Below, one piece after another: positions 1 to 64,000 of a stretch of DNA of 64,000 bases. Numbering within the stretch: position 1 is the first letter of the stretch; each line of letters begins with the position of its first letter. The notes beneath the pieces are model-generated. The model worked only from the letters and a program-made list of their open reading frames with translations, was not told the DNA's origin and searched no databases. Both the position numbers and the translations under genes were made by a program. The stretch is from Tubulanus polymorphus (lineage: Eukaryota > Animalia > Nemertea), in assembly GCF_964204645.1 (NCBI RefSeq), contig NC_134035.1:12680451-12744450 (forward strand), given 5' to 3'.

Positions 1-149
1 TAACTTTGTGAATTGTAAATGGGCAGAAAGTGGCCACCCTGTCTCTCATGATAGAATACATACCGGTGGTCAACCGCTCCAACTGTCAAACTGGTTTTGA
101 AATTTCGTGATTAATAGATTTCAATGTGATATTCTCTTTCTCTGATCAG

Positions 150-1300
150 GTACGAACAATGCTCGTTTAGCCGCCATGTTACGTCAATTAGCCGTCTATC
201 ATTCGAAAGATCCGAACAATTTATTCATGGTTCGTTTGGCTCAGGGTTTGACTCATCTCGGTAAAGGAACTCATACGCTGTGTCCGTATCATAGCGACCG
301 TATGTTAATGAGTAACGTAGCAGTCGGCGGTCTGATGTCTGTTCTAGTGTCTTGTCTAGATGTTAAAAACTGTAAGTAGTACTCAACTCCCTATTTCACT
401 CGGAAAATTCGCCCAGGAAATAATTTGGGAAAAACTGTGGGTAGAATGATATTGGTTATTGATATTTTTGTATATTTGTTGTTTCAGTGATTCTGGGTAA
501 AGCTCATTATTTATTGTATTACCTGACGCCGGCCATTCAACCGAGAATGTTAGTAACGTTCGATGAGGAATTGCGCCCGAAACCGGTAACAGTTCGAGTT
601 GGACAGGTGAGTAAGATATCCCGAACATTGTGACAGCAAACTTCAGGATACCAGAAAATCTGTTTCTTGCGTGAATAACTGATAGATCTATATACAATGG
701 AACCTCCTTACAACAAACTCAGAAAACAAGAAAATCTGTTTGTTATAACCGATAGTTTTATATACAGTGGAACTGTGCCCTGGGGCTGCTTGCATTGTCT
801 TAAGACCAGACTAAGACCAACTTCTAAGTTCTATAGTCAATCTAACAACTTAAGACCAGTCTTAAGATTAAAGACCACTTTTGGATTTAAGTCACGACTG
901 TGCAACTGGGCCCTGGGGCCAGTACCACAGTCGAGACCCAAGTTCAAAAGTGATATTAAGGCTCAAGATTCCTCTTAAATCGTTTGATTGACTATAGAAC
1001 TAAAAGTCTTAGACTGGTCGTATTAGCCCGGACTATGTAACCTGCCCCTGGGCACCAGCGTATAACCAACCGGAGTGACAGAAATGAGTTTTGCGTTTAT
1101 CCTAATTTCAGGCGGTCGACGTGGTCGGACAAGCGGGAAAACCGAAAACGATAACCGGATTCCAGACTCACACGACGCCGGTATTACTCGCGTACGGAGA
1201 ACGAGCTGAATTAGCGACCGAGGAATTTATTTCTCTGAATCCCGTCATGGAAGGATTCGTTATATTGAAGAAAAATCCCGACTACGACGAACAACCGTAA
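150..1300 (+). CDS. PSMD2: 26S proteasome non-ATPase regulatory subunit 2 (Rpn1), last three exons (5'-partial)
   Basis: GT-AG exons 150-371, 488-606, 1112-1300 join in frame: [93 protein letters not shown]; TAA 1298-1300; AATAAA near 1713. Confidence 0.97.
780..1050. mobile_element. two adjacent MITEs, GGGGCC-ended family
   Basis: Internal aagaccagtcttaagatt/agtcacgactgtgcaactgg sequence is the reverse complement of the copy at 9950-10089. Confidence 0.6.
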
Positions 1301-1432
1301 GAGTGAATAACGCCGATAGTCGTAGTATCCGACGCTAGTTTCTTATCAACCGACAAGTTTATGCAGTATGCGAAACAATTTGAACTTTAAACTTTAAATG
1401 AAAGGAAAAGATGTAAACTTGAAATCAATGAA

Positions 1433-1433
<1 letters not shown>

Positions 1434-1484
<51 letters not shown>

Positions 1485-1602
1485 CCTCTCTCTCTCTCTC
1501 TCCCTCTCTCCCTCTCTCCCTCTCTCCCTCTCTCCCTCTCTCCCTCTCTCCCTCTCTCCCTCTCTCCCTCTCTCCCTCTCTCCCTCTCTCTCTCTCTCTC
1601 TC
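1434..1602. repeat. (CT)n / (CTCTCTCC)n microsatellite in PSMD2 3' UTR
   Basis: Directly visible pyrimidine repeat. Confidence 0.95.
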
Positions 1603-1770
1603 TGCACTGAGTAGAGTCGAGATGTTTGCGCAAAACATTTTTATTGATAATTTCTTGGTTTGCATTTTTGTTTGTACTTGTGTAAATATATCATATATAC
1701 AGTAAATGTATGAATAAAATTAATGTATTCAATGTACATGAACAAGTGTGAGTTCTTATAGATATATCGA

Positions 1771-2540
1771 TCAGTAGATTGTGCCCCTTACAACTCAGTA
1801 GACTGTGCCCCTTACAACTCAGTAAACTGTGCCCCTTACAACTCAGTAGACTGTGCCCCTTACAACTCAGTAGATTGTGCCCCTTACAACTCAGTAGACT
1901 GTGCCCCTTACAACTCAGTAAACTGTGCCCCTTACAACTCAGTAGACTGTGCCCCTTACAACTCAGTAGACTGTGCCCCTTACAACTCAGTAGACTGTGC
2001 CCCTTACAACTCAGTAGACTGTGCCCCTTACAACTCAGTAAACTGTGCCCCTTACAACTCAGTAGACTGTGCCCCTTACAACTCAGTAGACTGTGCCCCT
2101 TACAACTCAGTAGACTGTGCCCCTTACAACTCAGTAGACTGTGCCCCTTACAACTCAGTAAACTGTGCCCCTTACAACTCAGTAGACTGTGCCCCTTACA
2201 ACTCAGTAGACTGTGCCCCTTACAACTCAGTAGATTGTGCCCCTTACAACTCAGTAGACTGTGCCCCTTACAACTCAGTAGATTGTGCCCCTTACAACTC
2301 AGTAGACTGTGCCCCTTACAACTCAGTAGATTGTGCCCCTTACAACTCAGTAGATTGTGCCCCTTACAACTCAGTAGATTGTGCCCCTTACAACTCAGTA
2401 GACTGTGCCCCTTACAACTCAGTAGATTGTGTCCCTTACAACTCAGTAGACTGTGCCCCTTACAACTCAGTAGACTGTGCCCCTTACAACTCAGTAGACT
2501 GTGCCCCTTACAACTCAGTAGACTGTGCCCCTTACAACTC
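1771..2540. repeat. 24-bp minisatellite, ~32 copies (tcagtagactgtgccccttacaac)
   Basis: Near-perfect 24-bp period between convergent PSMD2 and DDB1. Confidence 0.97.
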
Positions 2541-3293
2541 GGGTTTGAAATCACGGCTAGATACTATACTTATCAAGCATCTCTAATAACCCCCTTCAGA
2601 CGTATCAGCAGCTTGGAAACTTAGCCCTCTTTGATATCTGGATACGAGAACCATCTGGCGGAATTTCACCGATAGCGTCACCAAGGAAGACGACTACCTC
2701 GAAAGATATTGGGACGAGGGAAATACCGGTACATCAAGAACTTGATCGCCATCTATTGGCTGTTTGCTGAACTGATTAGATTACTCTGTCTACACAATCA
2801 GTTTCAATGGACGGTATAAAGTCCTAATATCCTCTATTCAGCATCGCTCACTGGGAACCAGTTTCAGTAACAGGACTCCCTTGTTTATTATTAAGTTCAT
2901 TTAGATGCTTAGAACTCCAACCGAAGAAATCAATTCTCATTAAATTTTAACAAAGCGCAAATTTCATTTTTATTCGTATCTAATAGTTTACACGATGTTC
3001 CGACGACGTAAACGCTGATGATTAGCTCAAGCGAGAAACAAAAACAATCGACTGAAAATTATCATTTTCCGATTCGATTCGGAATCGTTTTGATAAACAA
3101 CATCACGTGCGTGTGTGAGACATACTACAGCAGCAGCTACCTGATCATACCTGCATCATTGACAGTAACTAATAACTAATCAATCACTGTGTTCTCTCTC
3201 TCTCTAAATCCCTCACTGATCATACCGTTATCTTCGAGAATTATCTCCGCATTTCTACTTGAAATGTTCATTGTTTTTTTTTTCTATCTATTC

Positions 3294-17918
<14,625 letters not shown>

Positions 17919-19874
17919 CTCACACGAGTTCGATCAGCCGTCAAAATCCCAAAAATAATCGAAAAATAGGCTTTTAGGAAACGCGAGGCCGACGACTCGA
18001 TCAAAATCGCGAGCGTCAGGTTCTCTTCGATGGCCTTGAGATTCGCGTGGATTGAACAACCACCCCGAATGCCATTAGGTTCGAATCCCTGCCGAGGGGC
18101 GATGGGAATAGATTTGCAGCGGCAAATTAGCTCTCGATAGAGTAACTCGAATCTTAGTTTTTTGTTCTGAATCATTCGGCTAGTAACAGGGCTCGTATTT
18201 AGCGATCGCCTCCAAGAAATGTTTGAAAAGTGCCCTTTTTCCAATATATTTGTTATATCAGAACTTTCCCTTTTCGGGTTTCTCTGTGCCCCCTACGATT
18301 CAAATGCTAGAGAAATACGGCCCTGAGGGATGATACCTTGTTTCTCGCAGCCGCCGGGTCACTTAGGTAAACGGTTGTAATCGGTTCATTTCTAGGCTAG
18401 CTGTGGGTCTCGTTTATAGCCTGGTCATGATAAAAAAACCGTCGTTATAGGCCTCACCCCTATTGGGGATTACTCGACGAACTAAACAGTTTTTTTCTTT
18501 TTTTAGTCAAGATCAAGAATGTAGTGGCTGTTCAGCAGACTGGGAAACAAGTAGCGATTGTTAAGCCTAACTGGTTGTAACTCACGGGCGTATAAAAATC
18601 TGACGCCCGTCAAGACCGTTGACAGTGCCGGACTCGGCGAAGGATTATCGATTTGATCAAATTAGACACGTCCGCAAAAAGATCTGCGTTTAAAATTTCT
18701 GGTCAAATTCGTGTGGGTCGTTGAGAGCTTGTATAGCACTTAAAATGACAATTCGAAAGCGTCCATTATTGTACAATGAACCCGTTTGCTGTAAAACACG
18801 AACAATTAAACGATATACAAAACAAGATTCAACTGGTCAAAATACCATACTGTTATATACAGTATGTTGTCTGGTTCGTAAAGTTCACACATTGACCCCA
18901 TGCGTACCGTACATTTGCCGTCAAATGGCAGTCAATTGCGGCGCGGCGTTGAGTACACGTCCCTATAACGTCTACACGAATCGGTCAAGAGTCGTCCATG
19001 GATAATAAGCGCATACGGCGTAAGTGAAGTGATTCTCTTTGCGGGTTATAGGTGTATAATTTTCGCTCAAACGCGCGCCCATGAGTTTGCCTTTTTTCTT
19101 AATTAATCGTCAGATAAGTTTAGGGTTATAACACGTATGATGACTTAACGAAAATCGGAATTAATTGATGTATGATCATAGAAATAATGTTAAATAAACT
19201 AAACTGAATAAACTGTGTAACGGTCAGGGATCGTGGTCACAGGGATCGCAATTAATGGTCCATAGAGTTGAGCTGAAGCGTCAATTTTTTTTAAATAAAG
19301 ATTTTCGCCTCGAGTCAATTTATTTAAAATACGTGCATTAATTACATCGCGTAGAAAAGAACCGGTTTAAAATTCGATATCTTGGATAATCATTTTTTCT
19401 AAGTGCGTATAAGGCCTATATGTTTTTGTAACCGAGTTTAGTGAGACGTGCGCATTTTAGCTCATGAAAAGTAGGTAAACCTTTATAGACAATGGACATA
19501 ATGTAGATGCGGTTTAAGACCTATGTTCTATAGATCTGAGAGATTGGTTTTACCACCAATAGTTTGTATTATATAATCAGTTCGTTTTTTAATATTAGAA
19601 TATTTTAATCTTAAGTCAACGGAACTGAGTTCATCTGTAAATGTGTGAAGACAAACATGGACCTGGGTCTGAATTAAGCTTGAATTCAAATTCAGAATTG
19701 TAATATTAAGATAACGGGACCCATGCAGTTAGGCTTAGGCACAGCTAAGTTGATTTGTCCTAGCTGTGTGTCTTTCTCAACCATATTTGGCGATCTTATT
19801 GTGAAAACTGTGTCTAAATGTGTTTTGATTTGGCTTTTTTGTTTTTCGTTTTCAGATCTTCGCGCAAACTGAAT

Positions 19875-21308
19875 ATGAAACATTTTAGAAAAGCTTACTA
19901 CGGGATACTGGTCTGTATTGCTATTACGTGTATTATCGTTTTCGTTGCGGACCAAAGCATGAAAAGAACGGTCGATTCTGCGAATGCGATAGTGACGAAT
20001 AAGTGCAATACATCATCGTATCAAACCGTAGTGTACACAGACGTCGGTATACCGTTAAACGAAATCAAAATCCCGCCCGTTTATTCCAAACATATAGGTA
20101 CGTTGATTTCCGTAGATTATGTGTGACTGTTACCGGTCAGTCTGATGTGTGTCCTCAGTTTTAGAAGTTGTTAAACGAACCCATAGATCGTTTCTGAAGA
20201 AGTAGTTAGTATTTACCGTATCTCGAAAAATGAAAACAATAAGCTCAATTTATTATCAATTGTATGGATCCGTTTATTAACTGCAAGTGACTGTCTATAA
20301 CTCAATTGAAGGAAAAACCTCGAAAAATAAACTAAAAACTAAATAGAGGATGTTGACGTTTCAACTCAAAAAATGCTGTGGACCATTTTCAAAAATTTTT
20401 TTTTTTTCTTCAATACAGGTACGTTATTAGAGACATTGCTAAACGCGAACAATCTGAAGTCATCGTGCGCGAAAATACCACGCCGAATTCACCAAACGTG
20501 GACCGACGAACATCGAATCCCGTCGGTTTACAAATCCACAATTCTCAAGTGGATTCAACATCACGGCGATTGGGAATATTGGTTTTGGACGGACGCTTTG
20601 GCCGAGCAGTTGGTCAAGGGTCGATTCCCGAAATACGCGTCGCTCTACGCGAACTACTCGCAGCCGATCAACCGGGCAGACGCGATGCGTTATTTCATCC
20701 TGCACGAATTCGGAGGAGTTTACGCCGATTTGGATGTCGTCGCGTTACGACCGTTAGATCCCTTAACCGAAGTTCACACGTTCGTTATTCCCGAGGAGAA
20801 CGCCGTCCACACGTACGCGCTGTTCGACCTGAATCGTATACCTTTAAACGCGTTAATGATGTCCACCGCCGGTCATCCTTTCCTGAAAACGATCATCGAA
20901 CAACTTCCCGAATTCAAAGACCTCGACGACGTCATATGGAAAACCGGTTCGCTGATGGTCGATTCGGTAATGACCAGTTACCAGAGTCGATTCCCTACTC
21001 GTGTTAATAACGCTAGTTTATGCGAGTCGGTTTATCTAGCGAGCTGGTCTCAGTTTAACCCTATTTATGACATCACTGCCGCGAATGTTGTTAGGAAAAA
21101 CTGCCAACATAGGGGCTCCTTCGACAAGGGCGCCATCTGTAATACCTTGAAGGCGATTCGATTCAAACAATTGTCTATACATCCGTCCGCTTTTTCTAAA
21201 CATCTATACCATCATATCTACACGGACAAGGGTCGAAAACTGACCGAGAAGGTTTTTAATATCAATGATTTAGGGATACGTAGGGTCAACATAGCCGAAC
21301 ATCTATAG
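19875..21308 (+). CDS. GT32-family DXD glycosyltransferase (SUR1/OCH1-like), type II membrane protein, ~370 aa
   Basis: Exons 19875-20097 and 20419-21308 join in frame. N-terminal TM (YYGILVCIAITCIIVFVA); motifs IPRRIHQTW, WEYWFWTD, RADAMRYFILHEFGGVYADLD, GHPFL. Confidence 0.88.
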
Positions 21309-21979
21309 CAGCAGATTGTGCGCTAAAACGGGGAAACCATCCGTTGAGTTGAGGGTTCATTTGAGGGTTCATTTGAGGGTTCATTTTTTCCGGTATTAAT
21401 CGGTTGCCCGAAAGGGAAAGCTTTTAGGCCGGTGATTGTCACCGCTGAATTTTCAGTGATACTGTCTCCTGTATTTATATAGTATGTTGCATATTTTGGA
21501 TGGTGAAAATCGAATATTTTCTTGTAGTGTATTTTTCGTGAATATCTTTTTTATATGCTGGGTCTGTACTGAATAAAACAGAAAGACAACTGATGAATAA
21601 ACCGACGATTTCTCTTATTTATTTCGTCCACTTTTCTTCAGTGTTTGACAATATCTACATGGAAATCTACAATTTTCAGAATTCGATTACAAACGAACAA
21701 TGGATTAATACATGAACACTTACAATGTTACGAGGAGAGCCACCTAGAGCCAGTTCCCCAGTTGTGAGTTAAGATTTCCGCCTTGCATTGAAAGTGAATT
21801 ATGTCGAATTCAACCTTGGGGCCAGTTGCTCAAAAGTTGGTTAAAGATAACCGGGGGATCAACTATCCACTGGTTAACTCGAATCAACTTTTGAGCAAAA
21901 CTGCAGGCCCCAGAACTCTGTGGAACTGGGGTTCTTAGCCGTCCTGTTACCAAGACTAATAAATGTGTATCCGAGGCGA

Positions 21980-22035
21980 CCAATGGAGCAGTTTAACGTA
22001 GCAACCGATCATAGTAACCAAATCACTAGGCAACT
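21980..22035 (+). promoter_or_regulatory. candidate promoter: CCAAT plus three RFX/X-box-like half sites
   Basis: ccaat at 21980; tagcaac, tagtaac and taggcaac within 21999-22034, ~150-200 bp upstream of ATG 22189. Confidence 0.35.
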
Positions 22036-22188
22036 GATATCCTCCGTAAGTCGTTTAGGATTCCGTGAGTTAGTGACTGTGGATTGTCAGTCATATTCCC
22101 ATCATATATTTGTTTCTACTTACCGACCAGAGATCATCTTTCTTGATGGGTTAGACTTTTTCTTCTCGAACGGTTTTCTGAGTTCAAA

Positions 22189-25100
22189 ATGGAAATCGAA
22201 TTCGAAGGTATGATAAAAACTGCATCAAATGTAATCAATAATGATTCAACAAAAACTATTACCAAACGAACTGGTGCGAATGTCGGAAACGGGCGGTTCC
22301 GATATATCAAACTTAATATATCAGACAAAATTGGTCTAAAGGGTCTTACGACTGGTCGCTTGTTATTTTGACTATAAAATTCATATGGTTTTAGATTATC
22401 CTTAAACCTAAGCCATGCCTGGGGAAATGGCCTCAACAGCACAATCGAAAAAAGAAACAATGTGATATGATTATTCCTTTTTTCAGAATTATCCAGTCAG
22501 AATTCTTTGCAATGGGATTCTTACATACCAGAAATTCGAAAATACGAAGTAGAGGTCATATCGAATTTAAACTTCGAGGATATTTCCGAACGAAACCCGG
22601 TAAGGCGTTCGAGATCGCAACCGAGCGTTTCAACAACATCATCAGAATCAGACTGTAACAGCGCGTCAACCTGGTATCTCACTCCCTCCGACTCGACGTC
22701 ATATATCAGTTTAACCGATAGCTCTCAGTCGTCGTGTTCCGCTGTACAAATCAGACGCTACAGTTTCGTAAAACTGTTCGAATATTGGAGCGGTTTAGTG
22801 AATAAAATATCGAAAAACAACGAAAAACAACCACAGTTACCGGTTACCGTATCGGATACCGTATCGTCGGTAACCTATTGTAACCAGTGGTTGGATCGAT
22901 GTAACACAGAATCCGGTGAGATTTCCTCGACTGATGAAGAGAAACAAAGTCCCGATGAAAATACTGAGATAACTAGTCAGTACATTACACCGCTGGGTTC
23001 AATAGCAAAGAAATGTTCGGTAGAACTTCTTCGAGATGAACGTATTCCGACTATACCTACATTTACAACTGATGTCGACGTGTTCAGTTCCAGCTCGGAA
23101 AACGAACCGGATGATTTCGCAGCCGAGACTGAAACACGAGCCGTTACTGCGTCACCTGTTACTGGTCAACTGCTGGACGATTTCAACGACAGTTTAAACA
23201 AATTAGAACAATTCTTATCCTCACCGAATACTTCATCATCGTCATCGTCGTCGTCATTAGATGAATGCTCAAAGGTTCAGGCGCATATGAAAACTCCTCA
23301 CGCGCCTTGTAACAGTCCGAACAGTGGTTATCTAGACACCGGACGCCCGAAAGGATGGTTGTGGCAAATCAAACCGCAGGGTATGTTCGGAGGAGCCCTC
23401 GACAGTGTAGGGCGCGGTAATTTGTCGTACATCTTCGACACGTTTAGATACGATCGTAGCGAATCGAATATCGTTACTGCTGTAAATAGCGAAGCATCTC
23501 ATCCAGAACCTACTGCGAATAATTCCAGAATAGAATCGACGTTTGATTCTGTTTCGGGTTTAGAAGATTCACAGATCGCTGAGGTAATTGCTTCTATTTC
23601 GCGGTCTCTCGTTTCGCGAGCCGTCGAAGCCGCTTTAGAAGAACTTAATTCACTTGCTCTCGAAATGGAAACACCAGAACATGTCCAAATTAAGAAACCC
23701 GGTGAAGATTCAGCTCATGAAAATCCGTGTCAAGAAATTGATGGATTAATGAATACAGAAATGGATGATGCTCACAATGAAGACTCGATTGAAGATACAA
23801 ATTATGTTTCAAAGACTGCTGGACATTTTGTTAAAGATGAAAATAATTACATCAACAAAAGATCCGAATTTGAGGTATCCTTAGAGGAAATAGTCGCCTA
23901 CCAAGGGTCCGCCTTTTCTATCGTAGATGACGCTATAATGGCTGCGTTAGACGAAGTGATGGTAAAATCTCCCATTGTTGATTACGGTTCAAACGTGATT
24001 GAAAAAACCCGAACATCTGAACATGAAGTATCTTTCGAAGAAATAGTCGCCTGCCGTGAGTCCGCTTTTGCTATCGTTAATGATGCTATAATCGCTGCGT
24101 TAGATTTAGTGATGGCGCAAGCACCAGTTGTTGATTGCGTTTCAAACGTTATCGAAAAAGCTTTGATTGTCGCGAACGCTGTTGATGTCGAGGATTCGCC
24201 GATTGCGCCGTTTATGGACGAGTACGACTGGGTAGAAAGAGGTATAACTGAATACGAGTTGGAATCGTATGATATTATAGAATATTGTGAGTTGGAGGCA
24301 CAAGATGGAGTCTATACAGCGTCGGCTATAGATATCGTAGCCGATGTCATTAGAAGCGCGCTGAAAATTGTCAACCACGACGATCGACTATGTGAGGTAG
24401 AATTAAAAAGGTCTGCCCAGACAATTGTAGACAATTCGATTAAATTAGCGTTGAAATTCTTATACTCGAAGAGCTATTCGACGTTGAATGCAACGATTTC
24501 GAATGTAGCAAGAAACGTCGACGTGGAGGACGATGACACAATTTCACCTTACCCCGGTCATTATCAGTTTATGAGCGAATTCGTTGAGACTGTCCTCCTG
24601 AAAACAAGGCGCCGTTCATCGAACAAGTACTGTTTTAGTTTGTCTAACGAACAAAAGACTGACGAAAAGCTGTCGCTCCAAACACGAATAAGACTTGAAG
24701 CACACGATGAAATAGACGTCACAACTAGATTGTACAATAACGCGCTGAAAGAACACGAATTATTACATAGATTTCTCAACGGCGAGAAGGACTGTCGTAA
24801 TCGTTATTACGAGGACATATTGCCCAGCGATTGGTGGAATACGGATGAATGTCTATTGAAACAATACGCTGAGGATATGAGTGTAAGCATCACGCAGAAT
24901 GCTGCGGTTACTGCAGCGTTTCTGTCGAAGGAAATGCGTACGACGAACATAGCTGTATACTCTAAACAACTAGCTGATGATATAATCAACTATGCGAAAT
25001 GGATCGTCACGTCGTCAGCCGGAGAGCCGGCATTACCTGAAGCTCAACAAACTAAACCGAACATGACGAAGCAACAACAGTTTCAAAATGTAGTTCTCAG

Positions 25101-28100
25101 TGAAAAGGATGTCCAGAAATACGGTCAACGTTGTGTCCGACATATCGATATGTACTCGCTGATAATGGCCGAGGATATAATAGAGGATGCTTACCAGCAG
25201 ATAAAAAGTGGCAATTACGATTTCGTCGGGACGGTGATAGATAATGGCGCTTCTAATGTATCAATAGCAAATGAAGATGAAAATGAAGGCTCTTGTACTG
25301 AAGATGAAATTGGCGTTCAACCAGAAGATGGCTACCTCATCGATGATAGTTTTCTCGATTATGAAGATTTCGAAATCGCTCGACAGCAATCGACGATAAA
25401 CGAATTCGTAGAGGATACTAGAAATACAATACAGTGGATCGCTTCGATGCCATTGTCCCATAAATCGAAAACAGCTTTTCCTAGAGCGACATACATGCGA
25501 ACCGTTTCATTTCTGGATTCATTCAAGTTGATGGCGAATGAAGTTTGGAATGAGAACTACGAGAGGTTTTGGTTGACCGACGGCATTCTTCGAGCGCAAG
25601 TTGAATTCTATAATCAGGACTTCATCGATGACCAGATGGAGAACCAGTCTAACGAGAATGTACGTACTGAAGACGCGGAAACTACGGAGGACGTTGATGA
25701 ACTAAATGATGAAAGAATAAAGGAAGTATCGCCATTGTCTGTGGAGCCGAAGCCGGCGAAATCAGAGCGTGAAGTTGAACTCCATGATGTAGCAGTGATA
25801 GCGAGTGATAAGAGTTATGATAATTCATGTAATGAAGATAATGAAGCTACGGAGAACGTTGATGAACAAACTGACGAAAGAACAAAGGACGAATCTCAAT
25901 TGTCTCTGGAGCCGAAGCCAACAAACTCAGAGAATACTGTTGAATCCATCGACGCTGAAATGGTCGCACCTAATGAAATCGAGGAGTTGGACATAGGCCT
26001 ACATTCATTTGAAACTCAAATTGCCACTGTCGAAAAGACCACAATTAAGTCAAAGCCGACAAAATGCTTTGCGTGTTTTTCATGTATGGCGTCGAATACC
26101 AATTCTGAGGTCGATGCGTACAAGAAAACACCAATGGCAAATCAGAAATCTTCGGACAGTTTTGAAAAACGAACTATCGTCTCGTTCACAGTTGGAAGCA
26201 GTTCCAGTGATGAAAATAGCGACGATGATGAAGATTTTGTTGATGTAGAAAATGAACCAGCTTGGGTAGATTTACCGGACGTCAGCTCTGACTCATACGC
26301 ATGCAATGAGGATACTTCACCTTACGGTGATTCTGGAAGTTCAAAAACCAGTTCAATGATTAGTTCTGCGACAGGTTCAGCAACCGGTTCGGCAACAAGT
26401 TCCACAAGTGGTTCAGGTAGTTATACGACTAGTTCGACAAACAGTTCAGAGACCACCTCTACGACTTGCTCGACGAATAGTTCAGCAACCAGTCCTGAAA
26501 CTAGCCTTACCATCAGTCCAGTGGCCAGCTGTACTATCGGTTCTGAGATCAGTAGTTGTAGCAACAGTCCTGGTACCAGTCGAAACACCAATCCAGTGAC
26601 TAGCTATACTACCAGTCCAGTGACCAGTTTGACCACCATTCCAGAGAGACATTCTACCACTATTATTCCAACTAGTTCATCGACGAGTAGCTCGACTTGT
26701 TCCCTGACCAGTCCAGTAACAAGCTGTAAGGCCAGTTCAGTGACTAGCTGTACTACAAGTCCAGTGACCAGTTTGACCACAATTCCAGAGAGACATTCTA
26801 CCACTATTATTCCAACTAGTTCATCGACGAGTAGCTCGACTTGTTCCCTGACCAGTCCAGTAACAAGCTGTAAGGCCAGTTCAGTGACTAGCTGTAAGGC
26901 CAGTTCAGTGACTAGCTATACTACCAGTCCAGTGACCAGTTTGACCACCATTCCAGAGAGACATTCTACCACTATTATTCCAACTAGTTCATCGACGAGT
27001 AGCTCCACTTGTTCCCTGACTAGTCCAGTAACAAGCTGTAAGGCCAGTTCAGTGACCAGTTTAAAAACCAGTCCTGGGAGTAATTCTACCACCAGTTTTC
27101 GAACTAGCTCAGCATTCAGTTCCAAGACAGGTTATTTAACCTGTTCTGTCACTAGTTTAACAGATACGGTTGAATATATCAACGTGAAACTGACCGGATG
27201 GGAAAACATTAATACACACTACACCACCGATGAAACTATGGTCATAGATGATGATGACAACGAAGATGACAATGACAACGAAATTGGTATATCTGATAGG
27301 GATAGCAAGTTAGCAAGAAGCAGTAGCTGGATATCAGAAAGCTCAGATAAATCTTATGATGAACAGGAACCGATAGAAGCCGGCGTCGATGGATCAGTTG
27401 ATGAAAATGATTATCAGCTTTATCAGGAATGGATCGAAGTAAATACTGACAATATCAACAATGACAACTCGGTTGAATCTGATAATCGTGAAGTAATGGC
27501 TGAATTTATGACTGATTCTCAGCGAGATATATGCATTGACGATAAACTATCCGGATCCTCAATAGTCCGAGTAAGATCCGATTCAGAATGGACTTGTTCA
27601 TCTTCAAATATGGGCAGTTCGTCAAATTTGGACGACCACAAAATGCCGTCGCATAAGTGGAGCTGGATTCATCAACAACGAATGAAAGATCACGAAATAG
27701 TGTCGGAGGCGAGGACTCAACCACTTGATTCAACTGCAACCGTGGTCTCCGCGAAAAGTGACGACTATTGCTTGCATAATGTGGAGAGTTGTGGCTTTAC
27801 TACTGATGACTCAGAGTTGGGAAAACTCGACTCTCAAAATGATACATCTGAAGTTGTTGACTATGATGTGGAGAAAAGTGAAGACACTTCGCACGGACGG
27901 AAGAGCGCGAATTCGTTGTATTCTGTGACTGAAATGTTAGGAAAACTTACGTTGGACGAATTCGACTCGCAAACGTCTGAACACGAGTTGACGATGAGAA
28001 AGTCACACTCGACGAGGGGGAAAAGTACCGGTGATAGTAGTAAGAGTAGTCTGACAAAAATGCTAGAACAAGAGGACGAAGCTCGTCTGCGCAATGACAC

Positions 28101-29322
28101 CGATGATACTGATAGTCTCAAGGCTGTCGAGAAGAACACAAATGCTCTGACGATCTACTTCAAAATGGCACCGGAGTCGGAGAAAACTTTGTGCCAAAGT
28201 TCAACTTCTGATATCAATAATATTAGTAAAATGTCCAGTTTGGATACGATCGTAGAAGATGAGCAGCGGCATCAGTCAGCGGGAGCGATATTATACCCGG
28301 TTAAAACAGTTTCGACGGAGGCAGCACCGTGGTCCGCATCATTCCACGACTGTAGAACTATAACCGTGATCGAAGACGAACAAATAAGCGACGTTTATGG
28401 AGATACGCCAGCAACTTCAAAACAACTAAATCCAAAAGAAGCATCGTTATCTGCTATTGCCGAATGTCTGCCAGAAGATGAACTGATCGGGACAAGCGAT
28501 GCTCCTCGTCGGGGAGATGGTTTTGGAATCTCAAACTCTAAAGAACTGGATCATCTGGAACCGATGTTTCAAATGGACAAAGAATGGGTGACGGCGTCCT
28601 GTAATGAATCGATATCGAAGAAAAGTTATCCGTCCTGGTCGCATATAGAATGCGCTTTGTGTCGACAGAAAAAGGATAGAAAATCATTGTCGGCTGCCGT
28701 ATCGTCGTATGTTTACAACGAAAATATCTGCGACACGAGGTCGAACGATTCGTTCCAGACGATGTACGCGATGATACAACGACATTTCAGGGAACACTGT
28801 CGTAGCGCTCCGGAACTGGAACGAGCTGTCTTATCAGAACAGATGGAGGACGAGAAATCCGAGCGGGGTCTAGAACTAAGATCTACAACTTTACATGTGA
28901 ACTCTCACCTTAAGCGATATTACCCAGCTTCCGAAGAAAGGTCAGAAAAAGCAAGAAGTTGCAGCCAGTTTTCAGATGTAGATCTAAACAGTGATGAGAA
29001 TGCCGAACAAACTTGTTATTCCTATGAGCCTGCAAAATCATCGTCTTACTGTTCAGATGAGAGATGGTTAGAAGCATCTCCTTCTGATACTAGTTTCACG
29101 ACTACTGAACCGAAATCGACATCAAAATCGTCGTCCATGTCAAACTCATCATCTTGGTTTAATCAGCCAACTCCTCAGATACAGACGAGCAAGACGCCGC
29201 AGCCTCAACTATCGAACTCTGATAGCGATGATGAATTCAGCACCGGATATAAAACCACCACCAGACCAACTGTCAGATCGTATCCGAAGTTACTATATTC
29301 CTCTTCGGATGAAGATAATTAA
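22189..29322 (+). CDS. large acidic low-complexity orphan protein (~2284 aa) with multiple AKAP-like amphipathic helices
   Basis: 6.8-kb stop-free frame. Mini-exon 22189-22207 (MEIEFE, phase-1 donor gtatga) matches the phase-1 acceptor at 22487; AATAAA just after the stop. No family recognised. Confidence 0.85.
26590..27072 (+). repeat. coding Ser/Thr-rich tandem repeat (three ~141-162-bp units)
   Basis: TTSPVTSLTTIPERHSTTIIPTSSSTSSSTCSLTSPVTSCKASSVTS occurs three times. Confidence 0.9.
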
Positions 29323-29747
29323 CGAATAATAAATGCTACTAGTTTCATAAATGACGGTTTGCTCCATCTCTTCTTCTTTTCGATAATCAGGAATTACAGT
29401 GGAACCTTTAGCAACGAACTTCAGTGACCAGAAATAAATCGGTTTGATAATGCGGTAAATTCTCAATAAACGGGGCTTTACTTCCAATAGTTCTTTGTTT
29501 GGATACGAAATTAGTTCATTATTTCACGTTAATCATTAAATAAGTTCTAATAGTTAATAGGCTCCACAGATTTTTAACATTGTTTCCAACATCCTTTGCA
29601 ATATCCTCCTTCAGATTCATCTTTTTCGTCCTCATGAAGTCCACTTTACAGCAAGTCACAAGAATTTAAAACAAAACGCTTATATTCTTCTATATACATT
29701 AAAATGTATTCATCAATTCAGATTTTAAGACAATTAATTGCATATTA

Positions 29748-32700
29748 TCAACTTTTCTTGTTGTTGTTGCTCTTCCTGCGAGGCTGTAAGTTACTTCGCT
29801 TTGATTCTTTTTCATTCTGAAACGAAGCATCAAAATTTTCAAGCATCAAATCATCCTTTCATGAACTTACTAGAGGTGCGAAAAAAGAAAAACTATGTTA
29901 CTCACCTCTAACTTATTTTGTAAAGTTGGTAATATCTTTTTAAACCTAGGTACGAATTTCTGAACCGTTCTGGGATGAACCATCATTTCATTGACTACTT
30001 TGCCACCTTCTTTGAAAAGCCCTTTGAAGAATTTGACCTGAAGAAAGAGGATTTCTTACAACTTACAGCACAATTAGGTGGTACTCAAATCTACCCTGCG
30101 CATTCATGATCAGGCCACACTCTTTCATTGTAAGATTCAGTATATCAAATATAAAATAAAATCCCACAATTAGTGAAAAATAGAGACCAAAATGTTTCCT
30201 AGAGCTAGTGCTGTTTATTCGACGTTTCAACTATATCCTAATAGTCATCTTCAGGAATACTGTATTCCTTGAGCTAGTGTAGTTTATTCAACGTTTCGAC
30301 TATATCCTAATAGTCATCTTCAGGAATACTGTATTCCTTGAGCTAGTGTAGTTTATTCAACGTTTCGACTATATCCTAATAGTCATCTTCAGGAATACTG
30401 TATTCCTTGAGCTAGTGTAGTTTATTCAACGTTTCTACTATATCCTAATAGTCATCTTCAGGAATACTGTATTCCTTGAGCTAGTGTAGTTTATTCAACA
30501 TTTCGACTATATCCTAATAGTCATCTTCAGGAATACTGTAATTCTTGAGCTAGTGCAGTTTATTCAACGTTTCGACTATATCCTAATAGTCATCTTCAGG
30601 AATACTGTATTCCTCGAGCTAGTGTAGTTTATTCAACATTTCGACTATATCCTAATAGTCATCTTCAGGAATACTGTATTCCTCGAGCTAGTGTAGTTTA
30701 TTCAACATTTCGACTATATCCTAATAGTCATCTTCAGGAATAGTGTATTCCTTGAGCTAGTGTAGTTTATTCAACGTCTCGACTTTATCCTAATAGTCAT
30801 CTTCAGGAATACTGTATTCCTTGAGCTAGTGTAGTTTATTCAACGTTTCGACTTTATCCTAATAGTCATCTTCAGGAATACGCATTATTAGGACTACTAC
30901 CACTATTAGCATGTAGTGGAAACATGTTATAAACTACACTTGCTCAAGGAAACGTTTCAGAATCTACTTCTCATTCTTAGTGTAGGATTTCATATAACGG
31001 ATACAAAATACAACACGCCGTACTCATCAATGGTTTATTATACGAACTGCGCCGTACCTGTTTTTTCTCTAGTAACGTAATAGCGGTTCCTTGTTTACCG
31101 GCACGAGCAGCTCGTCCGACACGATGAGTATACGTCGTTAAATACTGAGGAGCTTCGTAAGAGACGACATATTTCACATTATCGATATCAATACCACGAG
31201 TCATTGCGTCAGAGCATACTAACCTACAAATACATATTCAATTACAATACAGTCTATACGGCTTTAATGAGCAAACTTGACATAAAATAATGCAAGTATC
31301 AGGAACCTGGATACTGAATTAAAACTATCAGAAGCCCAGGGGCCAGTTGCTCAAAAGTTGGTTAAAGATAACCAGTGGATAGATACCATAGTAACAATAA
31401 ACTCTTAATAATAATAAATTTTAATAATAATAAATTTATTTCCACAATAAAATTACAACATGTCATAAAGAGATATACAAATATGAAATGTTTTAATATA
31501 ATGCGGAGGAGATTAGATGAAGCCAATGAAGGCTTATAAAATCTCTAATCCCCTAGCATACACCGATTCACTCAACTCATACACACATGCAGTCATACAC
31601 CTTCACCCAACATGCACCCACACACGTAGTCACTCAGGCGGTCAATCACACTATCTTTCATTCACTCTTACAATCTGGTAATAGATTACAGATACAGACA
31701 GATTAATTACACATTCATTAGATACAATTTAAGTTTTCTTTTGAAAGTATCTATACACGACAGTTGTTTTAAACTTTTTGGCAAATTATTCCAGACAACA
31801 GGACCAGAAATTTTTACTGTGAATTGTGTTTTGTTAGTCCGAAATCTGGCAACACGAAAAGAATTCATATTTCTGGTTGAATACGAGTGTATATCAACAT
31901 TCTTTTTGAAATACCGATTAAAGGAATTTGGCAATTTTGAATTATTGAATTTGAACATAAATAGACTTAATTGAAATTTTGTGTTAATTTCTCTTAATTG
32001 TCACTATGTCAACTATCCACTGGTTAACTCTAAACAACTTTTGAGCAACTGGCCCCTGGACCCTTAACTCCTTCAGAAAATCTTCACCCTGGAGCCTGTG
32101 CCCCTACAGGCCTCTACAGCCCCTCAGACAATCTAAAGGATTTCACCCGAAACATCTATAACTGAAAATGAACTACAAACACCAGAAATTTTATCAGCAG
32201 ACTTTGAAAAGCTGATTGACCAAACTTCGCATGTGTTCAGTGCTTCACTTGAGACATTTATAACTGAAAATGAACTACAAACACATCACTTACACATCAA
32301 TTTTACCGGTTTTAAATTGCTGTAGAATTTTCGCTCGTTTATGTCGTAGATCTGAAGTGAATTCGTGTATGTTCAGATCGTCGCTGCAGAGTTGTAGAGT
32401 CAGCGATAATCGATGAACCGTATCTCGAGAATTCGAGAATATCAACATCGGGGTGAAGTGTAACGTGTGAAGCAGATGTAGAATCACTATCGGTTTCATG
32501 TCAACCTTACAGTCTATATAATACTCCTAAAATACACACATAAACCCTGAACTTAATATCAAATAAACAGTTGTACAGCAAGACCCGGTTTTACAGTTGT
32601 GAGTTCGAGTTAACTCTGATTTTAAGTTATTTCTTTTCCAATGTTAACTTCAAGAGTAAAATCTTAACTCAGAACTGTGGAACTGGACCCTGATATCATA

Positions 32701-35700
32701 TCATGTAGCCTGTATCCTGCACTGTCTCCGGCTGCCTGTAACCTGCACTGTCCCCAGCCACCTGTAACCTGCACCCCCCTTCAGACATATTCAAACTGCA
32801 CTAGAGACATTATGAATTGAAAATGACCACCAGAAATGAGACATTTTCAAAGAAGTGGTAAATCAGAACTTCAGATTGATACTAGTATTAATTGGAGCAA
32901 CTAAAGTGATGACTTCACACTGGACCTGACTGTAGATTGGAAATGAAATCCCCCCAGTATCTGGTGAGTACGGATGGTACCTTTAATCCGACGGGCGTCG
33001 TATACTTTCCGACGTAGTTAGATTCAGTTTTGTTTTCGTCGACGACGACCGATGTGAACAAACGCGGCATGAATAAGTTGAGCTGTTGCAGTTTTTCAGG
33101 ATTGTGAGACAACGTGGCGGAGAACAACAACTTCTGAACCTAGAAAAATAAAAAAGGGTTGAAACTCGAGATAAGCGTGCTTGGTGCGTATATAACCAGT
33201 ACTGTATTTGCTGCTAAACTAGTATTGGAATGTGTGGAAATTCGAACAATAGAACTTACAGGGATGACTCTATTACTACAACTGAAAAGTGAAAGATGAG
33301 AAAAGCAGTTTACAACGAAGTTGAAATAGGCCTCAATTATGTACGTAGGTTAAGGTGATATGTATCTTACTTGGCAGCTGTAATCGGTTGATGGAAAGGA
33401 TTATGTTTTTTGTCATAACCGAGTTGTTTAAGCATCAAATCCTCGAGAATTTGTAACCAATCTTGATTTGTGTAGTCCATCATTCGATCGGCTTCATCTA
33501 TAACCTGAAAGACAGAGAGGAGTGAGAGACAGGGAGACAGAGAGAGAGAGAGAGAGAGGGGATGGGAGTGAGAGACAGGAAGACAGAGAGAGAGAGAGAA
33601 GTGAGAGATAGGGAGACAGAGAGAGAGAGAGAGGGGATGGGAGTCAGAGACAGAGAGAGTGAGAGAGGAGTGAGAGACAGAGAGACAGAGAGAGAGAGAG
33701 GGGATGGGAGTGAGAGACAGAGAGACAGAGAGAGAGAGAGGGGATGGGAGTGAGAGACAGAGAGACAGAGAGAGAGAGAGAGAGGAGTGAGAGACAGAGA
33801 GACAGAGAGAGCCAGATAGAGAGGAGTCAGAGACAGGGAGATAGAGAGAAGGGATGGGAGTGAGAGACAGGAAGACACAGAGAGAGAGAGAAGTGAGAGA
33901 CAGGGAGACAGAGAGAGAGAGAGAGGGGATGGGAGTCAGAGACAGAGAGAGTGAGAGAGGAGTGAGAGACAGAGAGACAGAGAGAGAGAGAGGGGATGGG
34001 AGTGAGAGACAGGGAGACAGAGAGGAGTCAGAGACAGGGAGATATAGAGAGTAGATAGAGGACAAGGATTTTACATAGGATGATAAAATGAAGGCTAGAG
34101 AAAAGGGTTTAACAGTCGTACAGGGTAGAACATTGAAATCATATTGAAATTACCAGATATCTGAGATATGAAACATTAAATCCTTCGGTGTTTAACATAT
34201 GATCTACGAGTCTCCCAGCCGTCGTTACTAGAATATCGGCTAAACTTTCATTCGTTCTACAATATAGAATAGCAACAAATATTTAAAATTCGAAAAGTGT
34301 CAGGAATTTGATGAAAAAAAGCTACCAGAACTCACCGGGAATGTATAATATTCCGCTGTTCAGCTATCAAACTCTTATTAGCACCACCAATTAGGCAAAC
34401 CTAGGAATTACAATAAATCATTCCTACAAATACAAAACTTGTGATTGTTTGATTGCGAGAAATAGTAATCAATGAACTGTGAGCTTACCTTTAACTTAGT
34501 ATCAGCAGTATACGTCATGAATACTTGATAAACTTGTCTCGCTAATTCTTGCACGGGTAAAACGACTAATGCTCGTAAACGACAGGCGACCCTCGTCTTT
34601 AAAGCCTTAAACATAGAATAAATAATACAGTTAACCTCGCCAACTCTGACTATAGCGCCAACTCTTGACTTTTGACTAACTCAAAAACGAAATCATTTTC
34701 TGAATTCCTAACATATTTTGCTATGGGATCATTCATTTATTACGTACGCATTAGGGGAGGGGGGAGGGGTCAGTGCAATTGCGTACTGTAATGCTTAATA
34801 ACAAGAGAAATCCCACAATAAGTTCAGCCAAAACGAGAAACTTGAATAGAAGAGTTATATATATTTGCGCAACGTTTCGGCTAAAGACTATTAGCCATCA
34901 TCAGGCGTACTGAGTACAGGAGAATATTACAAGATATTTATACAAGACCAAAACAATAGAAGCAGAGTGAGTGATTAAAATATTGAAAGGGGAATAGATT
35001 AAAGTAATGACATAACAACTAGAAAACAATGCTAAAGTAAGCAAGGCAAACTAGGGGCAATGTAGATTAAAGTAATTAATAAACAAAGACACAAGCTAAA
35101 GTGATTAAAACGGGAGGACAAGCTAAGGGGTAATCAAATAAAACAAAGAGAAGGAACATGAAAGGCGATAATCAGTGAGTGAGTTGTAATGCTTAATGTA
35201 TATGCAAAAATGGCTGATCCTGTGTACATGGGGGAGGGGGGTTGAAAAATTCAAATTTTATGCGTACGTAATAAATGAATGATCCCTATCCGTAACTAAG
35301 TTTGTTAGGTTTTAGTTTAGAGATAGGTGAGGTCTACTATACTACAGCCTGCAATCTCACAGATTCCTGAATGAACCAGTGTCTCAGAAAGCATGTTATC
35401 TGAAGCTTGACCCAATCAGTACATCAGCACTACAGCTTAATGCAGCTCACTGTAGACTATCATAAAACCGTTAACTCACTGCAATTTTCAAATCATCTCA
35501 GCAGCACTTAACAATTAATAATAATCAGCAGCAAGAAAAGTTCAACAAAGATCTGAGTGATTTACCTGAACGATAGGTAAAACAAACGCCAGTGTTTTTC
35601 CGCTACCAGTCGGCGATGAACAGCAAATATCATGCGGACGGTATCCGGCTAAACCGGAGTAAAAGGTCGGTCGAATCGATTTCATTATTTCCGGAATTAT

Positions 35701-38108
35701 TTGATTTTGAACTGAAAGAAGAATTAGTGAAAATTCAGATGACGCAATATTCAACCGGAGTTTCGTAAAGACGAACTGGACCAGATTCTACAGTTCTTTA
35801 ATAATACGTTCCCTGCCGATTACAATTACACTTTGTCACCAGAATTTATTTGTAGCTGATTCTTCCTATTTACAGTTAGATATTTGCACTATGACACATG
35901 GGAATGACACGGTTCCTGATTGGTTGGCAATGTAAACAAACTCAGCTTCATTCTCAATGCTAGGTGGTCGATTTTGAGCAAAGGCCGACTGTGTAATAGC
36001 TCCAGTGCCGACTCATAGTAGCGGCAAAACTACCAGTATTCATGGTGAAAATTGGGGCAGCAGCAAACGTGTTAAATTCATTTTCACTTGTTCAACAGTA
36101 GAACCGGGTCGTGTTGAAAAATAATCATATTTACCGGGGAATAAATGCGTTATTCCGTGTTTTTTCAACGTATCTTTCATTTCCTGAGTTAAGCTGGAAT
36201 CGGCGTCATCAAGAGCGACTTTACACGAACTGATATCGCGGTCGATGATTTTAGGAGTCGACAACCAGTGAGGCAAAATACGCGCAACCTTCAAATCAAA
36301 TACATCAAGCAATTAATTAGGACAAATATCACTCGCCAGGGTCCAGTTTCAGTTTAAGTTTCAATTGTCGTAGATATTGAAATTATGAAGCAATTAATAT
36401 AAGGCTAAAGCGATGAAACAGAAGGTTTGAATTAACTCTTTCTCTTGAAACTGGAGCCAGTTCCACGGTTTTGAATTGGATCGCTCAAGACAGTGTCCCT
36501 CGAGAATACAAACGTAACACAAATACTGATGATGAGAAAGAAACTACGACAGAATTTAACTTGGGTTTCGAATTCAATTTCTAGTCAGCTTCACCTGTCG
36601 GACCAAACGGTGTAGTACCGTACAAAGCTAATAAGATAAAACCCACTATCTACAGACCTGACGATGATCTCTAGAGTGAGATCGAAACGTCGTGTATTCT
36701 ATATTCTAGATTGAATAAATAATTTCGTGTTTTTAAATTCTTTTAATCTGTAGATAGTGGGTTTCTATCTTATTATCCGTTCACCACGTTTGAGTGTGGT
36801 TATCATTCTAAGCTGTTTATAATCACTATTTACCTCTGGTTTGACCTCCTCTTCTAAACTACCGATAACCGTGTAGCCTCCTATTTCATTCGTTCCCGCG
36901 CTATTCTCCTCAGCTCCCGCTCGTTCCTCCTTGGCTCCTGTAGAGGATGACGTTTCATCCTCAGCGGTCTCGTATTCCGAATCATTCTCTTCCTCATCGT
37001 CATCAATCGAAGATTTCTGCGGAGTGTGAAAACTTTCGTTTCCCGACTCGTAGATTTTCTCATCCTCGAGTTCGAGCTGTTTTTCTATTTTTGTTAAAGG
37101 TGTTTTTAGAAGTTTCGACGAAGCGAGTTTTTTCTTCTTCGACGTCTTTTTCTTCTGTGAATTTAGATCTCCAGTTTTAGACTTTTTCTTCACCGGAGTT
37201 TCTGTGATATCGTCATTATTTTTCTCTCCAACTACGGTTGAATCTAACTGATTATTTTCTTGCTGTTCTATTCGAGCGAGTTTACGTTTTTTCGCTCGTT
37301 CATTCAGTTTCTCTAAAATTGATTTCGCTTTATCCGGAGTCACCGATGTCTGTTCTTCAATTCCACCGTATCTGAAGTATACAAAATACCGTCTAACATC
37401 AAACAGTGTCAGGTATATCTCTGAACACAACCAGCAGGGGTTCATAAATCACAGCACTCAGACCTTGATCTATCTCAGTTTGTTTCCCAAGACTATCCCT
37501 GATGACGTGGAGCTACTGCAGTTTAGTTGTCAGTAATGATGCACCTAAGATATCCATAACAATTTAATCAATAGGCTAACTAGCGCCACATGGAATCGAA
37601 ATGCATCTTAAACTGGTCGGCAGATAAGACAGGTGCACTAATAGTCTGAATACCAGTCGTTGTTACGGTTCCCTCTAACAACAGTTGTTTGTGGAACGAC
37701 GGCTAGGTAGGCTTAGACTCGTCAGTAACCTGACTGTGGTTTAGTTTCACGATCGGATATTTTCACAAACCACATTGTTGGTATAAGCTCATCCGATTAT
37801 AAAAAGCTTACCACCAACGATTAGGTAACTAACTAGGCTTAGACTAGAGTAGTACAGTAACAATTTAGTCAATGATGGTGAGTGTGGAGCAGTGATAGGC
37901 GCTGCCTGGTGTAGTAACCTGGCATAAAATCTACTCTTTCGTTGATTGGTCTTCCTTTTTTGCCGGCATTTCTTCTTCGACGTCTTCTGACTTCTTCGAC
38001 ACCGACCGACCGTCACTTGTAAAAAAAGTCAGCATACTTCGAGAAACCGCACGTATTTCAGTTGTACAACTTATTTCATTTATCATCTTACCTCGTTACA
38101 GGGAACAT
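29748..38108 (-). CDS. DDX51: DEAD-box RNA helicase DDX51 (Dbp6), 14 exons, ~684 aa
   Basis: Exons 38108-38092, 37371-36834, 36288-36135, 35711-35566, 34605-34489, 34400-34336, 34256-34154, 33504-33371, 33281-33260, 33139-32981, 32526-32294, 31223-31058, 30037-29906, 29816-29748 sum to 2055 nt. Motifs LFPVQ, SPTGSGKT, VIDEADRM, LFSATL, HRVGRAARAG; DDX51-typical RILPHWL, NPEKLQQLNLF, GKYTTPVGL. Confidence 0.93.
30202..30881 (-). ncRNA. tandem array of ten 69-bp units, each a minimal hammerhead ribozyme motif
   Basis: Units start at 30202+69n. Minus strand: UAUUC-CUGAAGA-U-GACUAU-UAGGAU-AUAGUC-GAAAC-GUU-GAAUA. A diverged, truncated inverted copy follows at ~30900-30990. Confidence 0.75.
31339..32056. 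mobile_element. GGGGCCAGTTGCTCAAAAGTTG MITE interrupted by a LINE
   Basis: 22-bp TIRs at both ends; uninterrupted relative at 16545-16686. Confidence 0.8.
31410..31990 (-). mobile_element. 5'-truncated CR1/L2/Crack-type LINE 3' end
   Basis: ORF2 tail HSYSTR...GPVVWNNLP...FKRKLKLYL (31707-31958), 3' UTR, (TTA)n tail, TSD ctcttaat at 31402-31409 and 31991-31998. Confidence 0.85.
33510..34062. repeat. compound GA-rich microsatellite in DDX51 intron
   Basis: gagacagagagaga/ggggatgggagtgagagac units. Confidence 0.93.
34800..35184 (-). mobile_element. ~385-bp non-coding retro-insertion with a hammerhead motif (Penelope-like/retrozyme-like)
   Basis: Flanked by direct repeat tgtaatgcttaat inside a MITE whose empty copy (10549-10709) has it once. 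Motif 34868-34907 minus: CGC-CUGAUGA-U-GGCUAA-UAGUCU-UUAGCC-GAAAC-GUU-GCG. Confidence 0.75.
36632..36812 (+). mobile_element. Penelope-like pLTR remnant with hammerhead motif (36656-36695)
   Basis: CUGACGA-U-GAUCUC-UAGAGU-GAGAUC-GAAAC-GUC; short inverted terminal duplication; same family as 8275-8535. Confidence 0.7.
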
Positions 38109-39265
38109 TGTGGCAGTTTGTCCACGATCTCTCGTTCAGTGATTATCTATTTCTATTTCTTCATTTAAGAAAGGAATACATGTGTTGATTTAAACAAAAT
38201 CAATTCAATTCAACAAACCGGATGTCTCCACGACACTTTGAATTAAATTTCCACTTCAATTCAAAATTTATTGCATCCGTATATATATTGCATCAAAACC
38301 GTCAATACTGATTAAAACCGTCTGATACCGACCAAAAAGCCGTCTAATACCGACCAAAAGTAAAATTAGTACCGACCAAAATTGAACCATTAAAAGTAAA
38401 TCATGATACCGACCAAAATTAACATTATTGCCGACCAAAACCAACCAAGTAAAATGAGAGTAAATTCGGTCCAATGATGACTAAAACTCGCGGTTTTTAG
38501 CCTTGTTATTATTTGAAATCTTTCACTATTGAAAACTGTCTGGTAACTTGACTTTCACTCGCTGGGCGAAGCAGAGACTACTATATTTTAAATTTTTGTT
38601 TTGAATAACAGACTAGCGGGAGAGTTCTATCTTGTCAAATCAGATTCGATTTTCCTAATCATAATTTGCTAGTTCACGTGTAGTCCAAATAAAGAGCACT
38701 GACTTGAATCTGACGCCTGTTCCACAAACGACTGACAAATACTGTCCCACTTTTAAAAATATTATTTCCTATGAATGAGTTTCAGGTTTCTCTTTCAGTT
38801 TTGACATTCATATCAGTTTTTCGAAACAAATTTGCGAGTCTAATCTTCAAATCGTATTAAATCACCCGGCCTTCGGCGGGATTTGATGATTTGACAAATC
38901 GATTTCGAATTTGAAGATGCCGTGATGAATTCAAAAATTAGACCATATCAAATTTGATTATGACAAGATAAAAACGATTTTACTCAAATTTAGAGAGAAT
39001 CCCACAATGATAATAAAAAGTCCGAAAAATGGGGCTACTAAAGTCCATTTTCGGACTTTTTATTATCATTGTGGGATTCTCTCTACATCGCGTCAACACG
39101 GATATAGTGTTCTATACCAATCGTGATCAAATTTGATTTGATAAAATTTGCCTTCCTCAACTTTCAGCCCGATCGGCGAAGGAAACTTCGTGTGCTCCGG
39201 CGGCGTCGATCGGGTCTGAAAAAGTCTGGACTCCAGCCGGCGTTCGTGTTTATTATTTGAGGACT

Positions 39266-39266
<1 letters not shown>

Positions 39267-39355
<89 letters not shown>
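39267..39355. repeat. (TAA)n microsatellite
   Basis: Directly visible. Confidence 0.97.
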
Positions 39356-39769
39356 TTTTATTTCCACAAGAAATTGTAACAAATTTTATATTTATAAAGG
39401 ATGTAACCTTTTAAATCGAACTCGGTTTCAAGCTTTTGCCCAGGTTAGGACCCCAGACGAACGATCGACTGATGCTCGAAGACTGTAGCCTACCGACCGG
39501 AGCCGACTGACTGGAGCCGACCGCAACAGACTGAAAAAAACCAGGCGGCGCTAAATTCGAGAGTCGAGAATCAAGTAATTTACTTTATATGGCCTTAAAA
39601 TTCCACGGAATGGTTCGGCTGGCTACTGGCGCGTATTCAAGTAACAATTGCGGTTTTTCAGAGTTGTTGATATCATTTATACGCCCTATTGAATACGTCA
39701 CCGGCTGACCACAGTATGTATTAAGCATAGGAAACCATTCATTCACCTCGGCTATCTCACACTGTGAAC

Positions 39770-40108
39770 ATGCTTCCGTGGATTCTCCTGGCGATCATGA
39801 TCCTGGCGATCTTCGCTGCGCTCCTGTTCCTGCTTCCTGAGGAACGACGTCTTTATGTTTTATGTGTTACTGTTCGTCTCCGTACTGTCCTGTACTGTTC
39901 TGTGTTAATTAATCCGTTCTATTTTTCAGCATTTAATCCATTCTTTATTTCAGGGCCGATTTCTCTCTCGATTTTTAATATTTTATGGAACAAAACTAAT
40001 ATCCGAAAGCGTCGGCTCTCCTTTGCCGGTCACGTGTCAAGAATGGCAGGTAAGAGTCGGCCAGGAAATGATGTCCCTACGTGCCCTCACACAGGGAACG
40101 CAAACTAG
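39770..40108 (+). CDS. putative orphan hydrophobic small protein, copy A (~112 aa), RTE-derived C-terminus
   Basis: ORF conserved with the inverted paralog at 57365-57754; indels preserve frame; upstream intron 39575-39661 conserved; IRKRRLSFAGHVSRM resembles the RTE ORF tail. Confidence 0.4.
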   Translation: MLPWILLAIMILAIFAALLFLLPEERRLYVLCVTVRLRTVLYCSVLINPFYFSAFNPFFISGPISLSIFNILWNKTNIRKRRLSFAGHVSRMAGKSRPGNDVPTCPHTGNAN

Positions 40109-40253
40109 GACGACAATGCCTCACATCATTATCTGCCTACAGTGTGTACTGAGTGACATCAATGACTGTCAGATCTAGAGCTTAGAATTAAGGCACTAGA
40201 CCATCTGCATGGCGCATATATGGGCCTGATCCAAATCTGCACAAGAAGCATTT

Positions 40254-40510
40254 CAGGGTCCGATCTAAGGAATGAAAGCCACTTGCCCGGGGCAAGCATA
40301 TCTGAAATTTCGCTTGCCCCCCTCCAAAAGCTACTTGCCCTTCACAGGCATTCCGATTGGTGGCACTATCATCCGTTGTATCGAGTGGGAAAAAAGCTTT
40401 GTGACATAAAATTGCACTAGCCCGGGGGACAAATGATAATGATAACCTACTTGCCCTGATGAGAATATACTTGTCCCGGGCAATCGGACAAGTACTAAGA
40501 TCAGACCCTG
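40254..40510. mobile_element. MITE with CAGGGTCTGATCTAAG TIR
   Basis: Copies at 47679-47929, 50675-50925 and 59361-59615. Confidence 0.75.
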
Positions 40511-42409
40511 CATTTCAAATATCGAAAAAGTCATAATTGTAGATATCTCAGCAATCAGTTGTTTGTAATTTACTTAGCTATATTCAAATGGATAGTTGAA
40601 CAATATCTATATGATGATACTCCATGTATCTTAATTGAAAAACCTTCAAAATTCTTTGCATTAAACGTAACAATGTGAAGAAAATAACGTTGATAATGTT
40701 TGAAAATCTCGGGCAAAGTTGGAAAAACTCTTATCTTGATAAATAAAGATTGATTAGCTTAATGTCAAGCTTTACAGAGTGAATCTGTAGGTTTTATGTC
40801 TAGTTTTAATGCTTGAATACAGTTCTGAGTTCACCCATTTGTAGAAATTACATGATACAAAATTTCGGTTTTCCTGTTCAAACAATGTTAATGAAATGAA
40901 ATTAGAGATTGAAATTGAAATTGTTTTATGTCCAGTTTAATGTTTACATTTTGGAGATATGTTATGCAGTTTTTTTTGTATAAACAGAATATCCTAAATC
41001 TCACATTGTCATTTGAATAGTTGATATGATTTGAATGCTTCATATTTCATGAAATAGCCAAGTGTCACTTATGCCCATGCCCGGCGAGTGACTTCATGAA
41101 TTGTCAAATTAATAGTCTTAGACATTCAGACATTCGGGATCATGAAAAATTGATGTAAGGCCTAACGTAGATAGGCGGCGAACTGGGTCAACTTTAAAGA
41201 GTCAAAATGTTAATCAAATTGATTACTTAAAATCTTACGCTTTCCAGAGTATTTGGCCAGGTTTATCTCTGGTTTTAGTGCGGGGAGCCATGGACTCTCA
41301 CAGTTTAGAGTCCATGGTTGTGGGCCATAGACGTTTCCGTCTTAGAGTCTGGTTTCACCATGGACGTATAAACTATAGTATATTGTTTATACGTCCCTGA
41401 TAGGATTGTTTTTGAAATCAGTCCACATGTTTGAGGAACTTAAGTTATGATTCCTCGAGCACAAGCCTGGCATTTTGTATAATTGTTGTATGAGAGTAAA
41501 TATAATTGTTTGAAAGTCTCTATTTTTTTAGTTGATTAGCTTCTCTGAACTTTGTTAGTTCACCAGTCAATGGTTTTCATTATCTTGCAATCCACCCCTT
41601 TTTTCAACACTATATTCCCACCAACATGGTGCAGAGACGAGTATGTCCGCAAAAGATGATAATCGATTATATCATTGGCAATACAGTTGAACACTTTAAA
41701 CCGGACACACTGACACTTGTTGACCGGTTAGAAGCGAGTGTTGAGCTGCCGAAGAATAATTGCAAAATTAACAATCTTTTTGATTGTCACTTTAGCCACC
41801 AGGGGTGGATACAGACCGTAGCCGTATTGCCCAATACGGTCTAAAATTTAAAGCACCCTGCGAAATTCCTCGGCAATGTTTTCGAGAAAATTCTCGGGCT
41901 TTTAAAAACAGCGCTGAAAACATTTAACTGAACGGCCTCCACGTTACGGGGTCAAGGGGTTCGAGGAACTGCTTTAGCTTAGTGGCAGTCCTAAGAAAAC
42001 TACCCAGTGCCACAGTTGTGAGTAAGTGTTTATGTTAATCAGAACTGTGGAACTGGACCCTTGGTTACCAGTCGGCTTACCACTTGTGGATGCTGTACAA
42101 ATTTCCTGATTTGTTAAAAAGTGCATTTCTTAAATATTTTCATGAAAAGTAGGAAAGAAATCAGGGCCTTTAGGGCTATTTAGAAAAAAAATAGCCCCAA
42201 GTAGACTTGCTATGGACCGGGTCGGTCTGACATAATCTAGTAATTGTAAAAAATAGCGATAAAATATACGATTTTTGTTGTATTCAAAAATGTTTGTGTA
42301 TTCAATCACACTTTATACATCGCTAGAACAACAAACAAACTCTTATTGACTCAATATTACAGAAAACACAGTGAAGTAACAAATCAATGACTTTTTAAAC
42401 AAAATCTTG

Positions 42410-43274
42410 TCACGAAGGTTTCTTAGACTGTTGAGATTGCAGTTTCATAGCTTCAATTTCTTTGCGGTATTTATCCCTTTCTGCTTCTAAAGTTTTTTCA
42501 AAATCCTGAAAGTAAAAACCAAAGATGATAACGAATATGATTATAAGTTTTTTCCTGAAGATGACTATATCCAGATATGGCTGGAACCTTGAATAGACAG
42601 CACTAGCTCATAGAAATGCTAGACTCTATATTTTCAATCTTAGTTCTGGATTTAAAATCATGTAACCTTTAAAAAATGGTGTAGTTTTCATGAATTGGAC
42701 ACTTAGTATCAAAATCATCCTCCCAAGGCAGGGATTCGAACCTGATGGCATCGCTACACTCAACCACAGCACGAACCCCTGCCACACTAGACCGGGTGCG
42801 TAGGTACATGCGCAGATTTGCCGCATGAAAACTTGCGGCACCGATCAGATTGCTCGTTGTATAATCGCTGAGGTAAATTTCACGGAAGAAATATAAATAG
42901 GAAAACCCTGACTAAGATAAAACGGAATATCAGATTGGCTGAAAATGACATCATCTAAGCTGGGCGTGTAGCTGCGCACTCGGTCTAGTGTGGCAGGGTT
43001 TCGTACTGTGGCAATCTCGATGCCATCAGGTTCAAATCCCTGCCGGGGAGGATGTATCAGAATTAAACTTTCACCAAAAGTCTCTGATTTCCATTGTAGC
43101 TTTTTTCCAGTGATTCATTTTCCTAACATTTAAAGACAATTTCAGCAATGATTTTTTCCAACTCACATCTAAGGGATTGTAGAACCCATGGACGATTTGA
43201 GAACCAACGAACATAGCAAGCATAGCTGAGCCAAGGAAACTGATGTATCTGGTCCATGAAGTTCCAGCAGGCAT
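42410..43274 (-). CDS. UQCC6: BRAWNIN / C12orf73 / Sloth2 complex III assembly microprotein, 67 aa
   Basis: Exons 43274-43167 (MPAGTSWTRYISFLGSAMLAMFVGSQIVHGFYNPLD, gtgagt donor) and 42505-42410 (DFEKTLEAERDKY...KKPS*); MPAG...AM..G...VH..Y.P family signature. Confidence 0.88.
42716..43054. mobile_element. divergent inverted pair of tRNA-derived SINE heads
   Basis: 42716-42815 (-) and 42959-43054 (+): ggtctagtgtgg (A-box-like)...ggttcraatccc (B box); fragment also at 18068-18102. Confidence 0.65.
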
Positions 43275-43293
43275 TGTACCGGTATTGTTCCTG

Positions 43294-43806
43294 TTACAGT
43301 TCACCAGAATCAATTTCTGCTTGAATAATCTTCTTAATTTGATTGCGTTTATAAATTCTATCTGTAAAATAGAACATGAATACATGATATCAATTTATAC
43401 TTTTTGTGAATACAGAAGACGCCTCCTCACTCTGTCTAATAGCATTTGAACTGCAGAAAATAAAATAATTTACTTGACTATCAGGCTGTCAGGGAACTAG
43501 GTAACATTGGAATTTTAATAGAATTTTAGCTGATTGACGAATCAGTGGTACTGAAGGTTTATACAAATTCTAGTGGTATTCGCCGAGTCAGGTGGGGGTC
43601 TGTCGTACAAAAATTAATTAGAATTGAATTGACGACTGTTTTGACTTACAGAAATTGACTTCCCCGACGTGCCAGCGTATCATACAAAACTCCAGACCAG
43701 CTCCCAGCAACAAGAATGCGGGCAGAAATCTATAAACACCGAATCTTTGTTTTCCGGGCCACTTATTTACGATTTTTCGAAAGAAACGATCTAATTTCGT
43801 AACCAT
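43294..43806 (-). CDS. UQCC5: SMIM4 / Sloth1 complex III assembly microprotein, 74 aa
   Basis: Exons 43806-43650 and 43361-43294 (phase 1): PGKQRFGVYRFLPAFLLLGAGLEFCMIRWHVGEVNFYRIYKR...GEL*; PGKxRFGxYRFLP signature. Confidence 0.92.
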
Positions 43807-43820
43807 TCTGCATTTTCTTG

Positions 43821-43865
43821 ACCCGGAAGTGTTTTGGTGAAGGGATATCTCCTAATGACGTCATT
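43821..43865 (-). promoter_or_regulatory. proximal promoter of UQCC5-UQCC6: ETS/GABP site and CRE palindrome
   Basis: ccggaagtg at 43823-43831 and atgacgtcat at 43855-43864, directly upstream of the ATG. Confidence 0.5.
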
Positions 43866-45434
43866 CAGACGAAATCCCCGCACGCGGGAGACACCCGCAA
43901 AATGTGACCCTAGGCAAGTTTGAGCTGCTGGAATATACTCACGTGCCAGAGGCGCAACTCCCGACGCCACAAGGACAGGTTATTTGGGGTCTCTCTCAGT
44001 TTTTGCGACAGCGCCACGGCGCTGGAGCATATTAAGTCGATCGAACCACCTGGTGTCTTCCAATACCACCACCTAGGGCGTACTCTTTTATGACCTCCGA
44101 AGTCTCCGTCCGAAATCTCCGGTTGGCTCCACACAAAATCCGAATCACACCACCTCGACAGAAAGGAGGTTTCGGAGACTCCAAAAAGTCACGTGACCAA
44201 TAAAAGAGTACGATTGGAGGCAAACGGATTCTCCGATCTGATAAAAGAGTTCGCCCCTAGTGGGCTCAAATTCAAGTTCAAATATACTTTATTGATACTC
44301 ATCATATATACTTAATTGTTACTTTATTCAATACTTTATTGTTCCCAGTACTGCAAATACATCGGATTCCCGCAATTAAGTAGACAGAACACAAATAAAA
44401 TTAAGAATCTTTTAGTATTCAGAAAACAACGTACATGTTATTATTCAACTTTAATTAGCAATGAGATAATTTTTTGCGACACTCACGCATTCCCTTTCTG
44501 GAAAGCTGATCGGCTCTTCCCTGAAAAATTGATTGCTGAATCGACGTTCCGCTAATGATGAATACTATTTTTAGATCCCCTGATTTCAAAATTCAAAAAT
44601 ATAGATTTATATGAACCTTAGGTCTACCTTGTAATTAACAAATTATTCGAAAGCAAAGATCTTGCATTCGAGTTTATTCATTTTAAGCAGTTTCTTTATT
44701 TCAAGCCCCGAATTGATTGTCTAAATCTCTTTGCTCTTCTCGTGACTTGTATTCAATTAAATTTTCTATTCTAATTCTACCATTTGTACGTGAATACTAT
44801 CAACGGTAGCATTTGTTTCTTTTCGTTTCGTTTTTCATAATGATTTTGTAATTTATTTAAATCTCCATTTTATCGCGACGGGTGCTTCCGCTTTTAAACT
44901 GTTCGTTTATTACTTCCGATTTTTTAATCTTCATTAATTCATTCATTCTTTATGACTTCTCTCTCCAAAATCGGTATAATAATGACTTTGCAAAACCACC
45001 TGTCGCAGTATATTTCCTTTTAGAAATATACCTTGTTTGGAAATATATCTGAATCACCATTATGAGTTTTCCGGTTTGCTCGGCTACCCGTACTGGCGGG
45101 GTAGTCTAGAGAGGCCAATGAAAACCCCGGTTTGCTGAACTACCCCTCTTTGCGGGGATGCGGTATGATGTTTGATCTGACAGTTTCAAGTGGTTAATGG
45201 CTGTTTCAAGTGCTTACAACGATGCTTATTACTTCGTGGTACATGGTGGTTTAAAAAAAGATTTCATAATAATACGCTCACCGCGTGGGCTTCGTAGAAA
45301 GACCACTACCTGTGGCCTTCCCAAATTTTAATTGTCCTGTCTGATTTGGTTTCATCCAATTGAGAGACTGCCTTTTCCAGTTAGGGCATTTTTGGATCAC
45401 ATAACTCAGGAAATGACTTACGCTTTTGGGCCCA

Positions 45435-48400
45435 TTCGTCGGTTCCACATGTTTCATTTGAGCTATAGACCACAATGGTGACACCATGATGGTCAGAGAC
45501 TGACCAATTGAGATATCCACGAGTCTGACCACTTGACTTCGAATTTCGGAAATTTTTCAAGTCATGTTTGTTTTCAAACTACTGAAGAATCATTGCAAAT
45601 TTATAAATGGTGTCAAACTAGAAAGGATTCGCCATCAGGACACCCCTGTGCATCCTCTATATATTCAGCATCAGGACCACTCTGAATCAGCATCAGTAAT
45701 TACTGGGTTCGAACCCGGGACACCCCGGTACATCCTCCATTAAGCATCAGGGCCACTCGTTCAAACCCAGTAATTGCTGATACTGATTCAGAGTGGTTCT
45801 GATGCTGAATAGAGAATGTACAGGGGTGTCCCAGGTTCAAACCCAGTAATTACTGATACTGATTCAGAGTGGTCCTGATGCTGAATATATAGAGGATGTA
45901 CAGGGGTGTCCTGAATCTGTTATCAGTTATTACTTTTGTTAAGATATCAACATTTTACCGTACGGTGCTGTCTCTACGCTCATCGTTAGCGGGATTTTTA
46001 TACACTAACGTTAGTCAACTCTGGCAAGCTAAGGTCACGGAGTATAACTGGACAGCACGTCGATTGCCAGAGCTGACTTTAGTTAGTGTATGAAAATCCC
46101 GCTAACGATGAGCATAGCGGCAGCACTGTACGGTCTGGACACCCCTGTACACCCTTTATTCAACATCAGGACAACTCTGAATCAGTATCAGTAATTACTG
46201 GGTTTGAACCTGGGACACCCCTGTACATTCTCTATTCAGCATCAGTACCACTCTGAACCAGTATCATTAATTACTGGGTTCGAACCTGGGACACCCCTGT
46301 TCATCTTTTATCCATCACGACCACTCTGAATCAGTATCAGCAATTACTGGGTTTGAACGCGGGACAGCCCTGTTCATCCTCTATTCAGCATCAGGACCAC
46401 TCTGAACCAGTATCAGTAATTACTGGGTTCGAACCTTAGAGACGATCAGGAGGTCATCGGCTACATTTACCGAAAGCATGAAGAAAATAAAAACAATGAT
46501 TTTTACAAGAGAAACACAAATCTCATGTAATTAATCATGTAATGTTAACACCAAAAGAAGGATACTGGGTGCCACTTTTAAAGGCAAAGTTAACTATTCA
46601 GGACTCTGCTTCTGTATATAAAAATCAAACCGATCATCAGTGGAAATATCTAATTAGCGGGTGGTGAAATATATATGCCGTCACAAAATATTGCCGAAGG
46701 GCACTTAAATTTTAGACCGTACGAACAATGTATTGGGCAATACGGTCTGGATCCGCCCCTGAGTGCTTTAGTGACAATCAAAAAGATTGCTAATTTCGTA
46801 ATTACTCTTCGGCAGCTCAACACTCGCTTCTAACCGGTCAACAAGTGTTAGTGTGTCCGGGTTGAAGGTAAGCTGTATTGCCAATATTCGATTATCATGT
46901 TTTCCGGACATCCTCGTCTCCGCACAATGTTGGTGGGAATATTGGTTTGAAAAAAGAGGTGGATTGCAAGATAACAAAAAACCACTGACTGGTGAACTAA
47001 CAAAGTTCAGACAGAGTAGCTAAACAGATAAAGAATTTCAATCATATTTATTCTCATACAGTGTACAACAATCATACAAAATGCCAGGTTTGTGCTCGAG
47101 GAATTATAACGTAAGCTCCTCAAACACGTGGACTGTATTTCAAAAACAGTCCAACCATGGATGTATAAACTATAAACTAGAGTTTATACATCCATGGTCC
47201 AACCATAGACTCTAAAACAGAAACGTCTATGGCCTACAACCATGGACTCACGAGTCCATGGCTCCCCGCACTAAAACCAGAGATAAACCTGGCCAAATAC
47301 TCTGGAAAGCGTAGGATTAAGTAATCAATCTGATTTACATTTTTACATCATTTTATTTTCACATATCATATTATTAACTTTTAGCTTATTTTCTCAAATT
47401 TTAATAGTAATTTCATTTCTATTACTATGAATGAAATTGTAATAACTCTAAACCACAAAAGTAACATGTAAAGTATTTCGAAGTTTTAATATACAATACA
47501 TCTCCACTACTACTGATTTTATACAATTTGCATCAATAGGAAAATAACAAAAATACACAAAGAATTATAAACTTTTATCCATAAAACACAGAACATTGCC
47601 AAATTTTCCTCGTCTTTAATAGATTTCTTCAAACATTATCAACTAGCTTATTTCACAAATGTTACATTTGAAATAAAGCAGGGTCTGATCTAAGCACTAG
47701 TTCAATTGCCCGGGACAAGTATATTTTCATTAGGGCAAGTAGGTTATCATTATCGCTCATCCACCGGGCTTGTGTAATTCTATATCTCAAAGCTTTTATC
47801 CCACTCGATGCAAGGGATGATAGTGTCACAATCGGACTGCTCATGTAGGGCACGTTGAGGGGGCAAGCGATATTACATATTATGCTTGCCCTGCGGTCGA
47901 ATGGCATTTATTCCTTAGATCAAACCCTGCAAACTATTATAAAGGAAATTCTTCTTGTCCAGACATTACAGGCCCCACACAGACGCGGTTAAACCGATAA
48001 TCAAAACAAAGCTTGGACGATTGACCAATTAGCACTGCATCCACAAGTTATCCTCTATTTTCAACAGGGCCTTAATTAAATCAGTATTTTATGAACGACT
48101 GATAAGCACCAAAGTGAAATTGTTGCTATAAAACTTAACAACTGAAAAGGTGTAAGATATCCCTCGGTTCGTCGGTTCCACATATTTCATTTGAGCTATA
48201 GACCACAATGGTGACACCATGATGGTCAGAAACTGACCAATTGAGATATCCCCGAGTCTGACCACTTGACTTCGAACTTCGGAAATTTTTCAAGTCATGT
48301 TTGTTTTCAAACTACTGAAGAATCATTGCAAATTCATAAACTGACCATCACTGACCACCACTGACAAATTCAAACTCCTTGAATTTGAAAACTATATACC

Positions 48401-51147
48401 GCGTTATGGTGTCAAACTAGAAATGATTCGCCATAAATATTGAGAATTCATAAATTGACCATCACTGACCACCACTGACCAATTCATGCTTCACGAATAT
48501 GAGAACGATATACATGTACGAAGTTACGGTGTCAAACTAGAAAGGATTCGCCATCAGGACACCCCTGTACATCCTCTATATATTCAGCATCAGGACCACT
48601 CTGAATCAGCATCAGTATTCACTGGGTTCGAACCCGGGACACCCCGGTACATCCTCCATTAAGCATCAGGGCCACTCGTTCAAACCCAGTAATTGCTGAT
48701 ACTGATTCAGAGTGGTTCTGATGCTGAATAGAGAATGTAAAGGGGTGTCCCAGGTTCAAACCCAGTAATTACTGATGCTGATTCAGAGTGGTCCTGATGC
48801 TGAATATATAGAGGATGTACAGGGGTGTCCTGAATCTGTTATCAGTTATTACTTTTGTTAAGATATCAACATTTTTACCGTACGGTGCTGTCTCTACGCT
48901 CATCGTTAGCGGGATTTTTATACACTAACGTTAGTCAACTCTGGCAAGCTAAGGTCACGGAGTATAACTGGACAGCACGTCGATTGCCAGAGCTGACTTC
49001 AGTTAGTGTATGAAAATCCCGCTAACGATGAGCATAGCGGCAGCACTGTACGGTCTGGACACCCCTGTACATCCTTTATTCAACATCAGGACAACTCTGA
49101 ATCAGTATCAGTAATTACTGGGTTTGAACCTGGGACACCCCTGTACATTCTCTATTCAGCATCAGTACCACTCTGAACCAGTATCATTAATTACTGGGTT
49201 CGAACCTGGGACACCCCTGTTCATCTTTTATCCATCACGACCACTCTGAATCAGTATCAGCAATTGCTGGGTTTGAACGCGGGACAGCCCTGTTCATCCT
49301 CTACTCAGCATCAGTACCACTCTGAATCAGTATCAGTTATTACTGGATTCGAACCCGGGACACCCCTGTGCATCCTCTATTCAGCATCAGGACCACTCTG
49401 AACCAGTATCAGTAATTACTGGGTTCGAACCTTAGAGACGATCAGGAGGTCATCGGCTACATTTACCGAAAGCATGAAGAAAATAAAAACAATGATTTTT
49501 ACAAGAGAAACACAAATCTCATGTAATTAATCATGTAATGTTAACACCAAAAGAAGGATACTGGGTGCCACTTTTAAAGGCAAAGTTAACTATTCAGGAC
49601 TCTGCTTCTGTATATAAAAATCAAACCGATCATCAGTGGAAATATCTAATTAGCGGGTGGTGAAATATATATGCCGTCACAAAATATTGCCGAAGGGCAC
49701 TTAAATTTTAGACCGTACGAACAATGTATTGGGCAATACGGTCTGGATCCGCCCCTGAGTGCTTTAGTGACAATCAAAAAGATTGCTAATTTCGTAATTA
49801 CTCTTCGGCAGCTCAACACTCGCTTCTAACCGGTCAACAAGTGTTAGTGTGTCCGGGTTGAAGGTAAGCTGTATTGCCAATATTCGATTATCATGTTTTC
49901 CGGACATCCTCGTCTCCGCACAATGTTGGTGGGAATATTGGTTTGAAAAAAGAGGTGGATTGCAAGATAACAAAAAACCACTGACTGGTGAACTAACAAA
50001 GTTCAGACAGAGTAGCTAAACAGATAAAGAATTTCAATCATATTTATTCTCATACAGTGTACAACAATCATACAAAATGCCAGGTTTGTGCTCGAGGAAT
50101 TATAACGTAAGCTCCTCAAACACGTGGACTGTATTTCAAAAACAGTCCAACCATGGATGTATAAACTATAAACTAGAGTTTATACATCCATGGTCCAACC
50201 ATAGACTCTAAAACAGAAACGTCTATGGCCTACAACCATGGACTCACGAGTCCATGGCTCCCCGCACTAAAACCAGAGATAAACCTGGCCAAATACTCTG
50301 GAAAGCGTAGGATTAAGTAATCAATCTGATTTACATTTTTACATCATTTTATTTTCACATATCATATTATTAACTTTTAGCTTATTTTCTCAAATTCTAA
50401 TAGTAATTTTATTTCTATTACTATGAATGAAATAGTAATAACTCTAAACCACAAAAGTAACATGTAAAGTATTTCGAAGTTTTAATATACAATACATCTC
50501 CACTACTACTGATTTTATACAATTTGCATCAATAGGAAAATAACAAAAATACACAAAGAATTATAAACTTTTATCCATAAAACACAGAACATTGCCAAAT
50601 TTTCCTTGTCTTTAAGAGATTTCTTCAAACATTATCAACTAGTTTATTTCACAAATGTTACATTTGAAATAAAGCAGGGTCTGATCTAAGCACTAGTTCA
50701 ATTGCCCGGGACAAGTATATTTTCATTAGGGCAAGTAGGTTATCATTATCGCTCATCCACCGGGCTTGTGTAATTCTATATCTCAAAGCTTTTATCCCAC
50801 TCGATGCAAGGGATGATAGTGTCACAATGGGACTGCTCATGTAAGGCACGTTGAGGGGGCAAGCGATATTACATATTATGCTTGCCCTGCGGTCGAATGG
50901 CATTTATTCCTTAGATCAAACCCTGCAAACTATTATAAAGGAAATTCTTCTTGTCCAGACATTACAGGCCCCACACAGACGCGGTTAAACCGATAATCAA
51001 AACAAAGCTTGGACGATTGACCAATTAGCACTGCATCCACAAGTTATCCTCTATTTTCGACAGGGCCCTAATTAAATCAGTATTTTATGAACGACTGATA
51101 AGCACCAAAGTGAAATTGTTGCTATAAAACTTAACAACTGAAAAGGT
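45435..51147. repeat. recent ~2.7/3.0-kb direct tandem duplication
   Basis: 45435-48150 and 48168-51147 are near-identical apart from repeat-unit copy number; 17-bp filler at the junction. Confidence 0.93.
45638..46435. repeat. ~75-bp B-box-containing repeat array with internal inversion and central palindrome (duplicate at 48556-49431)
   Basis: ggacacccctgtacat...ctgggttcgaacc units in both orientations; ~70-bp-arm palindrome at 45957-46134. Confidence 0.85.
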
Positions 51148-52904
51148 TCAACATGAATGATGAAAATGTACATAGTTTTATTCACACAACAATAATATCT
51201 TAATCGAGGAATCATCATGTAAGTTCCTAATTTACAAACACGAGAACTGTATTACAATAACAGTCTCTAACATAAAGCGTTAAAACTAGAGATGAAACAT
51301 ACCGATTCACTCCAGAAGTCTTGGAGTATCAATTTATCACTCTTAATTTCTTTTTCGTAAACATTACTTACACTTGAAAACTAGAATTTTGCCAACTTTG
51401 CCCCGACTTAAAGATTTTCAAGCACCTTGGCATTAAATACTAACTATTCTGACGTTTTTTCTTCCAGTTTCGAAAACATCAACATAATTATACAATCGGT
51501 AACTAATCGATAACATCAATAACTTAAGTTTATAGCTGTTTTAAATTCTTTCTAAAAAGTAAAATGTATGTACATGATTTTAGATAGTAAGTCTGCCCCG
51601 TAAGTCTACCCCAGTATCAACAACTATTTTTATACTCCATTCCACGCAATCAGGTAAATTTTTTAAACTATGTTACCTATCAGACTGGTCTGAAAAAGGG
51701 TGATATTAGTAAAAAAATCAATACTTTACTACAGAGGTCTTTGCCGCTGCTAGATCTCAGTGTTCATGAGATAAACCATTGTCTTTGCTGCTTCGGTGTT
51801 TATCCTGAATCAGATTTTATAAGATAATCCATTGTCTTTGCTGCGCGAATCAGTGTTAATAAGATACACTATCATCTCTGCTGCTCCTGATAAAATGTTT
51901 TATAGAAATCAACCATCGATTGTAGAAGATTCCATCGTTGAGTGATTAATCCGTCGCTGGCTCCTAAACTTCTCATCTGGGCTTCTGCAGTTTTCATCAG
52001 CAAATGGGTCAACTTGTGTCTTCTTCAGACCATTATTTCCGAGATGTAGTTTGACTGAAACAAAGTGAAGAAAGCAAAACATTTTAGACAGATTTATCAT
52101 AACTTACATGTCATTTCAAATTACAAGCCACCGTGTTTTTCACTTAGTTAATATAGTTATTTCCAAAATCAGAATTAGGTTCATTGACGTCAATTGCCGA
52201 TTTAAACCCCAATAAATAATTGCAGTAGTAGGACTAGTTCATCAATGTTTAAGCTTGGAGTAATCATTTGAAAAATTTATTACTCCAAGGTGCAAGACTA
52301 GAAAAGATAAAAGTTCTAAGATCAGCCATGTGGACAGGTAAATAGATTTCGATGATAATCACTTATCAAATGATATTCATATGAGGCCTGAAATTTCTAT
52401 ATACCGGTAATTTCCATCTAATGAGTTTGATTCTTCTGTGGGTTGTTCAAATCCGTAGATTTCAGATGAGTAGTTGATTTTAAGCTGGTCTCTTTCTTAT
52501 AGTTGAAACTTAGCTGCAATGAGTAAATAAATATATCCTGTAATCACGACATTTAGAAATCATCGTAATAACTCCATGTATATCAAGTTACCTTTTATGA
52601 TTGCTGGTTTCATCATCGACGAGGATCTCCTAAGTTGGTTGGTTTCTGTGCACTGTTTTCTCTAATTGGCAGATTTTTGATGAGTTGTTGACCTCAACCT
52701 CAAGCTCTCGTTTGACTATTCAAGTTGGTGTCCCGTACAAACCTACCACACCTGGCGGGAGCGATACGGCGGTTTTTTTCAAAATCGGAAATCGAAGTAC
52801 AGATATAGTTGCGTGATCGGCGGTCGTTTTTACAGATCTTTTTTTTTTAAGTCCAAGAACATAATTGGTAATTCGGTTCCGGTTCATTCAAACAATCTTT
52901 TATT

Positions 52905-53560
52905 CTGCCTAATTCTGATTTTGGAAATAACTATATTGTTGAAGATAATTTTACAATATTTGGTCTTTTTTTAATGTAACTAGTCCGAAAGTTTACAATG
53001 TTTAATAATTTTGTCTAACTTCAATTTTTTTGGTCGTTTTCACCGTTTAAATAGTCGAAGCACATATTAAGTGACTGATTGGGGTTAACTTTTTTTCTGC
53101 CTAATTTAATACATCGAGATTTTGGAAATAACTATATATTACAATATTTGGTCTTGTTTTCATGTAACTAGTCCGAAAGTTTACAAGGTTGAATAATTTT
53201 ATCTATTTTTTTTCTGCCTTATTTAATACATCAAGATTTTGGAAATAACTATATTTTACAATATTTTGTCTTTTTTTCATGTAACTAGTCCGAAAGTTTA
53301 CAAGGTTGAATAATTTTATCTATTTTTTTCTGCCTAATTTAATACATCGAGATTTAGGAAATAACTATATTTTACAATATTTGGTCTTTTTTTCATGTAA
53401 CTAGTCCGAAAGTTTACAAGGTTGAATAATTTTATCTATTTTTTTCTGCCTAATTTAATACATCGAGACTTTGGAAATAACTATATTTTACAATATTTGG
53501 TCTTTTTTTCATGTAACTAGTCCGAAAGTTTACAAGGTGGGAGAATTTTGTCTAACTTTA
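52905..53560. repeat. ~120-bp AT-rich tandem repeat, ~5 copies
   Basis: ttggaaataactatatt...atgtaactagtccgaaagtttacaa recurs. Confidence 0.9.
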
Positions 53561-56500
53561 ATTTTTTTGTCATTTTCACCGTTTAAATTTGTCTAATTTT
53601 TTAAAGTTTATTGTAGTTTTTCTCGAGTATGTCTGAAATCGAAGTACATAATTGGGAAATTCGATTCCGGTTCATTCAAACTATCTTCCAATCAGTCTGA
53701 AACGGCAAGCTGAAGAAAAGAGCAGAACCTTTTGAGCAGAAAATCCTTTGGAATATCACTGATCATAATTATCATGTCAATTCATATATAAGACCAGCAA
53801 CGTGGATCGATACGTAGATTTTAATAATAGTCTTAAATGATATTTATGAAATTCAACTCATATAGTAATTCATCTATATTCTAAATATCTAAGCAATGGT
53901 TGATTATTATAGTTTAACAACAATTCAACTAAAGCATCTATAGTCATCTCTAGGAATACCAGAGTTACAACAAATTTAATGCATAATCAATCTTATCAAA
54001 TCGTTTTTGAACTGTTTTCTCTTCTATCTTCTTGAAATTCTTGATGTGTCTTTTATTGAAACCCAGGCCCATCATACAGTGCAAACCTGCTAGTAATATT
54101 GGCCTATATATATTTCGATTGTCAGCTAAACCATGTTCGTATTATCAAATTTACTTCATCGTCAGTTAATAAACTTAAGAGATGTTTTCTACCCACAGAT
54201 GGCGACATCTGTACCCAGTGAATGGTATTCTAATCCATTTCATTAATTCTAAATATTGCTCCTAATATATACAATGATTTTGTAATTATGATGATATAAC
54301 TAACTGAAGAGTGAGTGCGCTGCCAGCATTGAGCACACTGATCCTATAAGTAACATGGTTCTACAGATTTAAGAAACCTCGAATCATTCCCACAACTCGA
54401 CAAACCCAGAATTTTGCAAAGCGAGAAGAATTTCAGATCCGGTACGAATTTGAATTAATCACTATTTGAACTGCTAATTTTGCATCAGAGCTTTTGATAC
54501 CTAGCTTAACTAACCCAGAATCCCCCAAAACCTAACTGATTCAACAGATCCCACACACACACATGTGGCCCAGTTAGACGCAGATGACATTGCGCGATAC
54601 AGTCGTCTCATCCACTGTGCAATTTTGAATAAGTTTCACTTATATTCATTACATTGAATTAATTTCAATTAAATTCTAGGTATCTAAGCGAACCATTAAT
54701 TAGTAATCATACTAGCTATATTTTAATAGTCAGTTGAACAATATTTATATGGAGCCTGAAAATCTACATGAGTAGAATTTCAGATGTGGTGAATTCGTCA
54801 CTATTTGAATTCATCAGAAATTAAAGATAAAAAAGCATATTTTTAGTGGTAAATTAGAAATTCCCTTAGCCGAATGGCTATATAATCTTTATTTCCCTTA
54901 TATAGTACACTGTGTATAAGGACCGAAAGACCTTGTTATGACCGGACCTCCCTGGTGCGGTGCGAGTCATGATGCTAGAAAATAGTTTGAAGGAGAGGGG
55001 TTAGTAAAAGAGAGCTATTAGCAAGAGGAATAAGACCTAAGTTTAGGATATCCTGTCAGAATAAGGCTTTCAATCTGACATACACAGTGAAATTGAAATA
55101 TTCCCCCTTCCAAATCCAGGAATGTATTTGTGCACAGTTTCGATCGGAAGTAAATCTGCGTTAAATGATTTTGGCAATATGTATCAAAACTAATACAGCT
55201 GTGTGAAGACACCATAGGTTCACTTAGATACAGATAAATAAATGTGCTCAGATACACATGTATCAGCTTCATTTTAAATGTCCATGGAATTAGAAATAAT
55301 TTCACATAACAATTGAATTAACCTTGATCGATCTAAGTAATACGTTAATGAGTAATTCATCTTAGATTCTAATTTTTAGTTAAACTATATCTAATATGCG
55401 TCACTTGACACACAGTATGGTTTTAGATATTAATTGAATCAGTTAGGTTTGAGTAAATTTTGCCAATAATGAAAAGCATGGCTAGTCGTCGTAAGCGCGG
55501 CAGTTGGCGATACAGAACTGATCAGTCAATGAGACTGATTCCCTTATAGATGTGCTCAAATATATTATATATTTCAGCTATATTTCAATAAATATTTATG
55601 ATATAAAAAGTTTTTGATCTAACATCAAATATTGAATTCATCTTAATTGTGAATATCTAAGCCATTTTTCCTGGCTGTATGCTAATTGTCAGTCAAACAA
55701 CAATTATCATGCGTCGGCCAAAACAAGACGCAGTGTTTCAGGAATGAATTAAATCAATTAAAGCTTTGGTTTATTCTGGATTTATCAAAGTGTTGAGACC
55801 AAATCACTGTTTCATAAAGACCCGTAGTCCATAGTTTTCCCCATATAACACCAGACCTCGATAGAGCCCTAGTCACTATCTTATGAAATTCATTACTGTT
55901 ATGTGTGAGGCAGCACATAGTGTATATTGTTAAGTATGGCCTCAATGGTAATAAATTTATCAATATATTATTTGTAAAGAAAAATCTATCAACCAACGAT
56001 AAAATTTAATTGATATATCTTTTAGTAAAAATTGTCCTATCTAGATCTTGATTGTCCGTTAAACAATAGTCATATGAGGCCTGAAATATCTACGGTACAT
56101 TCGAATAATTTCAAATGTCACATAAGATATTGAATTTACCTTAATTGTACGTACTTACAAAATCTTTTAATCAATAACTGACCAATCTACATTTTAATTA
56201 TCAGACCAAAGAATATTTAAAGGACCTCACTCAATCATTTTGTCTAATATTGTAAATATTCAAGCAATCATTGCCTAGCTATATTTCAATTTACTACCGG
56301 CCACAGAGCCTCAATAAAGTAGTGCGGAGATGGTGAGCTTGACCAGCGCCTATGCATTCTACCCTAGATATGAAAAATCAACTTAGCTTTATGTATGTAT
56401 GTTTTCCTGTTGCCATGCAGGATGAGCCATGCAAGACTGCCAGGTTCGGTTGCGACAGGTCTTTGCGACAGGTGTTTGGTGGTACTTCAAGGTGGAGTCT

Positions 56501-56761
56501 TTCGTGGGCACTTCTGGTGGGCAGATTTTAGATGGGCCTTTTCGGATTAACCTGAAATGAGTGAAAGAACGATATTCTGTAGTTACACAATCCTTTCCGT
56601 ATCACGCATCGTAATTTACATGTGTATCAACTTAACTTTCAATATTGCTAATTCAGTGTTCTTTTTTGGCATCATCTTCGTTGTAGTCACCTTCAGCATC
56701 TTCTTCAACTTCTTGGGAGTCCTGAAATGAAAAAAAGAGAAGAGCGATGAAAACCTGGTAC

Positions 56762-57537
56762 GGAACAAAACTAATGTTCGAAAGCTTTTCAGCTCTCCAT
56801 CGCTGGTCACATGCCGAGAACACCAGACAATGAGCCAGCCAGGAATATACTGCCCTCTACACGCCCTCACACAGAACGCGAAAACCAGAATGACAACGCC
56901 TCACATTCCCCATCTAACTGCAGGATGTACTGGGCGACGTCAGTAACTGACAAACCTGTAAAATTGCACGAAACACAAATAGCACAGTACAACCAGCTTG
57001 ACCGGGTTGAGATTCAGGATCTCAACTAGCACTCAAAAGCGTGACAAGAGACTTCATCCACTGACCGAGGTTGTCACAAGGACACAATGAAACTAGCACT
57101 CATAAGCCGACAAGAGACTTCATCCACTGACCGAGGTTGTCACAAGGACACAATGAAAACTAGCACTCAAACTAGAAATCAAAGAGCGTGACAGTAGAAT
57201 CATCCCTCAGCCGACTCAGAATACCAGAAACAAAGAGCGTGACAGTAGAATCATCCCTCATCCGGGCGGTCACAAGGACACAATGAATGCTAGTAGCGTG
57301 ACAATCCAGTATAACCGCTCCATTTGTATCCCGCGCAATCCCGCAGATATGCCCGTCATTGACATCACTCAGCACACTTTGTAGATAGGTGGGGGCAGTG
57401 AGGCCTCATCATCCTGGTTTTCGTGTTCCGCATGAGGGCGTGTAGAGGGCAGAATTTCCTGACCGACTCTTTGTCTGACATCCTCGACACGTGACCGGCG
57501 AAGGAGAGCTGACGCTTTCGGACATTAGTTTTGTTCC
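56762..57537 (-). ncRNA. candidate long hairpin RNA: ~240-bp arms with a ~300-nt repeat-rich loop
   Basis: 56762-57000 is an inverted copy of 57302-57537; transitions between arms strongly favour G:U on the minus strand. Confidence 0.55.
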
Positions 57538-57754
57538 AGCAAACGTTGAAAATCGACAGAGAAACCGGCCCTGAAAAACAAAACGGATTAAATGCTGAAA
57601 AATAGAACGGATTAATTAACACAGAACAGTACAGGACAGCACAGAGACAAACAGTAACACATAAAACATAAAGACGTCGTTCCTCAGGAAGCAGGAACAG
57701 GAGCAGGAGCGGGAGCGCAGCGAAAATCGCCAGGAGGAGAATCCACGGTAGCAT
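57365..57754 (-). CDS. putative orphan hydrophobic small protein, copy B (~129 aa)
   Basis: MLPWILLLAIFAALPLLLLFLLPEERRLYVLCVTV...; paralog of 39770-40108; upstream intron 57990-57857. Confidence 0.4.
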   Translation of the reverse strand: MLPWILLLAIFAALPLLLLFLLPEERRLYVLCVTVCLCAVLYCSVLINPFYFSAFNPFCFSGPVSLSIFNVCWNKTNVRKRQLSFAGHVSRMSDKESVRKFCPLHALMRNTKTRMMRPHCPHLSTKCAE

Positions 57755-58852
57755 GTTCACAGTGTGAGTGTGCAGAGGTGAATGGCCTATGCTTGTGTAC
57801 ACCGTGGTCAGCCGGTGACGTGTTCAATAGCGCGTGTCAGAATGATATCAACAACTCTGAAAACCCGCAATTGTGTCTCTATTGTTGAATGGATTTACAT
57901 TATGAGGTTCCACCGCCGGGTTTAATACGCGCCAGTAGTCAGCTGAACAATATAGTGGAGGAAGTTTAATAAGGCCATGAAATAAATTACTTGATTCCCA
58001 ACAGCTACTTCCGAATTTATTAGCATCCGCCTGTGTTTTTTTTCTTAAATTCTAGAATAATTTATAAATTATACCGACCGATAGCACTTCCAGTTCAGAT
58101 TCACACCAACACAGGTCTTCCTATCATAGAAACCGCGTAAACATTTACTAATGAAATTAGTTTATTAGTCATGGACAGTTCATGCACCCCGAGATAACTA
58201 CCTCACATGCACGAGGAAAGCGGTCTATTTTAGTCATTGGGGGAAAACCCACTAATACCATGTATTCACGATTATTCATCATTAATACTGTTATCACAGA
58301 ATCCCGTCAATAGACAGATTTTCATTTTAAAAAAAACTCCTCGATTCAATTGAGGGGAGATATATGAAGCATTTTTAATTGCTTGGAGACGCGCATAAGT
58401 TTATGCATTGGAGAGGGCAGATTGAACCATTCCTAAAGAGCATTCGCTCGTATCCAGTCGCAACTATACTTGTCTTTGGTGAACTTTTTCCAAAAATGAA
58501 TTCCCCACTGTGCACGGAGTGAATAAAACATCTAAAACATTTTCAGTCGATAAGAGCACAAAAAATTCAGCAAACTAAAAGACTGGAGTATTTTCGATGA
58601 TATTTGCAGTTTATATTTCTACCATACGAAATAAATGTAACAGACAGATCAATATATATCCCCTAATGCCCCGAAACAAAATAACCGAATCTAGTTTAAT
58701 AATGAACACTTCCACAGGCGACGAAAATCTTCAAAATTCAATATAGGACATGATAAACAAACAGTGTTAAAATAAAACCAATCAGTTTTAAATTTGTCAC
58801 TTAATAAATTAAGTCAGCATGATCATTTAATATTGAAACAATGATTGTATAA

Positions 58853-61800
58853 CTACGGTTTCCATTGTTGTTGTTGACCTTGACCTTTATCGACGATTAT
58901 CGTCCGTCCATCATCGGTTGCCGACGACGCTAAATCGCGTAACGCCAAATCGCTGGAATACATCAGAAACTCGTCGAGCGTTCGTTCGGTGCAATTAGCT
59001 ATAAACCGGATAAACGGCCGGATGTCTCCGTCGTTCGCCGTTTGTAAATGTTGGTAGTATTCGTGTTTTTCGTCGACCTTGATGATGACCGGGGGAAACC
59101 CGGCTTGCATCAGGATCAGATTCATCAGCAGTCGAGACGTGCGTCCGTTACCGTCGTAGAACGGGTGAATGAACACGAGTTTATAGTGAGCTAAAGCGGC
59201 GTGTTCGATCGGATGTAGATCGGTCGTCGATTCCACAGAGTTCAACCATTCGATGAATTCACGCATTAATTCGAGAATGGCGTTGGCGCTCGGTGGCGTG
59301 TGATCACCTACGTATACCTGTAATTATAATCATCGTCTTCAGTTTAGTATATCGTATATACAGAGTCCGATCTAAGCACTCGTCCGATTGCCCGGGACAA
59401 GTATATTTCTATTAGTGCCAGTAGGTTATCATTATCACTTGTCAACTGGATGAGTGCAAATTTATATCTCAAGGCATTTATTTTCCCGCTCGAAACAACG
59501 GTTGATTATGCCACTCGAGTAGGGCTAGTTGATTTTTGAGGGGTCAAGTGAAATTTCAGATATGCTTCCTTCCTCCCCCGGGCAAGCGGCTTTTAATTCT
59601 TTAGATCAGACCCTGTATATAGGTCTCGCTAAACCTAAGACCCCTATACATAAGACCTAACATGTCTTAGGTTTTAGGTTTAGGGGTTCTTAGGTTTAGT
59701 ATATCATATATAGGTCTCGCTTAACCTAAGACCCCTAAACATAGGACCTAACAGGTCTTATGTTTCATTTATAACGCACGCACTAGATGATGGGTCAGTG
59801 ATATTGTGTAATGCTTGATGCTTATGAAAAAATGGCTGATTTTGCGTACAGGGAGAGGGGGGTATGAAAAATAAAGAATTTTATGCACATGCAATATGGA
59901 ATGATCCCTATTTTACCTGTGTATTGCGTAATCTACCGGCTTCTATCGGATCGACGTAGCCTAAAACACGTTTATGTATTTCTAGTAAATCGGTGACGGT
60001 GATCGCGCCGACGCGACGTATCAGAGTACTGTTTATATAACTCAACGCATCGTCTAAACCGAGTATCTCGTTGTGTTCGAGGATACTCTTCCCGTGGACG
60101 GCCATACGCGTCTCGACGATCGCGCGAGTCTGCGCGAGGGACATCGTGTTGCCTTCGATCGCGTTCGTGTGATAGATATGCAGGAAGAAGCTCTCTCGTT
60201 TCGCGCGCCGCAGCCCCGGGTGATTCTCCGGGATGTTGTAGAATTGTTCGCGTTTGGCGTCGATTCGCGTGAACGTTTTGCGGTCCATCTCGCGTACGAT
60301 CGGGAGTATGCGTTCCTGATTGGTTAGAGCTCGCGTGTGCTGCGGACTCACCGATACGGCCTTCGTGTACATCTGTGCCGCTAATAACAGATCGTTCTGT
60401 TCGTCGCCGTGTTCCTCTAGATACTCGCCGTACTCGACCAGAACCTCGACGTGTCGCGGGTCTAAGCTGTACGCGTGCTGAAACAGTCGCAGCGCTTTGT
60501 TGTGTTTGCCGTGCATTTCGAAATCGAGAGCTAAATTCAGCGCCGATAATGCTTCATTCGTTACTTCTGAAATACAAAATGACGATATGAAAAAACAAGA
60601 AACAGAACTGAATTAACACATTCACTGCCACAGTGCTGTTTTTTTCACAGTAGTTTCTTTTAACTACAAGTAGGGTCCAAATTATATGAAAAAGTGTAAG
60701 GCTAAAACGGTCAAGTTTGTTGTAATCCTCATTGCAGAAATGAAGTACAGTCAACCCCTGATATACCGCCCACATCGGTGCGGAACGATTTTGGCGGTAT
60801 AGAGAGTATGGCGGTATATCCGGGGTGTTTAACTATGTATTTGTATTGAGATGTACATTAAGAAAACCTGGCAGTAGGCAGAGGGTGGCGGTAATAATGT
60901 GAGGGCGGTATATCGGGGTTTGACTGTTACACCAGAAATATGTGTTAAACTTTTTTGTGAAAGTGGGCCAAGTTGGCAAAAGAGCTACCACATAGTCAGC
61001 CATTTTTCAAAATTGACCAATGAGCATTAACAAACAAGTAGAGTTTGTTCACAGTGTCAGCCAATCAGAAACTATATCATTCCGTGAGCAAGAGAGTTAA
61101 AAAGAAGATATATCGTAGTGGCCAAGATGACAGAACCGAAACTACCTCATAGTCGGCTGTGAATGGATTTAAGAGCATCGTTCTAACTGTAGCCACAACT
61201 TTAGCAACGAGACACTGAACCCGGTTGATAAGTAGCGCCACCTACCTTTACTCGCGCGTGTTTTCCGTTTCAACGCTAACGTCGTGTGGAAGAAATCCTC
61301 GTTTAGAGCGTCATTTCTGAGGTCTCCGCCGAACCAGGCTTTAGCGGCAAACGCGTTTGAACCGCGTCGTTTATCCGAGAAATACGTGATGTCGAATTCG
61401 ATGAACTTTGGTAAATTCGCGACGACGAACATGACGACCGTCGCTATCGAAACACCCGAGAAAAATACGATCAAAAACGTCATTGGAGAATTGATGATCC
61501 CCGCGGCGGGGGAGGAACAATTCATCACCGGTGACGACGATGAGTCGTTCGATGATGTCGAGATTGTGCGCCCGCTATTGTTTCGGGATTTCGTCCTTTT
61601 TTTCGTGTTTATTTCTCCGTTAGATTCACCGTGTTCCCGGTGGTCCATCCCACCGTGTTCCCGGTGGTCCATCCCACCGTGTTCCCGGTTGTCCATCCCA
61701 CCGTGTTCCCGGTTGTCCATGCTGCAGTGTTCCCGGTTGTCCATGCTGCAGTGTTCCCGGTGGTCCATGCTGCAGTGTTCCCGGTGGTCCATGCTGCAGT

Positions 61801-61936
61801 GTTCCCGGTGGTCCATCCCACCGTGTTCCCGGTGGTCCATCCCACCGTGTTCCCGGTGGTCCATCCCGCAGTGTTCTCCATCCACCAAGCCTTGGTCCCC
61901 GTACTCGTTCACTGATATCCCTACAGACATCGTCAT
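58853..61936 (-). CDS. FICD: protein adenylyltransferase FICD/HYPE, 3 exons, ~601 aa
   Basis: Exons 61936-61246, 60566-59917, 59317-58853 in frame. TM ([19 protein letters not shown]), TPR region, inhibitory TNAIEGN, Fic motif [12 protein letters not shown]. Confidence 0.95.
60748..60926. mobile_element. Tc1/mariner-pogo-type MITE in FICD intron
   Basis: ta-cagtcaacccctgatataccgccc...gggcggtatatcggggtttgactg inverted termini. Confidence 0.7.
61628..61880 (-). repeat. 24-bp coding repeat, ~10 copies of (G/C)(G/S)MD(H/N)REH, in FICD N-terminus
   Basis: Directly visible in DNA and translation. Confidence 0.92.
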
Positions 61937-64000
61937 TATCACAATCGCTTTAAAACATCTTACATCGAATACAGCAGTTGATACAGCTTACACCAGGTTA
62001 CTCATCGGTGATAACTATGAGTCCCTCGTAAAGGTGTTTGACTACAGGGGGTAGGCCTTGGCTTCTCTAGCGCAAGTCCACTTCACTTGAATGACATGAC
62101 CCTCAGCAGGATCAGAATGTTTTTTGTGAATTTGTTAACTCGACTTGACCTGAGGCAGTTCGACACGAAGTTCCACCCTTTGATTTTTTAGGTCGATCTT
62201 ACCAAACTAAATTAAACGTATGTATATGTTCAAACACGGACTCCTTAACAACTGAATATGCGAAAAGATCATTTGAAACATACACGGCTGTCAATAAGTA
62301 CACGTAATCGCAATTGACAATCATATGGCAAAGTTGTATTGTCATCGCTGTACGAAATACATTGAGAGGTTCGAATCCGAAATTTGTGAATATTTGCTTT
62401 TCCGAAATATGATTATGTTTTCGAAATAGTAAGTCTATGAATGACTGTTTTGCTATTCATTTGATTCTCAATTTGGCTGTTTGTTTTTCGAACTAACCAT
62501 AAGGAATGAACGTCGTGACATCAACAGGGACTGATTAGATTAGCATTATGGCAATAGGGAGTTCAGGACTTCATGTGCAGGTAGGCATGAAAATCCCTGA
62601 TGCCTGTAGATTATCACTGCAAAGTCCCGAGAATAACTAAGTAGCGCAATAAACCGATTTTAGTATATTTTTCAAATGAGACTTTTCTAGTTTTTTCTAT
62701 GAAATTTCAAACAATTTCTTATCAATATTTTTACTTCACATTATATTCCGCTGTTATTGATATTTGACAATTACTGATATCGTGCAGTTTTTAACACCGG
62801 ATCAATTATGCTCTAGTAATTACCACCGATCGTACGACTTCCGGGTTCTGTCTGGAAACCAGGAAAAAATATACCCGACTCATCGATTATTTTGAGGATT
62901 TTCATGCCATAAAAAAATTGATGAATTCAAAATACGTTTAGTAAGTGTTTTTTGCATAATCTATTTGTCGACATGAAATAATGCTAAACGGCATTTTTAC
63001 GAAGTGGCAGCTTACATACCCGGTACATATACGATATGACATGCACTGATCATGTAGACAGCGGGTGATCTACATATAAACATCGAGGCACTGTACAAAG
63101 AAGAGCCTTTTTCATTTACAGAATAAAGATAATGGCAAGAAGTCGAATATGTCTCCATTACTCGGGTTTAACTACACTATTCCGTGCTCCAGTAAGTAAT
63201 ATTCCGTCAGATACGGGTAACAGATACGGGTATAAGTTTGTCTCTTTTTCTTTTCATCTTTCGGATCGTGGTTTCCCAGACACAAGTATTGATTGTCATT
63301 TAAACTCACGACGGATCACGCCGGTCTTTATTGTCGCCGGAATTGATTATGTTTGATTGAAAGTTACGTGTGAAATCCTTAATTGAAACTAGCAAACAAA
63401 GTGTTGTCTAGCTACAATCATTGAAGAATTGCCCTGGCAATCAAACTAACACAAACTTAATCTCCTCTTCACTAATTTCAAACAACTCTTCAATATTTCA
63501 TGAAATTTCACTGCATGCTAAGGATGGCGTTTGGTATTTTAGGAGCCAGACTAAGGGCCTTGTTAAAATTTCGCTTGAGCTGTTGGTTGAATATTATAGA
63601 ATATTTGTATTTGTAAATGTGAACGGCAGGATCGGTTTGAATTTTACTCGACTTGATGGCCACCTACTGACAATCCATAGTTCTTCTCCCCATGGCTTTA
63701 GATTTAATCGTTTGTGAATGTCAATTTTTCAATCGGGGCCATAAAATTGATATACACCCTTGACAGGTATCCAGCGTTAAATAGCCTAACCTCTTAAAAT
63801 CAATTTATATAGTATGGTAGCCAATTATATGTACCGGAAGTGTTGTCTAGCTACAATCATTGGCCCGAATTGCAAAATCATTCTCATGTCATTTCATAAT
63901 GTAATAAGTTTCATTATTGCCCCGGCAATCAAACTAACACAATCATTATAATTGCCGGCACGATCATGTTTTAATCGAATGCTTCATTATATTTTCGATT

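Follow-up and report, generated by a model that had tools for sequence, protein, structure and literature searches.

The fold-back at 56762–57537 of the window (the whole stretch of 64,000 nucleotides analysed here) is one passive copy of an approximately 0.87-kb hairpin module carried by a dispersed repeat family, and the sense (minus-strand) transcript of this family probably contains a long, imperfect, wobble-rich RNA duplex that has been kept by selection. The earlier note had taken the fold-back for a single hairpin-RNA (hpRNA) gene at this locus, a reading that we had to abandon in view of at least 316 candidate matches to one arm in the genome and the same bias in all 34 copies examined. 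Its further proposal, that pairing is under selection in a transcript and that the structure is not a neutral palindrome, stood in part: the pairing is strand-specific and looks selected in the family, but not at this locus. Selection for RNA pairing in the source copies of the family is thus the best explanation, short of proof. The parts of the hairpin are as follows.

57302–57537, minus strand: 5′ arm of the hairpin in the minus-strand RNA (arm 2 of the earlier note), from inverted-repeat search, alignment and folding
56762–57000, minus strand: 3′ arm of the hairpin in the minus-strand RNA (arm 1 of the earlier note), 64% G+T on this strand
57001–57301, minus strand: inner part of the hairpin (formerly called the loop), made of 66-bp tandem units and related units
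56715–57590, minus strand: conserved module, that is, the hairpin with about 45–50 nt on each side, from a sliding window between subfamilies
56722–56761, minus strand: near-invariant 40-nt stretch directly 3′ of the hairpin, with a GT start and an end consisting of a pyrimidine run and CAG

The repeat search recovered the fold-back where it had been proposed, as three collinear inverted blocks spanning 56762–56980 and 57322–57537. The blocks measure 24, 57 and 134 nt and are 96, 79 and 73% complementary, respectively, the outermost lying at 56762–56785/57514–57537 (96%) and the innermost at 56847–56980/57322–57455 (73%). Global alignment of 56762–57000 with the reverse complement of 57302–57537 gave 176 matches, 3 gap columns, 15 transversions and 45 transitions, and the Watson-Crick identity between the arms is 76%. 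In a minus-strand RNA, 34 of these transitions give G:U pairs and 11 give A-C mismatches, exactly as counted by eye before, and the bias survives proper alignment (binomial test, 34 versus 11, p = 0.0008).

Folding of both strands revealed a marked asymmetry, with −428.7 kcal/mol (z = −19.9) for the minus-strand RNA and −324.8 kcal/mol (z = −13.1) for the plus-strand RNA. About half of this gap is a composition effect, as shuffled minus-strand sequences also fold better by about 51 kcal/mol, and the remaining half or so is sequence-specific. The predicted minus-strand fold is a nearly continuous imperfect duplex of 309 pairs, 17% of them G:U, with helices of up to 28 pairs. Moreover, the inner 301 nt (57001–57301) are structured on the minus strand only (z = −3.1 versus +0.5 on the plus strand), where they prolong the duplex with 20 G:U pairs and do not form a true loop. 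With DNA folding parameters, the two strands differ little (−179.5 versus −158.8 kcal/mol) and the inner part loses its extended duplex. That the strand gap shrinks so much when DNA parameters replace RNA parameters indicates that the asymmetry is mainly a property of RNA. Rfam gave no match at the gathering threshold over the whole window and none at E values up to 1 over 55500–58600, and neither a hammerhead nor any other RNA family known to Rfam overlaps the hairpin.

Copies were searched for in the source genome (268 Mb in 77 contigs). For arm 1, at least 316 candidate matches were found, of which the 40 that were scored are all 97–100% identical and lie on many chromosomes; the arm-2 peptide gave 395 candidates. 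The full hairpin occurs at the same place in 33 further copies, and homology over the whole module and over the whole repeat unit that carries it was found on many chromosomes. Hairpin length is 773–779 nt in 25 of the 30 copies measured. Three other loci (L016, L025 and L026) have hairpins of 1004–1050 nt with 230–270 extra nt in the inner tandem-repeat part, and in two (L020 and L022) the inner part is shorter by 50–70 nt, so that the inner array varies in unit number. The same arm bias was present in 34 of 34 copies, with 30–36 G:U-type versus 7–13 A-C-type transitions. Such an identical bias in all copies examined shows that it was inherited from the family ancestor rather than made at this locus. 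The arms thus diverged before the family spread, and their divergence carries no information on selection at this particular locus. In practice, every locus of the hairpin family will resemble a candidate hpRNA gene, and these loci should be treated as one family-level finding.

The module lies within a larger composite unit, for which the following features were mapped.

45055–58388, minus strand: composite repeat unit of 13.3 kb carrying the module, from copy comparison and terminus mapping
58354–58388, plus strand: sharp right terminus of the unit, with 28 such termini in the genome
45058–45607, plus strand: abundant 550-bp element (837 candidates), whose outer end is the left end of the unit

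Both ends of the unit are sharp (58388 and 45055–45058) and are not inverted repeats. The right terminus was sharp in nine copies, beyond which the DNA differs among copies with three recurring flank types, and no inverted partner was found near the 28 right termini. Copies of the 550-bp element are 95–98% identical, and its outer end coincides with the left end of several unit copies. No target duplication was seen in the two copies in which both ends were compared, and inspection of the unit ends found no Helitron-type signals. Between paired ends the unit varies in length from about 9 to 18 kb, and the hairpin sits 0.85–1.6 kb inside it, not at an end. Together with the arm-1 candidates, the 28 right termini on many chromosomes mark the repeat as one with many dispersed copies. 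The unit has no coding capacity for its own movement and fits no recognisable non-autonomous class; among four unit copies scanned, no ORF of at least 110 aa was found besides the small ORF described below. It resembles SVA-like composite non-autonomous repeats in its length, in the absence of a long ORF, in being assembled from several repeat pieces and tandem arrays, in its variable length and in having another short element at one end; unlike these, no poly(A) tail, target duplication or proof of retrotransposition was found in the unit.

Several further repeats were observed in and around the unit. It contains a 2-kb direct duplication (46137–48151 and 49133–51147, 97.5% identical) preceded by 76-bp tandem-repeat arrays (for example, 49057–49432), and an array of approximately 116-bp units (53090–53554, 95% identical), the copy number of which varies between family members. 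A repeat of about 250 bp, 72–80% identical among its occurrences (40251–40520, 47679–47808, 50662–50928 and 59361–59615), is found inside the unit, beside a diverged paralog in the window (paralog A, below), and outside the unit near a gene for a protein resembling FICD. Elsewhere in the genome, a reverse-transcriptase ORF of the non-LTR type with a YADD motif lies at about 340–2000 of locus L039 (G000:C1:6013000-6018000), just past the right end of the C1 unit copy, and is seen incomplete at the end of that stretch.

The coding and putative transcript features next to the hairpin, and the paralog used for comparison, are as follows.

57365–57802, minus strand: small ORF, 145 codons as listed, with two hydrophobic segments and a likely start ATG at 57754
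57858–57991, minus strand: putative intron upstream of the ORF, with GT..AG-like signals common to paralog A
39534–40176, plus strand: paralog A, a shortened member of a diverged subfamily, with putative intron, ORF and one arm

On the minus strand, the order of elements is the terminus at 58388, the GT..AG segment, the small ORF, the hairpin and the 40-nt near-invariant piece. The stop codon of the ORF (57367–57365) is located inside the 5′ arm, the outer 173 nt of which constitute the 3′ end of the ORF and give its last 58 codons and the stop. In a minus-strand transcript, the hairpin module would therefore follow and partly overlap the small ORF. Two signals previously invoked in favour of this strand were found again: GT..AG-like signals are present near 57991 and 57858 and are common to the paralog at 39534–40176, in keeping with a putative intron, and a minus-strand AATAAA lies downstream, the nearest one (55775–55770) being about 1 kb from the hairpin. 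From its GT start and pyrimidine-CAG end, the 40-nt stretch at 56722–56761 may be a mini-intron.

In most of 150 family copies, the small ORF stays open over about 150 aa. Over the first 88 codons, it differs from paralog A by 11 synonymous and 11 non-synonymous changes, with a dN/dS of 0.31 (p = 0.01). It matched no Pfam family above the cutoff, a word search found no relatives in a large protein collection, and a feature search of the ESM Atlas returned noise only (best score, 0.80). The repeat family may thereby code for a genuine small membrane protein. Past the right end of the unit, exons of a Fic-domain protein with TPR repeats (FICD-like, 58853–60516) lie on the minus strand, as does the presumed hairpin transcript; they end about 465 bp from the terminus, and read-through into the repeat is conceivable. 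Farther on, at 61169–62054, overlapping ORFs on both strands cover a tandem array that encodes MDHREH(G/C)(G/S) repeats and has a GC content of 52–55%.

Homology of paralog A to the family ends at 40176, the start of another repeat, and A has a small ORF of its own at 39764–40108 (plus strand). We considered A as an unpaired control for the arm bias and dropped it, since its nearest relatives carry the inverted arm: two of the four closest ones keep it, 430–450 bp away. A similar bias in the A lineage (17:8) is thus uninformative, because this lineage also carried the hairpin. Just upstream of A, at 38988–39088, an inverted repeat of 41 nt was observed, nearly perfect at 98% and with 19 nt between its halves. 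As for the origin of the arms, which had been described as diverged inverted copies of an RTE-derived segment, translation yields a LINE-like C-terminal peptide motif in both of them, as ..LSFAGHVSRM.. and as ..LSIAGHMPR.., which makes an RTE-derived segment a candidate source. A motif scan found no independent LINE copy with the arm motif in the window or in 46 loci.

Comparison of subfamilies revealed that conservation is concentrated on the module. Between the subfamilies designated 'long' and 'short', the module (56715–57590) differs by at most 5% and its flanks by 10–58%, and the hairpin alone differs by 1.4–2.8% and the flanks by 7–15%; the 30 loci compared were picked by similarity to arm 1, which inflates the conservation of arm 1 and has no direct bias on the inner part or arm 2. 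Young long copies, in contrast, diverge evenly in the hairpin and the flanks alike (1.4–3.8%), in keeping with copies that decay neutrally once inserted. When the A subfamily is compared with the B subfamily, conservation is lower in the arms (73–77%) than in the ORF (92%).

The direction of the arm changes was determined by polarisation with paralog A. G:U-type gains on the minus strand stand at 16:6 in the lineage of the 3′ arm and at 14:3 in that of the 5′ arm, and in both arms they comprise A>G (14) and C>T (16). The composition of the minus strand reflects the same tendency locally: G+T amounts to 58% in the hairpin and 64% in its 3′ arm, versus 47–54% in other stretches of the unit, and in the ORF part adjoining the hairpin C exceeds G on the sense strand. 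The G+T excess being local to the hairpin, a transcriptional mutation skew acting on the whole unit is unlikely. In the 34 copies, A>G and C>T are not in excess among private changes (arms, 18:24; flanks, 50:43), and hence there is no sign of ongoing editing that accumulates with each round of copying. None of the variants present in at least five copies disrupts pairing (5:0 at Watson-Crick pairs, with two further changes from G:U to Watson-Crick), and the ratio of keeping to breaking at Watson-Crick pairs is 16:12 for private transitions versus 9:7 for all shared variants, which is not significant. Two-sided (compensatory) changes were found at 2 of 309 pairs across the copies compared; they are nearly absent because these copies resemble one another too closely. 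With A as the outgroup, subfamily differences outside the arms offered only 4 usable transitions, and hence no power.

These data have to be weighed against explanations in which the RNA duplex was never selected. An unlikely, though by no means negligible, alternative is that the hairpin is a neutral relic, that is, an old inverted duplication whose arms drifted in the source copies under strand-asymmetric mutation, produced either by transcription-associated asymmetry or by RNA editing fixed through reverse transcription. Indeed, on what is presumed to be the sense strand the biased changes are A>G and C>T, the direction in which transcription-associated asymmetry is known to act in mammals. 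The ratio of pair-breaking transitions to transversions between the arms (11:15) is about the neutral one seen in private changes, so that the counts can be read equally well as too many G:U-type changes or as too few of the others, and the pair statistics within the family are not significant. However, the skew is restricted to the hairpin, the rest of the unit being at 47–54% G+T and the adjoining ORF part at C>G, and a threefold bias exceeds known transcriptional asymmetries. Editing fares no better, as private changes without an A>G excess leave no footprint of it and the 16 C>T changes are impossible by ADAR-type editing. Moreover, neutral drift leaves unexplained why the module is 5–10 times better conserved than its flanks between subfamilies.

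The strand on which the hairpin lies, shared with the intron-like segment and the ORF, would also suit a single-copy host gene selected at this locus, with siRNAs regulating a target such as paralog A. We regard this as scarcely credible, since hundreds of copies with the same hairpin and bias refute uniqueness, the locus lies inside a 13.3-kb repeat unit with defined ends, young copies diverge evenly in and outside the hairpin, and paralog A offers no site to the hairpin 21-mers (below). Very improbable, too, is that the hairpin works at the DNA rather than the RNA level, as a single strand or a cruciform, for example, when the unit replicates or transposes. G-T is the least destabilising DNA mismatch, and the non-inverted unit ends without target duplication in two copies recall some rolling-circle elements, but the little strand difference and the missing inner duplex obtained with DNA parameters, the position of the hairpin well inside the unit and the termini devoid of Helitron-type signals on inspection all speak against such a role. 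We therefore favour a selected RNA duplex in the family.

The data establish the copy number, the inherited nature of the bias, its strand specificity and the local conservation; transcription, selection as the cause and what the RNA does are inferred. The arm divergence and its one-sided G:U bias arose in ancestors of the family. On the favoured reading of a selected RNA duplex, source copies would have been selected to keep the RNA duplex, G:U-making transitions being tolerated and pair-breaking changes purged, so that the DNA palindrome was left to erode while the RNA stayed paired. Single copies, including the one in the window, would now decay neutrally. The present analysis adds the polarised counts, the control for local skew, the contrast between private and shared variants, and the borders of the module. 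It also adds that the module overlaps a small ORF under constraint, what kind of copy paralog A is, and where the 13.3-kb unit ends on either side.

What the RNA might do can be stated only tentatively, and two roles appear about equally likely, each of them possible rather than probable. The duplex could supply long double-stranded RNA to a small-RNA pathway of the Dicer type that acts on the family itself, or it could work in cis, as a structure within the 3′ part of the small-ORF transcript, and influence the stability, localisation or propagation of this transcript. None of the hairpin 21-mers is perfectly antisense to its own ORF region or 5′ arm (8 are with at most one mismatch), and none is antisense to paralog A with at most one mismatch. 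This lack of perfect antisense 21-mers against the own ORF and paralog A speaks against a simple siRNA model, and no siRNA target appears evident among these two sequences. The notion of a 'gene B' (the hairpin) silencing a 'gene A' (the paralog) was accordingly set aside as unsupported. More speculatively, and with rather low probability in our estimation, the family could be a gene-like mobile unit in which one transcript combines a small membrane protein with its own wobble-buffered hairpin, kept in source copies and either tuning its own expression by RNAi or engaging the double-stranded RNA machinery of the host; the G:U wobbles would then preserve the RNA duplex and remove an unstable or silencing-prone DNA palindrome.

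In form, the module is close to the hpRNA loci of Drosophila. Loci such as hp-CG4068 and the Nmy/Tmy suppressors of D. simulans reportedly give rise to Dicer-2-dependent endo-siRNAs. As in these, a long inverted repeat, with the minus strand presumed to be sense, folds into an extended hairpin on the transcribed strand; the repeat would be contained in one RNA with a strand-specific fold, and one arm stems from an inverted duplication of a coding segment. However, the Drosophila loci are single or few host loci with defined targets in trans and proven small RNAs, whereas the present hairpin is a module of an interspersed repeat with hundreds of copies, described from sequence, and is not a discrete host locus. 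It also differs in lying in the same transcript unit as the ORF that it partly copies, in having no evident target and in the Watson-Crick identity of only 76% between its arms. G:U-rich stems had been cited as typical of Drosophila hpRNAs; our literature search found no paper stating so in the library covered.

Inverted pairs of transposable elements in transcripts, such as inverted Alu pairs in 3′ UTRs, likewise form long imperfect double-stranded RNA, and the present hairpin is similar to them as an imperfect duplex of a few hundred bp, derived from a transposable element and situated in what would be the 3′ part of a transcript. Unlike those pairs, which result from chance independent insertions, are not conserved as a unit and have no selected wobble bias, it is conserved as a module with a wobble bias that looks selected. 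The nearest parallel to the wobbles themselves is found in engineered plant hairpins with 18–26% G:U pairs, in which the hairpin RNA still forms and RNAi is still induced, although the DNA no longer contains the perfect inverted repeat that attracts self-silencing (PMC9263138). Here also, wobbles (17% versus 18–26%) keep the RNA duplex and break the DNA repeat. In the transgenes, the changes were designed, confined to one arm and all C-to-T (PMC9263138), whereas those in the present hairpin are natural, affect both arms and mix A>G with C>T, and a benefit from loss of the palindrome can only be presumed. Should the hairpin indeed be under selection and be processed, the engineered G:U hairpins would have a counterpart in nature, and the family would represent a repeat that sustains a long double-stranded RNA of its own, in a group of spiralians about whose small RNAs little is known.
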